Assembly: GCA_945862535.1 (NCBI GenBank)
Contig: CAMAYG010000001.1
Coordinates: forward strand, 18,731 to 82,730
Length of the DNA stretch: 64,000 bases
Direction: 5' to 3'
Source of the DNA: Rickettsia typhi
Lineage (GTDB): Bacteria > Pseudomonadota > Alphaproteobacteria > Rickettsiales > UBA1997
Shown here: in pieces, positions 1 through 64,000 of the stretch
How positions within the stretch are numbered: the stretch's first letter is position 1
Layout of the letters: each line of letters starts with the position of its first letter
The notes under the pieces: generated by a model
Database searches by the model: none
What the model saw: the letters and a program-made list of their open reading frames with translations, nothing else
What the model was told of the DNA's origin: nothing
Program-made: the position numbers and the translations under genes

Positions 1-9
1 AAATACCTT

Positions 10-501
10 TTGGCTATATTTTTGCTTGGTCTGATGTCGATTTTTCTTCCTAATATCGCCAAATCGCAGATATTCGATAGTAAATTCGATAACTGGATAG
101 TTTACGAAAAAGAGGTTGATGCTAAAGAGAAAGTTTGTTACACAATGTCTAGCCCCGTCTTTAGCGATACAGATTTTCCTAATAGACAAAACCCGTTTTT
201 TATGATTGTCAGATCTTCTAAAACTCGAGAAGAAGATGTTTTAATTTTTTCAGGTTTTGAGTTAAAAAACAAAGATTTAATCACTGTGAAAATCAATCAA
301 AAACAATTTATTCTAGATGCGGAAGAGAATTTTGCCTTATTAAAAGACAAGGAAAAGAAAATTGATTTTATCAAGTCTATTCTCGATGGTTACGATTTTA
401 AAATCAGATCAAACTCTGCTTTTGGCAAATTTGCTGTAGATAATTATTTAACAAAAGGAGTGAATGATGCCTATTTTCGTATTAGGCAATTATGTCCCTA
501 G
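10..501 (+). CDS. Secreted hypothetical protein, possibly invasion-associated locus B (IalB)-like; true 5' end may lie upstream of the window
   Basis: 163-aa ORF opening with TTG 9 nt from the window edge. The hydrophobic N-terminus (IFLLGLMSIFLPNIAKS) looks like a signal peptide. Size, two distant Cys (KVCYTM and C-terminal RQLCP) and overall pattern resemble IalB-family proteins. This is recall-based similarity only. Confidence 0.45.
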   Translation: MAIFLLGLMSIFLPNIAKSQIFDSKFDNWIVYEKEVDAKEKVCYTMSSPVFSDTDFPNRQNPFFMIVRSSKTREEDVLIFSGFELKNKDLITVKINQKQFILDAEENFALLKDKEKKIDFIKSILDGYDFKIRSNSAFGKFAVDNYLTKGVNDAYFRIRQLCP

Positions 502-530
502 TGTTAATAACAAAATATTAGAGTTGTAAT

Positions 531-1412
531 ATGGCATCAAAGCTTCGTTTTACTTATTATTTCCGCAAATATTTTATCATTTTCATTAAAGTCATCAGAA
601 TTTCAATTATTGACACCGTAAGACAAGATGGCATTGAGCATGCTGGCTATTTGGCATTTCTTGGGCTAGTTTCTTTTTTACCATTTTTGATTATCTTGCT
701 ATCTTTAGCTAATGCTATTGGCATAGCAGAATACGGAATGTCGTTATTGATAGATGTTATTAAGCCTTTACCTCCTTCGGTTCAGCAAAATCTTAAGCCG
801 TTGCTGGCAGAAGTTTTTTCTTCACCGCCACAACAGTTTTTAACAATTGCTGTATTTGGCATTATTTGGACGGCATCCTCTTCTGTAGAGGGTTTAAGAA
901 CAATACTAAATCGTGCTTATAGAGTCCATTTTCCTCCACCGTATTTTATTAGAAGAATATTTAGTATTGTCGAGTTTTTTATTGTAACTTTTGTTTTGTT
1001 GGTTGCGGTATTAATATTGGCAATTTTTCCTTTATTTATTGGGTTTTTATTAAAATCGATGCCAATTTCTAGTAGTTTTATTTTTTTGTTTAAACTGCAT
1101 AATGTAACACTGTTAGCAATGGCAATTATTGCTAATGCTCTGCTTTATTTTGGCTTACCAAACTGCAAACAAAAAATATCCCAAACTATTCCGGGGTCTG
1201 TTTTGGTTGCTTTCTTACTGTTTTTTATATTAAAAATCTTTGGCTATTACCTAGTTCATTTTAAGCAATTCAGTTTAGTATATGGTTCTTTTGGCGGTAT
1301 AATTGGGCTTTTAATGGTTTTTTATTTATTTGCATTGGCTTTTATCTTTGGGGCAGAGTTTAATTATCATTTTCATAGGGTTTATAAAAAGTTTTTAAAA
1401 AAGACAAAATAA
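531..1412 (+). CDS. YihY/BrkB family inner-membrane protein
   Basis: 293 aa with multiple hydrophobic helices. DGIEHAGYLAFLGLVSFLPFLIILLSL near the N-terminus and FGAEFNY near the C-terminus are typical of the YihY/virulence factor BrkB family. Confidence 0.8.
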   Translation: MASKLRFTYYFRKYFIIFIKVIRISIIDTVRQDGIEHAGYLAFLGLVSFLPFLIILLSLANAIGIAEYGMSLLIDVIKPLPPSVQQNLKPLLAEVFSSPPQQFLTIAVFGIIWTASSSVEGLRTILNRAYRVHFPPPYFIRRIFSIVEFFIVTFVLLVAVLILAIFPLFIGFLLKSMPISSSFIFLFKLHNVTLLAMAIIANALLYFGLPNCKQKISQTIPGSVLVAFLLFFILKIFGYYLVHFKQFSLVYGSFGGIIGLLMVFYLFALAFIFGAEFNYHFHRVYKKFLKKTK

Positions 1413-1495
1413 GTTAAATCAAATATTGCCAATTAAATATTACTTTTTATTTTTGCTTTGTCGCTAATAATAGTAAAATCAATAAATCATAACAA

Positions 1496-2800
1496 ATGTC
1501 TAAAATTGTTGCAATTGAATCTCTAGAAATTCTTGATTCTAGGGGTTTTCCAACTATAGAAACTCTAGTAAAACTAGATTCTGGAATTACTGGTGTTTCC
1601 ATGGTTCCTTCTGGCGCTTCAACTGGCACCCTAGAAGCCCACGAATTAAGGGATGCAGATAACAATCGCTATCTCGGTAAAGGTGTAAAAAAGGCAATTA
1701 GTAATATCAAAGAAATTATTTTACCAAAAATAAAAGGCCTAGATTCCTCGAATCAGCAAGAGCTAGATCGAATAATGATCGACCTAGATGGCACAAAGAA
1801 CAAAGAAAAAATTGGTGCAAATGCTATTCTTTCTGTTTCTTTAGCTATTGCTAGAGCCTCTGCCAACAGTCAAAACATTTCGTTGTCGCAATATCTTTTT
1901 AATAAATACCGCAATCTTCTTGGAATTAAAGAGATGCAAATGCCAGTTCCTATGATGAATATTATTAATGGCGGTAAACATGCAGACAATAAAATCGACA
2001 TCCAAGAGTTTATGATAATGCCAGTAGGGGCAAATTCTATTGCCGAAGCCGTTAGAATTGGTGCAGAAATATTTCATCACTTAAAGTCTCTACTAAAAAA
2101 GGGTGGCCATAACACTAATGTTGGCGACGAAGGAGGTTTTGCTCCAGATTTTAAATCATCAAAACAAGCCCTTGATTTTATTGGCGAAGCAGTTAATAAA
2201 TCTGGTTACAAACTTGGTACAGAAGTATTTTTAGCTCTTGATAGTGCTTCAAGCGAGTTTTATTCTAATAATCAATATAACCTAGATGGCGAAAACCTAA
2301 AGCTATCAAGCGATCAAATGATTGCCTATTACCAAGATTTAATCAATCAATATCCTATTGTTTCAATAGAAGATGCTTTGGCAGAAAACGATTACAATGG
2401 CTGGAAAAACCTAACATTAGCTTTGGGTAAAAAAATACAACTCGTTGGCGACGATCTATTCGTTACAAATCCCGAAGTTCTAAAAATGGGAATAGAAAAC
2501 GGTTTAGCAAATGCAATGTTGGTAAAATTTAATCAAATAGGCACTTTAACAGAAACTATGGATGCAATTGCAATGGCAAATCATGCGGGCTATAAAAATA
2601 TCATATCTCATCGTTCTGGCGAAACCGAAGATGCTACAATTGCCCATATCGCAGTTGCTACTGGAGCCGGGCAAATTAAAACTGGTTCTCTTTGCAGGTC
2701 TGACAGAACGGCAAAATATAACGAATTAATCAGAATAGAAAGTAGTTTCTTGCAGTCTGGAGTTGCTATTAATTATGCCGGAAGAAGCATTTTGTTATAA
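1496..2800 (+). CDS. eno: Enolase (phosphopyruvate hydratase)
   Basis: 434 aa. The N-terminus [28 protein letters not shown], plus [15 protein letters not shown] and KTGS..RSDR..KYN motifs, are diagnostic. Confidence 0.97.
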
Positions 2801-2854
2801 ATTCTGTTATAATGGCCAATTTTGCAACCATAACATAGCTATCTGGGCTTTCTG

Positions 2855-3703
2855 CTAATCTAGCTTAGGGTTTTTAACAAAAAACATTTCATTAGCATTT
2901 GATAAATCTTTGTTGAATTGGTAATTAAGATCGGAAAATTCTTTGATTTCTGCTATTTTTCTAATATTATTTAGTAATATAAACTTAATCATCGAGCCCC
3001 GTGCTTTCTTTGAATTTATGCCTATCGATGTTCTTTTTCCTTGCTTCTCTTCCTGAAAAACAATATTAATAATTTTGACATTATTGTTTTCTGTTATTAG
3101 TTCTCGATTTAAAGCCGAAGAATATTCGTTAGAAGCAAGGTTGATTATGGTTTCAGTTTCGCTTTCTAAGGCTTTCTTTCTAAAAAAACTTGCTAAATCT
3201 TTCTGCCAGAAATGATAAAGATTTTTTAATTCTTGTGCTTGAATCGTTGTTTTTTGTGAATCTAGGTTGTTAATAAAGTTTTTTTCGGCAAAATTTGTCG
3301 ACATTTCAAGCCTGTGCTCGATTATTAAATCTAGCGGTCTTAGAACTCCATATAAGCCAGACAAAATAAATAATTTTTCCTCGGCATTAGCTATTAGCTT
3401 TTTTTGAATTTTTAGATCTAGTTTTTTAATGGCAAGATTTTCATATAAATCGCCGTTAAAGGCAAATATCGCAGGCCTTTTATTGGCATTGTTAGAATGC
3501 CAATTTTCAAACCTATTTTTGTTTAAAGTCGCTAAATCATCACTAATTTTCATCAATCTAGCAATGTCTTGTTGGTTTAGATTATGCAAAAAGCCTAATA
3601 AAATTCGACTTCGATTATAAAAAACAGGTTCTTTTCCTAGGAATTCTAGCGATATATCGCTAGAGAAATCGAGTTTTTTTGCGGGAGATGTAATGATTAT
3701 CAT
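2855..3703 (-). CDS. yaaA: Peroxide stress protein YaaA (UPF0246/DUF328)
   Basis: 282 aa. MIIITSPAKKLDF start, LMKISD, AFNGDLY and LSGLYGVLRPLDLI..RLEM are colinear with E. coli YaaA. Confidence 0.85.
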   Translation of the reverse strand: MIIITSPAKKLDFSSDISLEFLGKEPVFYNRSRILLGFLHNLNQQDIARLMKISDDLATLNKNRFENWHSNNANKRPAIFAFNGDLYENLAIKKLDLKIQKKLIANAEEKLFILSGLYGVLRPLDLIIEHRLEMSTNFAEKNFINNLDSQKTTIQAQELKNLYHFWQKDLASFFRKKALESETETIINLASNEYSSALNRELITENNNVKIINIVFQEEKQGKRTSIGINSKKARGSMIKFILLNNIRKIAEIKEFSDLNYQFNKDLSNANEMFFVKNPKLD

Positions 3704-3728
3704 CGAGTGGGCTGGGAAGGTAGTTAAT

Positions 3729-4427
3729 TTAAAAAATACTATCGGTGTTGAAGCTGTTAAGCAGTTTTATTTTAACTTTTGCAGTACCTTGTGATTTAAA
3801 TTCTAGTGTTTCTGCTGCTTTTTCCGATAAATCTATTATTCTTCGATTGTCTGAATCTAAGGTTTTGTTTCTAACAAAAGGGCCTCTGTCGTTAATTTTC
3901 ACCACCACTGTTTTGTTGTTTTTAATGTTAGTTACCATTACCCAAGATGGTATTGGTAGTTTTGGATGGGCAGCGGTCATAAGTTGACTGTTAAATTTTT
4001 CTCCACTTGCCGTAGATTTTCCATTAAATTTTTTGCCATACCACGAGGCTATTCCAATATCTTCAAGATTACTAGTAGCATTATTTTTAACAATAGCTTT
4101 GCTTTGCTGATATTCCAATAAAGCATCGCCATCTACTAGTTCTAAAGGTTTACTCTTGTTAATATTTTTGATGTGTTGGTTTTTTGAGTCTATTTCCTGT
4201 AGTTCTTGCTGAAAAGATTTTAGAATCATATTTCCTTCGCTATCTTGTTGCTGTTGAAAATAATGATTTCCTACTTTGATTTTATTTTTTGAAATAGATT
4301 TGGTAAGTTTTTTTTGATTAGCAATCTTCTTGTTGATTGGGTTGGTTTTATTAGCTTTGTTATTTATGAAATGGCAAGAAGTGCTATTTAATAAGATTAA
4401 AGCGATAATAAATTTAAAGTATCTCAT
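3729..4427 (-). CDS. rlpA: Septal ring lytic transglycosylase RlpA family protein (DPBB domain), lipoprotein-like
   Basis: 232 aa. The hydrophobic N-terminus ends in Cys18. The DPBB core is ASWYGKKFNGKSTASGEKF..MTAAHPKLP.PS.V.VTN..NNKTVVVKINDRGPF. Confidence 0.85.
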   Translation of the reverse strand: MRYFKFIIALILLNSTSCHFINNKANKTNPINKKIANQKKLTKSISKNKIKVGNHYFQQQQDSEGNMILKSFQQELQEIDSKNQHIKNINKSKPLELVDGDALLEYQQSKAIVKNNATSNLEDIGIASWYGKKFNGKSTASGEKFNSQLMTAAHPKLPIPSWVMVTNIKNNKTVVVKINDRGPFVRNKTLDSDNRRIIDLSEKAAETLEFKSQGTAKVKIKLLNSFNTDSIF

Positions 4428-4502
4428 GGTTTATAGCTAAATGTTGGGAAATATTATTGAATATTTCGCAGATAGGTTTTGAAATCAAAGAAAAAGCAGA
4501 TA

Positions 4503-5231
4503 TTAGTTTGCAAATTCTTTGACTGTTAAATTTTCGGTAAGAGTAGTTTTGTTGATATTAATGGGGGAAGGGGTGGCTAGATATTCTGCCAGATATTCTG
4601 TTTTTGTTAATAAGAATATGCCATATTGTGCAAAAAAATTACTAAATAATTTAGTGGAAAATATCTTATTTAAAGTTTTTTTGTTGTCAAGGAATCTTTC
4701 TTCTACTATTGTGAAGCCCGATTTTTCGCATAGATTTTTAAAATCTAAAATCGAACAAAAGTGAATATTTGGTGTATCGAACCATTGAAAGGGAATATTC
4801 TTATTAACTGGCATTGTGCCTTTAAAAGCAAGGTGTATACGATTTTTAAAATGTGCAAAATTTGGTAAAGATATTATAGCAAATTTGGCGATTCTTAGCA
4901 TTTCTTCTAAAATTAGCTTCGGCTCTTGCATTGCCTGAATCGTTTGACTAAGTATTGCATAATCAAAACTTTCATCTGGGTAATAATGTAGTTGATTTTT
5001 GGCATCGCCCGTAATAACGGGAATGCCTTTTTTTATTGCCAATATTGCTTTTTTATGCGATATTTCTAGCCCGTAAACCGTGGCATCGTGTTTATTTTTT
5101 AACAGTGCTAATAAGTCTCCTTCGCCACATCCTATATCTAGAACTTTGGCCCTTTTTTTAATTAAATTAGAAATTATCTCGAGATCGTAACGAATGTTGT
5201 CGACCTTGATAATGCTTTGAGTTATTTCCAT
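4503..5231 (-). CDS. metW: Methionine biosynthesis protein MetW (methyltransferase-like)
   Basis: 242 aa with SAM-MTase motif VLDIGCGEGDLL. It lies directly downstream of metX, the conserved metXW arrangement. Confidence 0.85.
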   Translation of the reverse strand: MEITQSIIKVDNIRYDLEIISNLIKKRAKVLDIGCGEGDLLALLKNKHDATVYGLEISHKKAILAIKKGIPVITGDAKNQLHYYPDESFDYAILSQTIQAMQEPKLILEEMLRIAKFAIISLPNFAHFKNRIHLAFKGTMPVNKNIPFQWFDTPNIHFCSILDFKNLCEKSGFTIVEERFLDNKKTLNKIFSTKLFSNFFAQYGIFLLTKTEYLAEYLATPSPININKTTLTENLTVKEFAN

Positions 5232-5239
5232 AATATCTA

Positions 5240-6430
5240 CTAAAATTCTAAAAAGTTACAAATAAGATCTTCCATTTGCTTATTTTTGATTAAAAAAGAA
5301 TCGTGCCCGTTGCTACTATCGATGTTGATAGAGCTTACTTTGGCACCAATTGATAGTAGATTTGCTGTTAATTTTTCTAGTTCCGACGACGGAAAAAGCC
5401 AATCATCGCTAAAGCTCACTAAACAAAACTCTATATCTTTTGAATTGCAAAATGCTAAACTTAGACTGTTACCATTATCCTTTTCAAGATCGAAATAATC
5501 AACAGCTTTTGTAAGGCAAATATAGGAGTTAGGATCGAATCTTTCGGTAAAGTTCATCCCTTGATAATGTAGATAGTTCTCGATTTCAAATTTCTCTTTT
5601 TTTTGCTGATTGATATCTGAATAAAGTTTTTTGTCTTTCTGGATTTTTCTGCCAAATTTTTTTTGCAACAACTCTTCTGATAGATAGGTAATATTGGCAC
5701 TCATTCTTGCCAGAGCTAAACCGCGGGACGGAAATTTTTGATATTCTAAATATTCGCCGTCACAATAATCGGTATCTGTTATTATTGCCTGCCTGCCAAC
5801 TTCGTGAAAAGCAATATTTTGCGGAGTGTGGCGATATGATGTTGCTAGTGCTATTGCCTTTTTTAAGAAATTAGGGTATAAACTCGCCCAAGTCAAAGTT
5901 TGCATTCCGCCAAATGAACCGCCAATTACCGCATGTAATTTATTAATTTTAAAATGATTTTCAATGAAGAGTTTTTGTGCTTTTATTATGTCGTTAATTG
6001 TTATTTCTGGAAATTCTTTTCCATAAGCTTTTCCATGGGCTTTTTCATGGTCTTCTTCGTGGTATTGTTGATAGTTTTGGTTTATTGTTTTTGGCCCAAA
6101 TGAACCCATGCAACCACCAATAACATTAGTTACAATAACAAAAAACTTTTTGGTATCTATTGCCAAATCGTCGCCAATAACAAAGTTCCACCAGCCGTTC
6201 TTCTTAGTAACTGGGTTTTCCGATGCGGCATATTGATCGCCAGTTAAAGCATGGCAAACTAAGACTGCATTTGATTTTTCTGCATTTAGATTGCCATATG
6301 TTTGATAGGCGATAGGAAAATCTTTTACGATTTGCCCGCACTCCAAAGTTAAGCTTGATGTAATATTTACAATGTTGCCAATTTTAATTTTTTTATAATT
6401 ATTGCCAAAAACAAGTTCCTGAATATGCAT
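5240..6430 (-). CDS. metX: Homoserine O-acetyltransferase MetX
   Basis: 396 aa alpha/beta hydrolase. Motifs VCHALTGD, the nucleophile elbow GGSFGGMQ, and C-terminal S.GHDSFL. Contains a short His/Lys-rich insertion (HEEDHEKAHGKAYGKE). Confidence 0.9.
   Translation of the reverse strand: MHIQELVFGNNYKKIKIGNIVNITSSLTLECGQIVKDFPIAYQTYGNLNAEKSNAVLVCHALTGDQYAASENPVTKKNGWWNFVIGDDLAIDTKKFFVIVTNVIGGCMGSFGPKTINQNYQQYHEEDHEKAHGKAYGKEFPEITINDIIKAQKLFIENHFKINKLHAVIGGSFGGMQTLTWASLYPNFLKKAIALATSYRHTPQNIAFHEVGRQAIITDTDYCDGEYLEYQKFPSRGLALARMSANITYLSEELLQKKFGRKIQKDKKLYSDINQQKKEKFEIENYLHYQGMNFTERFDPNSYICLTKAVDYFDLEKDNGNSLSLAFCNSKDIEFCLVSFSDDWLFPSSELEKLTANLLSIGAKVSSINIDSSNGHDSFLIKNKQMEDLICNFLEF
6016..6051. repeat. 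In-frame 12-bp x3 imperfect tandem repeat inside metX
   Basis: Plus strand reads cttttccataag / cttttccatggg / ctttttcatggt at 6016, 6028 and 6040. It encodes the (K-A-x-G)-like insertion EKAHGKAYGKE of MetX. Confidence 0.7.
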
Positions 6431-6752
6431 TTTCTTTGATTTTTAGTAGCCAAGTTTAATTAAATTGAAAATATTTTGCTTTTTGCTAGTTAATTCTAAT
6501 GTAATAAAAATGCAATTAATAATTTAAATAAACCATGTTTTAAATTATTGTTTTTTATATCGTTAATCAAAATCAATAACACCAATTTATTACTTGCATT
6601 TTAAATAAAATCAAATTAATTTCTTTTTATTTTAAAATCTTTTTCTACTTTGTTAAATCGAGTTAAATCGGTTTCAAATTAGCAAAAATTAAGTCAAGAG
6701 CTAGTTTAATGCTAATCACAAATCAAGGAATAATCAGGTCAATTACTCAATT

Positions 6753-8066
6753 ATGCAAAAAAAAGTTTTAGTTATTGGTGGAGGCGGTAGGGAGCATGCG
6801 GTAACAATCGCTTTTTTAAAGTCTGAACATAAGCCAAAAGTTTTTGTTTTGCCTGGCAATGCTGGAACGGCAGAAATTGCTTTTAATGTAACAGGCATCG
6901 ACACAAAAGATCATCAAAAAATTATCGAATTTTGCAAAAAAGAGCAAATTGACCTTGTTTTTATTGGCCCTGAACAACCGTTAGTCGATGGTTTGGTCGA
7001 TGACTTAACTCTTGCAAATATTAAAGTTTTTGGCCCAAGTAAAGGGGCTTCTCAATTAGAAGGGTCAAAGATTTTTATGAAAAATCTTGTCGAAAAAAAC
7101 TCAATCCCCACAGCAGATTTTAAAGCTTTTACCGAATTACCCCTCGCTCTAGCCCATATTTCTAAAGCTAAACAATACCCTTTGGTTATTAAAACAGATG
7201 GCCTAGCCTCGGGAAAGGGTGTTGTAATTGCTAAAAATCACGATGAAGCAACTACTGCTATTGGCGAGTTTTTTAATGGTAAATTTGGCGAAGCTGGAAA
7301 GAAAATCATCGTCGAAGAATTTCTTGATGGTTTTGAGGTTAGTTATTTTGTAATTTGCGATGGTAAAAACTTTTTACCTATTGGCTTCGCCCACGATCAT
7401 AAAAAAATCGGTGAAAACGACACTGGGCTTAATACTGGCGGAATGGGAGCTTTTTCTCCTTCGCCATTTATTAACAAAAATATCGAAGAAAAAGTGATTC
7501 GTAAAATCATTTTACCAACTCTCAGGGCAATGGAAAAATCTGGTAATAGCTTTTCCGGCATTCTTTTTGCTGGCTTAATGATTGTAAAAGACGAGCCAAA
7601 GCTTCTGGAATATAATATTCGTTTTGGCGACCCCGAAACTCAGGTAATACTGCCAACAATTAAAAGCGATTTCTTTGAATTAATAGATAGTGCGGTCAAT
7701 AAAACACTTAATAATTTTAAAATAGAGCTTCACGAAGGTTTGAAAGCGGTTTGTTTGGTTGTTTCTGCTTTAGGTTATCCGCTGGATTATCAAAACGGAA
7801 TAGCAATAACATTGCCGAAAAATTTAAATAACGATTTTTATAGCAAAGGCAAGTTGCAAAATGCCGAAGGCTACATTCTTCACGCAGGGACAGTAAAAGA
7901 CGACAATGGTGTTTTATTATCTAACGGCGGTAGAGTCTTAAATATTGTTGCTACTGCTACTAATTTTAAAGATGCAATAAAATGTGTCTATGAAATTGCC
8001 GAAAATATTAACTGGTCCCATGGCTATTTTCGCAAAGACATTGCAAAAAGAGCCATTAATTTTTAA
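6753..8066 (+). CDS. purD: Phosphoribosylamine--glycine ligase PurD
   Basis: 437 aa. Starts KVLVIGGGGREHA. ATP-grasp core (VIKTDGLASGKGV, EEFLDG.E.S) and GGRVL near the C-terminus. Confidence 0.95.
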   Translation: MQKKVLVIGGGGREHAVTIAFLKSEHKPKVFVLPGNAGTAEIAFNVTGIDTKDHQKIIEFCKKEQIDLVFIGPEQPLVDGLVDDLTLANIKVFGPSKGASQLEGSKIFMKNLVEKNSIPTADFKAFTELPLALAHISKAKQYPLVIKTDGLASGKGVVIAKNHDEATTAIGEFFNGKFGEAGKKIIVEEFLDGFEVSYFVICDGKNFLPIGFAHDHKKIGENDTGLNTGGMGAFSPSPFINKNIEEKVIRKIILPTLRAMEKSGNSFSGILFAGLMIVKDEPKLLEYNIRFGDPETQVILPTIKSDFFELIDSAVNKTLNNFKIELHEGLKAVCLVVSALGYPLDYQNGIAITLPKNLNNDFYSKGKLQNAEGYILHAGTVKDDNGVLLSNGGRVLNIVATATNFKDAIKCVYEIAENINWSHGYFRKDIAKRAINF

Positions 8067-8324
8067 TCATGGGGCTATTTTCGCAAAGACATTGCAAAAA
8101 GAGCCATTAATTTTTAATCATGGGGCTATTTTCGCAAAGACATTGCAAAAAGAGCCATTAATTTTTAACCATGGGGCTATTTTCGCAAAGACATTGCAAA
8201 AAGAGCCATTAATTTTTAACCATGGGGCTATTTTCGCAAAGACATTGCAAAAAGAGCCATTAATTTTTAATCACAGGGCTATTTTCGCAAAGACATTGCA
8301 AAAAGAGCCATTAATTTTTAATCA
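8022..8324. repeat. 51-bp tandem repeat, 6 copies, derived from the last 15 codons plus stop of purD
   Basis: The unit ggctattttcgcaaagacattgcaaaaagagccattaatttttaatcatgg begins at 8022, 8073, 8124, 8175, 8226 and 8277. Copies differ only at the junction (aatcatgg, aatcatgg, aaccatgg, aaccatgg, aatcacag). Copy 6 diverges after aatca at 8324. Confidence 0.97.
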
Positions 8325-8365
8325 ATTTTCCATCATTTACTTTTTAATCATAAACTGCATTAACT

Positions 8366-9871
8366 ATGAAAATAAAATTTACCGAAAAATCATCTAAAGT
8401 TTCTGGAAATAAAAATACCAAGAAAGCTATTGCCAATCTAATGCTTTTTAGCGAAGAATCTTGCTCTAAAAGCAAAGATATCGAGCCAGAATTGGCAAAA
8501 AATCTTTTTTCCTTCGACGGTAAGCTTAATAAAGTTGCCAATGTCACCACGGTAGAAAATAATTCTCAATATTTAACATTTTTGTTTGGAATTGGCTCCA
8601 ATGCCGATGTTAAAAAATATCACGAACTAGATTATCAAAAGATTGGTGCCAAAATATTCAATGCTATAAATGCTAATAAAATCAACTCTCTTGTTATAAA
8701 AAATAACAATTTAATTAGCGATGAAAATTTAGCACATATCGCTTTTGGCATGTTATTGCAAAGCTATCGTTTTAATCAATATTTTGAAAAAAGAAAATCG
8801 GAAAAAGAAATTAGCTTAAACGAAGTAGAAATAATTATTACAGAGGCTAAAAAAGCCAATAGCTGTTTCGACGATCTATCTCTAGTTGCTCAAAATGTTT
8901 TTTTGGTAAGGAATCTGGTTTCTGAACCTGGTAATGTCTTAAATCCAGAAACTTATGCAAAATTTTGTCAAGAAATAAAGTGTAAAGGTCTTGAGATAGA
9001 AGTTTTAGACGAGGCAAAAATGTCGAAACTCGGAATGAATTCACTGCTTGGAGTTGGAATCGGCAGTGCTAAGAAGTCAAATTTAGTTATTCTTCGTTGG
9101 AACGGTGGCAAAAAAGACGATGCTCCTTTGGCTTTTGTTGGTAAGGGGGTAACTTTTGATACGGGAGGTATATCCATAAAACCTTCTGCCAATATGGAAG
9201 ATATGAAAACCGATATGGCGGGTTCTGCGGTTGTTGTTGGTTTATTAAAACTCTTAGCAGAAAGAAAAGCCAAAGTAAATGCTGTTGGTGTTATTGGTTT
9301 AGTAGAAAATATGCCTTCTGGCGAAGCTCAAAGACCGGGGGATGTTGTTAAATCTATGTCGGGTCAAACAATTGAAATTGTTAATACCGATGCCGAAGGT
9401 CGCTTAGTCCTTGCAGATGCTATTTATTATACAATAAATCAATTTAAGCCAAAAATACTAATAGATCTTGCCACTTTAACTGGTGCAATAATTGTTTGCC
9501 TTGCCGATATTTATGCTGGTCTTTTTTCTAATAACAAAGATTTAGCAGAGCAATTAATAGATTCTGGTGAAAAAACAGCCGAAAAGCTTTGGCAAATGCC
9601 AATTGGCTCGGAATACGACGAGATGATAAATTCTGATATCGCAGATATGAAAAATGTTGGTAGTGGTCGTGGAGCAGGTAGCACAACCGCCGCTCAATTC
9701 ATTAAGAGATTTATTTCTGACGAAGATGGTAAAGAGGTAAAATGGGCCCATCTAGATATAGCTGGAGTAGCATGGAAGGGTAAGGGCGATCAATTTGCAA
9801 CTAAAGGTGCCACTGGTTTTGGTTTGCGATTGCTAGATAGAATGGTTCGTGATTACTACGAAAATAAATAG
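8366..9871 (+). CDS. pepA: Leucyl aminopeptidase PepA (M17 family)
   Basis: 501 aa. M17 signature NTDAEGRLVLADA, plus VGKGVTFDTGG.S.KP and M..DM.G.A. Confidence 0.93.
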   Translation: MKIKFTEKSSKVSGNKNTKKAIANLMLFSEESCSKSKDIEPELAKNLFSFDGKLNKVANVTTVENNSQYLTFLFGIGSNADVKKYHELDYQKIGAKIFNAINANKINSLVIKNNNLISDENLAHIAFGMLLQSYRFNQYFEKRKSEKEISLNEVEIIITEAKKANSCFDDLSLVAQNVFLVRNLVSEPGNVLNPETYAKFCQEIKCKGLEIEVLDEAKMSKLGMNSLLGVGIGSAKKSNLVILRWNGGKKDDAPLAFVGKGVTFDTGGISIKPSANMEDMKTDMAGSAVVVGLLKLLAERKAKVNAVGVIGLVENMPSGEAQRPGDVVKSMSGQTIEIVNTDAEGRLVLADAIYYTINQFKPKILIDLATLTGAIIVCLADIYAGLFSNNKDLAEQLIDSGEKTAEKLWQMPIGSEYDEMINSDIADMKNVGSGRGAGSTTAAQFIKRFISDEDGKEVKWAHLDIAGVAWKGKGDQFATKGATGFGLRLLDRMVRDYYENK

Positions 9872-9913
9872 TCCTTTAATTTAAGGGCAGAATAAATAAT
9901 AATTACTTAGTAG

Positions 9914-11212
9914 ATGAAAAAATTAATAATAAATGGCGGTAATAAGTTGCAAGGTACCATAAATATTGCTGGTGCTAAAAATGCAACACTACCGCTAATG
10001 GCAATGACAATACTTACCGAAGAGCCAATTTATCTTAGCAACATTCCGCATGTTTCCGATATAGCCAACATGTCGACATTGCTAACTAAAATGGGGATAG
10101 ATATTACTCTAGATGGCTCTAATTCTGTGGTTTCCGATTCTAGCGGTTATCAGGGCAGGGTATTGAAAATACAAGCAAAAAATATCACCGATCCCGTTGC
10201 TTCATATGAAATTGTTTGCAAGATGAGGGCTTCAATATTTATTCTTGGGCCTCTTCTGGCCAGAATTGGTAAGGCAAAAGTTTCTCTTCCTGGTGGTTGT
10301 GCAATTGGCAATAGACCAGTAGATCTGCACCTCAAAGCAATGGAAAGACTTGGTGCAAAAATAGAGATAGTTGGTGGTTATATCGAAGCTAGTGCCGAAA
10401 ACGGTCTTACAGGAGCAGAAATTCATTTCGAAAAAATATCGGTTGGAGCAACCGAAAATGCAATGATGGCCGCAACATTAGCAAGAGGCGAAACTATCAT
10501 TACCAATGCAGCTTGTGAGCCAGAAATAATAGATCTTGCCTCGTGTCTAAATAAAATGGGAGCAAAGATTAGCGGTGCCGGAACTCCGCAAATTAAAATT
10601 ATTGGAGTAGATAAACTAACCGGAGCTTCTCATCGAGTTATTCCAGACAGAATAGAAGCAGGAACATATGCTATTGCCTCCATAATAACCAATGGATCCG
10701 TTACCTTACAAGGAGTTGAGCCGTGGCTTTTTGGTGGGTTTAAGGAAGAGTTAGAGTCTGCTGGTGGCTCTTTTACCAATGTTAACAGTAATTCTATATT
10801 GGTAAAAAGAAGAAGTGATTTTATCAATTCTATCAATATCTCAACCCATCCTTTTCCAGGTTTTCCTACCGATATGCAAGCACAATTTATGGCTTTAATG
10901 TCTGTTTCTCAATCTACTTCTGTAATAGAAGAAAACATTTTCGAAAATCGTTTCATGCATATAGCTGAGCTGTGTCGTATGGGAGCAAATATTGAAGCAC
11001 GAGGTAAGATTGCCGTAATAAAAGGTGTAGAGAATCTGAATGGTGCAGAAGTAATGGCTACAGATCTTAGGGCTTCTGTTGGCTTGGTTTTGGCAGCTTT
11101 GGTTGCTAAAGGTCAAACAATAATTAGCAATCTTCATCATCTAGAAAGGGGCTACGAAAGATTAACAGAAAAATTAATATTTTGTGGCGCAGACATTAAA
11201 ATTATTTACTAA
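9914..11212 (+). CDS. murA: UDP-N-acetylglucosamine 1-carboxyvinyltransferase MurA
   Basis: 432 aa. Motifs I.GAKNA.LP, LPGGCAIG.RPVDLH, FPGFPTDMQAQ and HLERGYE. Confidence 0.95.
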   Translation: MKKLIINGGNKLQGTINIAGAKNATLPLMAMTILTEEPIYLSNIPHVSDIANMSTLLTKMGIDITLDGSNSVVSDSSGYQGRVLKIQAKNITDPVASYEIVCKMRASIFILGPLLARIGKAKVSLPGGCAIGNRPVDLHLKAMERLGAKIEIVGGYIEASAENGLTGAEIHFEKISVGATENAMMAATLARGETIITNAACEPEIIDLASCLNKMGAKISGAGTPQIKIIGVDKLTGASHRVIPDRIEAGTYAIASIITNGSVTLQGVEPWLFGGFKEELESAGGSFTNVNSNSILVKRRSDFINSINISTHPFPGFPTDMQAQFMALMSVSQSTSVIEENIFENRFMHIAELCRMGANIEARGKIAVIKGVENLNGAEVMATDLRASVGLVLAALVAKGQTIISNLHHLERGYERLTEKLIFCGADIKIIY

Positions 11213-11231
11213 TTACTTTTAAATTTAGTTA

Positions 11232-11891
11232 ATGGATATTAATTTAATCAATCAAAATCAAGAAAATAAAGATGCAGAATCTGTATTGAAATTCATTACC
11301 GAATCTTACCTCAGTTCTAGCGAGCAGAAACAATCTCTCGTTGATTTTGTTAATCATTTGGCTTTAAAGAATTTATCGATGAACCTTATAGGAAAATCAA
11401 CGATAGAGCAAATTTGGCATCGTCACATTCTAGACTCCGCTCAAGTTTTTAGTTTATTAAAAGATAAAAATGAACCAGTTGCCGATCTTGGCTCTGGCGC
11501 TGGTTTTCCGGGGTTAGTTCTGTCTATTTTGGGTTTAAAAGAGGTTCATCTTATTGAAAAGTCATCGAAAAAAGCAGATTTTCTTCGTGAGGCAAAAAAA
11601 TTTTCTGCAAATAAGGTGTTAGTTCATAACCGCAAAATAGAAGATTTATCAGATCTTAAATTTAATATTCTAGTTTCTAGGGCCTTGGCTCCATTAGATA
11701 AGTTGCTAATTTTCGCTAGTCAATTAATTAAGAACGATAAAAAATCATTTTGCCTTTTTCTAAAAGGTAAAAATTTTAAGAAAGAAATTATCGATGCTCA
11801 GCAAAGGTTCAAATTCGAATACGAGCTTTTTCCTAGCCTAACCTCACAAGAAAGTTTTATCGTTAAAGTTTTTAACATCACCTGTCGTTAG
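11232..11891 (+). CDS. rsmG: 16S rRNA (guanine527-N7)-methyltransferase RsmG (GidB)
   Basis: 219 aa. Motifs IW.RHILDS and DLGSGAGFPGLVLSI, plus VSRA.APL. Confidence 0.85.
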   Translation: MDINLINQNQENKDAESVLKFITESYLSSSEQKQSLVDFVNHLALKNLSMNLIGKSTIEQIWHRHILDSAQVFSLLKDKNEPVADLGSGAGFPGLVLSILGLKEVHLIEKSSKKADFLREAKKFSANKVLVHNRKIEDLSDLKFNILVSRALAPLDKLLIFASQLIKNDKKSFCLFLKGKNFKKEIIDAQQRFKFEYELFPSLTSQESFIVKVFNITCR

Positions 11892-11898
11892 CTTAAAC

Positions 11899-12447
11899 AT
11901 GACCGAAATTAGTGTAAATCTTGTTAAAACCAACAAAAAATGGCAGTTTTTTGTTAAAAAACAACACCTCAATCGTCGACTATTTATCGCGGATACGATA
12001 GCTAAAATTAATCAAATCATCGATTTTACAGCACTTAAATCTTCGATTTTTCAATCTTACATTTTTGAATTTAATTTTTATCTAATAAACGATAAAGAAA
12101 TGTCAAAAATTAATCTTAATTTTCGCGGTAAAGATTCGCCAACTAATGTTCTTGCTTTTCCTTTCTTAAGCGAGGCAGATATTAGAAAAAAGGGCTTAGT
12201 TAAAACCGTTCAAGAGGTTGGTAAATATGTTTTTCTAGGAGAAATATTCCTTTCTTATGACAAAATTTATCAAGAGGCAGAAGAATCTAATAAAATATTT
12301 AACAATCACTTGATTCACTTAATTACTCACGGCACATTGCATTTATTGGGCTACGATCACATAAAAAAGCAAGATGCAAAAATTATGGAAAATTTAGAAA
12401 TAGAAATATTACGGCACTTTGGCATTAAAAATCCTTATTCAGATTAG
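11899..12447 (+). CDS. ybeY: Endoribonuclease YbeY (rRNA maturation)
   Basis: 182 aa. Has the zinc motif HLITHGTLHLLGYDH, and PTNVLAFPF upstream of it. Confidence 0.85.
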   Translation: MTEISVNLVKTNKKWQFFVKKQHLNRRLFIADTIAKINQIIDFTALKSSIFQSYIFEFNFYLINDKEMSKINLNFRGKDSPTNVLAFPFLSEADIRKKGLVKTVQEVGKYVFLGEIFLSYDKIYQEAEESNKIFNNHLIHLITHGTLHLLGYDHIKKQDAKIMENLEIEILRHFGIKNPYSD

Positions 12448-12603
12448 AGCTTTATTTAATATTTATGTAATAAAACCCTAATAAATATTGACAATAATTT
12501 TAATTAAATAAAAATGTTCTAGGTTTAATTTTAAATTCACATCTCGCTTGATTTATGCCGTTTATTGTATTTAAAACAAATAATAATCAAAAACACTAAA
12601 TTA

Positions 12604-12846
12604 ATGAAAGTTCGCATATATATTACATTAAAAAAGTCGGTATTAGACACTCAAGGTAAGGCAATTGAAAATTCCCTGATTAACAACCTAGGATTCAATA
12701 CAATATCTAATGTCAGGCAAGGAAAATTAATAGAATTTGACATAAACAGCGGTAGCAAAGAAGAAATAAAGCAAGAAGTGGACTCTATGTGCGACAAGCT
12801 TTTGGTAAATAAAATCATAGAAAATTATTCTTTCGAGGTTTTGTAA
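12604..12846 (+). CDS. purS: Phosphoribosylformylglycinamidine synthase subunit PurS
   Basis: 80 aa from ATG 12604 (MKVRIYITLKKSVLDTQGKAIENSL..). The TTG at 12565 in the ORF track adds 13 non-conserved residues. The stop overlaps the purQ start (TAATG). Confidence 0.85.
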   Translation: MKVRIYITLKKSVLDTQGKAIENSLINNLGFNTISNVRQGKLIEFDINSGSKEEIKQEVDSMCDKLLVNKIIENYSFEVL

Positions 12847-13526
12847 TGAAGACTGCCGTTATAACATTTCCCGCATCTAACTGTAATCAAGATGCAATTT
12901 TTGCCCTAAAGAAAATCAATGCTAAAGTTGTTGATATTTGGTATAAAGAATCCTCACTGCCTAACGATCTAGATCTAATATTTATACCGGGAGGATTCTC
13001 ATTTGGTGACTACCTAAGAAGCGGTGCTATGGCCGCAATTTCTCCAATAATGCAAGAAGTTACTCGCTTATCAAAAAGAGGGGTAAAGGTTCTGGGGGTT
13101 TGTAACGGATTTCAAATTCTTACCGAGGCTGGGCTACTACCGGGAGTTCTAATGAAAAACCGTTTTAATAAATTTATTTGCAAAACAGTTAATTTAAAGG
13201 TCGAAAGCAATAACAGTGCCTTTACCAAAAACTACCAAAAAAATCAACTAATTAAAATACCAGTAGCCCATATGGATGGTCAGTATTTTGCCTCACCAGA
13301 AACCGTAAATCACTTAAAAGAGAAAGATTTAATTGCTTTTCGCTATTCTAACGACTATAAAGAAACAACTGACACTTCTAATATTAATGGTTCAATTGAA
13401 AACATTGCTGGCATATTCAATCTAGAAAGAAATATTCTTGGGATGATGCCTCACCCAGAAAGGGCTGTAGATAGTCTAAATGGCTCAATTGATGGTATGC
13501 CAATATTTCAATCGCTAATGCAATAA
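12846..13526 (+). CDS. purQ: Phosphoribosylformylglycinamidine synthase subunit PurQ (glutaminase)
   Basis: 226 aa. Motifs FPGSNC-like FPASNCNQD, PGGFS.GDYLR.GA, the catalytic GVCNGFQIL, and MMPHPER. Confidence 0.92.
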   Translation: MKTAVITFPASNCNQDAIFALKKINAKVVDIWYKESSLPNDLDLIFIPGGFSFGDYLRSGAMAAISPIMQEVTRLSKRGVKVLGVCNGFQILTEAGLLPGVLMKNRFNKFICKTVNLKVESNNSAFTKNYQKNQLIKIPVAHMDGQYFASPETVNHLKEKDLIAFRYSNDYKETTDTSNINGSIENIAGIFNLERNILGMMPHPERAVDSLNGSIDGMPIFQSLMQ

Positions 13527-13529
13527 TTT

Positions 13530-14012
13530 ATGACTATTAAAAAATTTCTAAACAATATCGATGACGACGAATTATCAATCAAACTTAGCCAGTTTAACAA
13601 TCAAGAAGCTATAAATCCTAAATATTCAAAAACCACCAAAGAAGTAGAGGTTATTGTAGAGCCTCAGTTTATCGATCACGGACAAAGAGAGTTTAATAAT
13701 ATGTATTTTTGGGCTTATCATGTTACGATCATTAACAATAGTAAAGAAAAAATAAAACTTACCCATCGCCATTGGCATATTATAGACGGAAACGGCAATT
13801 CTCAAGAAGTAGACGGTCAAGGAGTTATTGGTAAAAAACCAATAATATCGCCTAATGCTCGCTTTTCTTACAGTAGCGGAGTGCATCTTTTTACTAATTC
13901 TGGCATAATGTATGGCAGTTATCTTTTTGAAAAAGCTGGTGGCGGAATATTCGAAGTGGCCATTCCGCATTTTTCGCTTGACGATCCAAGGGAAATAAAA
14001 TTTTTTAACTAG
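13530..14012 (+). CDS. apaG: ApaG (DUF525) protein with ~35-aa N-terminal extension
   Basis: 160 aa. The core ..F.AYHVTI.N......L..RHW.I.D..G...EV.G.GV.G..P...P...F.Y.S is typical of ApaG. Confidence 0.85.
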   Translation: MTIKKFLNNIDDDELSIKLSQFNNQEAINPKYSKTTKEVEVIVEPQFIDHGQREFNNMYFWAYHVTIINNSKEKIKLTHRHWHIIDGNGNSQEVDGQGVIGKKPIISPNARFSYSSGVHLFTNSGIMYGSYLFEKAGGGIFEVAIPHFSLDDPREIKFFN

Positions 14013-14020
14013 ATCTGCCA

Positions 14021-14884
14021 ATGAAAACTTTTCAGGAAATCATCGCTACACTTAAAAATTTTTGGGGAGAATATGGCTGTGCTATAATTGAGCCAATTGA
14101 TACAGAGGTCGGAGCAGGGACTCTTCATCCCGCAACAATATTAAGGGTTTTAGACGGTAAAAACTGGAATGTTGCATATGTTCAGCCTTGCCGTCGTCCT
14201 ACAGATGCCAGATGGGGGAAAAACCCAAATCGCCTGAGTTTCTATCATCAATTCCAAGTTGTTTTGAAGCCTGCTCCACATAATATTCAAGATTTATATC
14301 TTAAAAGTTTAGAGATTATTGGTATCGATGTTAAAAATAATGACATTCGTTTCGTTGAAGATGACTGGGAAAATCCTTCCGTAGGAGCTTCTGGCTTAGG
14401 TTGGGAAGTTTGGTTTAACGGAATGGAGATATCGCAATTTACTTATATGCAACAAGTAGGTGGCATAAAGTGCAAAATTACAGCTGGCGAAATTACTTAC
14501 GGCTTAGAAAGGATAGCAATGCATATCCAAGATGTAGAAAGTGTTTTTGATATCGTTTGGCATCAGCACAAAGAAGAAAAGACAACATTTAAAGACTTAT
14601 TCTTTCAATCTGAGCTAGAAAATTCTAGTTTCATTTTGGAGCATTCTAATATTTCCTACTTGCTAAATAACTTCAATTTAATTGAAAATCAGGTCAGTGA
14701 TTTAATTAATAAAAAATTGGTTATTCCTGCTTTTGAGCTTTCTTTGAAGGCGAGTCACATATTAAATTTACTCGATGCTAGGAACATTATTTCTGCAAAT
14801 GAAAGATTTTCTTATTTAGCAAGAGTCAGGCAAATGGTTAGAAAATGTTGCGAGTTGCAAATTAAAAATGATACAATTTTGTAA
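14021..14884 (+). CDS. glyQ: Glycine--tRNA ligase alpha subunit GlyQ
   Basis: 287 aa. MKTFQEIIATLKNFW...GCAI..P.D.EVGAGT.HPAT, YVQPCRRPTD.R.G.NPNRL, GWEVW.NGMEI.QFTYFQQ-like. Confidence 0.95.
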   Translation: MKTFQEIIATLKNFWGEYGCAIIEPIDTEVGAGTLHPATILRVLDGKNWNVAYVQPCRRPTDARWGKNPNRLSFYHQFQVVLKPAPHNIQDLYLKSLEIIGIDVKNNDIRFVEDDWENPSVGASGLGWEVWFNGMEISQFTYMQQVGGIKCKITAGEITYGLERIAMHIQDVESVFDIVWHQHKEEKTTFKDLFFQSELENSSFILEHSNISYLLNNFNLIENQVSDLINKKLVIPAFELSLKASHILNLLDARNIISANERFSYLARVRQMVRKCCELQIKNDTIL

Positions 14885-14948
14885 TGCAGCTTATTCTAAA
14901 ATTTAATAAATTTATTACCAACTAACAACAAACTAACAACAAGATAAT

Positions 14949-17360
14949 ATGATTGAATTATTCATGCAAAGCCAAATAATTGGCTATTTAGCTTTCTTGC
15001 TTATTTTTGCTGTGCTTTATTTTAGACTACCTGCCAAAATTATCATTGTTATATTTTCGCTATATCTTCTTAGGCTAGATTTTTCGGCATTTTTTTGGTG
15101 TTTCTACCTATTGCTAATTTCGACAATTCTCGTGCCATATCTTAGAAGAAATATCATAACTAAAAACATTGTTAAGATTATTAAAAAATTAAACCTATTA
15201 CCAAGGATATCAGATACAGAAAAAATCGCATTAACCTCTGGCACTGTCTGGGTTGATGGCGAACTTTTCTCTGGAAAACCTAATTTTTCTTGGATTTTCA
15301 ATCAGCCTTATCCAAAACTATCGCAGTCAGAAAAAAGCTTTCTAGAAAATGAAGTAGATGATATTTGCAAAATATGTAACGATTATCAAGTCCAAATCAA
15401 AAAAGATTTACCGCCAGAAGTTTGGCAGATGCTGAAAGATAAAAAATTCTTTGGTATGATCATACCAAAAAGCTTCGGAGGTCTCGGATTTTCTGCATTA
15501 GGGCATAGTTCGGTTATTGAAAAACTCTCTTCCAGGTCCGTCCCTTTGGCAATTACCGCCATGGTGCCAAATTCTTTAGGGCCTGCGGAGTTGCTGTTGC
15601 ATTATGGCACTAAAGAGCAACAAGAATACTATCTCCCACGACTAGCATCTGGCCTAGAAATACCTTGCTTTGCTCTTACGGAAACTATGGCAGGAAGCGA
15701 TGCGACTTCTATTTCTTCTACAGGTGTTATATTTAAAAATGAAGCTGGTGAAATAAAAATTCGTCTAAATTGGAGCAAAAGATACATAACACTAGGCGCT
15801 TTTGCAACTTTAATTGGTGTGGCATTTAAGCTAAAAGATCCAGACTCTATCCTAGGCAATAAAGTCGATATCGGAATAACTTGTGCTTTAATTCCAAGTA
15901 ATACTATTGGTGTAATTCAAGGCAGAAGACACGACCCACTTGCAACCCCTTTTGTTAACTCTCCTGTCGATGGTGTGGATGTAGTTGTTGGAATTGATGC
16001 AATAATTGGCGGAGTTGATGGGGCTGGTAAGGGTTGGAAAATGCTAATGGAGTGCTTAGCCGCCGGAAGAGGAATATCTTTACCTTCAACAAGTAGCGGA
16101 GGTAGTAAATTGGCTACTAGAGTTGTAACTAACTACTCGATTTTACGAAAACAATTCGGTTTATCAATTAGTAAATTCGAAGGAATCGAAGAGGTTTTAG
16201 CAAGAATATCTGCGAAAACCTATATTTTAGAAGCTTTACGGTCTTTTACAGCAGGTTCTGTTGATATTGGTGCAAAGCCAGCAGTAGTTAGTGCTATTGC
16301 TAAATATCATTCTACAGAGCTTTTTAGACAAAATATCAATGATTCGATGGATATATTAGGTGGTAGGGCAATAATAAGGGGAAGTCGCAATTTATTGGCG
16401 AATGCTTATTTTTCAACCCCTATCTCTATTACTGTAGAAGGAGCCAATATTCTTACAAGAAGCCTTATTCACTTTGGGCAGGGTGCGATAATGTGTCATC
16501 CATATGCTTATAAAGAAATGATAGCTTTAGAAAACAACGACCTAAAGTCATTTGATCGCCTGTTTTTTGCCCATATCTATCACCTTGTAACCAATATTGT
16601 TAACCTGCTTGTTCTTTCCTTAACCCGCGGTAAAGTAAAAAAAGTAATATATAATAACCCGATAGGCAAATATCAACAAAAAATTTCTTGGTGCTCTGCT
16701 GTTTTTGCAGTTCTTGCTGACTTTTCTTTAGCAAAATTTGGAGGAAATTTAAAACGAAAAGAAAAACTAAATGGTAGATTCGGCGATGTTCTTTCTGCGA
16801 TGTATTTAGCCGTTGCAGTAATTAAAAAATTTGAAAATGACGGTAAAAATGCCGAAGAATTAGAACTTGTTCGTTATGCTTTAAATCACATCTTTACTAA
16901 AGCCGATATTGCTATCAATTTAATTATTAAAAATTTATTTACTGGTTGGCTAAAATTCCTATCTTATCCATTGTTAATATGCTCAAGAGTTAATGTTTTT
17001 GCGAATGAAAGCAGTGATACAGAAACTTTTAAAATAGTTAAAAACCTTACTAGTGAAAATTCGTCACTTTTAAAAAACATAACTAACGGAGTTTATACAA
17101 ATAACGACCCCGAAGATCCTATAGGTAGGATAGAAAATGCAATCAATATTCATAATATTGCTAGCAAGATACTGGCTAAGATTAATCAAGAATTAAGCGA
17201 TAAAATGCAAAATTCTACTAAATCAGAAAGAGTAAAACAAGCTTTTGAACAAAATATTATCACCGAAGAGGAGCTAGATATTTTGAATAATTATGAAAAG
17301 ATATTAATAGATGTAATGAAGGTTGACGAATATAGTATAGAGGATTACAATAGAATTTAA
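14949..17360 (+). CDS. fadE: Large membrane-anchored acyl-CoA dehydrogenase, E. coli FadE type
   Basis: 803 aa and colinear with E. coli FadE. It has N-terminal TM helices and the motifs PPE.W..LK...FF.MIIPK.(F/Y)GGL.FS, PNSLGP.ELL.HYGT.EQ, EIPCFALT...AGSDA, RYITL, GRGI.LPS and TVEGANILTRS.I.FGQGA..CHPY. Confidence 0.9.
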   Translation: MIELFMQSQIIGYLAFLLIFAVLYFRLPAKIIIVIFSLYLLRLDFSAFFWCFYLLLISTILVPYLRRNIITKNIVKIIKKLNLLPRISDTEKIALTSGTVWVDGELFSGKPNFSWIFNQPYPKLSQSEKSFLENEVDDICKICNDYQVQIKKDLPPEVWQMLKDKKFFGMIIPKSFGGLGFSALGHSSVIEKLSSRSVPLAITAMVPNSLGPAELLLHYGTKEQQEYYLPRLASGLEIPCFALTETMAGSDATSISSTGVIFKNEAGEIKIRLNWSKRYITLGAFATLIGVAFKLKDPDSILGNKVDIGITCALIPSNTIGVIQGRRHDPLATPFVNSPVDGVDVVVGIDAIIGGVDGAGKGWKMLMECLAAGRGISLPSTSSGGSKLATRVVTNYSILRKQFGLSISKFEGIEEVLARISAKTYILEALRSFTAGSVDIGAKPAVVSAIAKYHSTELFRQNINDSMDILGGRAIIRGSRNLLANAYFSTPISITVEGANILTRSLIHFGQGAIMCHPYAYKEMIALENNDLKSFDRLFFAHIYHLVTNIVNLLVLSLTRGKVKKVIYNNPIGKYQQKISWCSAVFAVLADFSLAKFGGNLKRKEKLNGRFGDVLSAMYLAVAVIKKFENDGKNAEELELVRYALNHIFTKADIAINLIIKNLFTGWLKFLSYPLLICSRVNVFANESSDTETFKIVKNLTSENSSLLKNITNGVYTNNDPEDPIGRIENAINIHNIASKILAKINQELSDKMQNSTKSERVKQAFEQNIITEEELDILNNYEKILIDVMKVDEYSIEDYNRI

Positions 17361-17665
17361 TCATTTATAGTTAAAAAACTATTGACAAATAAAATTCCCA
17401 ACTAAAATATTAGTGTAAATAGATTAAGATGATAATCAGATCTTTTACTAATAATACTCTTTTAATACCTTATTATTTTCTAAAAAAGCCTTATTTTCCA
17501 ATATCAATAAATATTGATATTGCATCAAAACTTCCGGTAGATGCTTATAAAAATACAAGGCATTAGATAGTGTTTTGATATTACTTTGATTTTGTTTTAA
17601 GATAATTGAATCGTTGCATAATAAGATACTCGCTAAAGCAACAAGACTATTTAGTAATGACACGA

Positions 17666-17694
17666 TTAATGATTTTTTAGATAAAAATCATTAA
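17666..17694. repeat. Perfect 12-bp inverted repeat (hairpin) in the fadE-rho spacer
   Basis: ttaatgattttt (17666-17677), loop tagat, aaaaatcattaa (17683-17694). Nearly all A/T and no flanking T-run on either strand. Confidence 0.5.
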
Positions 17695-18060
17695 AAAATA
17701 AAGTTGCATAACCGTAAAGCTAAGGCATAAAGTTAAGCTTAAAACTAGCTTATTATCTATTGAAAATAGTATAATAGCTTTATAAAAACCAAAACCCTTT
17801 TATTTTATTACCATTTTCTTAGATGTTTTTATTCTTAACAATCTTAATAATCTGAATATCAACTTTAATAATAATTAAATAGTTTGTAAAAATTAACCTT
17901 ACACTATTCCCAATAAATAACGACACTTTATGCAAAATATTTTCTGGTCGCGCCATGTAAAAGAAAGTATTTTTGAGATAAAAATAAATTTAAATGTGGG
18001 AAATAGAATTATATAATTTTAGTTTTATTTACCTAATTTTTAACCATAAACAAAACAATA

Positions 18061-20133
18061 ATGACCAATTCAAAAGAACCGATATCGAACATTGATAACC
18101 TTAAAGAAACTGTCAAAGACTTAGTCTTAGATGAGGTAGAGATTAAAACAAAGAAAAATAGCCAAACAGATTACCAGCCAGAAGAGGTTAAAGAGAAAAA
18201 AGAGGTGACACCAAGACAGCAAAGAACCCTAACATTGCAGAAAAAATCTAGCCTAGAAAATGCAAAAGAAGAAGTTAAAAATTTAAAAAATCATCGCACC
18301 GGAGGTGTTTTTGATCTTGTATTCAACTCAGCAGATCGTCAGAAATTCAATGCCGAAGAACATAATCATAGCTCGGAACTAGATTCAGATGATTTAAATA
18401 AATATAGCGAAGAAAATATTCACGAATTACAAAAAAATGAAAGAGCTAAACAAGTCTCTTTTGAAAAAATATCTTTTGTTAATAAGGCTTTACCGCCCAA
18501 GTCGCAAACATCAAAGGACTACCAATCTTCCGACACGGAAGATTATCCCCCTTTGCAATACCCTAAATACAGCAACAACAATCTTTTTAATTCTAATAAT
18601 TACCGCGAAAGAAATGCTTCTTACGAGGATAGAGAAGAGTACAAAAACACAAAACCCGCTTATTATAACAATCAAGCACCAGCAAGTCAAAACACTTACA
18701 ACAATAATGGTTTTGACAATTACCAAAATAACTCAATCGATAAATCTTTTAATCATCAAGGAGCAAATCAGATGTCTGGTCGTCAATTTATTGACGATGA
18801 GAACGAGGAGTTTATTGATAATTTAACGGCAAATAAAGCCAATTCCCCTAATGCAAAAACCCTAGAGCTAAAAGAACTAAAAATTCAAAAAGTTGAAGGA
18901 CTTATCGAAATTGCCTCAAAAGAATATGGCATTGAAAACATTGGTGATTTAGGTCGTCAAGATATAATATATTACATTCTTAAGAATTTCTCCGAGCAGA
19001 ATCCTCAAAATGTGATTATTGGTGAGGGTGTATTAGAGATACTTCCAGACGGTTTTGGGTTTTTAAGAGCTCCAGAAACCAACTATTTTGCTGGCTCAGA
19101 CGATATATATGTTTCGCCGAGTCAAATTAAAAGATTCGCTTTAAAAACTGGCGACACTGTTCAAGGGCAAATTCGAGCACCAAAAAAAGGAGAAAAATAT
19201 TTTGCCTTACTACGAGTTAATCAAGTTAACTTCGATAAACCCGAAAAAATAAAGTATAGGGCATTATTTGACGATCTTACCCCAATCCACCCAAATAAAA
19301 AACTAATTCTGGAAACTCAAAATATTCAAAACAGAAGTGCTGGTAATGACACAAGAATTATCGACATGATCTCTCCTCTTGGCAAAGGGCAAAGAGCATT
19401 GATTGTCGCTCCTCCAAAAACCGGAAAAACTTCCTTAATGCAAAATATTGCAAAAGTAGTCTTGGAAGAAAATCCCGAGGTTTATTTGATAGTCTTATTA
19501 ATAGATGAAAGACCAGAGGAAGTAACTGATATGAAAAGAACTGTAAAGGCAGAGGTTGTTAGTTCTACATTCGATGAGCCAGCTAGCAGACATGTTCAAT
19601 TAGCGGAAATGGTTATTGAAAAAGCTTGCAGATTAGTTGAGGCAAAAAAAGATGTTGTGATTCTGCTAGATTCTATAACAAGACTTGCTAGAGCCTATAA
19701 CACTGTAATTCCTTCTTCTGGTAAAGTTTTAACTGGCGGTGTCGATTCTAATGCCCTACAAAGACCAAAAAGATTCTTTGGTGCAGCTAGGAATATCGAG
19801 GAGGGCGGATCCTTAACAATAATTGCCACTGCATTAATTGACACTGGTTCAAAAATGGACGAGGTTATTTTTGAAGAGTTTAAAGGAACCGGCAATTCGG
19901 AAATTGTTCTTGATCGCAAAATATCAGATAAGAGAATTTATCCTGCTATCGACATTACAAAATCTGGAACTAGAAAAGAAGAATTGCTAATTGAAAGGGC
20001 AGAATTAGCAAAAATTTGGATGCTAAGAAGGATTGTCAATCAAATGAATCCTGTAGAGGCGATGGAATTTTTGTTAGCAAAAATCGAAGGAAGCAAAACA
20101 AATGAAGACTTCTTTAGATCGATGAATTCTTAA
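18061..20133 (+). CDS. rho: Transcription termination factor Rho with ~267-aa N-terminal low-complexity extension
   Basis: 690 aa. From about aa 268 it is colinear with E. coli Rho: L.ELK......L.......GIEN......[41 protein letters not shown], Walker [41 protein letters not shown]. The upstream 267 codons are stop-free in an AT-rich context. Confidence 0.95.
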
Positions 20134-20164
20134 TTTACCACTAACACAACAATATTAAGTCAGC

Positions 20165-21388
20165 ATGAAGTCTTTGGTTTTTCCTTCAATGAAAATCGCC
20201 ACCACTAATTGCGGTATCAAATATCGCAACCGTGACGATTTATTGTTAATCACTTTTAACAAAAATGTTGCTGTTGCAGGGGTTTTTACCACCTCCTCAA
20301 CAAGAGCTGCCCCTGTTTTGCATTGTCAAGAGGCGGTAAAATCACTTTACTCCAGAGCATTAATTGTTAACTCTGGAAATGCTAATGCTTTTACAGGATT
20401 AGCCGGTAAAGAAATTGTAAAAAATGTAGTTAAGGAGTTGTCAATACTTTTAAATTGTCAGGAAAAGGAAGTTTTATTTTGCTCAACTGGAGTTATTGGC
20501 GAGTATTTCGATTATAAACTAATTACTAATGCCCTACCTAAAATGCTTAACGATGGTCTTGATGCCAATTTTAGCAGTTTAGAATTAGCTTCTAAGGCAA
20601 TCATGACAACAGATACAAAAAATAAAATATCTAGTCGTTCTGCTCAAATAAACGGAAAAGAAGTTAATATCACAGGTTTTGCTAAAGGATCTGGCATGAT
20701 CGCTCCTAATATGGCAACAATGCTTGCTTTTATTATTACCGATGCAAATATACCACCAAAACTACTGCAGAAAATAACTCAAATGACCGCAGAAATAAGT
20801 TTTAATTCTATTTCTGTCGATGGCGATAAGTCTACAAACGATAGTTTTATTGCTTTTGCAACTGCAGAGGCTGAAAATCAAGAGTTTGATGATATTAATC
20901 AGGTCGAATTACAAGACTTTATTGGTAAATTTAACGAAGTGGCAATCGATCTTGCAAAAATGATTGTTTTTGACGGCGAAGGATCGAAAAAAATCATCGA
21001 AACTACGGTTATTAATGCCGAGAATTACTATCAGGCAAAGAATATTGCCATGTCGGTAATAAACTCGCCATTAGTTAAAACTGCAATTGCTGCCGCAGAT
21101 CCGAATTGGGGAAGGGTGATTATGGCAATTGGCAAGGCGGAGCCAAACCTTGACCCAGACAAAATTAAACTTTGGTTTGGCGACAATCTTATTGCTGAAA
21201 ATGGGCAGAAATCTAACTCTTACAACGAACAGAATGCTCATGAATACTTAAAGCAAGCTAAGATATCGATAACTATAGATATTGGTAAGAGTAACAACTT
21301 GGGAATGTTAACAAAGATTAGTGCTAGAGTCTGGGGATGCGATCTTAACGAAGAATATATTAAAATTAACAAGGATTATCGAAGTTAA
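20165..21388 (+). CDS. argJ: Bifunctional glutamate N-acetyltransferase / amino-acid N-acetyltransferase ArgJ
   Basis: 407 aa. Motifs NSGNANA.TG, GFAKGSGMI.PNMATMLAFI.TDA (autocleavage Thr) and SVDGD.STND. Confidence 0.92.
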   Translation: MKSLVFPSMKIATTNCGIKYRNRDDLLLITFNKNVAVAGVFTTSSTRAAPVLHCQEAVKSLYSRALIVNSGNANAFTGLAGKEIVKNVVKELSILLNCQEKEVLFCSTGVIGEYFDYKLITNALPKMLNDGLDANFSSLELASKAIMTTDTKNKISSRSAQINGKEVNITGFAKGSGMIAPNMATMLAFIITDANIPPKLLQKITQMTAEISFNSISVDGDKSTNDSFIAFATAEAENQEFDDINQVELQDFIGKFNEVAIDLAKMIVFDGEGSKKIIETTVINAENYYQAKNIAMSVINSPLVKTAIAAADPNWGRVIMAIGKAEPNLDPDKIKLWFGDNLIAENGQKSNSYNEQNAHEYLKQAKISITIDIGKSNNLGMLTKISARVWGCDLNEEYIKINKDYRS

Positions 21389-21437
21389 TCTGCATATCGT
21401 TAACACACCGCACTAACATCACAAATACACCAAGATA

Positions 21438-24400
21438 ATGTCACCACTAAAACATTTCTCAATATTTCTCTTAAAAAGTTTTTCACAATTTCTACAAAGG
21501 CAATCATTAGTCCTCTTTTTACCTTTCTCGCTGTTGGTTGGAGTGTGTTTTTACTATTTTTGTAGCAAATGTTCTGCTGACCATCAGGGCAAAACACTAG
21601 AAATCTTATTATTTTCATCGCTTCTTTTAGCTGTTTTAGCTTTGTCGATATTAATTTTAAACAACAAGAAGGATTGTTACATAAATAACAATTTAGCGAT
21701 TATTAACTATTTAAAGCTCCATCTGTTGCTTTTTATATTTTTTATTGTTCTGTCTTTCCTCTACACATTGATTTTTAATCGCTACTTAGTTAAAAGAAAT
21801 ATTGTTGTTAACCAATATTTATACGGAAATATAATAGCTAAGGTTGTCGATATTAATCAATCTAAAGTCTTCGGCAACAAAAAAGAAAGTATATTTATTC
21901 TTACAGTTGATGGAGTGACTTTTTACCGCGAGCTAGATGGCTATTCGAACAATAATTTAAAGCTAAGTAGTGTCAAAAATCATAGACCAAATCCAAAAAT
22001 AAAGAGAAACAGCAATAAATTAGAAGCATCAAAAGCTTATTATAATCAGAAATTAGGCAACGAAATAAAAAAATGCACAGAGCAATATTTAAAATTTTCC
22101 AACGAGTTTCGGCTTTGCAAAAATAAAGCTCAAGAAAAAGTAGAAATAAACATAAAAATTAGCGAATTAAACAAGCAAATAATTGACTCAGAGCTAGAAA
22201 TTACAAAATTAGATCTTTCTTCCATTGATAGCAAAAACATAACCAGCACAACTCTCTCAAACAAGAAAAATCGACTGATACTCGATGTTAAAGAAAGGCA
22301 AGATAAAATCTTTAAACTACAATGGAATGTAAAAATACCAGCAAAATATCAAAAAATTATTAATCGTTGCGAAGAAAAAGAAGAAATTGATATAAATTGT
22401 GAAGATGATGCTTTTAACAGGTATTTACTAGAAAAACAACAAATCAAAACCAAGGGCAAAACCAAGGGCAAAACCAAAGGTAAATCAACTAATGAGCAAA
22501 GTAAAGAATCTGAAGATAACTTGCAAAACGAAGATGTTGATTTAAATAAAAATAACACAGAAGGCCGAAAATCAAACGAAATTAATGAAGAATGCTTGCC
22601 GGTAATAGAAAATTCTAATTTAGCAGAGAGAAATAATGATGCCGAAGAGGCTAATGAACCAGATCATAGCAAAACAAGCAACGAAGAGGTAGAAAATATT
22701 ATTAGTGACATTATTAATCGCTACCAAAAAGATAAAACCAATGCTATTTTCGCTAAAAATATCGCTAGATGTTTAAAATATCAACTCTCAACAGAGGTTA
22801 GAGAGTGCCATAAAAATATTGTAATAAATTTTAAAAATTGGCAAAATAGTAAAGACAAGAAAATTAAAGAAGCATTAGCTCAAAATAAAATAAAAAAAGA
22901 GCTAAAAATAAAAGAGAAAAACAAGATTTCGATGTTTAAAATGATGAATTATCACGAAATTGGCAATAATCTAGACTTGTGGCAAGATTACGATAGAAAA
23001 TTTGCTACTAACGAGCGTGACTACTTTAAGTTAAATTTTAACAACAATCTCTCTGTTAACGGTCCAAAGAAAATCAAATTAGCTTACAAAATCAACAGAT
23101 CAAACGAAGCAATGCCAAAAATTGGCGACATAATAACGGCAAAGGTTGAAATTAGCCCCGTTTCGGGTAAGAGATTTTTTGGCGACTTTAATTTTCGCCT
23201 TGATTCAATAGTAAAAGGAATTGATGCTAAGGGTAAGATTATTAGCAATATTTACATTAACAACAACATAATAAGCGATAAAAATAATTTATTTTATCAA
23301 ATAGTTGACGATTCTTTTAATTCTAAATTATCACAATTCGATTTATTTATAAAAAATTTACGACAAAGAATTTTAGCAGAAATAAACGATGTCGCCAATA
23401 AACACCAAAACATTTCAGGTTTAACAAATAACGAAGAGTTGGTAAATATGGTTGGAGCATTTCTAATTGGCATGCAAAACCTTATTAATCAAGACACTAT
23501 GGTTAAAATTCAAAAATCTGGACTTGCTCATCTTGTTTCTATTTCTGGCCTACATTTAACCTTAGCCGGCCTAATATTTTTCTATATCGCGCTAACTTTT
23601 TGTAGCTTTAGTCAAAAATTAATGCTTAATGTCAATATTCGTAAAATAGCAGCATTTTTTGCGATATTTTCGGCATTCTTCTATTTACAATTAGCTGGTA
23701 GTCCTTTGCCAGCGGTTCGTGCCTTTTTAACTAGTGGATTACTAATGCTTGCGATCATATTAGATCGCGAAGTTGTTGCAATTAGAATCGTTGCCTTAGC
23801 AATGGTTTTGTTAACAATATATAATCCAGCCAATATATTTAGTGTAAGCTTTCAGCTTTCTTTTATTGCCATTGCCTCGATAATCTCTTTTAATAATTTG
23901 TTTTTTAACTTTATTGAAAATAATAAATTTTACAATAATTTTAAGTTTACCGAATCTAATTTTGTTAAGATAATTATAAAAATCTTAAAAGCTTTTATTG
24001 CTATAGCAATCTCTTCTGTTGTTGCAACCTTATCAACAGCCCCGTTCACAATTTACCATTTTGGAGTTATTAATCCGTTAGGAATTATATCAAATTTCCT
24101 TGCAATTCCATTGGTTAGCTTTGTTACAATGCCGTTAATATTCATTTCGTTAATTTTTATAATTCTGAAGTTGGTAATATTGGAGACCGTTAACCTTAGC
24201 TTTATTATAGCTACTATCAATTTTTTGTTAAAATATTTATTATATTGGTCATTTATATCTATTGACTGGCTAATGTTTATCGTAAATAAAGTGAGCAATA
24301 TGCCATTTAACACAATAAAATTTTACCACATTAATCATTATATTTGGCTACTTTCAATTATTTTTTTGTATTTTGCAATTGCCATAACGGGAAGAGTTAG

Positions 24401-25022
24401 GGGGTTTTTTCTATTAGCTTTCTGCCTTTTGATGTCATTAATTTTTTATAATCGCCTAGATTCATTTGTGGCATTTAGCCATAATAGGCAGTTTTTTGCT
24501 TATTACTTGTTAAAAAATCAATCAATACTCAATAATGAGAAGTATTTAATTTTTTCCGATTTGCCAAAATCACAAAAAATGCAAGATTTATGGCTGAAAG
24601 ATTTTAGCTTAGCAGATAGCGATAATTTTAACATTATTAATTTAGGGTTAAAAAGTGGAGGTTACAGAATTAGCAACGATTTAAACAATGGGTTGTTAAG
24701 CAGTTCTGTAGTTAATTTGAAGTTAATTGAATGTTACCAAACTTATTGTGTTTTAAAAATGAAAAATAGCGAAAGTAGATTTATTTTGCCTTATTTTAAC
24801 ACAAAGCCCTTAGAAAATCATATAATGGTAATAATAAAACGAAGTAATGAAAAAGAGATATGCAAAACTCTCAATAAAGATAAATTAATCACAACGGTAG
24901 TTAATTTAACAGGAAAATATGCCATGCCAAGATGTGTAGGCGATATTAAACAAATTAGAAAAATTGTCGATAATAAAGATTTTAACGATCGAGAGTTTTA
25001 TTATACGACTGGTAGCGATTAA
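21438..25022 (+). CDS. comEC: ComEC/Rec2-family DNA internalization channel with a ~380-aa insertion in the N-terminal OB-fold (DUF4131) region; no C-terminal metallo-beta-lactamase motif
   Basis: 1194 aa. N-terminal TM helices, then OB-like strands (IIAKVVDINQSK..SIFILTVDG and, about 400 aa later, PKIGDIITAKVEISPVSGKRFFGDFNF). Competence-domain motif KSGLAHLVSISGLHLTLAG is followed by many TM helices. I saw no HxHxDH in the C-terminal ~250 aa. Confidence 0.85.
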   Translation: MSPLKHFSIFLLKSFSQFLQRQSLVLFLPFSLLVGVCFYYFCSKCSADHQGKTLEILLFSSLLLAVLALSILILNNKKDCYINNNLAIINYLKLHLLLFIFFIVLSFLYTLIFNRYLVKRNIVVNQYLYGNIIAKVVDINQSKVFGNKKESIFILTVDGVTFYRELDGYSNNNLKLSSVKNHRPNPKIKRNSNKLEASKAYYNQKLGNEIKKCTEQYLKFSNEFRLCKNKAQEKVEINIKISELNKQIIDSELEITKLDLSSIDSKNITSTTLSNKKNRLILDVKERQDKIFKLQWNVKIPAKYQKIINRCEEKEEIDINCEDDAFNRYLLEKQQIKTKGKTKGKTKGKSTNEQSKESEDNLQNEDVDLNKNNTEGRKSNEINEECLPVIENSNLAERNNDAEEANEPDHSKTSNEEVENIISDIINRYQKDKTNAIFAKNIARCLKYQLSTEVRECHKNIVINFKNWQNSKDKKIKEALAQNKIKKELKIKEKNKISMFKMMNYHEIGNNLDLWQDYDRKFATNERDYFKLNFNNNLSVNGPKKIKLAYKINRSNEAMPKIGDIITAKVEISPVSGKRFFGDFNFRLDSIVKGIDAKGKIISNIYINNNIISDKNNLFYQIVDDSFNSKLSQFDLFIKNLRQRILAEINDVANKHQNISGLTNNEELVNMVGAFLIGMQNLINQDTMVKIQKSGLAHLVSISGLHLTLAGLIFFYIALTFCSFSQKLMLNVNIRKIAAFFAIFSAFFYLQLAGSPLPAVRAFLTSGLLMLAIILDREVVAIRIVALAMVLLTIYNPANIFSVSFQLSFIAIASIISFNNLFFNFIENNKFYNNFKFTESNFVKIIIKILKAFIAIAISSVVATLSTAPFTIYHFGVINPLGIISNFLAIPLVSFVTMPLIFISLIFIILKLVILETVNLSFIIATINFLLKYLLYWSFISIDWLMFIVNKVSNMPFNTIKFYHINHYIWLLSIIFLYFAIAITGRVRGFFLLAFCLLMSLIFYNRLDSFVAFSHNRQFFAYYLLKNQSILNNEKYLIFSDLPKSQKMQDLWLKDFSLADSDNFNIINLGLKSGGYRISNDLNNGLLSSSVVNLKLIECYQTYCVLKMKNSESRFILPYFNTKPLENHIMVIIKRSNEKEICKTLNKDKLITTVVNLTGKYAMPRCVGDIKQIRKIVDNKDFNDREFYYTTGSD
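22446..22481. repeat. In-frame 12-bp x3 tandem repeat inside the comEC insertion
   Basis: aaaaccaagggc / aaaaccaagggc / aaaaccaaaggt at 22446, 22458 and 22470. It encodes KTKG KTKG KTKG. Confidence 0.85.
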
Positions 25023-25034
25023 AATTTCGATTCT

Positions 25035-25451
25035 CTAGTTTAAAGATTTCGAGACGAAGGCAAGATTCTTTAAATTAAGCCTCTGCAAAATATCAAGCAC
25101 TAGTGCGATTGTAAAAAACTTAACATTATTTTCTATAGAAAGTTGTATTTGAATGTTTTTGTCGTCTATTTTCGTTAAATAGCTTTCTATTTCCTTGATT
25201 GTAGAGCTTTTTCCATCGATAAAAAAGACAGAATCTTGGTTTATTGCCAAATTTATACTTTTTAATTTTTGATATTGTTTTGTTCCTAGATTCTGCGGCA
25301 GGTCTAAATTTAACAAATTCTGTGCCTGATTTATTGCTGGTATTGTTACTAATAAAATCACCAAAAGAACCAATAAAACATCAATCAACGGAGTCATATT
25401 GATTTCTGCTAAATTGTCAAAACTATTCTTCTTTTTCTGATTAAGCATCAC
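25035..25451 (-). CDS. exbD: Biopolymer transport protein ExbD/TolR
   Basis: 138 aa. INMTPLIDVLLVLLVILLV is a single TM helix typical of ExbD/TolR. It is the last gene of a tonB-exbB-exbD-ordered trio. Confidence 0.85.
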   Translation of the reverse strand: MMLNQKKKNSFDNLAEINMTPLIDVLLVLLVILLVTIPAINQAQNLLNLDLPQNLGTKQYQKLKSINLAINQDSVFFIDGKSSTIKEIESYLTKIDDKNIQIQLSIENNVKFFTIALVLDILQRLNLKNLAFVSKSLN

Positions 25452-25458
25452 AGTAGAA

Positions 25459-26091
25459 TTATTTTTGTGAATATTGATAAATAATTAGCTTTTCAGCAAA
25501 ATGTTGTAGATTTTGCATCATGTGATTTTTTAAGCGAACAAAGCCGTTATATGCCAAAACAGCCGGAATCGCAACGACTAATCCAACCGCCGTTGCTATT
25601 AATGCTTCCGCTATTGGGCCAGAAATTGTGTTTATCGCCATTAAATCTCCTGTTTTCAAACTACCCAAAGCCTGATAAATGCCAATAACAGTGCCAAAAA
25701 GACCAATAAAAGGGGAAGAGCTACCGATAGATGCCAAAAATATAAGACCTTTTTCATGGTGGTAGCTAATTTTCTCTAGTTGTTGATTTAATTGTATTTC
25801 CGATATTTCTTTCTGCATCGAGCTTGAGAGTTTGAAATTTTGTTCTATATTTGTTAAAAATTCTTGACATATTTGTTGTATCGAGCTGTCTGCTGTTTCA
25901 AATACATCTTTTTCTTTAAGGGATTTTATTAGAGAATCTAGATTTAAGTGGCTAGACATAAATATTTCGAAATTTTTTTTAAATTTACGAAAGGTGATAA
26001 ATTTCGTTATTATTATTTGCCAGCTAATAATCGAAAGAATAACAAGAATCAGTAAAACTATTTGAATAATTATATTTGGCAGATTTGTCAT
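25459..26091 (-). CDS. exbB: MotA/TolQ/ExbB proton-channel protein
   Basis: 210 aa with three TM helices. The signature is A..SPF.GL.GTV.GI..A......G......I..GI.EAL..TA.GL.VAIPA..AYN. Confidence 0.85.
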   Translation of the reverse strand: MTNLPNIIIQIVLLILVILSIISWQIIITKFITFRKFKKNFEIFMSSHLNLDSLIKSLKEKDVFETADSSIQQICQEFLTNIEQNFKLSSSMQKEISEIQLNQQLEKISYHHEKGLIFLASIGSSSPFIGLFGTVIGIYQALGSLKTGDLMAINTISGPIAEALIATAVGLVVAIPAVLAYNGFVRLKNHMMQNLQHFAEKLIIYQYSQK

Positions 26092-26694
26092 TTAGTTTGT
26101 TAGTTTAAATTGAACCGGGATTAGAAATTGACGAGCTTTAATGTTTTCAATATTCAAAATCCATTTTTTAACACCAGATAATGCACTGCGATCTAAAATA
26201 TTATAGCCACTTGATTTTTCTAGCTTGGCATCGGTAATATTGCCTTTTTCGTTAACCTTAACAACAATAATCACCTCTCCCTCGAGTTGCTGACTTACCG
26301 CCTCTTCTGGATATTGCGGATTTGGATTAAAATGATATTTTGGATTACTGCTAATTTGTTGCTGATTATTTGCAAAATTATCTATTTGCGCTTCTTTTGG
26401 TTTATTTTGATTGCCTTGAGCGAGGCTATTTGGTTGGTTGTTATGTTTTTCGATTGTAGTTTTGCTTTCTATATAGCTTGTCTTGAAATATGAAACAGAG
26501 ATAGAATTTGGTTTTTTATTATTATATGCTTCTGTGGTTAAATTTTTTAACGGACTTAATAAAAAAATTATCATCGGAATAATGTGCAGCAGAACAACAA
26601 AAGGCAGTGATTTTATGCCAGAATCTTGAGTTGGACTAGGGCGGAATATAGGGTAGAATATGTTATCTAAACTGCCATTTGAACTGTATTTCAT
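26092..26694 (-). CDS. tonB: Energy transducer TonB-family protein
   Basis: 200 aa with an N-terminal TM anchor and an N/Q/P-rich linker. The C-terminal TonB_C pattern is P.YPEEA......EG.V...V.V...G.....K...SSGY..LD..AL..VKKW. It abuts exbB with no gap. Confidence 0.8.
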   Translation of the reverse strand: MKYSSNGSLDNIFYPIFRPSPTQDSGIKSLPFVVLLHIIPMIIFLLSPLKNLTTEAYNNKKPNSISVSYFKTSYIESKTTIEKHNNQPNSLAQGNQNKPKEAQIDNFANNQQQISSNPKYHFNPNPQYPEEAVSQQLEGEVIIVVKVNEKGNITDAKLEKSSGYNILDRSALSGVKKWILNIENIKARQFLIPVQFKLTN

Positions 26695-26726
26695 TGTCTT
26701 AATTAATAATTAACATTAAACTTTGT

Positions 26727-26745
26727 GAAAATGATAATGATTATT
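26727..26745 (-). promoter_or_regulatory. Candidate Fur box overlapping the tonB-exbB-exbD promoter
   Basis: Plus strand gaaaatgataatgattatt matches the 19-bp E. coli-type Fur consensus GATAATGATAATCATTATC at 16/19 positions. It sits 33-51 nt upstream of the tonB ATG and covers the putative -10 and spacer. Confidence 0.5.
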
Positions 26746-26759
26746 ATTAAAACAGTCAA
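26731..26759 (-). promoter_or_regulatory. Candidate sigma70-type promoter of the tonB operon (TTGACT - 17 nt - TATCAT)
   Basis: Read on the minus strand: cTTGACTgttttaataataatcatTATCATtttc. The -35 is at 26759-26754, the spacer is exactly 17 nt, and the -10 is at 26736-26731 (5/6 match each). Confidence 0.5.
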
Positions 26760-26791
26760 GAGATTTTTGATACCGATTATCAAAAATCTCT
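26759..26791 (-). terminator. Perfect 14-bp-stem hairpin 17 nt downstream of the thrS stop (putative thrS terminator)
   Basis: aagagatttttgata (26759-26772), loop ccgat, tatcaaaaatctct (26778-26791). All 14 pairs are Watson-Crick. On the minus strand it is followed by tgacTGTTTT, so the U-tract is not immediately adjacent. Confidence 0.45.
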
Positions 26792-26807
26792 CTAAATTTG
26801 GTATTTT

Positions 26808-28727
26808 TTATTTTTTACCAGATAATCTTATGCTAAAATTTGCTAAGAATTGACTCAGGCTCTCTATTTTTTGTTCCTGATTACCTAATGTTCTAACCGA
26901 AATTAAGCCTTGTTCCGCTTCTTGCTTTCCTAATGCGATAATGTAAGGAATTTTTTGCATTGAATATTTACGGATTTTTGCCCCAATCTTTTGAGAATCT
27001 TTGTCTATTAAAACTCTGATACCATTAGATTTTAATTCTTGGTATATTTTTTCGGCATAAGAGTCGCTGTCATTAGTTATGGTTGCCACGGCAACCTGAA
27101 CTGGAGCAAGCCATAACGGAAATTTTCCTCCGTAGTTTTCGATTAAAATACCAATAAATCTTTCTAGGCTACCAAGTATTGCACGGTGAAGCATCACTGG
27201 TCTTTTTTTACTTCCATCGCTTGCAATATAAGACAAATCAAGTCTTTCTGGTAAGATAAAGTCTACCTGTAAGGTTCCGCATTGCCAATGTCTTTTTAGG
27301 GCATCAACTAAAGTAAATTCTAATTTTGGACCATAAAAAGCACCTTCTCCTTCATTTATTTCATAAGATAAACCGGTATGTTTTATGGCATCACTAAGGG
27401 CTTTTTCTGCCTTATCCCAAGTTTCATCGCTACCAGCCCTTTTTACTGGTCTTGTCGAAAATTTTACTAAAATATTTTCAAATCCAAAATCTTTATACAC
27501 TAAACTTAACAAGTTGCAGAATTTAACTGTCTCTTCGTTAATTTGAGATTCTTCACAAAAAATATGAGCATCGTCTTGAGTAAAAGACCTAACTCTCATT
27601 ATGCCATGCAACGATCCAGATGGTTCATTGCGGTGGCAACAGCCAAATTCTGCCATTCTTAGCGGTAATTGGCGATATGAACGAAGTTCTTGATTAAAAA
27701 TTTGTGCATGTCCTGGGCAATTCATGGGCTTTACTGCTAATAATCTACTTTCACTTTCGGCAATAAACATATTTTCTTTAAATTTCTCCCAGTGTCCAGA
27801 TTTTTCCCACAATACCCTGTCTATTAATTGCGGGGTTTTAACTTCTATGTAATTATTTTCTTCTAACTTGTCACGAATGTAATTTTCGATTAAGCGATAT
27901 AAGAAATAACCCTTTTCGTGCCAAAAGACCGATCCCGTTGCCTCTTCTTGCAAATGAAATAGCCCCAATTCCTTACCAAGTTTACGATGATCTCTCTTTG
28001 AAGCCTCTTCAAGCATTGTCAAATAATCTTCCAGCAACTCTTTAGATTCCCAGGCTGTTCCATAAATTCTTTGAAGCATTTCATTTTTAGAATCGCCTCG
28101 CCAATATGCCCCAGCAACCTTTGTTAATTTAAAGTATTTTAGATTTCCTGTTGTCGGAGAATGTGGCCCTCGGCACAAGTCAATAAAATTACCTTGACGA
28201 TAAAGAGATAAAGCCTCGTTATTTGGAATAGAATCAATGATTTCCGCCTTGTAAAACTCGCCGATTTTTCTAAAAAAATCTACCGCATCTTCCCTTTTCC
28301 AAATTTCTCGATGAATCGAAATATTTTGCTTGACAATGTCGTGCATTTTTAATTCAATTTTTTCTAAATCTTCGGTTGTAAAAGGTTTAGAGGTGGCAAA
28401 ATCGTAGTAAAAACCACTATCAATAGCTGGGCCTATAGTTACTTGGGCCTCGGGATATATTTCTTTTACAGCTTGCGCTAGAAGGTGAGCGGTGTCGTGC
28501 CTAATGATTTCTCTTGCAACTTCGCCAGATTTATCGGTTATGATTTCAATTTTTGCATCTTCCTGAACTGGCAATGATAGATCTTGCAATATATCGTTAA
28601 CTTTGATTGCGATAGCTCTTTTAGCAAGGCTTACAGAAATTGATTTAGCGATATCAAAACCCGAAATATTACAAGAAAAATTAATTATTTTACCGTCTTG
28701 TAGGGTGATATTGATTTTATTAGTCAT
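26808..28727 (-). CDS. thrS: Threonine--tRNA ligase ThrS
   Basis: 639 aa. N-terminal TGS domain, editing-domain [10 protein letters not shown], class II core (RDHRKLG, F.......G...W...G, MNCPGH, HRNE.SG.L.GL.RVR.F.QDDAH.F) and a C-terminal anticodon-binding domain. Confidence 0.96.
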
Positions 28728-28747
28728 TTTACAGAAATATTAAAAAG

Positions 28748-29614
28748 TTAGTGATATTTTTTTGTCTTCTTTGGGATTGCAATTACTCCGCCAAAAGTTA
28801 TTAACATAGCTCCAAAAACAATTAACCAGTCGAGTTTCTCATTAAAAAATATCATTCCAATAATTACCGTAAATACTAATCGCATAAAGTCAAAAGGCTG
28901 TAAGTTTGATAGGCTAGTTTTTGAATAAGCTAATGAAGTAAAGAAATATGATAAATTAGATACTCCGCCTAAAATAAAAAGCCAAAAAATCTGCTGATAG
29001 GTAATTGAGTGAAAATTACCAACACCAAAAGGAATAGAAACTACAAACATTACAGCAGATAGATAAACGACAAGATGGCTAGGCTTCTGAAATTCGCTTA
29101 AAATTTTTGTTAATAGATTTGATATAGCCCAGCAAAATGCAGCAAGAAATATTAGCAAATATGCCTGATTGAAACTTTTAAATCCCGGTCTTAGAATTAT
29201 CAACATCCCAACAAAACCAATTATCAAAGAAATAATTTTATTAGACTCAACCTTCTCTTTTAAAAATAAAATAGCGATTAGTGTCGTTAAAGATGGAACA
29301 ATAAAGCTTATCGCAACCGCCTCAGACAATGGCACTAAAGTTACTGCATAAAACCAAATACTCATTGAAACAAAGCCGTTAAGGCTTCTAACGAGGTTTA
29401 GCATTGGTTTTTTAGGGCGAAATATTAGGTTTCTTTCCTTGATTATTAACGGCACCATTATTAATAAACTAAAGGCATTTCTTAGCATTACGATAACAGA
29501 AACATTAACTTCGCTTGCAAGTTTTCTAACAATTGCTATCAATATAGAAACCATTAAACAAGCTAATATTAAATAAAAAATACCTTGAATATTATTGGAA
29601 TATTTTTTCAACAT
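28748..29614 (-). CDS. EamA/DMT-family transporter (10 TM)
   Basis: 288 aa, uniformly hydrophobic, with two EamA-like halves. The substrate cannot be inferred from sequence. Confidence 0.8.
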   Translation of the reverse strand: MLKKYSNNIQGIFYLILACLMVSILIAIVRKLASEVNVSVIVMLRNAFSLLIMVPLIIKERNLIFRPKKPMLNLVRSLNGFVSMSIWFYAVTLVPLSEAVAISFIVPSLTTLIAILFLKEKVESNKIISLIIGFVGMLIILRPGFKSFNQAYLLIFLAAFCWAISNLLTKILSEFQKPSHLVVYLSAVMFVVSIPFGVGNFHSITYQQIFWLFILGGVSNLSYFFTSLAYSKTSLSNLQPFDFMRLVFTVIIGMIFFNEKLDWLIVFGAMLITFGGVIAIPKKTKKYH

Positions 29615-29771
29615 TTTTTTTATTGATTACTTGCATTTTATTTAGCAAAATTATAAGTTTATTAGAGATCTGGTGTTTATTCTAAAAATATTAACAAGAT
29701 AAATTGCTATTGAAACAATAGTTTTAGTTTAAATAAGCCTTAAATTTAATAATAACAAAATAATAAAGCCA

Positions 29772-30587
29772 ATGTTTTTTTTTGAAAATTATTTTGATAG
29801 TTTTCTAATTAGTTTTTTTATAATAAATCTTCTTATATCGATTTTAAGAGGTTTTATTACAGATTTTATCTCTTTTGCAATCTTTATCATTTCAGCATTT
29901 ATAACATATAAAAGCTCTAGCTTTATCGCTAAAATGTTTCTGAACAATTTTCAAAATAAATTACTGCTCGATTCTGTTGTTTCTATCGCTACTTTTGCAA
30001 TAGTGACTATAATATTAAAACTAATAACCTCTACATTAGTTTTTAATCTTAAAAAGAAGGTAAATCCTTTGCTAGATAAGTCTTTAGCTTGCCTATTTGG
30101 ATTTCTAAAATCTATGATAATTTTTGGTTTAATCTTCTTGGTTATAGAAAGCTTTTATCAGAAATTTGTTGATTTAAAGAATATAAATATCGAGAAAAAT
30201 CAAACAAAAAATCAAGAATCTTTACTTAAAATAGTCTCTAAGAATAGTAAATTTTCTTACTTAGCAAGAATATCAATAGATACCGCAAAACCTTTTTATA
30301 GCCTTATTGGCAATTCTGTAGATACAAAAATCGACAAAGATTTAAATAATATAATTTTAGAAATTAACAAAAATAAGGCTTATGACGATCCAGATACCAC
30401 AAAAGAGGAGAAAATTAAAAAAGAAAATAAAGAATCTAAAGGCTTAATAGAAAAAGAAACCCCGCCAAACCAAGATGACATTAACAAGAAAGTAAAAGAA
30501 GATTATAAAGAAATAGGCTATAATAAAGAAGAAATAAAGAAAATAGGGGACCTTCTAAGAATAATAAAACTAGAAAATACAAGGTAA
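29772..30587 (+). CDS. cvpA: CvpA (colicin V production) family membrane protein with ~100-aa K/E-rich C-terminal extension
   Basis: 271 aa. The N-terminal ..LISILRGFITDFISFA.. and LDKSLACLFGFLKSMIIFGLIFLVIE are colinear with E. coli CvpA (LIRGFVRE.., DRVLGVCFGALRG..). Confidence 0.7.
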   Translation: MFFFENYFDSFLISFFIINLLISILRGFITDFISFAIFIISAFITYKSSSFIAKMFLNNFQNKLLLDSVVSIATFAIVTIILKLITSTLVFNLKKKVNPLLDKSLACLFGFLKSMIIFGLIFLVIESFYQKFVDLKNINIEKNQTKNQESLLKIVSKNSKFSYLARISIDTAKPFYSLIGNSVDTKIDKDLNNIILEINKNKAYDDPDTTKEEKIKKENKESKGLIEKETPPNQDDINKKVKEDYKEIGYNKEEIKKIGDLLRIIKLENTR

Positions 30588-30590
30588 AGG

Positions 30591-31334
30591 ATGATAAACA
30601 ATAACCGCTATCTACGAAATATAATAGTTCCAGAATGTGGCGAAAAAGGTCAAGATTTACTAAAAAATGCAAAAGTTTTTGTTGTTGGCGCTGGCGGATT
30701 AGGCTCTGCTGTATTGTTTTACTTGGTTGCGGCTGGAGTTGGTAATATATTTATTTTAGATAGCGACACAATAGAATTGTCAAATCTTCAAAGGCAAATT
30801 CTTTATCGAGAAAAAGATATCGATAAATCTAAAGCTATTCTTACACTAAAAAGGTTAAAAGAATTAAATTCTGACATTAATATAAAAGTTAAAAACACTA
30901 GAGCCAACAATGAAAATCTAAAGACTTTGGCAAAAGACTACGGTATAATTGTTGACTGCAGTGATAACTTCGATACCAGATACTTAATTAACAAATTCGC
31001 CTTTGAAAACAACAAAACACTAGTCTTTGCTGCGGTAAAAAATTTTATTGGTCAATGTGCAACTTTTAAATCTTTTATTGCCACCAATCCTTGCTATTGT
31101 TGCTTTAACTCATCGGTAAAAGAAGAAAATTTGCCATTGCCTGTTTTAGAAAAAGGTATTATTGGTGCAGTAGCGGGAAACCTAGGAACAATGCAAGCAA
31201 TAGCTGTTATTAAAGAAATATTAATGCTAAATACTAGTTACAATTCGATATTAATGGTTGACTTCTTGAAAAATTCTTTTAGAAATGTTGCTGTTAACAA
31301 AAATAATCTTTGTACCGTGTGTTCCTTAATTTAA
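30591..31334 (+). CDS. ThiF/MoeB/HesA-family adenylyltransferase
   Basis: 247 aa. Motifs RY.R.I......G...L....V.VVGAGGLGS and D.D..E.SNLQRQ, plus two Cys pairs (CYCC and CTVC). Confidence 0.85.
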   Translation: MINNNRYLRNIIVPECGEKGQDLLKNAKVFVVGAGGLGSAVLFYLVAAGVGNIFILDSDTIELSNLQRQILYREKDIDKSKAILTLKRLKELNSDINIKVKNTRANNENLKTLAKDYGIIVDCSDNFDTRYLINKFAFENNKTLVFAAVKNFIGQCATFKSFIATNPCYCCFNSSVKEENLPLPVLEKGIIGAVAGNLGTMQAIAVIKEILMLNTSYNSILMVDFLKNSFRNVAVNKNNLCTVCSLI

Positions 31335-31364
31335 AAATACAATCCAGTTAATAATAAAATCAAT

Positions 31365-31733
31365 ATGGCTAGAGTTACTGTTGAAGATTGTGTAACAATC
31401 GTTAAAAATCGTTTTGATCTTTGTTTAATTGCAAGCAATAGGGCAAAAAGCATCCTATCTGGCAGCCAAACATCATTCGAGGCAAAAGAAAAGCCAGCAG
31501 TGATAGCATTAAGAGAAATTGCAGAAAATCTTGTAGATGTAAATTATATTCGTAAAAATATTATTATGTCGATAAAAAACCGTGGCATAATTCAGTTTTC
31601 AGAAATCAACGAAAAAGAAGAGTTAGAAAACGAACCAAACATAAGCGAAAGCTTTATGTCTCTCGAGAAAGACAAGCAAGTGTTTTTTTCTTCAGAAAAT
31701 TCCGATAATAGCACTCTTAGCGAAGAAGAATAA
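31365..31733 (+). CDS. rpoZ: DNA-directed RNA polymerase subunit omega
   Basis: 122 aa. MARVTVEDCV....NRFDL...A..RA is the canonical RpoZ N-terminus. Confidence 0.9.
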   Translation: MARVTVEDCVTIVKNRFDLCLIASNRAKSILSGSQTSFEAKEKPAVIALREIAENLVDVNYIRKNIIMSIKNRGIIQFSEINEKEELENEPNISESFMSLEKDKQVFFSSENSDNSTLSEEE

Positions 31734-31792
31734 AAAAGCTAAAGCTTTACCTTATCTAGCTTTGTCATTTCACAACCTATTTTCATAACACC

Positions 31793-33631
31793 TTGTTTTT
31801 AATTTTTCTTGGTTATTTCTATCTAAATCTTTTCAGCGATGCACTTGCCAATAATGACGACTGGAAAACCGAGCCAGCAACAGCAAAACAGCAATTAAAA
31901 TCAAGAGCCACAGAAAAATTCATCATTAGTACCGCAAGTAAATTTGCAACAAATGCTGCAGTGGAAATTATTAAAAAAGGCGGTAATGCTGTTGATGCAG
32001 TAATTGCGGCTCAGATGGTTCTAAATCTTGTAGAGCCTTACTCTTCTGGAATTGGAGGAGGGGGTTTTTTACTTTATTACAATAAAAAAACAGGGACTAG
32101 CGAATATTTCAACGGCAGAGAAACCGCACCTTCGCAATCCTTCTCTTCGATGTTACTAGATAAAAACGGCAAAGAAATAGAATTTGAAAAATTAATACAG
32201 GGAGGCCTTAGTGTAGCAACACCAGGTATTCTAAAAATGCTCGAAACCGCACATAATAAATACGGCAAACTACCTTGGAAAGATCTTTTTCAACCAGCAA
32301 TTAATCTAGCAGAAACAGGTTTTCCTCTTAGTTTAAGATTGCACAAAATGCTAAATCATATCGAATATTTACAAAATTTTCCAGAAAGCTTATCTATCTA
32401 CAGATCCAACAAAAACAATCCAGAAAACGAAATATTGCCAGTAGGCTCAATTATTACAAATCAAAAACTCGCAAAAACATTTAGTAAAATAGCCGAAAAT
32501 GGCTCAAAAGAGTTTTATTTTGGCAAAACAGCTAAAGAGATGGTAAAAGCGGTTAATAATTCAAAAATCAACCCAGGAATACTGTCATTACAAGATCTAT
32601 CTTCTTACAATGTTCGCCAAGGAGATTTAATCTGTGGGCAATATCGAAAAAAATACAAAATATGCTCAATGCCTCCTCCTAGTTCAGGAGGTGTTGCATT
32701 GTTGCAAATATTAGGAATTCTAGATAATTTTAGTTTTGCTAAAGCAAATATATTAGACTATAAAAATATTCATATTATCGCAGAGGCAACAAAAATTGCA
32801 TATGCCGATCGCGATAAGTATATAGCCGATACAGATAACATTCCTCTAAAATTAATGCTATCAAAAGAATATCTTAAAAAACGAGCAAGTGAGATTAACA
32901 TCAAAAAAGCAAATAATAATGTTATTTTTGGCGATTTTTCTAAAGAAAAAAAGCAGTCTAGAGCTCTATCAGACAGCATCGCTGTAGATAAAAATCATCA
33001 AGAACCTCCTTCAACAACCCATTTATCAATTATAGATGCAGATGGCAATGCCGTATCGCTCACTAGCTCTATCGAATATTATTTTGGCTCTGCCTTAAGT
33101 GTGAACGGCTTCTTTTTAAATAACCACATGACAGACTTCGCTCGCTTTCCCGAGGTTGGTGGTATAAATGTCGCAAACTCTATTTCGCCAAACAAGCAAC
33201 CAAGAAGCTCGATGACCCCAACCTTTATTTTTAACAACGAAAACAACAAACTTATTGCAGTTATAGGGTCTCCAGGAGGTCCAAGAATAATTCAGTTTGT
33301 AGCTAAGGTAGTCATAGGATTGATAGACTTCAATTTAGATATTCAAGATATTGCTAATTTACCGAATTTTATCGCACTTAACAATGTTATAGAGCTTGAA
33401 TCAGGGACCTATATTACAAAAAAAGCCAATCAATTAAGGAAAATTGGGCACAAAACAGAAATAAAAGATATTACCAGTGGCATCAATGCTGTAGTAGACC
33501 ATAAAAATCTTCAGGAATCAAGAAAATCTTACAAAGGCTCTGTTAAAAAAGAACATAACGATTACAAAAATCAAAAACAATATTATGGAGCGACAGATCC
33601 TAGAAGAGAGGGCTTGGTTTCTGGTAAATAA
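31793..33631 (+). CDS. ggt: Gamma-glutamyltransferase (periplasmic, TTG start inferred)
   Basis: 612 aa. GGNAVDA..A...L.LVEP.SSGIGGGGF and the autoprocessing site PPSTTHLSIIDADGNAVSLT.SIE. TTG 31793 is the only start that retains a signal-like N-terminus, because an in-frame TAG lies at 31757. Confidence 0.88.
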   Translation: MFLIFLGYFYLNLFSDALANNDDWKTEPATAKQQLKSRATEKFIISTASKFATNAAVEIIKKGGNAVDAVIAAQMVLNLVEPYSSGIGGGGFLLYYNKKTGTSEYFNGRETAPSQSFSSMLLDKNGKEIEFEKLIQGGLSVATPGILKMLETAHNKYGKLPWKDLFQPAINLAETGFPLSLRLHKMLNHIEYLQNFPESLSIYRSNKNNPENEILPVGSIITNQKLAKTFSKIAENGSKEFYFGKTAKEMVKAVNNSKINPGILSLQDLSSYNVRQGDLICGQYRKKYKICSMPPPSSGGVALLQILGILDNFSFAKANILDYKNIHIIAEATKIAYADRDKYIADTDNIPLKLMLSKEYLKKRASEINIKKANNNVIFGDFSKEKKQSRALSDSIAVDKNHQEPPSTTHLSIIDADGNAVSLTSSIEYYFGSALSVNGFFLNNHMTDFARFPEVGGINVANSISPNKQPRSSMTPTFIFNNENNKLIAVIGSPGGPRIIQFVAKVVIGLIDFNLDIQDIANLPNFIALNNVIELESGTYITKKANQLRKIGHKTEIKDITSGINAVVDHKNLQESRKSYKGSVKKEHNDYKNQKQYYGATDPRREGLVSGK

Positions 33632-33641
33632 ATTTAACAAT

Positions 33642-34601
33642 ATGACAGTCAATAAATTAGTAGCAAATAATAACAATATAAAACTACCAGCGATCTATGG
33701 ATTTTCTGGGGTTTCCTTAAGTGATGATGAAAAATATTTTTTTAATCGCAATACACCATTAGGCTTCATTTTATTTAGCAGAAACATAGAAAGCCCTAAT
33801 CAGTTAAAAAATCTAACAGATTCTATAAAAGAAATATCTGGAGGAGAGGTGTTGATATTAATAGATCAGGAAGGCGGAAGGGTCTCTAGAATGAAACCCC
33901 CCAAATGGAAGCCTTATCCCGCAGGTCAATATTTCGATTCCTTATATAAAATCAATCCAGAGCAAGCTAAGATAGAAATTTTTAACAATTTTTTATTAAT
34001 AGCAGAAGATCTAAAATCCGCTGGAATTAATGTAAATTGTGCTCCTATTTTAGACCTAACAACCAAAGAGACTCACTCTGTAATAGGTGATAGAGCTCTA
34101 GGGGATAACCCTAAACAGGTGAGTGATCTTGCGAAGGAAATATGTAGAGCCTTACTTAATAAAGAGGTTTATCCTATAATAAAACATATACCAGGGCACG
34201 GTCGAGGCAATGCAGATAGCCATCTAGAATTACCAGTAGTAAATGCCACTATCGAGGAACTTATTTCTTGGGATTTTCAACCTTTTATTGAGCTAGCTAA
34301 TCAGAAATTTGCAATGACGGCACATATTTTATATCAAACAATAGATTCGAAGCATTGTGCCACTTTTTCATCCAAGGTTATCGATATGATTCGCAATTTA
34401 ATTAATTTTAAAAATTTATTAATGACTGACGATCTTTCGATGAAAGCTTTAAGCGGAAGTTACGAAGATAAAACAGTTGCAGCAATATCGGCTGGATGCG
34501 ACATTATCTTGCACTGCAACGGCTCAATTAAAGAAATGCAAGACATTAATAAGAAAATCCCAATAATTAACGACAAAATCAGAGAAAAATTAGCAGAATA
34601 A
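33642..34601 (+). CDS. nagZ: Beta-N-acetylhexosaminidase NagZ (GH3)
   Basis: 319 aa from ATG 33642. The ORF-track start at 33585 would overlap the ggt end. Motifs IDQEGGRV.R, KH.PGHGR...DSH..LP and L.TDDL.M.A. Confidence 0.88.
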   Translation: MTVNKLVANNNNIKLPAIYGFSGVSLSDDEKYFFNRNTPLGFILFSRNIESPNQLKNLTDSIKEISGGEVLILIDQEGGRVSRMKPPKWKPYPAGQYFDSLYKINPEQAKIEIFNNFLLIAEDLKSAGINVNCAPILDLTTKETHSVIGDRALGDNPKQVSDLAKEICRALLNKEVYPIIKHIPGHGRGNADSHLELPVVNATIEELISWDFQPFIELANQKFAMTAHILYQTIDSKHCATFSSKVIDMIRNLINFKNLLMTDDLSMKALSGSYEDKTVAAISAGCDIILHCNGSIKEMQDINKKIPIINDKIREKLAE

Positions 34602-34785
34602 AAATTTTAAAAAAAAGACAAAAAACTGTTGAAAATAATATTTATTATTGCAATAATCCTATTTGTTTAAAAAAACTATAATTTATTAACAATTATTACT
34701 AAGATATTAACACATCAAAGTAGTTAAATCCACAAACAAAGAACTAAGCCTAAATTTAGATATTTTTAAGTTTAGAATATTGGTG

Positions 34786-34835
34786 TTTCTAGAATTTGCG
34801 ATTCAGTATTAAAATCACAAGATCGATTCTAGAAA
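34786..34835 (+). promoter_or_regulatory. Inverted repeat in the rpsB 5' leader (candidate autoregulatory structure)
   Basis: tttctagaat (34786-34795) pairs with attctagaaa (34826-34835). An inner cgat/atcg extension is possible. It ends 44 nt before the rpsB ATG. An IR of this length with a 30-nt spacer can occur by chance in AT-rich DNA. Confidence 0.3.
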
Positions 34836-34878
34836 TTAAGTTTTTGTTTGGTAACAAACCAATTAACAAATATTTAAA

Positions 34879-35904
34879 ATGTCAAAAATTACTTTACCAA
34901 GTTTTACTATTAAGCAGCTACTGGAAGCAGGTGTTCATTTTGGTCACAAGACTATGCGCCGTAATCCAAAAATGTCTCGCTACATATATACGAACAACAA
35001 CAGCATAAGCATTATCGACCTTACAAAAACCGCTAATCTATTATACAGATCTATGATGGTGGTTAGGGATATAGCTAAAAATAACGGAAGAATACTATTT
35101 GTCGCCACCAAAAAACAAGGTGCAGACATAGTTGCGGAATCAGCAAAAAGATGCGGACAATATTATGTAAATTATCGCTGGCTAGGAGGTATGTTAACAA
35201 ATTGGAAAACGGTTTCTCAATCTATAAAAACACTAAAAATCTTAGAAGATCAACTATCTAACGACGAAGCCGGTCTTAATAAAAAAGAAAAGCTTCTTAT
35301 CGAAAGAGAGAAAGGTAAGTTAGAGTCTGTTCTTGGAGGAATAAAAAACATGGGAGGATACCCAGATCTCATATTCGTCATCGATACTCAGAAAGAAGCT
35401 CTTGCAATTGCCGAAGCTAGAAAGCTTAACATACCAATTATGGCTATCGTAGATACAAATTCAGATCCAGAGGGAATAACATTTCCAATACCTGGAAACG
35501 ACGATTCAATTAAATCAATTGCATTATATTGCAGACTTCTATCCGATGCAGCAATTAGTGGAACAAAAGATAGTATCTTAGCTTCTGGTCTAGATATAAA
35601 AAACTTTGAAAGCGATGAAGATGAAATAGATATCGTAAAAGCAAAAGACTCTCTAAAAGAAAAAAACGACAAAGAGAAAGCTGAAAAAACAAGCAAAAAG
35701 TTCGACAAAAACCCTCGAGGCAACAAAAACTCAAAAGGCAACAATTTCAACGATAAAGCCGATAAAAAAGAAGAAGACTCTGCAACCAGAAGACCTTCTA
35801 GCAATCAAAAACCAAGTACAAATACACAAAATAAAAAAAGAGCAAAAGTTGAATCAAAGCCAATAGAAAAAAAGATTGACGAAGCTGGGAAAGTTAGCGA
35901 ATAA
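34879..35904 (+). CDS. rpsB: 30S ribosomal protein S2 with ~95-aa K/E/N-rich C-terminal tail
   Basis: 341 aa. Motifs LLEAGVHFGH....NPKM..YI, WLGGMLTNW and IP..AIVDTN.DP. The conserved core ends near aa 240, and the remainder is a low-complexity tail. Confidence 0.96.
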   Translation: MSKITLPSFTIKQLLEAGVHFGHKTMRRNPKMSRYIYTNNNSISIIDLTKTANLLYRSMMVVRDIAKNNGRILFVATKKQGADIVAESAKRCGQYYVNYRWLGGMLTNWKTVSQSIKTLKILEDQLSNDEAGLNKKEKLLIEREKGKLESVLGGIKNMGGYPDLIFVIDTQKEALAIAEARKLNIPIMAIVDTNSDPEGITFPIPGNDDSIKSIALYCRLLSDAAISGTKDSILASGLDIKNFESDEDEIDIVKAKDSLKEKNDKEKAEKTSKKFDKNPRGNKNSKGNNFNDKADKKEEDSATRRPSSNQKPSTNTQNKKRAKVESKPIEKKIDEAGKVSE

Positions 35905-35910
35905 ATAAAA

Positions 35911-35947
35911 AAACCTACCTTAAAATAGTTCGTTTCAAGGTAGGTTT
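35911..35947 (+). other. 11-bp-stem hairpin in the rpsB-tsf spacer
   Basis: aaacctacctt (35911-35921) and aaggtaggttt (35937-35947) with a 15-nt loop. It is flanked by A-runs, not by a 3' T-run, on the coding strand. Confidence 0.4.
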
Positions 35948-35969
35948 AAAAAAATTAAAATTTTAAAAT

Positions 35970-36890
35970 ATGAAAGATATATCACTTATAAAAAAATTAA
36001 GGGAAACTACTGGTTGTGGTATCGGAGACTGCAATAAGGCAATTAAGGAAAACAATGGCGATTTTGAAAAAGCTATAGACTGGCTAAGGAAAAAAGGCTT
36101 ATCCTCTGCTGCTAAAAAAACTGGAAGAATTGCTGCAGAAGGGCTGGTTGCTATAAATACAGCAGATAACTATGGCTACATTATAGAAATAAATTCCGAA
36201 ACCGATTTCGTTAGCAAAAACTCAGACTTTCAAAACTTGGTGCTAAATATTATAAAAAATGCCTCTGATAGTAAAGTTGATAGCATTGACAATCTTCAAA
36301 ATCTAACATTGGCAGACGGCAAGAAAACAAATGAAGAAATAGCAGAAAAAATTGGAATAATAGGTGAAAACATCGTATTAAGAAGATTCTCCAGGATTGA
36401 AACACCGAAAGGTGTCGTTGCTGGATACGTTCATAATGCAATATCTTCGAATATGGGTAAAATTGGAGTTTTGGTTGCACTTGAAACCAATGCAAATGAT
36501 AATTTATCTATGGAGCTAGGAAAAAAAATAGCGATGCATATTGCGGCTGCTAAACCAGAATTTTTATCTATAGAAACCGTTAACAAAGATAAATTAATTC
36601 GTGAAATAGAAATTCTTAAAGAACAATCAAAAACCTCTGGTAAGCCAGATTCTATAATTGAAAAAATGGTTGAAGGGAGAATTAGAAAATTTTACGAAGA
36701 AGTTGTTTTGCTGGAACAGTCTTTTGTAATGGACGACACTGTAAAGGTCAAAGATCTACTTACCCAGTTTAAAAAAGATAACAACGAGGATGTTAAGATA
36801 AAAGCTTTTGAGATGTTTATCTTAGGAGACGGCATAGAGAAAAAAGAAAATAATTTTGCAGAAGAAGTTGCTTCAATGACCAAAATATAG
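35970..36890 (+). CDS. tsf: Elongation factor Ts
   Basis: 306 aa. Motifs LR..TG.G...C.KA......D...A...LRKKG...A.KK..R.AAEG and E.N.ETDFV, immediately downstream of rpsB. Confidence 0.95.
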   Translation: MKDISLIKKLRETTGCGIGDCNKAIKENNGDFEKAIDWLRKKGLSSAAKKTGRIAAEGLVAINTADNYGYIIEINSETDFVSKNSDFQNLVLNIIKNASDSKVDSIDNLQNLTLADGKKTNEEIAEKIGIIGENIVLRRFSRIETPKGVVAGYVHNAISSNMGKIGVLVALETNANDNLSMELGKKIAMHIAAAKPEFLSIETVNKDKLIREIEILKEQSKTSGKPDSIIEKMVEGRIRKFYEEVVLLEQSFVMDDTVKVKDLLTQFKKDNNEDVKIKAFEMFILGDGIEKKENNFAEEVASMTKI

Positions 36891-36900
36891 CAAAATTAGT

Positions 36901-36923
36901 GCAAAAATTTTTATTTTTGCTTT
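36901..36923 (+). terminator. Weak intrinsic-terminator-like hairpin after tsf
   Basis: gcaaaaa (36901-36907), loop ttttta, tttttgc (36914-36920), followed by ttt. It starts 11 nt after the tsf stop. The stem is only 7 bp and mostly A-U. Confidence 0.35.
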
Positions 36924-36935
36924 ACTGCTCTACAC

Positions 36936-38663
36936 ATGCTTTCATTAACGATATCAAAAGAATCAAAGTTCGCTAGGTTGGTAAAAAAAAATGAATTGAT
37001 GCTAATTACCATTCTTGGCCTATTAGCATCGTTTTCATTTGCTCCTTACGATATATTTTTACTATTCTCATTATCAATATCTGGTTTATTCTTAATCTTA
37101 GAGAAAAATAATAAAAACACTACATTAGATAATATTTTATCCCATTCCAAAATAACCTTTTTTTACGGATTTGGTTTCTTTTTGGGAAATATTTACTGGA
37201 TATCTGTGCCTCTTTTTAACAACCTGTTTCAATTTGGCTGGTTAATTCCACTATCATTAACACTAGCACCATCTATATACTCAATTTTTTTCTTAATATT
37301 TGGTGCATTATATGGTTTTTTAAAATCTATTACAAATAAAAAATATAGCAAAAATCACTCAAATCCTCAGCTTAAATTCATACTAGTAATATTATTTATA
37401 TTTTCTGCAATATTTTCAGAATTTTTAAGATCTAACGTTGCTCAAGGATTTCCATGGACATTATTTGGCTATATAGCCATTCCTAGTATTGAAATATCGC
37501 AAATTGCATCATTAGGAGGAATATACTTATTATCATTAGTGGTGTTGATTTTTTCAATTTTACCAATAATGTTAATAAAAGTAAAAAACTTCAAAACAAA
37601 AATAACTCTATCGCTAGATAATTCTTTAATAAGCAAGGTTTTTCTTGGTTTCGTTGCCGTTATTTTCCTTGCAAGCTATCACTTTGGTAAAAAAAATATA
37701 GAAAAATTTGACAAAAAGCTATCGCTAAATAAGGAAAATTCTAGTAATTTTATTAAATTAAGACTAATTCAGGGCAATATTAATAATAAAAATAACCTCA
37801 ATAGCGATGCCGAAAACTTTATTCGCCACATAGAATATAGTCAAAATTCTCAAGACTTCGATGCTGTAATCTGGTCTGAAACATCTATGCCATATCTATT
37901 CTTAAAAAACGATAAAAATTTAAATAATTCCTTTTTATCAAAATTACAAAGCATAATTCCAAAAGAGGGAGTCTTAATCTTCGGGGCCGTTACTGGGGAA
38001 GTTGATGAAAATAAAGATTTGATAAAAATATGGAACAGCGTAGTGCAATTAGACAAAAACCTTGAAACTAAAATTTACGACAAAAAGCACCTCGTTCCAT
38101 TTGGAGAATTCGTCCCATTTAAAAGTCATCTTCCATTTGTAAAAAAAATTACCAGAGGATCTGTTGATTTTTCTTTAGGGAAGGGTGAAAATATTATTCA
38201 AAATAATAAATTCATCTTTAGACCCGCTATTTGCTACGAATCAATATTTTTCTATGATATATTGAGTAATAAAGAAGAGTATTCTTTAACAGATTTAATT
38301 GTTGTACTAACCAATGATTCTTGGTTTGGAGATACTAGCGCACCTTATCAACACCTTTCCATGGCTAGATTAAGAGCAATAGAGCACAACAAGCCTATTG
38401 CTAGGGTTGCCAATACTGGCATTACCGCTCATATAGACAGTGTAGGGAGGGTTATCAAAAGAACAAAGTTAAACACTTCAGCAATATTAGATATAGAAAT
38501 ATTAAAAACTCCAGATATTACCTTTTATCAAAGATATCAAAATATTGTTCTACCTATTATTCTTAGTACATTGCTAATGCTAGCTCTTATGATATTTTAT
38601 TTTGATCTATTAACTTCTGCTTCTTTTAGAATAAGAAAGTTTTTTAGTATTAATAAGTTTTAA
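36936..38663 (+). CDS. lnt: Apolipoprotein N-acyltransferase Lnt
   Basis: 575 aa with N-terminal polytopic TM helices (GFPW motif). The C-terminal nitrilase-like domain has WSE (catalytic Glu context), KKHLVPFGE(F/Y)VP, ICYES.F and a final TM helix. Confidence 0.88.
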   Translation: MLSLTISKESKFARLVKKNELMLITILGLLASFSFAPYDIFLLFSLSISGLFLILEKNNKNTTLDNILSHSKITFFYGFGFFLGNIYWISVPLFNNLFQFGWLIPLSLTLAPSIYSIFFLIFGALYGFLKSITNKKYSKNHSNPQLKFILVILFIFSAIFSEFLRSNVAQGFPWTLFGYIAIPSIEISQIASLGGIYLLSLVVLIFSILPIMLIKVKNFKTKITLSLDNSLISKVFLGFVAVIFLASYHFGKKNIEKFDKKLSLNKENSSNFIKLRLIQGNINNKNNLNSDAENFIRHIEYSQNSQDFDAVIWSETSMPYLFLKNDKNLNNSFLSKLQSIIPKEGVLIFGAVTGEVDENKDLIKIWNSVVQLDKNLETKIYDKKHLVPFGEFVPFKSHLPFVKKITRGSVDFSLGKGENIIQNNKFIFRPAICYESIFFYDILSNKEEYSLTDLIVVLTNDSWFGDTSAPYQHLSMARLRAIEHNKPIARVANTGITAHIDSVGRVIKRTKLNTSAILDIEILKTPDITFYQRYQNIVLPIILSTLLMLALMIFYFDLLTSASFRIRKFFSINKF

Positions 38664-38672
38664 ATTAAATTT

Positions 38673-39308
38673 ATGATTGGAAAAATTAAAGGTTTTATAG
38701 ATGAAATTTTTGAAGATAGGGTGATTATTGATTTAAATGGGCTAGGGTTGGAAATATTTTGCTCATCTTACACCTTAAATCATCTTTCTAAGCAAAAATT
38801 AGACAATCAAAAAGTCTCTCTCATTATTCAGACTATCGTCAAAGAGAGTGTTATAGAGCTATATGGCTTCCTTAATAGTATAGAAAAATTATGGTTTATA
38901 GAGCTTAATAAGGTTCAGGGAGTTGGGGCAAAGGTTGCATTAAAAATACTAGGAAACTTTTCAATTTCTTCAATTTATAAAGCTTTACAAAGTCAAGAAA
39001 AAGATTTCTTTCTTCAAATTCCAGGAATTGGTCCGAAAATTGCAAACAGAATAATTATAGAACTAAAAGATAGCTATAAAAAAATCCCAGCCGAGGAATT
39101 TGCAAATTATAAAACATTCGAAAAAGAAGAAAAAAACTCCAACTCCTCAGTTATTAATGATGCGATATCTGCCCTAGAAAATTTGGGATACAAAAAGCAA
39201 GATGTAGCAAACATAGTAAAACAATACTACGAAAGTAAGGAGCAAGTAACTTTAGAAGGTTTAATCACCGAGAGTCTACGTATTTTAGCTAAAAACAAGT
39301 TTATATAA
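38673..39308 (+). CDS. ruvA: Holliday junction branch migration complex subunit RuvA
   Basis: 211 aa. MIGKIKG start, (L/F)YGF....E...F..L..V.GVG.K.AL.IL and IPGIG.K.A.RI..ELKD. Confidence 0.9.
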
Positions 39309-40300
39309 TGTCACAGAGTTCGTTTTTAAAATCAGAGAGAATGGATGATGATTCTCAGGAGCTTAACCTAAGACCAAGTTTTTTACACGATTTTCTTGGT
39401 CAGGAAAAGTTAAAAGAAAATCTACAAATATTTATTAATTCTGCAAAAACAAGAAAAGTAAATCTAGATCATACAATATTTTATGGTCCACCAGGCTTAG
39501 GAAAAACAACACTAGCTCAGATTATTGCATCAGAAATGGGTGTAAATTTTAAATCAACAAGTGCTCCGATTATTACAAAAATAGGAGATCTTGCTGCTTT
39601 ATTAACCAATTTACAAGAGGGAGATGTTTTATTTATTGACGAGATTCATCGCCTTAATAAAAATATAGAAGAGATTCTATATAGCGCTATGGAGGATTTT
39701 AAACTAGATATAATGATAGGAGAGGGAGCTTCTGCTAGAGCAATAAAAATAGATCTCCCTCCTTTTACATTAGTTGGCGCAACAACTAGAGTTGGTCTTG
39801 TCGCTGGTCCATTGAGAGATCGTTTTGGCATACCTATTAGAATTAATTTTTACTCTCCAGATGAGTTGCAAAAAATCATCCTAAGAGATTCTGTTATATT
39901 AAAAATTGATATTGATGATCTTGCGGCTGGCGAGATTGCAAATAGATCCCGTGGAACCCCAAGAATTGCAATAAGACTCCTTAAAAGAGTAAGGGATTTT
40001 GCTATAAATCAAAGTAAAAATTTTATAACATTAGATGTTGTAAATTTTGCACTTCATAAATTAGAAATAGATTCGATTGGTCTAGATTCCGCAGATCTTA
40101 GATATCTAAACTTTATTATCCAAAACTATAGGGGTGGTCCGGTTGGAATAGATACTATATCTTCTGGAATAGGAGAGGAGAGGGATTCTGTTGAGGACAC
40201 GATAGAATGCTACCTGATTCAAATTGCTTTTATTGAAAAAACTCCAAGGGGTAGGGTTGTTACGAGTAGAGCAATTTCCCATGTATCTAAAAGCTTCTAG
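39308..40300 (+). CDS. ruvB: Holliday junction branch migration DNA helicase RuvB
   Basis: 330 aa. Motifs LRP..L.DF.GQ, Walker [12 protein letters not shown], Walker [19 protein letters not shown] and RGTPRIA.RLL.RVRD. The start overlaps the ruvA stop (TAATG). Confidence 0.96.
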
Positions 40301-40313
40301 GTAAATCAAGGTT

Positions 40314-41825
40314 ATGCTTCGCATAAAAGACACCTATTTTTTGATTTTTTTTCTATCTTTTGCAATTTTTGTATCTTTTTCTCAATGTTTTGCATCTATA
40401 AAAATAATTAGAGATATAGAAGTTGAAAGTGTTATTTATAAAATAGCCCAGCCTTTACTTGAAGCCGCCAAAATAAACAAAGAAGTTCAAATATTTATCG
40501 TGGCAGATTCAGAGGTGAATGCTTTTGTTACCGACGGGGAAAAAATATTTATTAACAGCGGATTAATTCAAAAGTTTCCGGACTTTGAATTGATTTCTGG
40601 TGTTATAGCCCATGAAATAGGACATATAAAATCTGGGCATCTGACACAAAGCTACGAAAACAATAAAAATATCAACAATATCGCTCTTTACAGCTACCTT
40701 CTTGGACTTGGAGCATTAATAAGTGGCTCTAGCGATGCAGGTCAGGCAATAATATCATCTGGTATAAATTTTGCTACCAGTAACTACTTAAAATATACCA
40801 GATCTCAAGAAGAATCTGCTGACAGCATAGCTATTGACCTACTTTCATGCAATAATATAGATAAAAAAGGATTACTAATGTTGCTAGATTATTTTAGAAA
40901 ACAAACAACCTCTCAAGAGCAGTATCGTTATCAGTATCAAAATTCTCATCCAATTAGCATTAAAAGAATAGAATTTATAAAACATAAAAACAAAGTAAAT
41001 TTTCATGACAATTCAGCAAAAAACAGTAATCAAGATATGAATTTTTTGCTAAAAATGGCATCTTCTAAGTTGGAAGCTTTTAGCTTCAACAGCCAAATGA
41101 TTGAACATCTTGATTTATCTGGAGGCTATTTGGTTAGCAATCAAGAAGAATTGCCGAGAAAAGAAGCGATACCTAAAGAGTACAAAGAGTCTATAATGCT
41201 TTATCGAATTGGCAGGATAGAAGAATCGTTAAATAAACTAGAATTAATAAAAAAAACACTATCTAGTAATAAATTTTTTATTGATGAGTTAATTGGTCAA
41301 ATATTTTTTGAAAGTGGTAATTTTATTGAAGCAAAAAAATATTACAACCTAGCTTTAAATGGCTTTAAAGCTAGCGAATTCTCAAAAATCGCACCTAGTT
41401 TAGAACTTTTACTTAACATTGAAAATGCTAACAACAATATAAAAATCATACAAAGCGAAGATGTGATGGGTGATAGTTTTATAAAAAAACTTGTGGATGA
41501 AAATATATCATCTCTAAATGGAATAAAAGTTACAAAAAAACACATGGAAGATCTTGGGGCTGAGCCATTTAAAACACTTGCCCTAAGTTATTATTATAAA
41601 AAAGATTTAAACAATTACTTCTTCTACCTTGCTTATTATTTTTTTAATAAAGAAAATTATAAAGTTGCAAAGTATAATTTTTTACAAGCAAAAAAATTTA
41701 TAAAGAAGGACTTGGATAAAATCAAGGCAGAATCTAACGATGCTTTAGAGCTTTTGCAACAAAAACTTGATTTAGTAAATTACCTTCTTCTGGAAATTAA
41801 AAGTATAGAGAAAAATTTGCAATAA
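40314..41825 (+). CDS. M48-family zinc metalloprotease with TPR-like C-terminal region (BepA/YfgC-like), signal peptide
   Basis: 503 aa. Hydrophobic N-terminus, zinc motif GVIAHEIGHIKSGH, downstream E..AD, and a C-terminal helical repeat region. Confidence 0.8.
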   Translation: MLRIKDTYFLIFFLSFAIFVSFSQCFASIKIIRDIEVESVIYKIAQPLLEAAKINKEVQIFIVADSEVNAFVTDGEKIFINSGLIQKFPDFELISGVIAHEIGHIKSGHLTQSYENNKNINNIALYSYLLGLGALISGSSDAGQAIISSGINFATSNYLKYTRSQEESADSIAIDLLSCNNIDKKGLLMLLDYFRKQTTSQEQYRYQYQNSHPISIKRIEFIKHKNKVNFHDNSAKNSNQDMNFLLKMASSKLEAFSFNSQMIEHLDLSGGYLVSNQEELPRKEAIPKEYKESIMLYRIGRIEESLNKLELIKKTLSSNKFFIDELIGQIFFESGNFIEAKKYYNLALNGFKASEFSKIAPSLELLLNIENANNNIKIIQSEDVMGDSFIKKLVDENISSLNGIKVTKKHMEDLGAEPFKTLALSYYYKKDLNNYFFYLAYYFFNKENYKVAKYNFLQAKKFIKKDLDKIKAESNDALELLQQKLDLVNYLLLEIKSIEKNLQ

Positions 41826-41878
41826 TCAGATAGCAAGATTAGCAAACTTATAGCAAAATAAAAATAAAAAACTAACAA

Positions 41879-42580
41879 ATGAAAAAAAAACTTTTAGCAA
41901 TTTTTCTTGTGTCATTTTTAAGTGTAGAATGTTATTACAATCTGCCTTTTGCCAATACTTTAACAACAAAACCCATAACAACACCTAAGAACAATGTTCA
42001 AAATGAAATTAATACCATAAACTCAATACATGGAAGCGGCTCTTCTTATGAGTTATTTGGCATAACGCAATTAATGACCGCCGCTCAATATAACGATCTT
42101 GAAACTATAAAATTTATACTAAAAACAAACATTTCTTCAATTGATCAGAGAAATTTAGGGGGTTCAACGGCACTGCACATTGCTTGTCGGCAACAAAATT
42201 ATGATTCAGTCCTGCTTTTACTGCAAAATAATGCAAATGTTAATATTGTAGATAGCGAAGGATGGACTCCTTTGATGAGAGCTGCAAACAGCGGAAATTT
42301 AAAGATAATTTCTCTTCTTTTGCTTAAGGGTGCATATACCTATATTCTAAACAAAGACAATGAAACAGTGATAATTCAGGCAGTGAGAGCAAATTGTGAT
42401 AAATGTATCAAGCTAATTACCAAGAGTGACGATAATTTATTATTATTAAAAAATATTAAGAAATTAGAATTAAAGTTAATTCAGGATATTGCTTTTCGAT
42501 ATCGTAATAAGAAATTACAATCCGCAATAGATATTATTATAAAAAATAAGCAAATAATTACTAACGAAACAATAAATTAA
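41879..42580 (+). CDS. Ankyrin-repeat protein with N-terminal signal peptide
   Basis: 233 aa. MKKKLLAIFLVSFLSVE.. is a signal-like N-terminus. There are at least 3 ANK units (G.TALHIACRQQNYDSVLLLLQNNANVN..D.EGWTPLMRAANSGNLKIISLLLLKGA). Confidence 0.85.
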   Translation: MKKKLLAIFLVSFLSVECYYNLPFANTLTTKPITTPKNNVQNEINTINSIHGSGSSYELFGITQLMTAAQYNDLETIKFILKTNISSIDQRNLGGSTALHIACRQQNYDSVLLLLQNNANVNIVDSEGWTPLMRAANSGNLKIISLLLLKGAYTYILNKDNETVIIQAVRANCDKCIKLITKSDDNLLLLKNIKKLELKLIQDIAFRYRNKKLQSAIDIIIKNKQIITNETIN

Positions 42581-42720
42581 AGATACATAAATCGCCAAAG
42601 ACAAAAATAAAATTACAAAAAACTATTTCAATTAAGAACTAAGTAATTGATTATTAAATATTTAACTATAATGTAGATTAATATTTTGTAATATTATAAA
42701 AATTATAAGTAAATTAAAAC

Positions 42721-42915
42721 ATGAAAAAAATACATAAAGATATTATTGAAATATCTTCCAATATCATCACAACGACATCCTTTATCAAAAAAGAAATCGC
42801 TAAAAACCATTCAAGCCAAATGCATCAAGCAGAAAACATGCCTAATCATAAAATTAGATCAGAAGATGCAGAGATGCTAAAAAGCAATTTAGTAAAAATA
42901 GCCATCGCTTTGTAA
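42721..42915 (+). CDS. Small hypothetical ORF (64 aa), doubtful
   Basis: The only ORF in a 462-bp spacer. No recognisable motif, no TM helix or signal peptide, and no RBS, although RBS are generally absent here. Confidence 0.2.
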   Translation: MKKIHKDIIEISSNIITTTSFIKKEIAKNHSSQMHQAENMPNHKIRSEDAEMLKSNLVKIAIAL

Positions 42916-43042
42916 ATTCAATTCCAACCAATTCCAAATAAACATATTTGTCGAATCATTATTTAAATAATCAAATAATGATGATTATGTTAAATTGATA
43001 ATAGATTAGAAAAATTATGTATAAATTTTTGTTATTAATTTT

Positions 43043-43783
43043 TTAAATATCATTAGCTAAAAAAAGAGACTCACTCTCCACAAAATTCATTCTTTCTATT
43101 ATTTGTTGCTTAATCTTGTCTTCTATATCTGGAGTTATTTGGCTATCGATATCAAAAAATTTTTCATCGCAATAAAATATTATTTTTGAAAATGGTAACG
43201 GAATAAAGAATTTATCCCAAGTTTTTCTAAGAACAATATTTCGCGAAGAACTATAAGAGATCGCGACAATCCTAGCATTAGTCATTTTTGCGATACTTAT
43301 AATTTCTCCATTTATTTTTTTTGCTGGACCTATTGGACCGTCTGGCGTTATTCCAAATATAACTTTATTACTTAAGTTAGATAAAATCGCACGCACTCCA
43401 CTAATTTCAATACCTTTTTTAGAATTAGATCTAGAGCGTCTTGTGGAGCCATTAATTGTAATAAATTTAAATTTATTCATTACTTTACCAACAAATGCCC
43501 CGTCTCCATGCCTCGAACTTAGAGTCATGAATTTAAGGGATGGATAGCGTTTTCTGAGTTTTCTAGGCATAAAAGGAATCATCATTAACCTATTATGCCA
43601 AAACAATGCTATTATAGGCCTACCATCACTTCTTTCGATAAAACGATACAGATTCACAAACTCTCTCTTTGAGGTCTTGTATACAATAAACATGTAGCAA
43701 ATTATAATATTAGCAATAAATGATTGAAATATTTTGCTGTAAGAAATTTTTCTTAGTATTAATTTTAAATTTACTCGATACAT
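43043..43783 (-). CDS. DUF374-domain lysophospholipid acyltransferase-family protein
   Basis: 246 aa with an N-terminal TM helix. WHNR....P, S.S.DG.....V......I.GS...........G.....L and PDGP.GP are characteristic of DUF374. Confidence 0.8.
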   Translation of the reverse strand: MYRVNLKLILRKISYSKIFQSFIANIIICYMFIVYKTSKREFVNLYRFIERSDGRPIIALFWHNRLMMIPFMPRKLRKRYPSLKFMTLSSRHGDGAFVGKVMNKFKFITINGSTRRSRSNSKKGIEISGVRAILSNLSNKVIFGITPDGPIGPAKKINGEIISIAKMTNARIVAISYSSSRNIVLRKTWDKFFIPLPFSKIIFYCDEKFFDIDSQITPDIEDKIKQQIIERMNFVESESLFLANDI

Positions 43784-43785
43784 TT

Positions 43786-44412
43786 TTAAGATTGCGGATC
43801 AATCCAAGAAATATTTCCATCATGACGATAATAGATAAAATTTACTCTTTTGGTATCTTGATTAATAAAAGCTAAAGCTGGAAGATTCTGTAAATCCATC
43901 TTCATTATCGCATCTTCAACTCTTAATTCTTCTATCGATGTTGTTTTTTCATTAATGATATTTAGCGAAGAATTTGATTTTATAAAATCTTCCGATTCTT
44001 GCGATTCGAATTCTTTAAATATATCGTAGTTTGAAGGTAAGTTAACAACGTATTTCTGAGCATTAATAGGAATATTAACATCGTCAAAATTCTGCTCTTT
44101 ACCCGTGTGATGATAGTTTTTTATTCTCTCTTTATGCTTTTTTAATTGTCGAGATAGTTTTTCTAGCGCCTCATTTACTGCGGAAAATATATCTCCGGCC
44201 TCGGATTTTCCCACTGCCACTAGATGCTTACTTCTAACACCTTCGTTAACTATGACAGAGGCATTAAATAAGTGAAGGGTTTTGCCAATTCTTATATCGG
44301 CACTAATTGCATCTTTGAAATATTTACTTACTAGTTTTGATATGGCTTCTTCAGCATATGATTTAATTTCTTTAGCAAGCTCGATGTTTGTTCCGATAAT
44401 TTTTATATCCAT
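43786..44412 (-). CDS. hpf: Ribosome hibernation promoting factor, long form
   Basis: 208 aa. N-terminal S30AE/YfiA fold (M.I.I.G.NIEL...I..Y.E....KL) and a C-terminal dimerisation domain (E.A...MDL....F..F.N.....V...YRR.DGN...I.P). Confidence 0.85.
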   Translation of the reverse strand: MDIKIIGTNIELAKEIKSYAEEAISKLVSKYFKDAISADIRIGKTLHLFNASVIVNEGVRSKHLVAVGKSEAGDIFSAVNEALEKLSRQLKKHKERIKNYHHTGKEQNFDDVNIPINAQKYVVNLPSNYDIFKEFESQESEDFIKSNSSLNIINEKTTSIEELRVEDAIMKMDLQNLPALAFINQDTKRVNFIYYRHDGNISWIDPQS

Positions 44413-44443
44413 GTTTAGTTGTCTTTTGGTTATTAATGGTTAT

Positions 44444-47143
44444 TTAGATAGAGCAAATCATATCTAAAACGAATTGTAAAATACCACCATTCTTATAATA
44501 AGAAACTTCATTAGCGGTATCGATATTGCACCGTAAATGAACAGTTGCCTTTTTACCATCTTGATATGTAATTATACATTCAACATCTTGTTTGGTAATA
44601 ATGTTTTTGTCAAGACCAACTATGTCAATCGTTTCTTTTCCAGACAAATTTAGATTTTTACGGTTCTGACCTTCGGCAAAAGTTAACGGCAAAACACCCA
44701 TGCCGATTAAATTTGAACGATGAATTCTTTCAAAACTTTCGGCAATAACGGCTTTTACCCCAAGTAGAACTGTTCCCTTGGCAGCCCAATCCCTTGAGGA
44801 TCCTGTGCCATATTCTTTTCCAGCGAACACGACTAAGGGAGTTTCTCTGCTAATGTAATACTCCGATGCCTCATAAATCGAAATAATTTCTTCGGAATTA
44901 GCTATTTTTGTATAACCACCCTCTTTTGCAATAATTCCATCTTGATTTAGTAAAATTTCATTTTTAATTCTGGTATTGGCAAAAGTACCACGAACCATAA
45001 CCTCGTGATTCCCTCTTCTTGCTCCATATGAATTAAAGTCAGCAACTTTAACATTTTTAGAATTGAGATAAGCTGCTGCTGGAGAATTACTACTTATATT
45101 GCCAGCTGGAGAGATGTGATCTGTAGTTATTGAGTCGCCAAATATTGCTAAAATCTTTGCTTCTTTTATGTTAAAATTTGATTCTTCGTTATTTTTGTTA
45201 CGAATTTCAGAGAAATAATTTGGCAGACGAATATAAGAGCTATTTTTATCCCAGCTGTAAGTTTCCGATGGCTTAATATCAACATTTTTCCATTCTTGCC
45301 CTCCATCGAATAAATTAGCATATTTTACATTGAAAAGTTGACGATTTATGTGTTTATTAACAATATCGTTTATTTCGTTTTGACTTGGCCAAATATCTCT
45401 TAAAAATACTTGCTTACCACTTTCGTCAACACCGAGTGGCTGTGTTTCTAGGTCTATCATAACAGTTCCAGCAATTGCAAAAGCAACAACTAAAGGCGGA
45501 GAAGCTAGGTAGTTAGCTTTAATCAGCGGATGAATTCTTCCTTCAAAGTTTCTGTTACCAGACAAAATAGAGCTAACAGCCAAGTTGTTTTCTTTAATTA
45601 AATCTTCAACCTCGGGATTTAAAGATCCAGAATTACCAATGCATGTTGTGCAACCGTATCCAACTATATTAAAACCAAGCTCATCGAGATATTTTTGCAG
45701 ACCAGAATTTTCTAGATAACTACTAACAACCTGAGAGCCTGGAGCTAAGGATGTCTTGATGTAAGGTTTAACTTTTAATGATTTTTCAATCGCTTTCTTT
45801 GCGACCAGTCCAGCAGTAACCATTACATAAGGATTCGAAGTGTTGGTGCAAGATGTTATTGCCGCAAGAACAATATCGCCATTGCTTAAAGAACAGCCAT
45901 TGTCTTTTGCTTGATATTTCTTCAATAGCAGTTTGTCTTCTATTTTTAATTCTTTTGCAAAATTAAGAAAGGATCCTTGTAATTCGACAAGATTTACCTT
46001 ATCTTGAGGTCTTTTTGGGCCAGCTAAAGTTGGTTTGATTGTAGAAATATCTAATTCTAAAAGATCGCTAAAATCTGGGCTGTATTTTTGATGATCTTCT
46101 ATGAATAGTTCTTGGGCTTTTGCATAATATTCAACTAACTCTATATTTTCACTGGTACGAGCGGTTAATTCTAGGTATTTAATTGTCTCTTTGTCTATTG
46201 GAAATATTCCGCAAGTTGCACCATATTCTGGAGCCATATTTGCAATGGTTGCCCTATCTGCTAAAGTTATATTTTCTAAGGCTGGCCCAAAAAACTCAAC
46301 AAACTTACCGACAACAGATTTTTTTCGCAAAATATTAGTAATTGTAAGCACTAGATCTGTAGCCGTTGTTCCTTCGCTTTGTTTTCCAGTTAGTTTGAAA
46401 CCTATAACTTCTGGTATTAGCATTGATATTGGCTGACCAAGCATCGCGGCCTCGGCTTCTATTCCACCCACACCCCAACCTAAAACAGATAATCCGTTAA
46501 TCATTGTTGTGTGACTATCTGTTCCAACAACGGTATCTGGGTAGGCAAGAGGAATCTTGCTATCGTCTTGCCACACCACTTTTGCTAAATTTTCCAAATT
46601 AACCTGATGACAAATTCCCGTTCCTGGCGGAACAACTCTAAAATTATTAAAAGATTGCTGAGCCCATTTTAAAAATTTATATCTTTCTATATTTCTTTGA
46701 AATTCAAGCTCGACATTTTTTAACAGAGAGTCTTTAGATCCGAAATAATCCACCTGAACAGAATGATCTATTACCAAATCAACAGGAACGAGAGGGTTAA
46801 TTTTTTTTGGATCTTTGTTTCTTTTGGAGCAGGCATCGCGCATTGCCGCCAAATCTACAACAGCAGGAACCCCAGTAAAATCTTGCATCAAAACTCTTGC
46901 TGGAGAGAAGGATATTTCTATTCTTTGCTCTTTATCTTTTATTGATTCAAAAATGGCTAATAGGTGTTTTTCGGATATTTCTTTATCGTTAAAATTTCTA
47001 GCTAAATTTTCTAAAAGAATCTTCAGGCTAAAAGGCAGAGAGCTAAGGTTTTTATTAAGCTTCTTAGATATTTCTTTTAATGAAAAATATCTGTAATCTT
47101 TGGTTGAGGTTTTTAAAATATCTGGACTAATAAATTTTGTCAT
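44444..47143 (-). CDS. acnA: Aconitate hydratase AcnA
   Basis: 899 aa. Motifs LMQDFTGVPAVVDLAAMR, VIDHSVQVD, GTDSHTTM.NGL, Fe-S ligands ITSCTNTSNP and GCTTCIGNSG, and the swivel domain GSSRDWAAKG..LLGV.AVIAESFERIHRSNL. Confidence 0.96.
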   Translation of the reverse strand: MTKFISPDILKTSTKDYRYFSLKEISKKLNKNLSSLPFSLKILLENLARNFNDKEISEKHLLAIFESIKDKEQRIEISFSPARVLMQDFTGVPAVVDLAAMRDACSKRNKDPKKINPLVPVDLVIDHSVQVDYFGSKDSLLKNVELEFQRNIERYKFLKWAQQSFNNFRVVPPGTGICHQVNLENLAKVVWQDDSKIPLAYPDTVVGTDSHTTMINGLSVLGWGVGGIEAEAAMLGQPISMLIPEVIGFKLTGKQSEGTTATDLVLTITNILRKKSVVGKFVEFFGPALENITLADRATIANMAPEYGATCGIFPIDKETIKYLELTARTSENIELVEYYAKAQELFIEDHQKYSPDFSDLLELDISTIKPTLAGPKRPQDKVNLVELQGSFLNFAKELKIEDKLLLKKYQAKDNGCSLSNGDIVLAAITSCTNTSNPYVMVTAGLVAKKAIEKSLKVKPYIKTSLAPGSQVVSSYLENSGLQKYLDELGFNIVGYGCTTCIGNSGSLNPEVEDLIKENNLAVSSILSGNRNFEGRIHPLIKANYLASPPLVVAFAIAGTVMIDLETQPLGVDESGKQVFLRDIWPSQNEINDIVNKHINRQLFNVKYANLFDGGQEWKNVDIKPSETYSWDKNSSYIRLPNYFSEIRNKNNEESNFNIKEAKILAIFGDSITTDHISPAGNISSNSPAAAYLNSKNVKVADFNSYGARRGNHEVMVRGTFANTRIKNEILLNQDGIIAKEGGYTKIANSEEIISIYEASEYYISRETPLVVFAGKEYGTGSSRDWAAKGTVLLGVKAVIAESFERIHRSNLIGMGVLPLTFAEGQNRKNLNLSGKETIDIVGLDKNIITKQDVECIITYQDGKKATVHLRCNIDTANEVSYYKNGGILQFVLDMICSI

Positions 47144-47152
47144 AAATGTTTT

Positions 47153-47884
47153 TTAATGGGTTGCGACTAGGTACCAAGTATTGTCAATAGATTTTTTAGC
47201 AATATCATATGAAAAAGTCCATTTATCTAATACTTGCTCTGCTTTATCGGCTGAGCCTTTGATAATCTCGTTATTAAGATTAGTTATAAAGTTAATCTGC
47301 TTACTTGTAAATTGCAACGAAACTCTAATCTCGTTACCAGTTTGATTAACCGAAACTATCTCAACTCTATCTATTTCAATAATCTTACTAACAAGTATTT
47401 TGTTTTGATTAATTCTTTCTTGTTTTGCATATCTTAGATTTGTAAAAACAGATTCTGAGCATAGATGCTTTACATCGTCCATATCGCTGTCAGAAAAACT
47501 CTTTATAATCATTTGAAATGTTGCCTTAGAGGCAGATAAGAAAAAGCTTAAATCTATATTCAACTCTTCGAATATATTGATTATTTGTCTTTTTTGAATA
47601 TATGGTAATTTGGCAATAGATTCGTGAGAAAAGCTTTGATCTTTCTCTGTAGAGCTTTGACCAACTAGCTTAACATCTTGGGGAGTTTCTGTGTTTAGAT
47701 CTTTATTGTCCTGAGCATTATTGTCGTGAGCATTGCTAGAGGCTGAATTTGGATTTAATTTTTGATTTTTGATTTTAGCTTTAATATTTTCTTTTTCTTT
47801 TTCATCGATTTTACCAAATTCGTTATTTAGTTTGTAGAAAATAATTGCTGATAAAATTGCAAGTAAAACAATATCGATAATCAT
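47153..47884 (-). CDS. Tim44-like domain protein (membrane-anchored)
   Basis: 243 aa. N-terminal TM helix, charged linker, and a C-terminal ~140-aa Tim44-like pattern (F...A...F..I...F...D...........F........R................I.......W.F........W.L). This family is typical of alphaproteobacteria. Confidence 0.75.
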   Translation of the reverse strand: MIIDIVLLAILSAIIFYKLNNEFGKIDEKEKENIKAKIKNQKLNPNSASSNAHDNNAQDNKDLNTETPQDVKLVGQSSTEKDQSFSHESIAKLPYIQKRQIINIFEELNIDLSFFLSASKATFQMIIKSFSDSDMDDVKHLCSESVFTNLRYAKQERINQNKILVSKIIEIDRVEIVSVNQTGNEIRVSLQFTSKQINFITNLNNEIIKGSADKAEQVLDKWTFSYDIAKKSIDNTWYLVATH

Positions 47885-47905
47885 TGGGTGAATTAGTAAT
47901 TTTAA

Positions 47906-47983
47906 TGGGGCAGATGACGAGTCTCGAACTCGCGACCCTCAGAACCACAACCTGATGCTCTAACCAACTGAGCTACACCTGCC
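47906..47983 (-). tRNA. tRNA-His (anticodon GTG) with genomically encoded G-1, C73 and CCA
   Basis: Reverse complement: G-GCAGGTG-TA-GCTC-AGTTGGTTA-GAGC-A-TCAGG-TTGTGGT-TCTGA-GGGTC-GCGAG-TTCGAGA-CTCGT-CATCTGC-C-CCA. It folds as a cloverleaf with a 7-bp acceptor stem plus the extra G-1:C73 pair, U8/A9, GG in the D-loop, TTCGA in the T-loop and anticodon loop TT-GTG-GT. Confidence 0.92.
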
Positions 47984-48063
47984 AAATGATTATATAGCCA
48001 AAATAGCTTTATTTTTAAAACATGCAAATAAATACATTATTTTAAAAAGATACCACAAAATAA

Positions 48064-48092
48064 AAATTAGCAATAGCAAAAATATTTGTCAA
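48064..48092 (-). promoter_or_regulatory. Candidate promoter upstream of tRNA-His (TTGACA - 17 nt - TAATTT)
   Basis: Minus strand ttgacaaatatttttgctattgctaattt. Perfect -35 at 48092-48087, a 17-nt spacer, and the -10 at 48069-48064 (4/6 match). It lies about 75 nt upstream of the tRNA 5' end. Confidence 0.3.
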
Positions 48093-48133
48093 GACTATTT
48101 TTAACCTTTAGAAATAAAAGTTAAAAAGCATAT

Positions 48134-48877
48134 TTAACAGCTTTTCAAACTTTTAAGTTCTTGTATTTCAGCATAAATAATTAACATAGAGCTATTCAAA
48201 TCTGTATCTTGCTTTTTCACAAAAGCAGCAAATTCTGGATTTGTTAAAGCTATTTTTTGAGGAACTTGCGCTATCTTAATAGAACTTAAAGTTGAGTTAA
48301 GAAGCATCCTTTCTATTATTTTGTTTTCATTACTCCCGTAAATGTAACGAAGTTCCAAGTTCCTTGATAAAACTTTGCCAGCAGAAGAAATTACACTAAT
48401 TAAAACTTTAACCTCATCTCCGCACTTTATTTGATTTTTATCAAATGATGATTCGTTGATAGGGGTATCTATGTACTGAATTTCGTTCTTAGCTTTATTT
48501 AAAGCAATATTTTGTTGAGTTTTTAAAAACTCAATTGATTGTTTATCTTCGTCAGATAAGCTACCGCTCTCTTGATTTAATTGGTTTGAAGCCGGAATAA
48601 GTCTTTCCTTAGAAGTTAACAATTCCTGACTGTGTTCTTTTTGCAATGTATCATTATTATATTTACCAGAAGAATCTTGATGCGAATCTTTATTTTGATT
48701 CTTTGCCAAATATATCTTGTGCTCTACGTTATGAAGATGTTTTTTAAAGTCGTTAATACCGTCTTTAAAACTTTGATTTGACAAATTGCTGTTGCCATTA
48801 TGTGTAAATAAAAAATACAACAACCCAAGAACCCCAAATAAACGAAAATACTTGTGATTGATAATTTTTGAGATCAT
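48134..48877 (-). CDS. Hypothetical membrane-anchored protein
   Basis: 247 aa. N-terminal TM helix (FRLFGVLGLLYFLF), a long polar N/Q/S/K-rich linker, and a ~100-aa C-terminal globular region (CGDEVKVLISV...G) that only faintly resembles an FKBP-like fold. Confidence 0.55.
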   Translation of the reverse strand: MISKIINHKYFRLFGVLGLLYFLFTHNGNSNLSNQSFKDGINDFKKHLHNVEHKIYLAKNQNKDSHQDSSGKYNNDTLQKEHSQELLTSKERLIPASNQLNQESGSLSDEDKQSIEFLKTQQNIALNKAKNEIQYIDTPINESSFDKNQIKCGDEVKVLISVISSAGKVLSRNLELRYIYGSNENKIIERMLLNSTLSSIKIAQVPQKIALTNPEFAAFVKKQDTDLNSSMLIIYAEIQELKSLKSC

Positions 48878-48897
48878 AGGAAAGATTTTAATGCAAA

Positions 48898-49116
48898 CTA
48901 GGTTGATCTTTTAATTATTCTACCTTTAGCTAAATCGTATGTTGTCATTTCTACCTCAACTTTATCTCCTTTTAGAATGCGAATTTTGTTTTTACGAATT
49001 TTACCCGAGGCATGGGCAATAATCATGTGTTTATTTTCTAGTTCGACACGAAAAATTGTATTTGGCAAAACTTCAATAACCACTCCATTCATGGTTAATA
49101 GATCTTCTTTTGACAT
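48898..49116 (-). CDS. infA: Translation initiation factor IF-1
   Basis: 72 aa. MSKEDLL.M.G.V.E.LPN..FRVELEN.H...AH.SGK.RKN.IRIL.GD.V.VEM..YDL.KGRI..R. Confidence 0.95.
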
Positions 49117-49356
49117 TAATTTTACCTAGTTGATTATTAAATTGCTTTAAAACAATACTCCAAAGTAGCAGAGAAGTAAAGTTTAATGTTGTAAATAAAA
49201 CTTTTCTTTTGTCAAGAATATTTAAATAAATTTTATTTGATAATTATTTTTTTAATTTTAACAATACAGTTAGTTTCTAAAAACTAAATTATTCCCCTTA
49301 GGTCTAAAAACTTATTTATTGAGCAATTAGCAATCTTAATACTTAATTAACAACAT

Positions 49357-50208
49357 ATGACTGCCTCATTGCAAAGAATTGGTTTCCAAGGTGTTGTTGG
49401 GGCTAACTCCAACCTAGTTGCTAAACTTTTCTATCCGAAAGCCGAGTATTTTGCCTTTCCAACATTTTACAATGCTTTTCATGCTGTTATCAGCAAAACT
49501 GTTGATATTGCAATTATTCCACTAGAAAACTCTTTTAGTGGCAGAGTAGCTGAAATACACGGACTACTACAAAAAACCGACATTTTTATTGTTGCTGAGC
49601 ATTTTTTTAGGGTTAGGCATTATTTGGCCGCTACAAAAGGTAGCGATATTAAAAAAATAAATAAGGTATTTTCACACCCGCATGCTTTAATGCAATGTCA
49701 AAGCCGTATTCGCGAGCTCAATCTACAATCGGTAGAATTTTCTAATACCGCAGCCGCAGCACAATTTGTAGCATTCAATAACAACGAGACTCAGGCTGCA
49801 ATTTGCACAAAAGAAGCTGCTAAAATTTACGATTTAGCCATTATCGACGAAAACTTTCAAGATGCAAAAGATGAAAATATTACAATATTTATTGCTATCG
49901 CTAGAGAGCCGTTAAAATTAGAAAAAGAACAAGATACTATAACATCGATAATATTTTCAATAAAAAACTATGCTGGAGCATTATATGATGCCATTGGTAG
50001 CTTCGCCAACAATAACGTTAGCATAATTAAACTAGAAAGCTACATCCCTGGAGGCTTTTCAACTCAAGCAAAATTCTTTATTTCAATAGATGGCGACTTG
50101 AGAAAAGAGAAAGTAAAAAAAGCTATAGAAAATTTAACGAATCATAGCGATGAAATAAAAATTCTTGGCAGTTACTATGCCGATAAAACCAGATTAAATA
50201 TTAATTAA
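49357..50208 (+). CDS. pheA: Prephenate dehydratase (PDT + ACT domains)
   Basis: 283 aa. Motifs I.FQG..GA.S, P.ENS..G.V, SHP.AL.QC and T.F...., plus a C-terminal ACT domain (G.L......F....V...KLESR-like). Confidence 0.88.
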   Translation: MTASLQRIGFQGVVGANSNLVAKLFYPKAEYFAFPTFYNAFHAVISKTVDIAIIPLENSFSGRVAEIHGLLQKTDIFIVAEHFFRVRHYLAATKGSDIKKINKVFSHPHALMQCQSRIRELNLQSVEFSNTAAAAQFVAFNNNETQAAICTKEAAKIYDLAIIDENFQDAKDENITIFIAIAREPLKLEKEQDTITSIIFSIKNYAGALYDAIGSFANNNVSIIKLESYIPGGFSTQAKFFISIDGDLRKEKVKKAIENLTNHSDEIKILGSYYADKTRLNIN

Positions 50209-50221
50209 TCCTATCGAACAT

Positions 50222-50893
50222 ATGAGAATTGTTGCTGGAAAATTAAAAGGTCAAAAATTTGCTGAAAAAAATAATTTTACAAGCTTCAGACCAACAACAG
50301 AAAAGGCTAGGCAAGCTATTTTTAATATATTAACACCAGAAATAAATGCCATTCTTACCACTAAATCGAATATAAAGGTGTTAGATTTAGCATGTGGTAG
50401 TGGTGCATTCTCTTTTGAAGCGATATCAAGATTCCCGTCTTTTGCCACACTTGTTGATTATAATTCAAAACATTTAGAATTTACCAAAGAAAGTGCCCGT
50501 TCTCTAGAAATCTACGACAGATGTTCTTTTTTAAAGCTAGATCTTTGCAATATGCCACTCAACAACAATTATTTTGATATCATTTTCCTTGATCCGCCCT
50601 ACTCTGCTAACTATTGGCAAATTATATCAGAGATTGCGAAAAAGAATTGGCTACAAAAAGATTCTTTATTTATTGTTGAATTTACAACTCAAAATGATAA
50701 CTTTCTAACTTATGATTTATTAAAAATAATCAGAAATCTTAAGTTATTAAAAAGTCACCATCAAGATATTGAAGAAAAAATTAAGAAAAAATTTACAGAT
50801 TTATTGCTTTCACTAGATCTAATCTATAAAATAGAAATTTTTAGCATCAAGTCTTATGGCGATACTGGGGTACTGGTAATAAAAATGCAATAA
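50222..50893 (+). CDS. rsmD: 16S rRNA (guanine966-N2)-methyltransferase RsmD with C-terminal extension
   Basis: 223 aa. MRIVAGKLKG.K......FRPTT.K.R.A.FNIL, LDL.CGSGA.SFEA.SR and FLDPPY. Confidence 0.8.
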   Translation: MRIVAGKLKGQKFAEKNNFTSFRPTTEKARQAIFNILTPEINAILTTKSNIKVLDLACGSGAFSFEAISRFPSFATLVDYNSKHLEFTKESARSLEIYDRCSFLKLDLCNMPLNNNYFDIIFLDPPYSANYWQIISEIAKKNWLQKDSLFIVEFTTQNDNFLTYDLLKIIRNLKLLKSHHQDIEEKIKKKFTDLLLSLDLIYKIEIFSIKSYGDTGVLVIKMQ

Positions 50894-51000
50894 CTCTCAT
50901 ATAAAATAAATTAAATTAATGAAGTTGTATTGATTTTAAAATTATCACGGTTATTTTTTACCAAAAACACCATCTTTTTAAGTTTTAACCTATCAAAGCA

Positions 51001-52206
51001 ATGTCAAATAATCAGTCAAATCGACAGCAAGAGCTTATAAAGCTAACGGAAGATTTGATAAACTTTAAATCTTTTAGCGGTAAACATATAGAGATCCTAA
51101 ACTTTATTGAAAAATTTTTAGTAGATTTGGGCTTCGAAACAAGGCAAGTTGAGTTTTGTGGAGATGATTCTTATGAAGTAAATAATTTATGGGGTATTTT
51201 TAATAAAGACACCTCTAGAAATATCTACTTTGCAGGTCATACCGATGTTGTAGCGACAGGAGACGAATCTAAATGGACATTTCCACCTTTTAAAGCAACA
51301 ATTAGCGATAATAAAATATTTGGTAGAGGTGCAGTTGATATGAAGGGAGCTATTGCCTGCTTTATGGTTGCAGTAAAAAATTTTTTAAAAAAGCACAATA
51401 AAATTGATTTTGGTATAGGCTTTTTAATTACCAATGATGAAGAGGCAGACGGTATAAACGGAACCAATAAAGTGCTTAAATGGCTAAGCAAAGAAGGTTA
51501 TAAAATTAATTCTTGCATAGTTGGAGAGCCAACAAACCCTTCCCAAATTGGCGAAATGATAAAAGTGGGCAGAAGGGGTAGTATAAATTTTAATCTAAAA
51601 ATTATTGGTAAACAAGGTCATGTTGCTTATCCAGAAAATGCAATTAATCCAAATAAGATAATAATCGATATTCTGCATCAATTGCAGATTCATACATTCG
51701 ATAACGGCAATAAATTCTTTGATCCAACCCACCTAGAAGTAACTTCAATTTACTCCGATAATTTTGGCAATAATGTTATACCAAAAGAGTCTGGAGCAAA
51801 TTTCAATATTCGCTTTAACGATATTCACAATTCCAAAGATATCGTTGAGCTTATAAAATTTGTATCAGAGAAAAATGCCTTGGCAATGAATGCTGTGATA
51901 GAGCTAAAATACAAGATAAGCGGAGAGTCTTTCTTTAGCAAGCCGAAGGAATTAGCAAATATAGCAAAAAATGCCATATCTCTTACAAATGGTCAAAAAG
52001 CTGTTTTCAGCACTACAGGAGGAACATCTGATGCAAGATTTATTAAAAATTATGCAGATGAGGTCATAGAATTTGGCTTAATCAACAAAACAGCACATCA
52101 AATTGATGAAAATATAGCAATATCCGATCTTGCATTACTTTGTGAAATTTATGAAAAAATATTAGAAGACTTTAGTCTTAATTCCTTTTTAAAATCACCG
52201 CAATAA
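51001..52206 (+). CDS. dapE: Succinyl-diaminopimelate desuccinylase DapE (M20)
   Basis: 401 aa. Motifs FAGHTDVV..GD...W..PPF.A.I.....FGRGA.DMKG, DEE...INGT, GEPT and GRRGS....L...G.QGHVAYP. Confidence 0.9.
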   Translation: MSNNQSNRQQELIKLTEDLINFKSFSGKHIEILNFIEKFLVDLGFETRQVEFCGDDSYEVNNLWGIFNKDTSRNIYFAGHTDVVATGDESKWTFPPFKATISDNKIFGRGAVDMKGAIACFMVAVKNFLKKHNKIDFGIGFLITNDEEADGINGTNKVLKWLSKEGYKINSCIVGEPTNPSQIGEMIKVGRRGSINFNLKIIGKQGHVAYPENAINPNKIIIDILHQLQIHTFDNGNKFFDPTHLEVTSIYSDNFGNNVIPKESGANFNIRFNDIHNSKDIVELIKFVSEKNALAMNAVIELKYKISGESFFSKPKELANIAKNAISLTNGQKAVFSTTGGTSDARFIKNYADEVIEFGLINKTAHQIDENIAISDLALLCEIYEKILEDFSLNSFLKSPQ

Positions 52207-52210
52207 AACA

Positions 52211-52894
52211 ATGAAACTTTTTAACATTAAAAATTTAAACAAAAAGTTGGACTTTAAATTTATTAACACTCGTAGCAAGTATATTAAATCAGAGAAAGCC
52301 AAAAGACGAATAGTAAAATTAGCAATCAAAAACAAGAAGATTGATATAGAAAAGCACAAATTTCTAATTAGTTTATTTGGCTGTGGATTCTTTAAATTTG
52401 CCCCAGGAACAGTTGCAAGTATATTTACTTGCTTTATATGGTTTTTATTTAATTATCTAGTGCTTGAAAACAAAACACCTCTTTTTGTTAATGTTTTTTG
52501 GACTATAATCGTGGCTATTGTATTCTTTTATGGCACTTTTATTTGCCCATTTTATGAAGAATTTTTAAAAACAGAAGACCCGCCTTCTGTTGTAATAGAC
52601 GAATTTGTTGGTCAAATATTTGCACTATTTACCAGTTATAGCATTGTAAAAGAGTATATATTTTTATATCAAGATATCCAGTCTATCTATTTTTCTGTTG
52701 CCACTGTTCATATATTTTTATGCCTTATATCTTTCCGCTTTCTTGATATTGTAAAACCTTCAATAATTGGTTTCATAGACCGAAATATTAAGGGCGGACT
52801 AGGAATAATGCTCGACGACTTAATTTCTGGAGTATTTGCTTCGGTGATTGTTATAATAATTTTTAAAACAGTTTTTATAACATTCATAATCTAA
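52211..52894 (+). CDS. pgpA: Phosphatidylglycerophosphatase A with ~50-aa basic N-terminal extension
   Basis: 227 aa. GCGF.K.APGT.AS, VIDEF.GQ and FR.LDI.KP.....DRN.KGG.GIM.DD..SG are colinear with E. coli PgpA. Confidence 0.8.
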   Translation: MKLFNIKNLNKKLDFKFINTRSKYIKSEKAKRRIVKLAIKNKKIDIEKHKFLISLFGCGFFKFAPGTVASIFTCFIWFLFNYLVLENKTPLFVNVFWTIIVAIVFFYGTFICPFYEEFLKTEDPPSVVIDEFVGQIFALFTSYSIVKEYIFLYQDIQSIYFSVATVHIFLCLISFRFLDIVKPSIIGFIDRNIKGGLGIMLDDLISGVFASVIVIIIFKTVFITFII

Positions 52895-52911
52895 CAATTT
52901 AATAACTTAAT

Positions 52912-53856
52912 ATGGTAATATCCAATCAGCAATTAATTGAAATTCAAGAGTTGCAACAGCAAAAAAAGACCACAATCAGACCTATATCAGAAAGCCTAGA
53001 AGAGGTTCTTTATAAACCATTCGAAGTTCTAGATCATGGTTTTATCCGAGTTGTTGATTACATGGGAAATGACGATGCAATAGTTCAGGCCGCAAGAGTT
53101 TCTTATGGGAGCGGGACAAAAAAAACCAGTGCTGATAAGGCCTTAATTAATTACTTAATCGCCCATAGGCACACCACTCCATTTGAGATGTGCGAAATTA
53201 AGTTTCATATTAAGTTGCCAATCTTTGTTGCTCGACAATGGATAAGGCATCGCACCGCCTCAATTAATGAATATTCTGCCAGATATTCTATCTTAGAAGA
53301 CGAATTCTATCTACCAAATGCTAGCTTTCTTGCTGCTCAATCCAAAATTAACCACCAAGGAAGGAATGAAGAAAAGATTTTAAATAAAGAAGAGCAGCAA
53401 GAGGTGTTGCAAATACTCAAAAATGATTCTCAAAACTCTTATCAAAATTATCTAAAAATGATCAATCAGGATCAAGAAGGTAATATTACAGATTCTTCAA
53501 AGGAGGGCTTGGCACGAGAATTAGCAAGAATAAACCTACCCTTAAGTTGCTACACTCAATGGTATTGGAAAATAGATCTTCACAACCTTCTTCATTTCTT
53601 GCATTTACGATCTGATAAACATTCTCAATATGAAATTCGCGTTTATGCAGAGGTGATGCTAGATTTAGTTAAGAAGTGGGTTCCTGCTACATATGAAGCA
53701 TTTATCAAGAATCGCAAAAATTCTAAAGAATTTTCAGCTCCAGCAATAGAAGTTGTAAAAAAATTAATCAATAAACAGCCCGTGGATCAAGAAAATTCAG
53801 GGTTGAGCAAAAGGGAGTGGGACGAATTAATGCTAATTCTTGAATTATCCAATTAA
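52912..53856 (+). CDS. thyX: FAD-dependent thymidylate synthase ThyX
   Basis: 314 aa. ThyX signature [19 protein letters not shown] (RHRxxS), plus [19 protein letters not shown] and RSD.H.Q.EIR. Confidence 0.92.
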
Positions 53857-53971
53857 GGTTGTTTATTATTTTATTCTTAAACTCTTGTTTTAATTAAAAT
53901 AGCTATTATATTGCTATCTTGCTAATGTAATAACTTAGCTTTTTGTAAATTATCAATAAATCAAACAATCT

Positions 53972-54574
53972 ATGTCAGTTCTAGTTACTAAATCAGCTCC
54001 AGATTTTACTGCGGCCGCTATAATGCCAAATAACGAGATTAACGAAACCTTTAATTTAAGAAAGTATATTCAGGGAAAAATAGGGGTATTGTTTTTTTAT
54101 CCACTAGATTTTACCTTCGTATGCCCTTCAGAAATAATTGCTTTTAACAACAGAATCGAAGAGTTTAAAAAACGAAATGCCGAAGTTATCGCTATTTCTG
54201 TTGACTCAAAATATACTCACCTTGCCTGGAAAAACACTCCAATTAATAACGGCGGGATTGGTAAAATTATGTTTCCCATGGTTTCTGACTTAACTAAATC
54301 TATCGCTAAAGATTACGATGTGTTATTTGGTGAAGCTGTAGCTTTAAGAGGAACTTTTATTATCGATCAAGATGGAATCGTTAGACATCAACTAGTAAAT
54401 GATTTACCTCTTGGCAGGAATGTTGACGAAGCAATTCGAATGATTGATGCCTTAACATTCTTTCAAAAACACGGGGAAGTTTGCCCAGCTGGCTGGAATT
54501 CTGGAAAACCGGGAATGAAAGCTAGTTCTGATGGCGTAGCCTCTTACTTATCGGAAAATTCTAATAAGTTATAA
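53972..54574 (+). CDS. ahpC: Typical 2-Cys peroxiredoxin (AhpC/Tsa family)
   Basis: 200 aa. Peroxidatic DFTFVCPSEI and resolving EVCPAGW motifs. Confidence 0.93.
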   Translation: MSVLVTKSAPDFTAAAIMPNNEINETFNLRKYIQGKIGVLFFYPLDFTFVCPSEIIAFNNRIEEFKKRNAEVIAISVDSKYTHLAWKNTPINNGGIGKIMFPMVSDLTKSIAKDYDVLFGEAVALRGTFIIDQDGIVRHQLVNDLPLGRNVDEAIRMIDALTFFQKHGEVCPAGWNSGKPGMKASSDGVASYLSENSNKL

Positions 54575-54607
54575 TAATTTATTTTTAGCATTGCTATAAT
54601 ATAAATA

Positions 54608-55624
54608 ATGATTGACTTATCTTTTTTTAACAAACCTATAAGCTTTACAAAACTTAGTGTTGTTGGTAATCATTTTATTCTGATTGATTGCCAACAACAA
54701 CAAGATGTTTGGAATATATTAAGGGTAGATTTTCATCCGTTAATCATTAAAGAGCTGTGTCATAGAACAAATATTGGCTGTGACCAGCTTTTAATTATCA
54801 ACAACCAACATAAAAAACACAATTGCACCGCTAATAATCTAAAAAACTCTAGCGATAAAAACAGCGATGAAGATGATATAATGATGAAAATATTTAATGC
54901 CGATGGTAGCGAAGTTGAGGCTTGTGGCAATGCAACAATAGCGGTTGCTCACTACTTATTTACCAACAAAATAAACGATTCAATTGTCGAAACAGATTTT
55001 AACAACAAGCTAAAATCAATCACAATTAATACCGTAGTCGATTCTTTAATCTGCACCCCAATTATAAATAGCAAAAAAGCTCTGGAAGGAGTTTCTGTTT
55101 TATTCACAAAACCAAATTTTCAACCACTATCAATTCCTATCGATACAAAATATATAACATCTAGCGACAATATATCTATATTTAACCATAATTTCTTTGC
55201 TGTTAATGTTGGCAACCCCCATCTTATTTGCTTTATCGACAAAGAAATAAGCGATAACGAATTTTTTAGCATCGCCCCAGAAATTGAGAGACATAAATAC
55301 TTTCCAAAAAAGATTAATGTTGAATTTGCTCGAGTTATCAACGATGAAGAAATTGCGGTAAGAGTCTGGGAAAGGGGCTGTGGCGAAACTTTAGCTTGTG
55401 GAAGTGGTGCTTGCGCCGTGGCATCAGTTGCAATTCGACACAAAATAGTTGATAAAAAAAGCTTAAGAATAAGATTTAAGGGCGGAGATATAAAAATAAA
55501 CTGGAGCGGAAATATAGCGGACAAGATATCTATGACAAATAATGCAAATAATATTTTTTCTGGAAATATTAATGTAAAATGGCTACAAGACTATATAAAA
55601 GTTGTCAAAAAAACTCCGATATAG
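54608..55624 (+). CDS. dapF: Diaminopimelate epimerase DapF with ~27-aa low-complexity insertion
   Basis: 338 aa. F.K....GN.F..ID, catalytic Cys contexts E.CGNAT and ACGSGACA, and VNVGNPHL. The insertion NQHKKHNCTANNLKNSSDKNSDEDD lies at roughly 54803-54884. Confidence 0.88.
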   Translation: MIDLSFFNKPISFTKLSVVGNHFILIDCQQQQDVWNILRVDFHPLIIKELCHRTNIGCDQLLIINNQHKKHNCTANNLKNSSDKNSDEDDIMMKIFNADGSEVEACGNATIAVAHYLFTNKINDSIVETDFNNKLKSITINTVVDSLICTPIINSKKALEGVSVLFTKPNFQPLSIPIDTKYITSSDNISIFNHNFFAVNVGNPHLICFIDKEISDNEFFSIAPEIERHKYFPKKINVEFARVINDEEIAVRVWERGCGETLACGSGACAVASVAIRHKIVDKKSLRIRFKGGDIKINWSGNIADKISMTNNANNIFSGNINVKWLQDYIKVVKKTPI

Positions 55625-55683
55625 CTCTCTTTATATCTAAAAACGATACACCTAACAACAAGTATTGTCGATTGTAAATAAAG

Positions 55684-56955
55684 CTAATTATTAAAACTTT
55701 TTATTCTGTCGACCATTTCATTCTTAAAATTCTTAATTAACCCCTGTACTGGCCAAGCGGCAGCATCTCCTAAGGCACAAATTGTATGTCCTTCTATTTG
55801 TTTGGTTAATTGATACAACTTATCGATTTCTTCTTCCTTAGCATTACCCAGAACCATTCTATCCATAATTCGCATTATCCAGCCAGTTCCTTCTCTGCAA
55901 GGGGTGCATTGACCGCAAGATTCATGTTTATAGAAGTGAGATAGCCTGGCTATTGCCTTGACAATATCGGTGTCTTTGTTCATCACTATCACCCCAGCAG
56001 TTCCAAGGCCAGAACCCACAGCCTTAAGAGAATCGAAATCCATCAAAACAGTATCACAGACATCTTTTTTTAACAATGGAACGGATGAACCGCCAGGAAT
56101 GACAGCAAGAAGATTTTCCCAGCCACCAATAACACCACCGCAATGTTTTTCTATTAACTCTTTTAGTGGAATACCCATTTCCTCTTCAACATTGCAAGGT
56201 TTATTAACATGACCCGATATGCAGAAAATTTTGGTTCCTGTGTTTTTTTCACGACCAAGCGATGCAAACCAAGACGGTCCACGACGAAGTATTGTTGGAA
56301 CTACAGCGATAGACTCTACATTATTAACAACAGTAGGACAGCCGTAGAGGCCAATTAATGCAGGAAAAGGCGGCTTAAGACGAGGTTGACCTTTATTTCC
56401 TTCGATACTCTCTAACAATGCCGTTTCTTCGCCACAAATATAGGCACCAGCACCACGATGAATAAAAATATCGAGATTCCAACCACTATTACAAGCATTA
56501 ATGCCAATTAAATTAGCTTCATATGCCTCGTCAATAGCTTGCTGTAGTATTTGAGCCTCTCTATAATATTCACCACGAATATAAATGTAACAAACATTAG
56601 AATTTATTGCTCTTGATGCTATCAAACATCCTTCGATTAATTTATGCGGTTCGTAACGAATAATGTCTCGATCTTTACAGGTTCCAGGCTCCGATTCATC
56701 GGCATTAACAACTAGATAATGGGGCTTACTATCGCTAGTTTTTTTGGGAATGAAAGACCATTTCATTCCAGTAGGAAAGCCAGCTCCGCCACGACCTCTA
56801 AGACCAGATTCTTTAACCTGTTTAATTATTTCTTCACATCCTAGGTCTAGAAAATTTTTTGTACCACACCAATCACCACGATTTTTTGCAGATTCTAAGT
56901 CTGATGAATTAACACCAGAAAGATTGGAAAATATCTTGTCGGATTCTTTTATCAT
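55684..56955 (-). CDS. nuoF: NADH-quinone oxidoreductase subunit F (NuoF)
   Basis: 423 aa. Motifs [55 protein letters not shown] and the 4Fe-4S ligands [12 protein letters not shown]...C. No other nuo gene is adjacent. Confidence 0.96.
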
Positions 56956-57251
56956 AATGTAAAATTCTGGTTTTAGTTTATTTTATCTGTTGTTATGTGT
57001 TTTGTATTGATACTGTAAATTATAACAAGGTTTATTTAGTTGCTAAATCTTATTCAATGCATAAAGTTTTTATTGTAAAAAATAGCAAATCAATATATTA
57101 TTGATATTATCAAAAAATCAAGTCTTTATTTTAATTTTATTGTTGATTTTCTTATTTTTATAAATAGATTTTATAAATTATTTTACTAGGATTTTTCTTT
57201 TAATTGTAAACAAGCAATCTCTCTTGACTATAAAACAAACTTTCTTGCTGA

Positions 57252-57260
57252 TGATATAAT
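57252..57260 (+). promoter_or_regulatory. Candidate extended -10 promoter element (TGaTATAAT) upstream of the secretin gene
   Basis: tgatataat lies at 57252-57260, 45 nt upstream of the ATG at 57305. No good -35, which is consistent with extended -10 architecture. -10-like hexamers are common in this AT-rich DNA. Confidence 0.3.
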
Positions 57261-57304
57261 AAATTGCCACTCAAATACAGCTTCACTTACTAAGTAATTA
57301 AAAA

Positions 57305-59110
57305 ATGTTCATAAAAAAACTTTCTAAATTGTTAAAAAATAACAAGAATCAACACTTCAAAAATAAATTCAAAAAGGTAATTTTAGCTCTAAAAGTTTTA
57401 CTAGTTACTAATTTGGTGTTAATAGTTGTATCTTCATGCTCCACGGCACTTAAAAAAGACAATAAAACTAAAAAAAAGAACATATTCGATTACCAGAATT
57501 TCGACAATGAGGCGAATCTTACACAGAACGATGTCGAGAAGGTTTTTAATAAAAATATTGCCAAAAATAACAAACATTTACCAAAGACAGATCAAAAAAC
57601 ACCCGAGGTTCAGGCGGTAAATATTCCAAAATTTTCAAGAATGATAGTGTCTCCACCGCCTCCAAAAATAGGCGGAGACAAAATGATATCTTTTTCAACA
57701 ACAGATCAGGTGCCACTTAAGGATGCACTATTAGAGCTCGGGAGAGTTGCTAATATCGATATTGATATCGACAAAAATATCGATGCAAGAATAATCTTAA
57801 ATGCAAAAAATAGACCGTTAACAGAGGTTTTAGACCGAGTAGCAAGCTTAGCAAATATAATATATTCCTACAAAAATGGAGTGTTGTATTTTGAACAAGA
57901 CAAACACTTTAATAAAAATTACTTTGTTGATTTTTTATCAAATAGTAATATTTGGGAGAATGTGGAAGAGAATATTAAAGAAATTATAAGTAATAGTGCT
58001 ACAGAAAAGGTTGCTGAAGATAAAAATCAGAACACTAGTAACGGTAGTGTTAAAATCAATAAAAATGCCGGGCTAATTAGTGTTTTTGCAAATAGCCAAC
58101 AGCACCAAAATATAAAAAAATACCTAGAAGATGTCTTAGCAGGCTCTTCTTCTCAGGTTTTAATTGAAGCTAAAGTTGTCGAAGTTAATCTGGGTAAAGA
58201 CTTTCAAACAGGAGTAAATTGGAACTATCTTGGCAATAAAGTTGGCACATTGTTAACGGAACTACCAGGACGATTAATAAATGAAACAGTAGCGGGGGTA
58301 GCGGCGGTCGGAGGAGGGATCTCAGATATCGCAAAATTACCACCATTAACGCCTATAAATTCTATTTTCTCAAACTACTATTACAATTCGGCACCACGAC
58401 CTGCACTAACCCTACAGATGACACTAGATCAGCAAAATATAGATTTCACAATGAGATTTTTGGAGCAATTTGGAACTATGCGAGCTTTGTCAAGCCCTAG
58501 GATAGGAGCCATGAACAACCAACAATCAACTTTAGATTTTTCAGAAAAATATATCTATTTTACCGTTGAAGCTAGTCAATCAACAACAATCGCCTCTTCT
58601 GCCAACACAGGACCATCTCAAAACAGCACTGTTTTAACTTATAAAAAAGAAGAAGAGTCGATTGGTACAAAACTTAAAATTACTCCATCTATCAATATAG
58701 AGGAGAAGGAAATATCACTAATAATTGAACCAACTCTCTCAACAAAAGTAGGCGACGTTTTAGAGCCATCAATCAACCCCAGCACTGGTCTATCTCTAAA
58801 CAATAAAATACCTATTATCAAAACTAGAACGCTTAACACTACAGCAAAAATTAGAAGCGGAGAAGTTTTGGTAATAGGCGGTTTGCTTAACGAATCTTCA
58901 GTAAATAACTATGTTGGGGTTCCATTAATTTCTAGACTACCTTTTATCGGATCTTTATTTAGATACAAGATTAAAAACACTCAAACTATTGAAACTGTTA
59001 TTTTTATTAAGGCAACAATAGTAGATAAATATAACGGTGTATCAAAAACAGACAAATTATTTCATGATAAATTTACTGTTGATAATAAAAAATTCCTAAA
59101 CAACAAATAA
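57305..59110 (+). CDS. Secretin-family outer-membrane channel (GspD/PilQ/MshL-like), probable lipoprotein
   Basis: 601 aa. Basic N-terminus, hydrophobic stretch and lipobox-like VSSC (Cys45). An N-domain (ISFSTTDQVPLKDALLELGR...) is followed by the secretin core: QVLIEAKVVEV......G.NW, MRALSSPRI...NQQ, GEVLVIGGL.......VGVP..SRLP.IG.LFR......T..E.VIFI.ATIV. Confidence 0.85.
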   Translation: MFIKKLSKLLKNNKNQHFKNKFKKVILALKVLLVTNLVLIVVSSCSTALKKDNKTKKKNIFDYQNFDNEANLTQNDVEKVFNKNIAKNNKHLPKTDQKTPEVQAVNIPKFSRMIVSPPPPKIGGDKMISFSTTDQVPLKDALLELGRVANIDIDIDKNIDARIILNAKNRPLTEVLDRVASLANIIYSYKNGVLYFEQDKHFNKNYFVDFLSNSNIWENVEENIKEIISNSATEKVAEDKNQNTSNGSVKINKNAGLISVFANSQQHQNIKKYLEDVLAGSSSQVLIEAKVVEVNLGKDFQTGVNWNYLGNKVGTLLTELPGRLINETVAGVAAVGGGISDIAKLPPLTPINSIFSNYYYNSAPRPALTLQMTLDQQNIDFTMRFLEQFGTMRALSSPRIGAMNNQQSTLDFSEKYIYFTVEASQSTTIASSANTGPSQNSTVLTYKKEEESIGTKLKITPSINIEEKEISLIIEPTLSTKVGDVLEPSINPSTGLSLNNKIPIIKTRTLNTTAKIRSGEVLVIGGLLNESSVNNYVGVPLISRLPFIGSLFRYKIKNTQTIETVIFIKATIVDKYNGVSKTDKLFHDKFTVDNKKFLNNK

Positions 59111-59111
59111 A

Positions 59112-60929
59112 ATGTTAAATATTAACAAATTACTAAAAAATATATTCCTAGAAAAATTACTTGCAGTAGCCAAAGATGAACAGGTAGAAGTATTGCAAAA
59201 TGACATTCAATACTTTACAGTGGAACCAAGCAAACAAGAGAATCATGGCGACTTTGCTTGTAATATTGCAATGATATTTTCAAAAACATTCGAAGATATT
59301 AAGCCTCAAGCATTAGCACAAAAAATTATTGACAAAATAATTCTAGATAAAAATATTTATAAAGATTTCATCAGCAAAATAGCGGTTGCAGGCCCTGGTT
59401 TTATCAATATAACACTGGGTAACAAAATATTAGCACAAGTTTTAGCAAGCCTTAGCGATAACTTTTATAATAAAAAGTTTTTATTTGAACAAGCTAGCGA
59501 GACCTATAAAATTAATCTAGAATATGCCTCGCCTAACCCTACAGGGCCAATGCATGTTGGGCATAGCAGAGGGGCAATTTATGGCGATGTTTTGGCAAAA
59601 ATTCTTCACCTAAACGGTTTTGAGGTTTTAAAAGAATATTATATAAACGATGCTGGCAGTCAAATTAAAACCTTATTAGAATCTGTATTTATCAGATATC
59701 TTCAGCTTTGCGGCATCAAAAAGGACCTAGAAAAAGATTTCTATCCTGGAGAATATCTTATTCCTGTTGCGAAAAAAATTCAGGATCAACATGGCGCGAG
59801 TTTAGTAGATAAAAATTATGGTGAATATTCTTTATTGATACAAGATTTAGTCTTGCAAGAAATGATGTGTATCATAAAAAGCGACCTACTAGCTTTAAAG
59901 ATTACTCACAACAGCTACTTTTCCGAATATCAAAATCTGCATCAAACCAATAAAATAGAAGAAGCGATAGCTATTTTAAAGAAAAAAGATCTCCTATATT
60001 ACGGAACGGTAGAAAACCCAAAAGATCCTGCTAAAGCAGAAAAAACTATTGCCAACAATAATAAATCGGCACAACAAGAACAGCAACTTATATTTCGTAG
60101 CACTAATTTTGGCGACGATCAGGATAGAGTAGTAAAAAAATCAAATGGCGAATATTCCTATTTTGCAGCAGATCTTGCCTATATTCTTAGCAAATATCAA
60201 AGAGGGGCAAAGCTTTTTATAATGCCACTAGGATACGATCATGCTGGATATATTAAGAGATTAGAAGCGGCAACGGCAGTTTTAACTAATAACGAAGCTA
60301 AAATAAAGGTTATACTTTGTCAAATGGTTAAATTTATTAAAAATGGCGAGCCGTTAAAAATGTCTAAAAGAGCTGGCAATTTTATTACCGCCAAAGAAGT
60401 TATCGATGAAATTGGTGCCGATGTTTTAAGGTTTATCATGTTAACAAGGAAAAACGATGCCCCTTTTGACTTCGATCTAGCTAATGTTGTTCGGCAATCA
60501 AAAGATAATCCTGTATTTTATGTTCAATATGCCCATTCTCGCTGTTGTTCTATTTTGAGAAATGCAGAATTAGAGAATATCAATCTCGAAGAAGTTATTA
60601 AAAGCCATTCAAATCTAGAAGCTTTAATATCAAATCATCTAACTCAACCAGAAGAAATATCTTTAATTAAAAAAATTAGCAACTTTCCTAGGGTAATTGA
60701 AATAGTTATTAACAACTTAGAGCCTCATCGTATAGCGTTTTATTTACAAGATTTAGCCTCGGATTTTCATCGATTATGGCATTGTGGTAACGAAAACCAT
60801 CAATTAAAGTTTATCAATAAAGAACAAAAAGAAGTAACTATTGCTCGCTTAATTTTAGCATTAGCGGTCAAAAAAATTATTGCCACAGCTCTTGATATAT
60901 TAAGCATAGAGCCATTAGAATCAATGTAA
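59112..60929 (+). CDS. argS: Arginine--tRNA ligase ArgS
   Basis: 605 aa. Class I motifs SPNPTGPMHVGHSRG and KMSKRAGN, plus YYINDAG.Q and the C-terminal DALR domain (YVQYAHSR). Confidence 0.95.
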   Translation: MLNINKLLKNIFLEKLLAVAKDEQVEVLQNDIQYFTVEPSKQENHGDFACNIAMIFSKTFEDIKPQALAQKIIDKIILDKNIYKDFISKIAVAGPGFINITLGNKILAQVLASLSDNFYNKKFLFEQASETYKINLEYASPNPTGPMHVGHSRGAIYGDVLAKILHLNGFEVLKEYYINDAGSQIKTLLESVFIRYLQLCGIKKDLEKDFYPGEYLIPVAKKIQDQHGASLVDKNYGEYSLLIQDLVLQEMMCIIKSDLLALKITHNSYFSEYQNLHQTNKIEEAIAILKKKDLLYYGTVENPKDPAKAEKTIANNNKSAQQEQQLIFRSTNFGDDQDRVVKKSNGEYSYFAADLAYILSKYQRGAKLFIMPLGYDHAGYIKRLEAATAVLTNNEAKIKVILCQMVKFIKNGEPLKMSKRAGNFITAKEVIDEIGADVLRFIMLTRKNDAPFDFDLANVVRQSKDNPVFYVQYAHSRCCSILRNAELENINLEEVIKSHSNLEALISNHLTQPEEISLIKKISNFPRVIEIVINNLEPHRIAFYLQDLASDFHRLWHCGNENHQLKFINKEQKEVTIARLILALAVKKIIATALDILSIEPLESM

Positions 60930-60953
60930 TTAACTTATTAAAGTTTATAAAAT

Positions 60954-62189
60954 ATGGACGATTTTGGCTACCAAAAAACTAGTAAAAAATTAACAGCTAA
61001 AATCAATTATCGCCGATACCTAGTCTTGATTTTATTAATAATTTCTATCGCAGGCTTTTTGGTTATTGCTGGTGAGGCATATTACTTAAGTATTTTTAAA
61101 GATAATAAAAAAGTCATAACAATACTTCCGCCCTCTGGCCCGCTGAAAGTAGCTAACAATCAACAGCACAATGAATTAGAAAATGTTAACACTAGCGCGG
61201 TTTACGAAGAAATTTTTGGAGATCGTAAAGTTGACGAAGAAATAGGCAAAACCGTTGTAATTACTCAACCAGAACCCCCTTCCCCAGCTAAAAACATCCC
61301 GTTAACAGAGGGTTATCTTGCTAAAGAAGATGATTTAGAACAGCAAATAGGTTATACAGAGACGGTTTCAAAAACAACAAATAACAACTTAAAAATAACA
61401 AATATTTCAGCAAAAGAAATAATCGATCCTAAAAAAGACAACAAACCTAATAACAAAGATATAACAAAAAATTCCAGTAAAAACCCTGAAAAAGATAATG
61501 AAAAACATAGTGAAAAACATGATTCAAGAAACTTGGAACCAGCTATTAGTAAGCTTGAGAACAAAGTTAAAGACCAAAGTTTGCTTTTCCACCTAAATCA
61601 ACCACCAAGCAAGTCGCAAATCATAACCCCAATTTTACAACATAATAAAAAAGACGAAAAAGGCGAAAAAGGCGAAAAAAATCAATCAGGGCAAAATGAA
61701 GAAACGGTAAAGTTAAAGCAACAATCAAAGAAAGATGAAGATTTAGAAGAATCGAAGAAGAATTTACTGGTGCCAAAAAACAACAGTGGCGGTATAATTA
61801 TTTTTAACGAGCAAAACAAAGCTAAGAACAAAGAGATACTAATTTTAGACAACAGAAATCAAAAACCAATAAAATCTCAGCAAAATCAAAAAGAAGATCT
61901 TCAAAACAAACAAAACGACAAAAAATCTAAGAGAATGATGGTGCAAATTGCCGCAATGTCTTCTAAATCTAATACCGAGAAGATGTGGAAGCAAATTAGC
62001 AAGAATAATCCAAAATTTTTCAAAGGTCTTTCTTATAAAATTGAAGAAGTAAATTTGGGCTCAAAGGGATTATTTTATCGATTAAAAGTTGGATCTTTCG
62101 CCAATCAAATCGAGGCAGAAAAATTCTGTAACAAATATTTAGCTAGCAGTAACAAAAAGAGCAATTCGGATTGCTTGATGGTAGAGTAA
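60954..62189 (+). CDS. SPOR-domain protein (TM anchor, long K/N/E/Q-rich linker, C-terminal SPOR)
   Basis: 411 aa. TM helix YLVLILLIISIAGFLVIAG. C-terminal SPOR pattern: VQIAAMSS...........K....F......I.........YRLKVG.F.....A..FC. The argS-SPOR gene pair is common in alphaproteobacteria. Confidence 0.8.
   Translation: MDDFGYQKTSKKLTAKINYRRYLVLILLIISIAGFLVIAGEAYYLSIFKDNKKVITILPPSGPLKVANNQQHNELENVNTSAVYEEIFGDRKVDEEIGKTVVITQPEPPSPAKNIPLTEGYLAKEDDLEQQIGYTETVSKTTNNNLKITNISAKEIIDPKKDNKPNNKDITKNSSKNPEKDNEKHSEKHDSRNLEPAISKLENKVKDQSLLFHLNQPPSKSQIITPILQHNKKDEKGEKGEKNQSGQNEETVKLKQQSKKDEDLEESKKNLLVPKNNSGGIIIFNEQNKAKNKEILILDNRNQKPIKSQQNQKEDLQNKQNDKKSKRMMVQIAAMSSKSNTEKMWKQISKNNPKFFKGLSYKIEEVNLGSKGLFYRLKVGSFANQIEAEKFCNKYLASSNKKSNSDCLMVE
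61653..61679. repeat. In-frame 9-bp x3 tandem repeat inside the SPOR-protein linker
   Basis: gacgaaaaa / ggcgaaaaa / ggcgaaaaa at 61653, 61662 and 61671. It encodes DEK GEK GEK. Confidence 0.8.
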
Positions 62190-62195
62190 AGAGAT

Positions 62196-63155
62196 ATGAA
62201 GGACATTTTATTAACATCTAAATCTCTTGCAAAAGTTAATCTATTCTTAAATGTTGAAGAAGTTGTTGGCAATGAAAAATATCATAACCTAACCTCTTTA
62301 ATGGCATTTGTTGATTTATCTGACAAAATCACAATAAGCAACGACAGCTATCAATTTAAATTATCGATAAACAATGGCAAAAAAAATCGGGCGGGAAAGG
62401 ATTTATTCGATATAGATGGTGATAAAAATATATTATTTAAGGTTGTTGAGTATTTTGCAAAAGAATTTAAAATTAATACCAACATATCAATAAAACTAGA
62501 GAAAAATATTCCAATCGCGGCCGGTCTTGGCGGAGGCTCTGGCAATGCGGCAACCTTAATATTAATGATAAATAAAATTGCTAACTTAAAGCTAGATAAA
62601 AAAGAGTTAAAGAAGATTGCTTTCATTTTTGGTTGCGATGTGCCGTTTTTTATGGAAGAAAAGGCTAGCTTGGTCTCTAGCCGTGGCGAAAAAATTATTA
62701 AAAATATCGACTTTTCACCACAAGATATTTTATTAATTAATCCAAATATCCCTCTTTCTACCGCAGAGGTTTTTAAAGAATTCGACTTGCATAAAAATTC
62801 AACATATTGTCAAGAAAAGCAATTTATCGAGACGGAGCTGATGTCTAAACATTTAAAGAACCTTAATATAACCGCAGAGGAGCTTTTTTTAATTGCCAAA
62901 AACATTGGCAATAATCTGGAAGAGCCAGCAAAACAATTATTGCCAATAATCAATAATATTATTGCGGATTTGAATATTTTTAAACCAGAAGTAGCAATGA
63001 TGTCTGGAAGTGGCTCTAGTTGCTTTGGAATTTTCTCTAATAAGGAAAATTTAGACATGGCGGAAGAGTATTTTAACAAAAAATATCCTAGCTTTTTTAT
63101 TGCCAAAACTAAAATTTTAGCAGATAATCCGAGTGCTAAAGACCTTATTAACTAA
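62196..63155 (+). CDS. ispE: 4-diphosphocytidyl-2-C-methyl-D-erythritol kinase IspE
   Basis: 319 aa. KVNLFL start region, GHMP-kinase motif KNIPIAAGLGGGSGNAA and SGSGS.CFG.F. Confidence 0.9.
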   Translation: MKDILLTSKSLAKVNLFLNVEEVVGNEKYHNLTSLMAFVDLSDKITISNDSYQFKLSINNGKKNRAGKDLFDIDGDKNILFKVVEYFAKEFKINTNISIKLEKNIPIAAGLGGGSGNAATLILMINKIANLKLDKKELKKIAFIFGCDVPFFMEEKASLVSSRGEKIIKNIDFSPQDILLINPNIPLSTAEVFKEFDLHKNSTYCQEKQFIETELMSKHLKNLNITAEELFLIAKNIGNNLEEPAKQLLPIINNIIADLNIFKPEVAMMSGSGSSCFGIFSNKENLDMAEEYFNKKYPSFFIAKTKILADNPSAKDLIN

Positions 63156-63165
63156 AAATAAAATA

Positions 63166-63615
63166 TTACCCAAATAGATTTTTCGCCCTTTCTTCGAAAG
63201 CAGAGATCATTTTTTGTGAGGCGATAGTGAAAACTGAAGACAGCATTTTATCTATCAAACGAGAAGAAAATTCAAAATTAATTTCGCAACTAACATTACT
63301 AACATCGCTATCTATTGCTATAATATGCCATTTTGTTTCGAGTTTTCTAAAAGGTCCGCTAATTGCTTTGGCAGTAACGGTAAAATTTTTCTTATCTGCA
63401 TCAAAGTCACCAACAACTAATGAGGTGTATTTCTGCATAACTGCCTTAAAATTAACCGTTAAATCTGCTTCAAATTGATTAATATCGATATATTTTGTGA
63501 TTTTAGCAAATTTACACCAAGGTAAGAATTCTGGGTAGGATTCGACATCGATAATTATTTGATATAATTTTTCTGCAGAATAGTTAAGAATTTTATCCTG
63601 ATAAAAGTGCGACAT
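63166..63615 (-). CDS. ratA: SRPBCC-family RatA / COQ10-like (polyketide cyclase-dehydrase fold) protein
   Basis: 149 aa. The pattern Y.IIIDVE.YPEFLPWC............A.L.V.F......Y.S................GPF..L...W.......... is as in RatA/YfjG and mitochondrial COQ10. Confidence 0.8.
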   Translation of the reverse strand: MSHFYQDKILNYSAEKLYQIIIDVESYPEFLPWCKFAKITKYIDINQFEADLTVNFKAVMQKYTSLVVGDFDADKKNFTVTAKAISGPFRKLETKWHIIAIDSDVSNVSCEINFEFSSRLIDKMLSSVFTIASQKMISAFEERAKNLFG

Positions 63616-63711
63616 TTTGTTTAATTAGTGTTTTAGTTGCTATTATGTACCACACTTCCCATATTAAAATAAACAATTAGCTAAATTTAGCTGTATTTCG
63701 TTGTTAGAATC

Positions 63712-63999
63712 TTATTTAGCGGGCTGTTGTTGCTTTATGAAAAAGATATTCAAATAACCTAGTGTTAGGCCAAATTTCTTTATTTTTGATTCATTGATTA
63801 GATATTTATCGTCTATCAAGTAGAGCCAGTCTTCGATATTAACCTTTATTGGCTTCTTATCTACATAAATCTTTAATTGGTAGTCCATTCTTACCGTATT
63901 GCCAAATTGCTGTCCGCGAGCATCTATTGTTGTATCATTTGCCTTACCAGAAAAGTTATTTTCATCAATAAAATCGAATTGCCAATCTCTATATTGCAC
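63712..63999 (-). CDS. DUF3833-family protein, C-terminal part only (gene continues beyond the window end)
   Basis: 95 codons run open to the window edge. A.G...GN.....Y.L.......P..V...DW.YLIDD..L.N......KFG...G......K resembles the C-terminus of DUF3833 lipoproteins (recall-based). Confidence 0.55.
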   Translation of the reverse strand: MQYRDWQFDFIDENNFSGKANDTTIDARGQQFGNTVRMDYQLKIYVDKKPIKVNIEDWLYLIDDKYLINESKIKKFGLTLGYLNIFFIKQQQPAK

Positions 64000-64000
64000 T

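Follow-up and report, generated by a model that had tools for sequence, protein, structure and literature searches.

Among the closest described counterparts of the tandem array between purD and pepA are the Wolbachia repeats VNTR-105 and VNTR-141 (PMC3287509), which are likewise intergenic and head-to-tail in a low-GC alphaproteobacterium. In both cases the units are highly conserved, close strains differ in copy number or structure, and the units contain hairpins. The Wolbachia hairpins have been proposed to trigger slippage, the variability of these repeats is attributed to slipped-strand mispairing, and concerted evolution has also been invoked (PMC3287509). The purD-pepA units differ in being shorter (51 bp) and visibly derived from the coding 3' end of the adjacent gene, including its stop codon, and only one such locus was seen in the stretch of 64,000 nucleotides analyzed here (the window).

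The genomes of Ehrlichia ruminantium expand and contract at tandem repeats (PMC10710844). The first-pass annotation had drawn this parallel, which holds for the mechanism, slippage-driven expansion and contraction of non-coding tandem units with duplicated gene ends as a possibility, but not for the genome-wide pattern. Repeat plasticity is genome-wide in E. ruminantium, which is ~64% coding with long spacers, whereas in the window ~90% is coding, the median spacer measures ~30 nt and there is one sizeable array. The tandem repeats of Borgs are similar in their perfect units, recent and lineage-specific origin and partial repeats at the flanks, and about half of them lie between genes or begin within a gene end (PMC9879509); they are, however, pervasive, A-rich and located on archaeal extrachromosomal elements, whereas the present array occupies one bacterial chromosomal locus and has a palindromic unit. 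Mycobacterial MIRU-VNTR loci (PMC12548453) share with it the intercistronic tandem units of about 50 bp in co-directional gene clusters and an open reading frame that runs through the repeat and overlaps the neighboring genes. MIRUs are dispersed, apparently mobile and inserted at start codons with a -4 overlap, whereas the purD-pepA unit is unique to its locus in the window and the frame through it stops at 8397. Rho-independent and tandem terminators, finally, resemble the array in the stem-loop, predicted in each unit, that is followed by a U-rich tract at a gene end, but the stem of the present unit is AT-rich, contains two mismatches and overlaps coding sequence in unit 1, and the reiteration appears to have arisen by duplication and not by design.

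The host is an uncultured, low-GC (~32%) freshwater alphaproteobacterial lineage. Coordinates of the array and its surroundings are summarized in Table 1.

Table 1. Features of the purD-pepA region (window coordinates)
Feature	Position	Strand	Remarks
purD, phosphoribosylamine--glycine ligase, 437 aa	6753..8066	+	TIGR00877, E 1.6e-143, residues 4-435
137-aa ORF through the array, +1 frame	7984..8397	+	from ORF list; ATG 8020
Unit 1 (native)	8016..8066	+	hexamer TCCCAT (Ser-His) and core ending in the purD TAA
33-nt quasi-palindrome GGCTATTTTCGCAA-AGACA-TTGCAAAAAGAGCC, followed by ATTAATTTTTAA	8022..8054	+	12 of 14 positions pair; repeated at 8073, 8124, 8175, 8226 and 8277
Units 2 and 3	8067..8168	+	hexamer TCATGG and invariant core, each ending in TAA
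Units 4 and 5	8169..8270	+	hexamer CCATGG and invariant core
Unit 6	8271..8321	+	hexamer TCACAG (Ser-Gln) and core; adjoins native spacer
TCA	8322..8324	+	start of native spacer; same as first 3 nt of units 2, 3 and 6
Native purD-pepA spacer, 44 nt	8322..8365	+	collinear with the 43-nt spacer of single-copy relatives L005 and L008
pepA, leucyl aminopeptidase, 501 aa	8366..9871	+	NF002077, E 1.3e-185

Tandem Repeats Finder reported a period of 51, 5.9 copies, 98% matches and no indels at 8022-8324 (score 578), the sole array in the window with a score above 72. A 45-nt core, GGCTATTTTCGCAAAGACATTGCAAAAAGAGCCATTAATTTTTAA, occurs six times without any change, at 8022, 8073, 8124, 8175, 8226 and 8277; no further occurrence with up to 3 mismatches was found in the window, and 100 shuffles gave 0 matches. 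The six 51-bp units of the first-pass annotation were confirmed in every detail, as were its stop codons at 8064, 8115, 8166, 8217, 8268 and 8319, its junction variants (tcatgg twice, ccatgg twice, cacag once) and its reiterated MGLFSQRHCKKSH mini-ORFs. The natural phase of the unit begins at 8016, where a 6-nt hexamer and the 45-nt core together make 17 codons with the translation S-x-GYFRKDIAKRAINF-stop. In this phase the array consists of exactly 6.0 units (8016-8321) followed by TCA. Unit 1 equals the last 17 codons of purD, stop codon included, and its identification as the genuine purD terminus is upheld by the TIGR00877 match, which leaves two of the 437 residues at the C-terminus. The junctions had also been found to differ from the context upstream of the first copy; the mismatch is real, but as a puzzle it is explained by the hexamers being diverged copies of purD codons 422-423, which encode SH, SQ or PN depending on the lineage. 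The Ser-Gln of the unit 6 hexamer is the dipeptide found in a single-copy relative, and hexamer variants are common to neighboring units. With head-to-tail units of 51 bp, inside the 10-100 bp range of such repeats, and of high mutual identity, the locus has the structure of a minisatellite, of which the count of six copies is one resolved allele.

Two relatives with 92-94% nucleotide identity (L005 and L008) possess one copy, and units 1 and 6 of the window both align to one and the same segment of the single-copy relative. Since these relatives have one copy and a 43-nt spacer, the array is a lineage-specific insertion of 255 bp. The earlier description of the array as young, as copied from the purD 3' end and as filling the space between purD and pepA is supported. 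A lineage from Lake Mendota (PurD P0122, on a 26,405-nt contig of JGI 3300059473) has a purD-pepA spacer of 161 nt, and a second Lake Mendota contig, encoding PurD P0001, ends 16 nt past the purD stop, a hint that the site varies further. Searches with PurD as query gave only a Clostridium fragment (39% identical) among genome contigs and only a locus at 42% identity among metagenome contigs. A second slippage-type length polymorphism was observed in metX, 2 kb away; the contigs with metX variants (L009-L013) all end before the purD 3' end.

Three independent short-read contigs, which belong to two other ENA assemblies, terminate within the array. L001 is 100% identical to the window across 4,419 nt and carries at least 2.9 copies on the left side of the array; L002 and L003 carry at least 2 full cores on the right side, preceded by a partial core or junction. 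Over 4,683 nt L002 is identical to the window apart from three bases, all in one array hexamer, and the only mismatches of L002 and L003 are at 8220, 8223 and 8224, where the hexamer of unit 5 (8220-8225) reads TCACAG and not CCATGG. Apart from the penultimate unit, the two assemblies match the window without a difference over ~9 kb. Because near-identical contigs differ only in one array hexamer, the array changes faster than point substitutions accumulate. VNTR-like behavior had been suspected and is now seen as absence from the 92-94% relatives and a different unit composition in otherwise identical sequences; the difference seen between close strains is one of presence or absence and of unit composition.

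The same contigs bear on the possibility, raised in the first-pass annotation, of an assembly artefact, whether a wrong join that created the array or a wrong count behind its six copies. Short-read assemblies of related samples break within the array, and L002 and L003 depart from the window in one unit; both observations would fit an artefact, but the repetition is borne out by three independent contigs, from two other assemblies, that hold several consecutive units on unique flanks. The order of the hexamers (t,t,c,c,cacag) is also non-redundant, so reads or k-mers of at least 141 nt should be able to resolve the array. Taken together, these observations mean that the repetition is real and that any error would be confined to the exact count or allele; an artefact is considered very unlikely. 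The array itself explains why short-read assemblies of the host lineage break between purD and pepA.

Our preferred reading, held as probable, is that the array is a lineage-specific, still-changing slippage minisatellite (VNTR), promoted by its hairpin and near-neutral. It is a real but ordinary kind of slippage product. The founding step would have been a tandem duplication of 51 bp comprising the last 16 codons of purD and the TAA, probably by slipped-strand mispairing at a short TC(A) microhomology. The TCA at 8322-8324, opposed to TCC in the native upstream sequence, is a candidate for this microhomology or for a partial flanking repeat, and is the kind of 3-nt boundary footprint that a founding duplication leaves in a VNTR. 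A founding unit of 51 nt (TCNCAN and core) is one option, TCACAG being one or two third-position changes away from the native hexamer; the alternative is a 49-nt unit with a GG insertion, CCATGG being the native 8018-8023 shifted by 2 nt. A quasi-palindrome template-switch origin of the hexamer variants was rejected, as the predicted ..TTAAT differs from the observed hexamers. Later copies could have been added by slippage or by unequal recombination between identical units. Copy 1 would have stayed joined to the native upstream sequence and the last copy to the native spacer, which may be why the insertion was tolerated: with both gene boundaries native after tandem duplication, neither PurD itself nor the proximal 5' region of pepA is altered, and the insertion would be close to neutral.

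Every unit also contains a hairpin followed by a T-run, a feature absent from the first-pass annotation. Its AT-rich stem has 12-14 pairs, and the AUUAAUUUUU tract comes next, at a distance of 1-3 nt. Folding energies are -10.8 to -12.7 kcal/mol as RNA (z about -3) and -8.6 and -9.1 kcal/mol in two DNA folds; by folding energy the unit hairpin is in the top 0.5% of 40-nt windows of the 64 kb. In the single-copy relative, owing to six synonymous differences, a much smaller 6-bp stem takes the place of the hairpin; its 51-nt unit folds at -5.7 kcal/mol as DNA (z -2.3), with z -1.6 in a 76-nt RNA context. In this comparison the full hairpin is specific to the array-bearing lineage. The 33-nt quasi-palindrome in each unit likely promotes slippage, and probably predisposed the site to it from the start. 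With its T-run it also looks like a terminator; a consensus terminator scan made no call on the array hairpins. As a side effect, six predicted weak intrinsic-terminator-like modules could reduce read-through from purD to pepA, in proportion to copy number.

All variation between units falls into the 6-nt hexamer that links them, and none into the 6 x 45 nt of core. The hairpin (33 nt) and the T-run segment (12 nt) together make up exactly this core. The hexamer differences require at least 3 substitutions among the non-coding units and at least 5 if unit 1 is counted, and under uniform neutral decay their confinement to the linker has P = 1.6e-3 down to 2e-5. This departs from what simple neutral debris predicts; selection on the core, strong concerted evolution or a hot spot in the linker would each be compatible with it.

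The same pattern is an argument for a selected cis-regulatory device, a copy-number-tunable stack of purD terminators or mRNA-stabilizing 3' hairpins that would insulate pepA-murA-rsmG-ybeY downstream. Besides the coincidence of the invariant core with hairpin and T-run and the linker-only substitutions (P <=1.6e-3), this explanation draws on the specificity of the hairpin to the array-bearing lineage, on the host's use of hairpin and T-run terminators elsewhere in the window (e.g. near 35909 and 4990) and on the functionally unrelated purD and pepA being neighbors in a co-directional cluster with short spacers. However, loop and mismatch positions, expected to be free to vary, are invariant too, so that recency or homogenization would still be needed under selection. 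The stem, moreover, is a modest one with mismatches, the clear terminators elsewhere in the window are stronger, the terminator scan is silent, and close relatives do with one copy and an even weaker hairpin. We regard such a device as unlikely. Its more specific form, a naturally evolved, copy-number-variable "terminator rheostat" that tunes purD read-through into pepA-murA-rsmG-ybeY, is rated as quite unlikely; if true, the array would be a contingency locus with termination as the step affected, in which slippage adds or removes modules of hairpin and U-tract while selection or conversion holds the 45-nt core invariant and only the 6-nt linker drifts. For the near-neutral minisatellite, the invariant cores beside variable linkers are a small puzzle in the matter of concerted evolution versus selection in bacterial minisatellites.

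A coding role has been weighed in two versions, a new repeat protein of GAIFAKTLQKEPLIFNH modules in the +1 frame or read-through of the purD stop that would add SWGYFRKDIAKRAINF modules. In favor, the 51-bp period is divisible by 3, one frame stays open from a start within purD (ATG 8020), as the first-pass annotation correctly stated, and MIRU ORFs coupled to neighboring genes have been described (PMC12548453). Translational coupling of the +1 ORF to purD and pepA, as proposed for the mycobacterial MIRU elements, is a conceivable variant. Against these points, no homologue of the array ORF was found among 5.8 billion proteins, the ORF ends 32 nt inside pepA and not in a -4 or -1 coupling overlap, and a Shine-Dalgarno sequence is not evident. 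The purD frame meets an in-frame TAA, followed by T or C, in every unit, and synonymous-only variation is lacking, the cores being without any variation. At the local base composition any given frame of 17 codons is open with P of about 0.25, which makes roughly one open frame among the other five the chance expectation, and divisibility of the period by 3, pointed out earlier, has a prior of 1 in 3. The coding readings thus find nothing beyond chance, the 137-aa ORF is best taken as arising by chance when a frame without stops was repeated, and either coding version appears extremely unlikely. The "-35-like TTGCAA" noted in each unit fared no better, as it lacks a credible -10: in TTGCAA-17-TAATCA the latter has 2/6 matches to a -10, and scanning the array for promoters gave no call.

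The palindrome in every unit, and the ComEC and pilus secretin encoded in the genome, would suggest a dispersed repeat of mobile or protein-binding type (REP/MITE-like palindrome, DNA uptake sequence, iteron or regulator box). The unit halves CGCAAA...TTGCAA, moreover, loosely recall the E. coli PurR box, but the spacing of the half-sites is unlike it. The unit is also purD's own coding 3' end, no other copy at <=3 mismatches exists in the window, no 11-12 nt k-mer recurs beyond AT-rich chance, and no Rfam family was assigned, the only matches being eukaryotic miRNA hairpin models far below thresholds. Elements of the REP/BIME, MITE or uptake-sequence type occupy multiple unlinked loci; in the window the unit occupies one, and its identity as a dispersed element was rejected. 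The probability of this explanation is next to negligible.

The array leaves the established picture unchanged; the kind of element is already known. It offers a clean snapshot of a gene 3' end with a terminator-like hairpin being reiterated in a compact genome. For telling apart strains of this uncultured low-GC freshwater alphaproteobacterial lineage, the locus is also a marker of high resolution that is ready for use. A related lineage is present in the Lake Mendota 20-year co-assembly, and if the array-bearing lineage also occurs in that series, its alleles would be trackable through time from existing reads.

The array between purD and pepA was reported by Tandem Repeats Finder at 8022-8324, with a period of 51, 5.9 copies, 98% matches, 0% indels and a score of 578, far above every other repeat in the window (runner-up score 72). 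Phased from 8016 instead of 8022, each unit consists of a 6-nt hexamer and an invariant 45-nt core, reads as 17 codons (x-x-GYFRKDIAKRAINF-stop), and the array comprises exactly 6.0 units (8016-8321). Reading of 7700-8600 found the array as the first-pass annotation had described it, and its stop positions, junction variants, mini-ORFs and open +1 frame are each correct on the sequence. The core occurs exactly six times in the window, always within the array; no further copy turned up in the window at ≤3 mismatches (0 also in 100 shuffles), and no dispersed fragments of the unit were found there. The units, their flanking genes and other features are listed in the table.

Features of the array, its flanking genes and the remainder of the window
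Feature	Position	Strand	Hexamer	Dipeptide	Remarks
metX	5240-6430	-			upstream of purD, opposite strand
purD	6753-8066				TIGR00877 aligned to residues 4-435 of 437
unit 1	starts 8016		TCCCAT	SH	native
unit 2	starts 8067		TCATGG	SW	
unit 3	starts 8118		TCATGG	SW	
unit 4	starts 8169		CCATGG	PW	
unit 5	starts 8220		CCATGG	PW	
unit 6	starts 8271		TCACAG	SQ	
pepA	8366-9871				
murA					next gene after pepA
Rho termination factor	18061-20133	+			690 aa; canonical Rho region residues 270-689 only; N-terminal extension of ~270 aa outside it
ComEC/Rec2-like ORF	21438-25022	+			unusually long, 1194 aa; ComEC domains only ~residues 550-970
tandem repeats	22445-22477, 22877-22921				12 bp x2.8 and 23 bp x2; N-terminal part of ComEC/Rec2-like ORF
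tRNA gene	47909-47982	-			single tRNA gene of window
degenerate 28-bp tandem repeat	47999-48062				directly after tRNA gene; 2.2 copies, 72% matches
pilus secretin gene	57305-59110				
perfect-stem hairpins	~4990-5030, ~26753-26795, ~35909-35948, ~57645-57685				strong, between genes, with flanking A or T runs

The hexamer encodes PurD residues 422-423, which are SH, SQ or PN depending on the lineage and are the sole variable spot within the 16 C-terminal residues copied by the unit; this accounts for the mismatch between junction and upstream context remarked on in the first-pass annotation. TCACAG differs from the native TCCCAT at two positions, both third-codon positions, and encodes Ser-Gln, the dipeptide of the single-copy relative. 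The native spacer opens with TCA right after the array, and units 2, 3 and 6 begin with TCA too. Alternatively, the array could have originated from a unit of 49 nt into which GG was inserted, CCATGG being identical to native 8018-8023.

Apart from the window's own PurD, just three full-length variants fall into the cluster formed at 90% identity. The first (P0127; L005 from Logan SRR23086393, also L008 from SRR31616043; DNA identity to the window 92-94%) has a single unit copy and a purD-pepA spacer of 43 nt, collinear with the 44-nt native spacer of the window; units 1 and 6 both align by BLAST to one and the same L005 segment. The array is therefore an insertion of 255 bp confined to the sub-lineage of the window. 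The other two come from JGI 3300059473, the Lake Mendota 20-year co-assembly (PMC11374980): the P0122 spacer is 161 nt, and the P0001 contig ends 16 nt past the purD stop. The 161-nt spacer of Lake Mendota lineages with PurD dipeptide PN equals the single copy plus 117 nt, which is not a multiple of 51; this site may have expanded there independently, or with a different structure. Four 42-55-aa proteins in the same cluster (P0123-P0126; MIKSNVYQGKGDSGG...) are unrelated to PurD and look like a database clustering artefact, not biology of the locus. PurD relatives beyond the cluster are only ~60% identical and lie in alphaproteobacterial bins labelled Pelagibacterales or Rickettsiales; the organism (GC ~32%) is therefore a member of a sparsely sampled freshwater, low-GC alphaproteobacterial lineage.

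The exact PurD and PepA proteins of the window are present on ENA metagenome contigs, all MEGAHIT k141 short-read contigs. L001 (ERZ27280300) matches window 3753-8171 at 100% identity and ends after 2.9 units, while L002 (ERZ27280300) and L003 (ERZ27280301) start within the array, at 8189 and 8219, and continue into pepA. L002 shows three mismatches in 4,683 bases, all in the unit 5 hexamer (8220, 8223, 8224), which is TCACAG in place of CCATGG; L003 shares these and has three more in rsmG. The array therefore has two or more alleles on backgrounds that do not otherwise differ over ~9 kb. All three contigs terminate in the repeat, which breaks up the organism's short-read assemblies at the purD-pepA junction.

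All unit-to-unit differences lie in the hexamer, with 0 in 270 nt of core, and by parsimony no fewer than five substitutions are needed in total, or three if only the non-coding units are counted. Under uniform neutral mutation such hexamer-only variation has P = 1.6e-3 down to 2e-5. The core may be under selection, homogenisation may be very frequent, or the linker may be single-stranded and prone to mutation.

The invariant stretch coincides exactly with a hairpin and T-run: core positions 1-33 form the quasi-palindrome GGCUAUUUUCGCAA / AGACA / UUGCAAAAAGAGCC (12/14 positions pair), with AUUAAUUUUUAA 3' of it. The folding energy of a single unit is -10.8 to -12.7 kcal/mol for RNA (z -2.8 to -3.1) and, for the two DNA strands, -8.6 and -9.1 kcal/mol. 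When every 40-nt segment of the 64 kb is ranked, both strands included, the hairpin lies in the top 0.5%. The single-copy relative, with six synonymous differences in the core, lacks the unit hairpin and forms just a 6-bp stem (z -1.6 in a 76-nt RNA context; -5.7 kcal/mol as DNA, 51-nt unit). It does not reach the strength of the genome's clear terminators with perfect stems (e.g. near 4990, 26753, 35909 and 57645), if the unit hairpin is compared with them. These four have the appearance of canonical intrinsic terminators, some of them bidirectional in part, which indicates that the organism uses terminators of this type. A simple terminator scan made no call on the unit hairpin, a promoter scan called none in the array, and the unit matched no Rfam family. 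A likely physiological side effect would be a stack of weak terminators in the purD-pepA interval. The confinement of variation to the hexamers invites the 'terminator rheostat' reading, in which a slippage-varied number of hairpin and U-tract modules tunes purD read-through into pepA; we consider this very improbable.

The features that suggest a coding array do not exceed chance. At this base composition the probability that 17 codons of a given frame are free of stops is ~0.25, so that one open frame of five others is expected, and the prior for a period divisible by three is one third. No homologues of the 137-aa array ORF were found; it stops 32 nt inside pepA, away from any coupling overlap, and each unit retains its TAA.

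The account with the best support runs in three steps. First, 51 bp would have been duplicated in tandem at a TC(A) microhomology. Identical units would then have slipped or exchanged unequally, as supported by identical units standing in neighbouring pairs (SW-SW and PW-PW in the window, SQ-SQ in L002). This process was probably helped by the hairpin that every unit contains, as has been proposed for hairpins in Wolbachia variable repeats (PMC3287509). After a tandem duplication, unit 1 retains its native upstream sequence and the last unit the sequence natively downstream. Neither PurD nor the region proximal to pepA is therefore altered, and even a compact genome can tolerate the insertion. 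The window is ~90% coding with a median spacer of ~30 nt, and the purD-pepA spacer minus the array (44 nt) is typical for it. A second slippage-type polymorphism lies 2 kb from the array in metX, where a 12-bp in-frame tandem repeat (6016-6054, 3.2 copies) codes for an insert of HGKA type. In relatives 95-99% identical, MetX measures 387-399 aa, every indel falling exactly at this insert, so slippage of this kind is ongoing in the lineage.

The array agrees in mechanism and behaviour with Wolbachia VNTR-105 and VNTR-141 (PMC3287509) and with the Borg repeats beginning in gene ends (PMC9879509). It shares its mechanism with the E. ruminantium repeats (PMC10710844) but, within the window, not their genome-wide occurrence, and unlike MIRU elements (PMC12548453) it shows neither dispersal across the window nor coupling. 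The array matches the bacterial intergenic variable repeats by mechanism and behaviour; it is a caveat for assemblies of this organism and useful as a strain marker.

Follow-up and report, generated by a model that had tools for sequence, protein, structure and literature searches.

Rho terminates transcription globally, and extra segments close to its primary RNA-binding sites alter its choice of RNAs and the timing of its action: Bacteroides Rho forms condensates, Clostridium Rho has a prion switch, and in Mycobacterium the selection of Rut sites is affected. The 64,000-nt stretch of DNA analyzed here (the window) carries on its + strand a rho gene of 690 codons plus stop (18061..20133), in which a long N-terminal stretch precedes the recognizable Rho sequence. 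This raises the question of whether that stretch is a translated part of Rho and, if so, what kind of appendage it is. All features described below lie on the + strand.

The open reading frame begins with ATG, and the closest in-frame stop upstream is at 18034. Residues 270-689 form the Rho core, matching TIGR00767 with 667.1 bits (cut-off 509.45); the 690-aa protein matches NF006886 with 663 bits, and PF07498, PF07497 and PF00006 each exceed their Pfam cut-offs, consistent with membership of the full-length Rho family (TIGR00767 / PRK09376). In a PDB search, E. coli Rho structures aligned with query residues 269-688 (E-value 1.8e-174; a 65%-type alignment), with E. coli residue 2 falling on query residue 269. 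This leaves 267 extra residues (nt 18061-18861), in agreement with an earlier placement of the canonical Rho start at about aa 268. The core comprises a Rho_N helix bundle (aa 272-314, 18874..19002; PF07498, 28.2 bits versus a cut-off of 24.9), a CSD-like RNA-binding domain (aa 322-395, 19024..19245; PF07497, 114 bits) and a RecA-type ATPase domain (aa 432-635, 19354..19965; PF00006, 102 bits). The Walker A sequence APPKTGKT and the other catalytic stretches line up with those of E. coli Rho. The extension, aa 1-267, gave no Pfam or NCBIfam match. The locus is best explained as a gene for a functional Rho, with the three canonical domains following a 267-residue disordered initial region.

The coding status of the extension was assessed from its codons, its conservation and its start context. 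A stop-free result was obtained in 0 of 20000 mononucleotide shuffles of the 801-nt extension, and the remaining five frames are each broken by 11-37 stops. Every segment of the extension has frame-0 codon log-odds of 0.16-0.38, the same range as in the window's 47 other genes; the values are negative for its other frames and for the upstream DNA. The GC fraction is 0.34 in the tail and the ORF versus 0.22-0.25 in the 700-nt intergenic region upstream (17361..18060), a presumed rho leader of low GC with a negative coding score in all frames. Comparison with the syntenic relative L001 gave pS ~0.36, pN ~0.08 and dN/dS 0.19 for the extension, with values of 0.10-0.14 in the N/Q/Y-rich part (0.14 across aa 165-240) and 0.25 for aa 1-48; the sole indel is 12 nt long and in frame. 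For the same genome pair, dN/dS is 0.07 for ArgJ, 0.066 for ACAD and 0.36 for the low-complexity insert of ComEC. The extension is intact in 5 of 5 full-length close relatives, and all indels are in frame; the frameshifts or stops that the preliminary description had named as evidence against its translation were found in none of these five. A Shine-Dalgarno (SD) site is absent from 46 of the 48 genes in the window, and its absence at Met1 is meaningless because this genome hardly uses such sites. The context of Met1 is A/C-rich, as is typical of the genome, and is conserved in L001. The argument previously drawn from 267 stop-free codons thus holds up. At the level of sequence, the extension is confirmed to be translated as part of Rho, with the ATG at 18061 as its predicted initiation codon, and the annotation of 690 aa with a start at 18061 is correct.

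A competing start is offered by Met238 (ATG at 18772), the sole internal ATG within the extension, from which a 453-aa near-canonical Rho would be made, either as the only product or as a second isoform beside the 690-aa form. By sequence match, this codon lies in an AAGGAG-N8-ATG arrangement (18758..18774), the best SD-like site at any candidate start in the window, and suitably spaced SD 6-mers are present at 0.5% of random positions. The site is conserved in L001, Met238 is invariant in five relatives, and for some relatives, P0007 and P0012 among them, gene callers picked shortened starts. However, the 237 codons before Met238 show gene-like codon usage, in-frame indels only and purifying selection at the protein level, and this selection excludes a short-only Rho product. 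The hexamer itself is of doubtful meaning since 46/48 genes lack an SD site, it is dictated by the conserved residues Q-G-A, and the scan for promoters and terminators, whose matches are at shuffle background level, placed no + strand promoter-like site within the extension. The window contains no rRNA and thus no 16S rRNA 3' end for comparison with the SD-like site. We regard initiation at Met238 as very unlikely. GTG49 was also examined as the true start, since it would set the TLTL motif near the N-terminus as in relatives, and was rejected in view of the dN/dS and gene-like codons of aa 1-48 and of the starting sequence MTNSKEP, which five relatives conserve.

In 120/120 of the nearest Rho proteins, the core (~80% identity) is preceded by a tail of 30-268 aa containing 14-36% N+Q. 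These proteins show the tail to be shared throughout the surrounding alphaproteobacterial clade and not peculiar to one genome. Three elements, TLTLRYG, RLHTGNLISRG and an acidic patch, recur in nearly all of ~60 diverse relatives, and the spacers between them vary freely in length and sequence. Their counterparts are the most conserved blocks of the window tail when five relatives are compared. RTLTLQKK (aa 55-62, 18223..18246), the counterpart of TLTLRYG as judged by invariance and by MAFFT alignment of a short motif within low-complexity sequence, is 100% invariant, and L57-T58-L59 fall in columns at least 90% conserved among 61 Rho proteins. A block at aa 73-96 (18277..18348; invariance 0.79) resembles the sub-clade motif SGIFENIISNSQ of P0038 and P0119. 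The block at aa 162-186 (18544..18618; invariance 0.84), with L175 in a column at least 90% conserved, is the probable counterpart of the clade-wide motif PRLHTGNLISRGN; part of it aligned with xRLHTG-NLISRGN, and its equivalence to LHTGNLISRG rests on the same kind of short-motif MAFFT alignment, in which aa 78-92 and aa 167-179 are both candidate counterparts. The acidic patch (aa 241-259, 18781..18837), which corresponds to the DDE(E/D)D patch found before Rho_N in every relative, contains zero substitutions among the five relatives (invariance 0.89 over aa 241-268), has a net charge of -4 over aa 241-260, and aligns with the acidic patch of 61/61 sequences. The least conserved part is the lineage-specific stretch aa 1-54 (invariance 0.48), and one 17-residue spacer stretch reaches 0.78.

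An exhaustive HMM search of 1.84 billion representative proteins with the motif profile returned 10 short fragments, all Rho N-terminal, in a collection where full-length clade members stand behind 50%-identity cluster representatives; no non-Rho family among these proteins matched the profile. Word-indexed searches returned 7 fragments for an N-terminal profile and none for the extension alone, and are uninformative on distribution since they missed the query's own protein. In metagenomes, scanning with the extension gave matches to 285 patterns, and not one of these was confirmed. In a scan of a genome collection with the full protein, the matches listed are Rho proteins at no more than 68% identity, among them those of Sphingomonads, Caulobacterales and Ca. 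Enterousia, which lack the extension.

In the published classification, Type 2a Rho has an initial region of more than 25 aa before a detectable Rho_N, and proteins in which an insertion of over 25 aa separates Rho_N from the RNA-binding domain fall into Type 2b or 2c. Here, 267 aa precede the residue aligned to E. coli residue 2, and a gap of 7 aa separates Rho_N (aa 272-314) from the RNA-binding domain, which begins at aa 322; the window Rho belongs to Type 2a. Initial regions of this type occur in 18.7% of Rho sequences, reach 352 aa, and by prediction are disordered and promote droplets (Moreira, Chyou, Wade & Brown 2024, NAR, PMC11347177), and most Proteobacteria lack such Rho appendages (PMC10284900, PMC11347177). 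The preliminary description had contrasted this terminal extension with the internal insertions of C. botulinum and B. thetaiotaomicron Rho. That contrast is not supported as a novelty, since N-terminal initial regions are an already defined class that includes a QN-rich example from Xanthomonas (PMC11347177), and tails are present in every one of the 120 relatives.

Among the closest published parallels is Rho of Xanthomonas oryzae, whose 214-aa initial region contains a 95-residue QN-rich, PLAAC-positive segment, and transcription termination has been reported for Xanthomonas Type 2a Rho (PMC11347177). The two share a proteobacterial host, an initial region that is partly QN-rich and predicted disordered, and three intact core domains. 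They differ in belonging to Xanthomonadales and to low-GC Alphaproteobacteria, respectively, and going by the published description their origin is probably independent. The window tail is Tyr-rich with mixed charge, and its set of TLTLRYG, LHTGNLISRG and acidic patch is absent from the published initial-region motifs, which are APA, QN, RxR and EDDV (PMC11347177).

The composition counts agree with an earlier division of the tail at about residues 140-150. Residues 1-140 contain 13.6% K, 13.6% E and 6.4% D, and residues 150-240 contain 20.9% N, 12.1% Y, 11.0% S and 7.7% Q. We delimit a K/E/D-rich half at aa 1-147 (18061..18501; charged fraction 0.34-0.41) and an N/Q/Y-rich segment at aa 148-240 (18502..18780; N+Q 29%, Y 11/93, charged fraction 0.20). 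The N+Q+Y bias over aa 165-224 has a binomial P of 6e-11 relative to the proteins of the same window. Asn makes up 7.8% of residues as background in this genome of 32% GC, and other window proteins contain up to 20-24 N+Q per 80 residues, versus 26 in the Rho tail; N/Q richness alone is therefore just above the local background. What stands out in the segment is its Tyr enrichment together with the combined N/Q/Y bias. A C-over-G skew at nt 18400-18850 was considered as an mRNA Rut site and rejected: it is a consequence of the AAY, CAR and TAY codons that specify the N/Q/Y-rich peptide, and is not an independent signal because that peptide is itself under protein-level selection.

The extension (aa 1-267, 18061..18861) is predicted to be disordered. 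Its mean FoldIndex is -0.26, versus +0.10 for the core, and AF2 models of the window Rho and of a short-tail relative gave pLDDT <50 for aa 1-261, with no secondary structure, and for aa 1-58, respectively; both models are weak overall owing to shallow alignments (mean pLDDT 49.8 and 59.2), which makes low pLDDT soft evidence of disorder. Neither monomer showed docking of a motif on the core or confident tail structure. The 14 aromatic residues of aa 148-240 are spaced more evenly than random (gap SD 2.72, P = 0.002), for segment boundaries that were picked after inspecting the sequence, and F at 9/10 and Y at 10/13 positions are invariant among five relatives. Searches of the extension DNA for tandem and direct repeats found none, and no slippage signatures. 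Evenly spaced aromatic residues reportedly go with liquid rather than solid assemblies, and their presence would fit a sticker-and-spacer disordered tail better than a prion.

The segment had been called prion-like by analogy with C. botulinum Rho (Cb-Rho), and the reading to be weighed is that it is a true prion-forming domain whose self-propagating amyloid state would lower termination genome-wide, as in that protein. The Michelitsch-Weissman criterion is at least 30 Q/N per 80 residues; the maximum here, 26/80 at aa 163-242, falls below it, compared with 38 in both Sup35 and Ure2, and 21/120 relatives pass. The best PAPA score, computed with a re-implementation of papa.py, is -0.076 at aa 224, below the threshold of 0.05 within a FoldIndex-disordered region, and the same code gave 0.10 for Sup35 and 0.117 for Ure2. 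An approximate PLAAC-style 60-residue log-odds score, using prion-domain frequencies, is weakly positive at 20.5, compared with 32 for Ure2, 84.5 for Sup35 and no more than 8.2 for any other window protein, and ranks the window Rho 38th among 120 relatives; Cb-Rho is reported to have a PLAAC score of ~42 (bioRxiv 10.1101/2022.05.30.493841). The segment has 5 prolines and a charged fraction of 0.19, whereas the Cb-Rho core has no charged residues and prion domains of yeast have charged fractions of 0.04-0.10, and it contains no uncharged N-run like the NNNNSNFNNNSNNNSSFNNSN of Cb-Rho. Besides its significant N/Q/Y bias and its PLAAC-style score, the prion reading can draw on the topology of Cb-Rho, in which such a segment lies in a disordered region adjoining the RNA-binding module (PMC4703818), and on the standing of Rho as the commonest bacterial prion candidate among helicase-activity proteins (bioRxiv 10.1101/2022.05.30.493841). 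Against it, PAPA and the N/Q count both fail where Sup35 and Ure2 pass, the aromatic spacing points to liquid rather than solid assemblies, and the sequence of the segment is conserved, not its composition alone (dN/dS 0.10-0.14), an unusual trait for prion domains that depend on composition. A QN motif is, moreover, insufficient for prion behavior, and B. fragilis Rho did not aggregate (PMC11347177). The prion-like label is weak and, as judged by whether scores rise above background level, close to refuted; we consider a prion-forming domain highly unlikely, and the label should not be propagated for this protein without experiments.

Cb-Rho carries an internal insertion with an uncharged, 67%-Asn core that is PAPA- and pWALTZ-positive and forms amyloid (Pallares et al. 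2016, PMC4703818), and its prion behavior has been shown (Yuan & Hochschild 2017, as cited in PMC11347177). In both proteins a disordered, Asn-rich segment lies on the N-terminal side of the RNA-binding domain, but that of the window Rho is 21% Asn and 19% charged, with a negative PAPA score and an N/Q count below the criterion. In B. thetaiotaomicron, according to papers summarizing Krypotou et al. 2023 (PMC10284900, PMC11347177, PMC12360218), the Rho IDR, 309 aa long, is inserted after the helix bundle and before the CSD-like domain; it has E/K-rich and Q/N-rich parts around a small conserved element (PMC10284900), and phase separation upon starvation was shown experimentally. The window Rho likewise has a long IDR on its N-terminal RNA-binding half, with K/E/D-rich (aa 1-147) and N/Q/Y-rich (aa 148-240) parts and conserved blocks, and the two IDRs would be expected to occupy nearby positions on the outer hexamer crown. 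However, its IDR precedes Rho_N, with only 7 aa between Rho_N and the RNA-binding domain, and there is no sequence similarity. Lachnospiraceae Rho IDRs such as (YQSRGD)x14 of Clostridium symbiosum and (RNYQD)x5 of Blautia obeum (Schumbera et al. 2023, PMC10284900) resemble the window tail in combining regularly spaced Tyr with Asn/Gln and charged residues, as in its NYQNNS. They are internal, exact tandem repeats in Firmicutes, whereas the window tail is N-terminal and lacks DNA repeats.

That the window Rho carries a translated, constrained and disordered Type 2a initial region is, as a statement of anatomy, very probable. No longer version of this tail is known among the nearest relatives. 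It is modular, with TLTL, NL[IF][SN] and an acidic DDE-rich patch beside the helix bundle, joined by polar low-complexity spacers that have expanded in this lineage into the K/E/D-rich half and the N/Q/Y-rich half with its evenly spaced aromatics. Effects on RNA binding, condensation and regulation may follow from this anatomy, and we propose the following model. Six such tails would project from the hexamer crown, adjoining the primary RNA-binding sites, and would most likely tune RNA loading and self-association via multivalent contacts that are individually weak. Reversible clustering or condensation would be favored by "stickers" of aromatic residues and Asn, and the basic surface that binds RNA may be shielded transiently by the acidic patch; we hold a heritable amyloid prion switch to be less likely than this mode. 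Any specific mechanism of condensation or autoinhibition is put forward tentatively. At 0.19-0.41, the charged fraction of the tail exceeds that of classical prion-like low-complexity domains, which counts against the model, and the AF2 monomers lend no structural support to autoinhibition.

A different weighting of the same features, possible and about as plausible as any such specific mechanism, would make the short motifs the functional units of a tether that docks a putative specific partner (RNA polymerase, NusG/NusA, a protease or chaperone, or the Rho ring), with the N/Q/Y and K/E sequence as an AT-driven spacer. This would account for the recurrence of three motifs across ~60 relatives while the spacers vary (30-268 aa), for the motif counterparts being the most invariant blocks in this lineage, and for a motif profile that is specific to Rho; N-rich low complexity also occurs in other proteins of the genome. 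The spacers are constrained too, however, as indicated by the 17-residue stretch with invariance 0.78 and a dN/dS of 0.14 over aa 165-240, and the AF2 monomers show neither confident motif structure nor docking. Such a tether overlaps the tuning model above and does not exclude it. A further proposal is that the extra length has no function of its own and arose almost neutrally, through AT-biased mutation and the expansion of low-complexity sequence in a small, AT-rich genome, because a solvent-exposed N-terminus tolerates it. The base composition (32% GC, 7.8% Asn), a ~380-aa K/E/N-rich insert in the ComEC of the window, the several other window proteins that reach 20-24 N+Q per 80 and the variation of tail length from 30 to 268 aa among relatives would all be expected from it. 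Yet dN/dS is 0.10-0.25 throughout the tail, below the 0.36 of the ComEC insert and near the 0.07 of ordinary enzymes, the DNA shows no repeats or slippage signatures, the motifs are conserved clade-wide and the aromatic spacing is non-random. We consider a functionless tail unlikely.

A more speculative extension of the tuning model, to which we attach somewhat less weight than to the tether, is that TLTLRYG, RLHTGNLISRG and the acidic patch, which lies ~15-25 residues before the helix bundle, could together form an undescribed, clade-wide and sequence-specific Rho regulatory module, acting as an autoinhibitory pseudo-substrate or a partner-docking tether. The 267-aa tail of the window Rho could then be an enlarged form in which a Tyr/Asn sticker region for reversible condensation has been added. 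If this is correct, the module would differ from the purely composition-driven Rho IDRs described so far. The window shows a whole clade of low-GC, small-genome Alphaproteobacteria to carry a Rho appendage at the far N-terminus, one that is under purifying selection and built on conserved short motifs. Its tails of 30-268 aa on ~80% identical cores provide a natural series for testing the effects of N-terminal IDRs on Rho.

Two observations concern the DNA upstream of the gene. A promoter-like site lies at 17989-18017, as a consensus match only. The presumed leader (17361..18060) is 88% identical to that of L001, although dS of the flanking genes is ~0.4.

The rho ORF (18061..20133, forward strand; 690 codons, ATG start; closest in-frame stop upstream at 18034) likely encodes a functional-looking Rho core with an N-terminal tail that is translated, under constraint and probably disordered, in which short conserved motifs alternate with polar spacers. 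A Pfam search placed Rho_N at aa 272-314, Rho_RNA_bind at aa 322-395 and the ATPase domain at aa 432-635, and found no domain in aa 1-268. The protein belongs to the Rho family, with the NCBIfam equivalog model TIGR00767 covering aa 270-689 at 667 bits (cut-off 509). Since residue 2 of E. coli Rho corresponds to residue 269 in an alignment to solved structures, the extension comprises 267 aa (nt 18061-18861), in agreement with the preliminary description. Its 267 codons had been noted to contain no stop, a property found in 0 of 20000 shuffles of the same 801 nt, and the other five frames carry 11-37 stops. The compositional division described earlier was also recovered, with residues 1-140 rich in K (13.6%), E (13.6%) and D (6.4%), and residues 150-240 rich in N (20.9%), Y (12.1%), S (11.0%) and Q (7.7%). 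Relative to the other proteins encoded in the window, aa 165-224 are biased towards N+Q+Y with P = 6e-11.

The extension is translated, most probably with its start at Met1; translation had been argued from the open frame, and is now supported by gene-like codon usage, purifying dN/dS and an intact frame in relatives. Its GC content (0.34) is the same as that of the remaining rho gene, compared with 0.22 for the intergenic DNA upstream. A codon log-odds score trained on the window's 47 other long ORFs gave 0.16-0.38 per codon for frame 0 in all extension segments, aa 1-48 included (training genes, 0.16-0.39), and negative values for the other two frames and for the DNA upstream. The window rho gene was compared with that of L001, the syntenic locus of a relative (ACAD-rho-argJ-comEC), whose Rho protein P0003 is 92% identical. 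The extension has a dN/dS of 0.19 at a dS of 0.43, with 0.10-0.14 in the N/Q/Y-rich part, 0.25 in aa 1-48 and 0.008 in the core, and its sole indel is 12 nt long and in frame. Relatives were checked for frameshifts and stops, and the reading frame and MTNSKEP start are kept in 5/5 close full-length proteins (683-690 aa).

The tail is a trait of the clade and is not peculiar to the window genome. Among the best 120 Rho matches (core identity ~80%), whose source labels, where given, are Alphaproteobacteria, Rickettsiales or Pseudomonadota MAGs, an N-terminal tail is present in 120/120, ranging from 30 to 268 aa (median ~130) and having an N+Q content of 14-36%. Among the tails, that of the window is the longest, and its Tyr content is among the highest. 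Canonical Rho starts occur in Sphingomonadaceae, Caulobacterales and Ca. Enterousia, the named alphaproteobacteria outside the clade among the matches listed. Three short motifs in fixed order are common to the tails of ~120 related Rho proteins (P0004-P0120), and the intervening N/Q/S-rich sequence varies freely. These are MSS(x)TLTLRYG at the extreme N-terminus, an internal PRLHTGNLISRG, and an acidic DDE(E/D)D patch ~15-25 residues ahead of KTLELK, the start of Rho_N. MAFFT assigned as window counterparts RTLTLQKK at aa 55-62, aa 167-179 and aa 243-253, respectively, with aa 78-92 as an alternative for the second motif, although short motifs aligned within low-complexity sequence do not prove homology. 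The corresponding forward-strand blocks (18223-18246, 18544-18618 and 18781-18837) are the most invariant in five close relatives: RTLTLQKK is 100% conserved, aa 162-186 84%, and aa 241-259 essentially invariant. A profile of the motif region matched 10 of 1.84 billion representative proteins, all short Rho N-terminal fragments, so the motif module appears to be Rho-specific.

Extensions were also encountered in two other Rho ORFs. In L072 (contig CAMDIK010000010.1, from a MAG whose label Rickettsia typhi seems doubtful), the Rho ORF extends 168 codons upstream of position 3001, and this 168-aa tail combines an Asn/His/Arg-rich run, HHNRRNNNRNNNNHHRNNHSNNNANN, with an acidic patch and with KKISLKIPQKK, a sequence similar to the window's RTLTLQKK. 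The Rho of the zetaproteobacterium Mariprofundus micogutta (L036) has an N-terminal extension of ~189 aa upstream of 3001 with three AT-hook-like repeats, PRPRGRPRKVEKE, PRRRGRPRKADKE and PRRRVRPKKTD; this initial region is arginine-rich and of another kind than the window's tail.

The architectural class of the window Rho is already in the literature. In a survey of 2730 genomes, Moreira et al. 2024 (PMC11347177) defined Type 2a Rho by an initial region of >25 aa ahead of Rho_N, a type to which the window protein belongs. Such regions are found in 18.7% of the Rho sequences, are up to 352 aa long and have predicted disorder and droplet-promoting propensity, with 16.7% of their 25-residue windows PLAAC-positive; in Pseudomonadota, 85/1045 species have Type 2 as their sole form (PMC11347177). 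In X. oryzae Rho, the initial region is 214 aa long and includes a QN-rich stretch of 95 residues with predicted prion-like character, and Xanthomonas Type 2a Rho terminates transcription (PMC11347177). The terminal position, previously presented as a contrast to known internal insertions, is thus no novelty. Additional regions have four published motifs (APA, QN, RxR and EDDV; PMC11347177), among which the TLTLRYG, LHTGNLISRG and acidic-patch set does not figure, and no publication describing this set was found in a comparison outside which the supplementary data of Moreira et al. fell. The B. thetaiotaomicron Rho IDR has been described as E/K-rich and Q/N-rich around a small conserved element, and Lachnospiraceae Rho IDRs carry Y/Q/R/D repeats (PMC10284900); the window tail is like both in composition but differs in position. 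What is mildly new is a clade-wide, motif-bearing, selectively constrained tail in low-GC alphaproteobacteria, and its extreme length and Tyr content in the window lineage.

Translation might instead begin at Met238 (ATG at 18772), or a second isoform, a 453-aa short Rho, might arise there. The site AAGGAG-N8-ATG (18758-18774, forward strand, inside the rho ORF) is the sole strong SD-like site among the candidate starts of the window; it is conserved in L001, and Met238 is invariant in the five relatives. Yet 46/48 long ORFs of the whole window have no Shine-Dalgarno sequence within 20 nt of the start, a frequency equal to or below random expectation, and starts lie in an A/C-rich, G-poor context, e.g. 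AACAAAACAATA-ATG, which at rho Met1 is conserved in L001. This suggests SD-independent initiation in this genome; the absence of a Shine-Dalgarno sequence at Met1 is therefore uninformative, and the site at Met238 may mean nothing, or its hexamer could be a coincidence of Q-G-A codons. Met238 cannot be the sole start because the 237 preceding codons are under selection, and we regard initiation there as very unlikely. A neutral, AT-driven expansion of the tail is also unlikely. Long low-complexity inserts are not limited to Rho in this genome, since ComEC (21438-25022; 1194 aa, Competence domain at aa 676-983 by Pfam) carries a K/E/N-rich insert of ~380 aa ahead of that domain (21858-22997, aa 141-520) with a KTKGKTKGKTKGK repeat of variable length. 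For the same genome pair, dN/dS is 0.36 in this insert, 0.07 in ArgJ and 0.066 in ACAD, and a DNA-level repeat search of the Rho extension found none.

The prion-like character ascribed to the N/Q/Y-rich segment was not borne out by its predictor scores, and a true amyloid prion is highly improbable. An approximate PLAAC-style 60-residue log-odds of 20.5 exceeds that of the next window protein (8.2), compared with 32 for Ure2 and 84.5 for Sup35, and ranks 38 among the 120 relatives. PAPA gave -0.076 against a threshold of 0.05 (Sup35 0.10 and Ure2 0.117 with the same code), and N+Q peaks at 26 per 80 residues, below the criterion of 30. Other window proteins reach 20-24; stretches rich in N/Q are frequent across this AT-rich proteome, so that N/Q richness by itself is a weaker signal. 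A count of 24 is reached by a SPOR-domain protein (411 aa, 60954-62189) and also by a 200-aa ORF (26092-26694). Charged residues make up 19% of the segment, which also includes several prolines, in contrast to the uncharged, 67% Asn amyloid core of Clostridium botulinum Rho (PMC4703818), and the tail falls short of that type of prion domain in two testable respects, PAPA propensity and N+Q count.

The tail is probably disordered. Mean FoldIndex is -0.26 for the tail and +0.10 for the core, and AF2 gave pLDDT <50 without secondary structure for aa 1-261 and for the 58-residue tail of a short relative, soft evidence given the low overall quality of both models (mean pLDDT 49.8 and 59.2). In aa 148-240, a segment delimited after inspection of the sequence, the 14 aromatic residues are more evenly spaced than expected by chance (gap SD 2.72, P = 0.002), and close relatives keep F at 9/10 positions and Y at 10/13. 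Even spacing of this kind is a sticker-and-spacer pattern that Martin et al. 2020 reportedly associated with liquid condensates, as opposed to solid aggregates. Tentatively, such tails may tune how Rho loads RNA and associates with itself, by way of weak multivalent contacts and in a condensate or autoinhibition mechanism: the acidic patch beside the helix bundle would be a candidate transient shield for the RNA-binding surface, and the Tyr/Asn segment a candidate for the stickers that would mediate reversible clustering. An overlapping and similarly doubtful reading makes the tail a motif-docking tether with the spacers as mere filler; the motifs are conserved between freely varying spacers, and in the AF2 models they are not docked onto the core.

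In other bacteria, Rho is autoregulated through its own leader. Here, the intergenic region of 700 nt that precedes rho (17361-18060) matches L001 at 88% identity (JC distance ~0.13), and thus evolves several-fold slower than synonymous sites of the flanking genes (0.29-0.45), which suggests a constrained regulatory leader. The best promoter-like match in the region, TTGACT-17 nt-TATAAT (18662-18690, reverse strand; 11/12, extended -10 TG), is antisense to rho, falls within the N/Q/Y-coding part of rho and may be due to chance in AT-rich DNA, as the site count is at shuffle background. One assembly annotates a 71-aa antisense ORF (17448-17663), upstream of rho, as a gene.

Follow-up and report, generated by a model that had tools for sequence, protein, structure and literature searches.

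The comEC gene lies on the forward strand of the window (the whole stretch of 64,000 nucleotides that was analysed), and its product has the 1194 residues given in the earlier note. In natural transformation, ComEC is the protein that universally brings DNA across the inner membrane. The features of the gene, with positions in the window, are as follows.

21438..25022, forward strand: the comEC gene, 1194 aa plus the stop codon (ORF listing, Pfam and TIGR00360 matches)
21501..21794, forward strand: three N-terminal transmembrane helices, about aa 22-119 (hydropathy segments, AlphaFold2, cryo-EM ComEC)
21819..21926, forward strand: first half of the predicted OB fold, strands b1 (aa 128-142) and b2 (aa 152-163) (AlphaFold2, canonical alignment, excision)
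21927..23069, forward strand: 381-aa insertion (aa 164-544) between strands b2 and b3 of the OB fold (about 22 aa in canonical relatives, 80-400 aa in the clade)
22014..22454, forward strand: predicted helical module 1 of the insert, aa 193-339, with C213/C227 and C311/C321 (AlphaFold2; cysteines invariant in P0001/P0002)
22445-22477, forward strand: KTKG tandem repeat, a perfect 12-nt repeat in 2.8 copies, overlapping the acidic spacer
22455..22679, forward strand: predicted disordered acidic low-complexity spacer of the insert, aa 340-414 (pLDDT, charge, dN/dS, indels)
22680..23003, forward strand: predicted helical module 2 of the insert, aa 415-522, with C445/C457 (AlphaFold2, dN/dS)
22965..23030, forward strand: NNLDLWQDYDRKFATNERDYFK, the motif that the clade conserves at the insert's C-terminal end (consensus LNLxxYQEIDRxF; clade alignment)
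23070..23240, forward strand: second half of the predicted OB fold, b3 (aa 545-551), b4 (aa 565-574), a helix (aa 586-592) and b5 (aa 597-601) (AlphaFold2, DUF4131)
23463..24386, forward strand: Competence (channel) domain, aa 676-983 (PF03772; pLDDT mostly above 90)
24438..25019, forward strand: alpha/beta domain at the C-terminus, aa 1001-1194, where an MBL nuclease domain would otherwise lie (alignment, AlphaFold2)

The Pfam Competence family (PF03772) matched aa 676-983 with 156.7 bits (cut-off 23, E 9.6e-46), and TIGR00360 matched the protein with 77.6 bits (cut-off 36.5). The nine columns that are invariant over 124 ComECs are all present (G678, H698, S703, G704, H706, R761, S808, N886 and P891), in the channel domain that the earlier note had called intact. 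The motifs quoted earlier were also found at their places, including IIAKVVDINQSK (aa 132-143), SIFILTVDG (aa 151-159), KTKGKTKGKTKG (aa 337-348), NEEVENIISD (aa 415-424), PKIGDIIT...FNF (aa 560-586), and GLAHLVSISGLHL (aa 695-707). The protein is longer than every ComEC among the homologues listed, and the organism is known solely from metagenome assemblies. This length, together with a native DUF4131 score below the threshold, might point to an artefact or a pseudogene, such as an assembly chimera, a missed frameshift, or the insertion of a mobile or intein-like element. However, the same unbroken ORF and the same gene order recur in two independent assemblies, P0001 and P0002 (85% identity, 1189 aa), and no frameshift was found. 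Related lineages carry homologous inserts of 241-400 aa, and purifying selection is indicated along the entire gene. A foreign origin of the insert was ruled out because its GC and GC3 equal the values for the remainder of comEC. An intein or mobile element was ruled out because Pfam and NCBIfam show no additional domain in ComEC. The artefact explanation is effectively refuted by these data.

Three hydrophobic segments precede the OB region (aa 22-44, 51-78, and 85-119 by hydropathy), and the AlphaFold2 model placed helices at aa 28-47, 51-79, and 84-117. In the cryo-EM structure of ComEC, three transmembrane helices also precede the periplasmic OB fold (PMC13539106). The N-terminal helices and the solved structure together support a periplasmic OB fold, and hence the suggestion that the insert faces the periplasm. 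The first half of the fold (block-mean pLDDT mostly 61-89) aligns with b1 and b2 of the canonical ComECs, and the second half (pLDDT 80-91) aligns with the OB region of the solved ComEC 9vc9. The native protein scored only 17.1 bits against DUF4131 (PF13567; cut-off 31.6), with profile positions 82-159 matched to aa 526-601, because the insertion interrupts the domain. When aa 164-537 were deleted in silico, the score rose to 33.1 bits in one continuous match over profile positions 9-159; the regained positions before 82 correspond to the first half. The canonical alphaproteobacterial ComECs align contiguously over both pieces, with about 22 residues in place of the 381. The alignment, the strand order in the AlphaFold2 model, and the excision therefore confirmed the proposal that the predicted DUF4131 OB fold is split between b2 and b3 by the 381-aa insertion. 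The model was built from a 124-sequence alignment (mean pLDDT 74.6, pTM 0.70), in which only three sequences cover the insert; a model from the three close homologues alone had a mean pLDDT of 31.5 and was unusable.

The insert is rich in K, N and E as described before (15.7%, 13.9% and 10.5% of aa 165-545). Where the earlier note saw heptad-looking sequence, AlphaFold2 predicted long helices of up to 44 residues. The helices of module 1 were placed at aa 193-216, 221-264, 271-298, 302-313, and 321-339 (pLDDT 66-86), and those of module 2 at aa 415-430, 433-447, 452-470, 474-507, and 512-522 (pLDDT 41-76). The spacer between them (aa 340-414) is predicted to be disordered (pLDDT 26-32), has a net charge of -7, and shows indels compared with relatives. 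The perfect 12-nt KTKG repeat that overlaps it is a slippage repeat, and a single copy is found in P0001 and P0002. A known domain family, a match to which was named earlier as a refuting outcome, was not matched by the insert: for aa 164-544 Pfam and NCBIfam gave no curated family at E≤1, and an exhaustive phmmer search of 1.84 billion representatives found nothing outside the insert's own cluster. The Foldseek search against the PDB gave no match with E<1 and returned no ComEC, although the solved ComECs align by sequence.

The seven cysteines of the insert are at the positions reported (213/227, 311/321, 386, and 445/457). As for the rarity of cysteine in the proteome noted earlier, cysteine makes up 0.98% of the long ORFs of the window and 1.8% of the insert. 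The six paired cysteines are invariant in P0001 and P0002, whereas C386 is not conserved. In the AlphaFold2 model each pair flanks a predicted helix-turn-helix. The three pairs are also kept in three lineages of about 30-35% identity, in which the surrounding sequence has diverged. The second hairpin is homologous to the hairpin of P0009/P0012 (BLASTP E 3e-7 in a 40-sequence set). The N-loop of ComEC from B. subtilis was described as disulfide-bonded (PMC12455585). By their conservation and modelled placement, the three pairs fit periplasmic disulfide staples.

Homologues were searched with aa 546-1194 as the query, and more members of the clade were obtained by searching genome contigs with the clade alignment. 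The 37 insert-bearing ComECs come from MAGs of uncultured freshwater alphaproteobacteria, mostly labelled Rickettsiales. In the neighbour-joining tree of the channel domain they form one clade with no insert-less member, which shows that the insertion arose once in the clade ancestor. The b2-b3 site holds 80-400 aa in the clade versus about 22 aa in 49 canonical relatives, and the 381-aa insert is not the longest of the clade. The comparison across relatives upheld the insert as real; it is not peculiar to this ComEC, being a variable trait of the whole clade. No description of such an insertion was found in the literature on ComEC in Rickettsiales. The motif adjoining b3 is conserved in the clade. 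In the clade alignment its N511 and R520 do not vary and its Q516 and F522 hardly do. The pattern [QE][DE]x[DE]R is present in 37 of the 41 inserts, and residue 511 is where many tblastn matches begin.

The sister ComECs P0009/P0012 (1081-1084 aa; P0009 is MCE2687577.1 from a 'Rickettsiales bacterium') and P0010/P0011 (847-921 aa) share with this ComEC the insert site, the order of the three cysteine pairs, and the b3-adjoining motif. Local homology to this insert was found around the second and third hairpins. The conserved part has an identity of about 30-35%, and the insert cannot be aligned over most of its length. The cysteine loops have 13/9/11 residues here, and 5/16/5 or 5/5/5 in the sisters. 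The sister inserts also carry a charge of +26 to +32 compared with +13 here, and are without the acidic spacer. The insertion probably started as a short lysine-rich linker with the conserved helix (YQEIDRxF motif) adjoining b3. Since then its length has come to range from 80 to 400 aa, probably by low-complexity expansion, by slippage during replication, and by duplications of a small KKFLKxxxxC-loop-C unit. The outcome here would be two helical modules with three periplasmic disulfide staples and a disordered acidic spacer between them.

No H.H, H.H.D or HxHxDH motif was found in the whole protein, and no Pfam Lactamase_B family matched at E≤1. The TIGR00361 equivalog (OB, channel and MBL) scored 104.7 bits, below its cut-off of 190.05, and matched only profile positions 47-408 of 663. 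The absence of an MBL domain, as noticed earlier, is correct; but it is not unusual, since DUF4131 plus Competence is the main ComEC profile in Alphaproteobacteria (PMC6299819). The C-terminal domain is conserved in the MBL-less alphaproteobacterial ComECs and has four conserved cysteines (1099, 1104, 1142 and 1166); its block-mean pLDDT is mostly 60-88, with two loops lower. The MAFFT alignment placed it co-linear with the MBL domain, and the C-terminal tails are similar. A degenerate MBL remnant was considered and not established (hhalign P 0.04-0.08, probability about 1%).

The protein resembles the 'DC' ComECs (DUF4131 and Competence, no Lactamase_B), such as those of Azospirillum and Sphingomonas (PMC6299819). 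Common to both are three N-terminal transmembrane helices, the OB fold, the channel with its invariant residues, and, at the MBL position, a C-terminal domain that spans about 150-190 aa and has four conserved cysteines. The difference is the b2-b3 loop, and native DUF4131 detection fails here because of the split. The three-domain ComEC of Neomoorella carbonis has been solved by cryo-EM (PMC13539106; PDB 9vc9, 9vcb, 9vcf and 9vc6), and structures of the OB fold (9IEW) and the MBL domain (9IC4) have also been determined. The clade profile aligns to the solved chains over the stretch from b3 of the OB fold up to and including the channel domain (for 9vc9, E 5e-41), and the periplasmic OB fold at the channel mouth is common to their topology. 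Compared with the solved ComECs (799-837 aa), this ComEC has no MBL domain and no HxHxDH motif, and has a large insertion in an OB loop. Since the DUF4131 match is broken by the insertion, surveys based on domains class such ComECs as 'Competence only' and count too few OB folds in this group.

The best explanation, held with modest confidence, is a functional MBL-less alphaproteobacterial ComEC/Rec2 whose OB fold bears, in its b2-b3 loop, a lineage-specific appendage of single origin, which would serve in DNA capture or partner binding. A periplasmic appendage at the DNA channel's entrance is the likeliest function that we infer. The OB fold lies in the periplasm at the channel entrance (PMC13539106) and binds DNA via residues of positive charge, and the local DNA concentration is raised by any DNA-binding domain in cis (PMC12455585). 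Since DNA is bound electrostatically by the OB fold at the mouth of the channel, the appendage would offer incoming DNA a larger surface for capture there, or would bind some partner in the periplasm. It would be a polycationic arm in most clade members, and in this ComEC a folded module of mixed charge that is flexibly tethered.

Normally ComEA, with help from the MBL domain, captures incoming DNA at the channel mouth and hands it over. In these small-genome bacteria the insert might itself be a built-in periplasmic DNA receptor or adaptor that takes over this role, or a bridge from ComEC to the outer-membrane secretin. On this reading, which we regard as rather doubtful, it would be polycationic in most of the clade and built up into disulfide-stapled helical hairpins here; if true, it would be a previously undescribed build of the DNA-uptake machine. 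An improbable alternative is a periplasm-spanning stalk, in which antiparallel helical hairpins would reach the DNA conduit of the outer membrane (secretin or pilus); their docking might be likened, with as little probability, to that of the alpha-hairpins of membrane fusion proteins on an outer-membrane partner. The predicted hairpin arrangement of the long helices would suit a stalk. The top Foldseek matches are also antiparallel coiled-coil hairpins (the receptor-binding domains of colicins E2/E3/E9, HlyD and LipC); however, all of them have E≥1 and low TM-scores, a generic shape at most. Most clade inserts are also too short to favour a stalk (80-200 aa), and many lack the cysteine hairpins. 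A stand-alone secretin, encoded at 57305-59110, is the only other competence gene in the window and would be a putative partner; but 32 kb lie between it and comEC, and no pilus genes adjoin it.

The appendage reading was also weighed against a functionless expansion. By dN/dS the insert is under purifying selection (0.36 for the whole, compared with 0.13 for the channel domain); its C-terminal third (aa 415-545) has a dN/dS of 0.17, close to the channel domain, whereas the spacer has the highest value in the gene (0.54). In an AT-rich small genome, low-complexity sequence rich in K, N and E might build up in surface loops and might simply be tolerated at the b2-b3 site. Of the 53 ORFs of the window, 15 have polar low-complexity segments that reach 40 aa or more, Rho and S2 among them, so part of the insert may be such tolerated expansion. 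The disordered spacer, the five-fold range of insert length in the clade, the slippage repeat with a copy number differing among close relatives, and the lack of homologues beyond the insert's own cluster point the same way. These do not account for the dN/dS below 1 over the whole insert, the three cysteine pairs retained in diverged lineages, the conserved b3-adjoining motif, or the fact that the insert was lost in none of 37 lineages. As a full explanation, tolerated expansion is possible but somewhat unlikely. If it held, the finding would mainly be a caution for annotation and a case of how low-complexity sequence grows in AT-rich small genomes. The two alternatives of the earlier note, a new module or a tolerated expansion, seem each to be true of different parts of the insert, which is probably a low-complexity expansion partly fixed as folded structure.

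Charge bears on both readings. The clade inserts have a mean charge of +0.122 per residue, far more cationic than the +0.025 of 197 other polar low-complexity segments at the same loci, although the sequences are related and the Mann-Whitney p-value therefore overstates the evidence. The present insert has a net charge of +13 (+0.034 per residue), which is at the low-complexity background level and counts towards tolerated expansion; the polycation argument therefore fits the relatives more than this ComEC. The OB fold was only recently shown to bind DNA at the channel entrance. A clade that keeps 80-400 extra residues in one OB loop under selection shows that this loop faces away from the channel, and the insert suggests, as a hypothesis, that MBL-less ComECs may have an accessory arm for binding DNA or a partner. 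Elsewhere in the window, Rho has an N-terminal extension of 270 aa and ribosomal protein S2 has a tail of 110 aa, both of polar low-complexity sequence.

The comEC gene (21438..25022, + strand) encodes a protein of 1194 aa. The Competence domain of Pfam was strongly matched at aa 676-983 (E 1e-45); DUF4131 gave a weak half-match in the native protein (aa 526-601, profile positions 82-159 of 165, 17.1 bits), and NCBIfam supports ComEC with a score below the full-length equivalog cut-off. The motifs, Cys positions and composition figures of the earlier note were all correct on re-examination of the sequence. The ORF is genuine, because 1189-aa orthologues (85% identity) are encoded in two independent assemblies, P0001 (JGI/NCBI) and P0002 (Logan assembly), at loci of identical gene order (rho, argJ, comEC, exbD, exbB, tonB, thrS); an artefact producing the long ORF is thus scarcely credible.

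In a homologue search with the conserved part of ComEC (aa 546-1194), MAGs labelled 'Rickettsiales bacterium' supplied the nearest relatives, ComECs of 723-1084 aa; ordinary alphaproteobacterial ComECs of ~700 aa came next. The ordinary ComECs are contiguous in the alignment, with ..VxGxVxxI.. (b1), ..RxxL.. (b2), a short loop, PKKIRL (b3) and GxxVxxxAxLxPP (b4); in the window protein and its relatives the b2-b3 gap is filled by a large block. AlphaFold2 gave pLDDT 31.5 with 3 input sequences, and a mean pLDDT of 74.6 (pTM 0.70) with 124. The latter model has strands before the insert at 128-142 and 152-163; on the far side of the insert, 545-551 and 565-574 are strands, 586-592 is a helix and 597-601 a further strand. 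When aa 164-537 were deleted in silico, a single DUF4131 match was obtained (profile 9-159, 33.1 bits), which exceeds the gathering score of 31.6 bits. Alignment, predicted strands and excision all bear out the claim that the OB fold lies in two pieces around an insertion. Hydropathy and AlphaFold2 indicated three N-terminal TM helices, and the solved ComEC structure has three TM helices ahead of an OB fold that lies in the periplasm, at the mouth of the channel (PMC13539106); therefore the insert is placed in the periplasm, as had been supposed. Smaller lineage-specific insertions relative to the nearest relatives were also seen at aa 76-88, 607-632, 655-668 and ~915-935 (window about 21663-24242); they fall in the TM2-TM3 segment, downstream of the OB fold and within the channel domain.

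The insert is composed of the following parts:
21927-23069, + strand: whole insert, aa 164-544, in the b2-b3 loop
aa 164-192: disordered linker
aa 193-339: five predicted helices (pLDDT 66-86)
aa 340-414: disordered acidic spacer (pLDDT 26-32, net charge -7), overlapping the slippage repeat
22445-22477, + strand: perfect 12-nt tandem repeat CAAAACCAAGGG x2.8, encoding KTKGKTKGKTKG
aa 415-522: five helices (pLDDT 41-76)
C-terminal end: motif NLDLWQDYDRKF, running into b3

In the AlphaFold2 model C213/C227 lie either side of a helix-helix turn (216/221), as do C311/C321 (turn 313/321) and C445/C457 (turn 447/452), so that each pair would be positioned for a disulfide stapling a helical hairpin. 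All six paired Cys are invariant in a three-way alignment with P0001 and P0002, and C386 is not conserved there. The GC and GC3 of the insert equal those of the remaining comEC gene, and therefore nothing points to an origin from foreign DNA.

The clade alignment, used to scan GTDB species representatives, retrieved 80 ComEC loci. Insert length was counted from the anchor column of b2 to that of b3. The site holds 22 residues (range 16-24) in 49 ordinary alphaproteobacterial ComECs, including Azospirillum, Dongia, Magnetospirillum and a 'Rickettsiaceae' MAG, and 80-400 residues in 41 sequences, mostly from freshwater-lake MAGs labelled Rickettsiales, some wrongly carrying the name 'Rickettsia typhi' or 'Rhizobium sp.'. 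The window insert (381 aa) is near the top of this range; those of the sister lineage P0009/P0012 are longer (397-400 aa). The insertion is thus real and far longer than the ordinary loop; however, it is a clade trait and not unique to this protein. In the NJ tree (287 channel-domain columns) all 37 insert-bearing sequences included formed one clade without any insert-less member, which indicates, on this phylogeny, a single origin. The insertion interrupts a domain at a periplasmic loop and has been kept in every descendant. Insert-type ComECs under ill-fitting names were found at loci L002, L011, L014 and L024 ('Rickettsia typhi') and L008, L015, L020, L021, L025 and L029 ('Rhizobium sp.'). 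The ComECs of these misnamed lake MAGs form one clade with those of 'Rickettsiales bacterium' MAGs, and the taxon labels of the records look unreliable.

The motif [QE][DE]x[DE]R lies beside b3 in 37 of the 41 inserts. Three lineages keep three Cys pairs in the same order: the window group, P0009/P0012 and the further sister lineage P0010/P0011. Their loops are of 4-16 residues, and KKFLKxxxxC recurs upstream; units one and two of P0011 are obvious duplicates, and the remaining clade members have two, one or zero pairs. By BLASTP the homology of the window insert to other inserts is local only: one stretch surrounds hairpin 2 (E 3e-7, 40-sequence set), the other hairpin 3 together with the b3-proximal motif (E 1e-3). 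Exhaustive phmmer against 1.84 billion representatives revealed no insert homologues beyond its own cluster, no matching family exists in Pfam or NCBIfam, and Foldseek against the PDB gave no match below E=1. The best Foldseek shapes were generic antiparallel coiled-coil hairpins; that the insert is a periplasm-spanning stalk is improbable. The ComEC family, its topology and its MBL-less architecture are already known; no description of a clade-wide OB-fold-splitting insertion with conserved Cys hairpins was found in the literature.

The clade inserts contain 20-31% K/R and carry a net charge of +6 to +44, with one exception. Their mean charge per residue is +0.122, versus +0.025 in 197 other polar low-complexity segments of the same loci (Mann-Whitney p = 2e-14, inflated by the relatedness of the sequences); the window insert (+13 net, +0.034 per residue) is at background level. 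In 15 of 53 window ORFs there are polar/charged low-complexity segments 40 aa or more in length, and the genome is generally prone to such expansions. Examples include:
34879-35904: S2, 341 aa, with a 110-aa K/E/D/N-rich tail
31365-31733: rpoZ
52912-53856: thyX
60954-62189: SPOR/FtsN-like protein
18061-20133, + strand: Rho, 690 aa, with Rho_N beginning at residue 272

The Rho N-terminus has ~270 N/Q/S/E/K-rich low-complexity residues before Rho_N, an extension that is conserved, since the orthologues beside P0001 and P0002 are 685-686 aa.

Under the main rival explanation most of the insert would be tolerated, purely neutral expansion, which is possible but doubtful. The KTKG repeat has three copies in the window protein versus one in P0001 and P0002, and because these close relatives carry one copy, the expansion of the 12-nt repeat is put down to recent slippage. 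The dN/dS (Nei-Gojobori, window comEC versus the P0002 locus, L001) was 0.36 for the whole insert, 0.43 for aa 165-335, 0.54 for the spacer (aa 336-414) and 0.17 for aa 415-545; the channel domain gave 0.13, and the value over the whole gene was 0.24. Constraint acts on the insert, most in its C-terminal third and least in the spacer; parts of the insert are strongly constrained, and parts expand by slippage. According to the literature, DNA is bound electrostatically by the OB fold, which sits at the channel entrance and increases the local DNA concentration, an effect that any DNA-binding domain in cis can have (PMC12455585, PMC13539106). It is somewhat probable that the insert is an appendage widening the surface for capture or interaction at the channel mouth. 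Such an appendage would act as a polycationic arm in most of the clade, and in the window lineage as helical modules that are stapled by disulfides and carried on a flexible acidic tether.

No MBL domain was detectable in ComEC by Pfam or as an H.H.D motif in the sequence. The absence noted earlier is thus confirmed, but it is ordinary in Alphaproteobacteria, where DUF4131+Competence is the main ComEC profile (PMC6299819). A predicted alpha/beta domain instead forms the C-terminus (24438-25019, + strand, aa 1001-1194, block-mean pLDDT mostly 60-88). This domain is common to MBL-less alphaproteobacterial ComECs, among which two of its four Cys are invariant (C1142, C1166) and two nearly invariant (C1099, C1104). 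It is co-linear with the MBL domain in MAFFT alignment, and its tail consensus (GAxxl...RpW) resembles the MBL type (GAxxi...RyW). The domain may be what is left of a degenerated nuclease; this is only a lead, because the profile-profile comparison with MBL was not significant (hhalign, P 0.04).

A stand-alone secretin (57305-59110, + strand, 601 aa) is flanked by nuoF and argS; no genes for a pilus or type II secretion lie next to it. Its Secretin domain was matched by Pfam (E 4e-31), and none of its best NCBIfam matches (MshL, GspD and PilQ) reaches the respective cut-off. The protein is a candidate for the outer-membrane conduit through which DNA is taken up. With 32% GC the window is AT-rich, and its genes (enolase, purD, aroA, metW, argJ, aconitase, a Tim44-like protein and an ankyrin-repeat protein) are a housekeeping and biosynthetic set from a small-genome alphaproteobacterium. 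The Tim44-like domain protein (47153-47884, - strand, 243 aa) and the ankyrin-repeat protein (41879-42580, + strand, 233 aa), the latter of a type common in host-associated bacteria, lie among the housekeeping genes.
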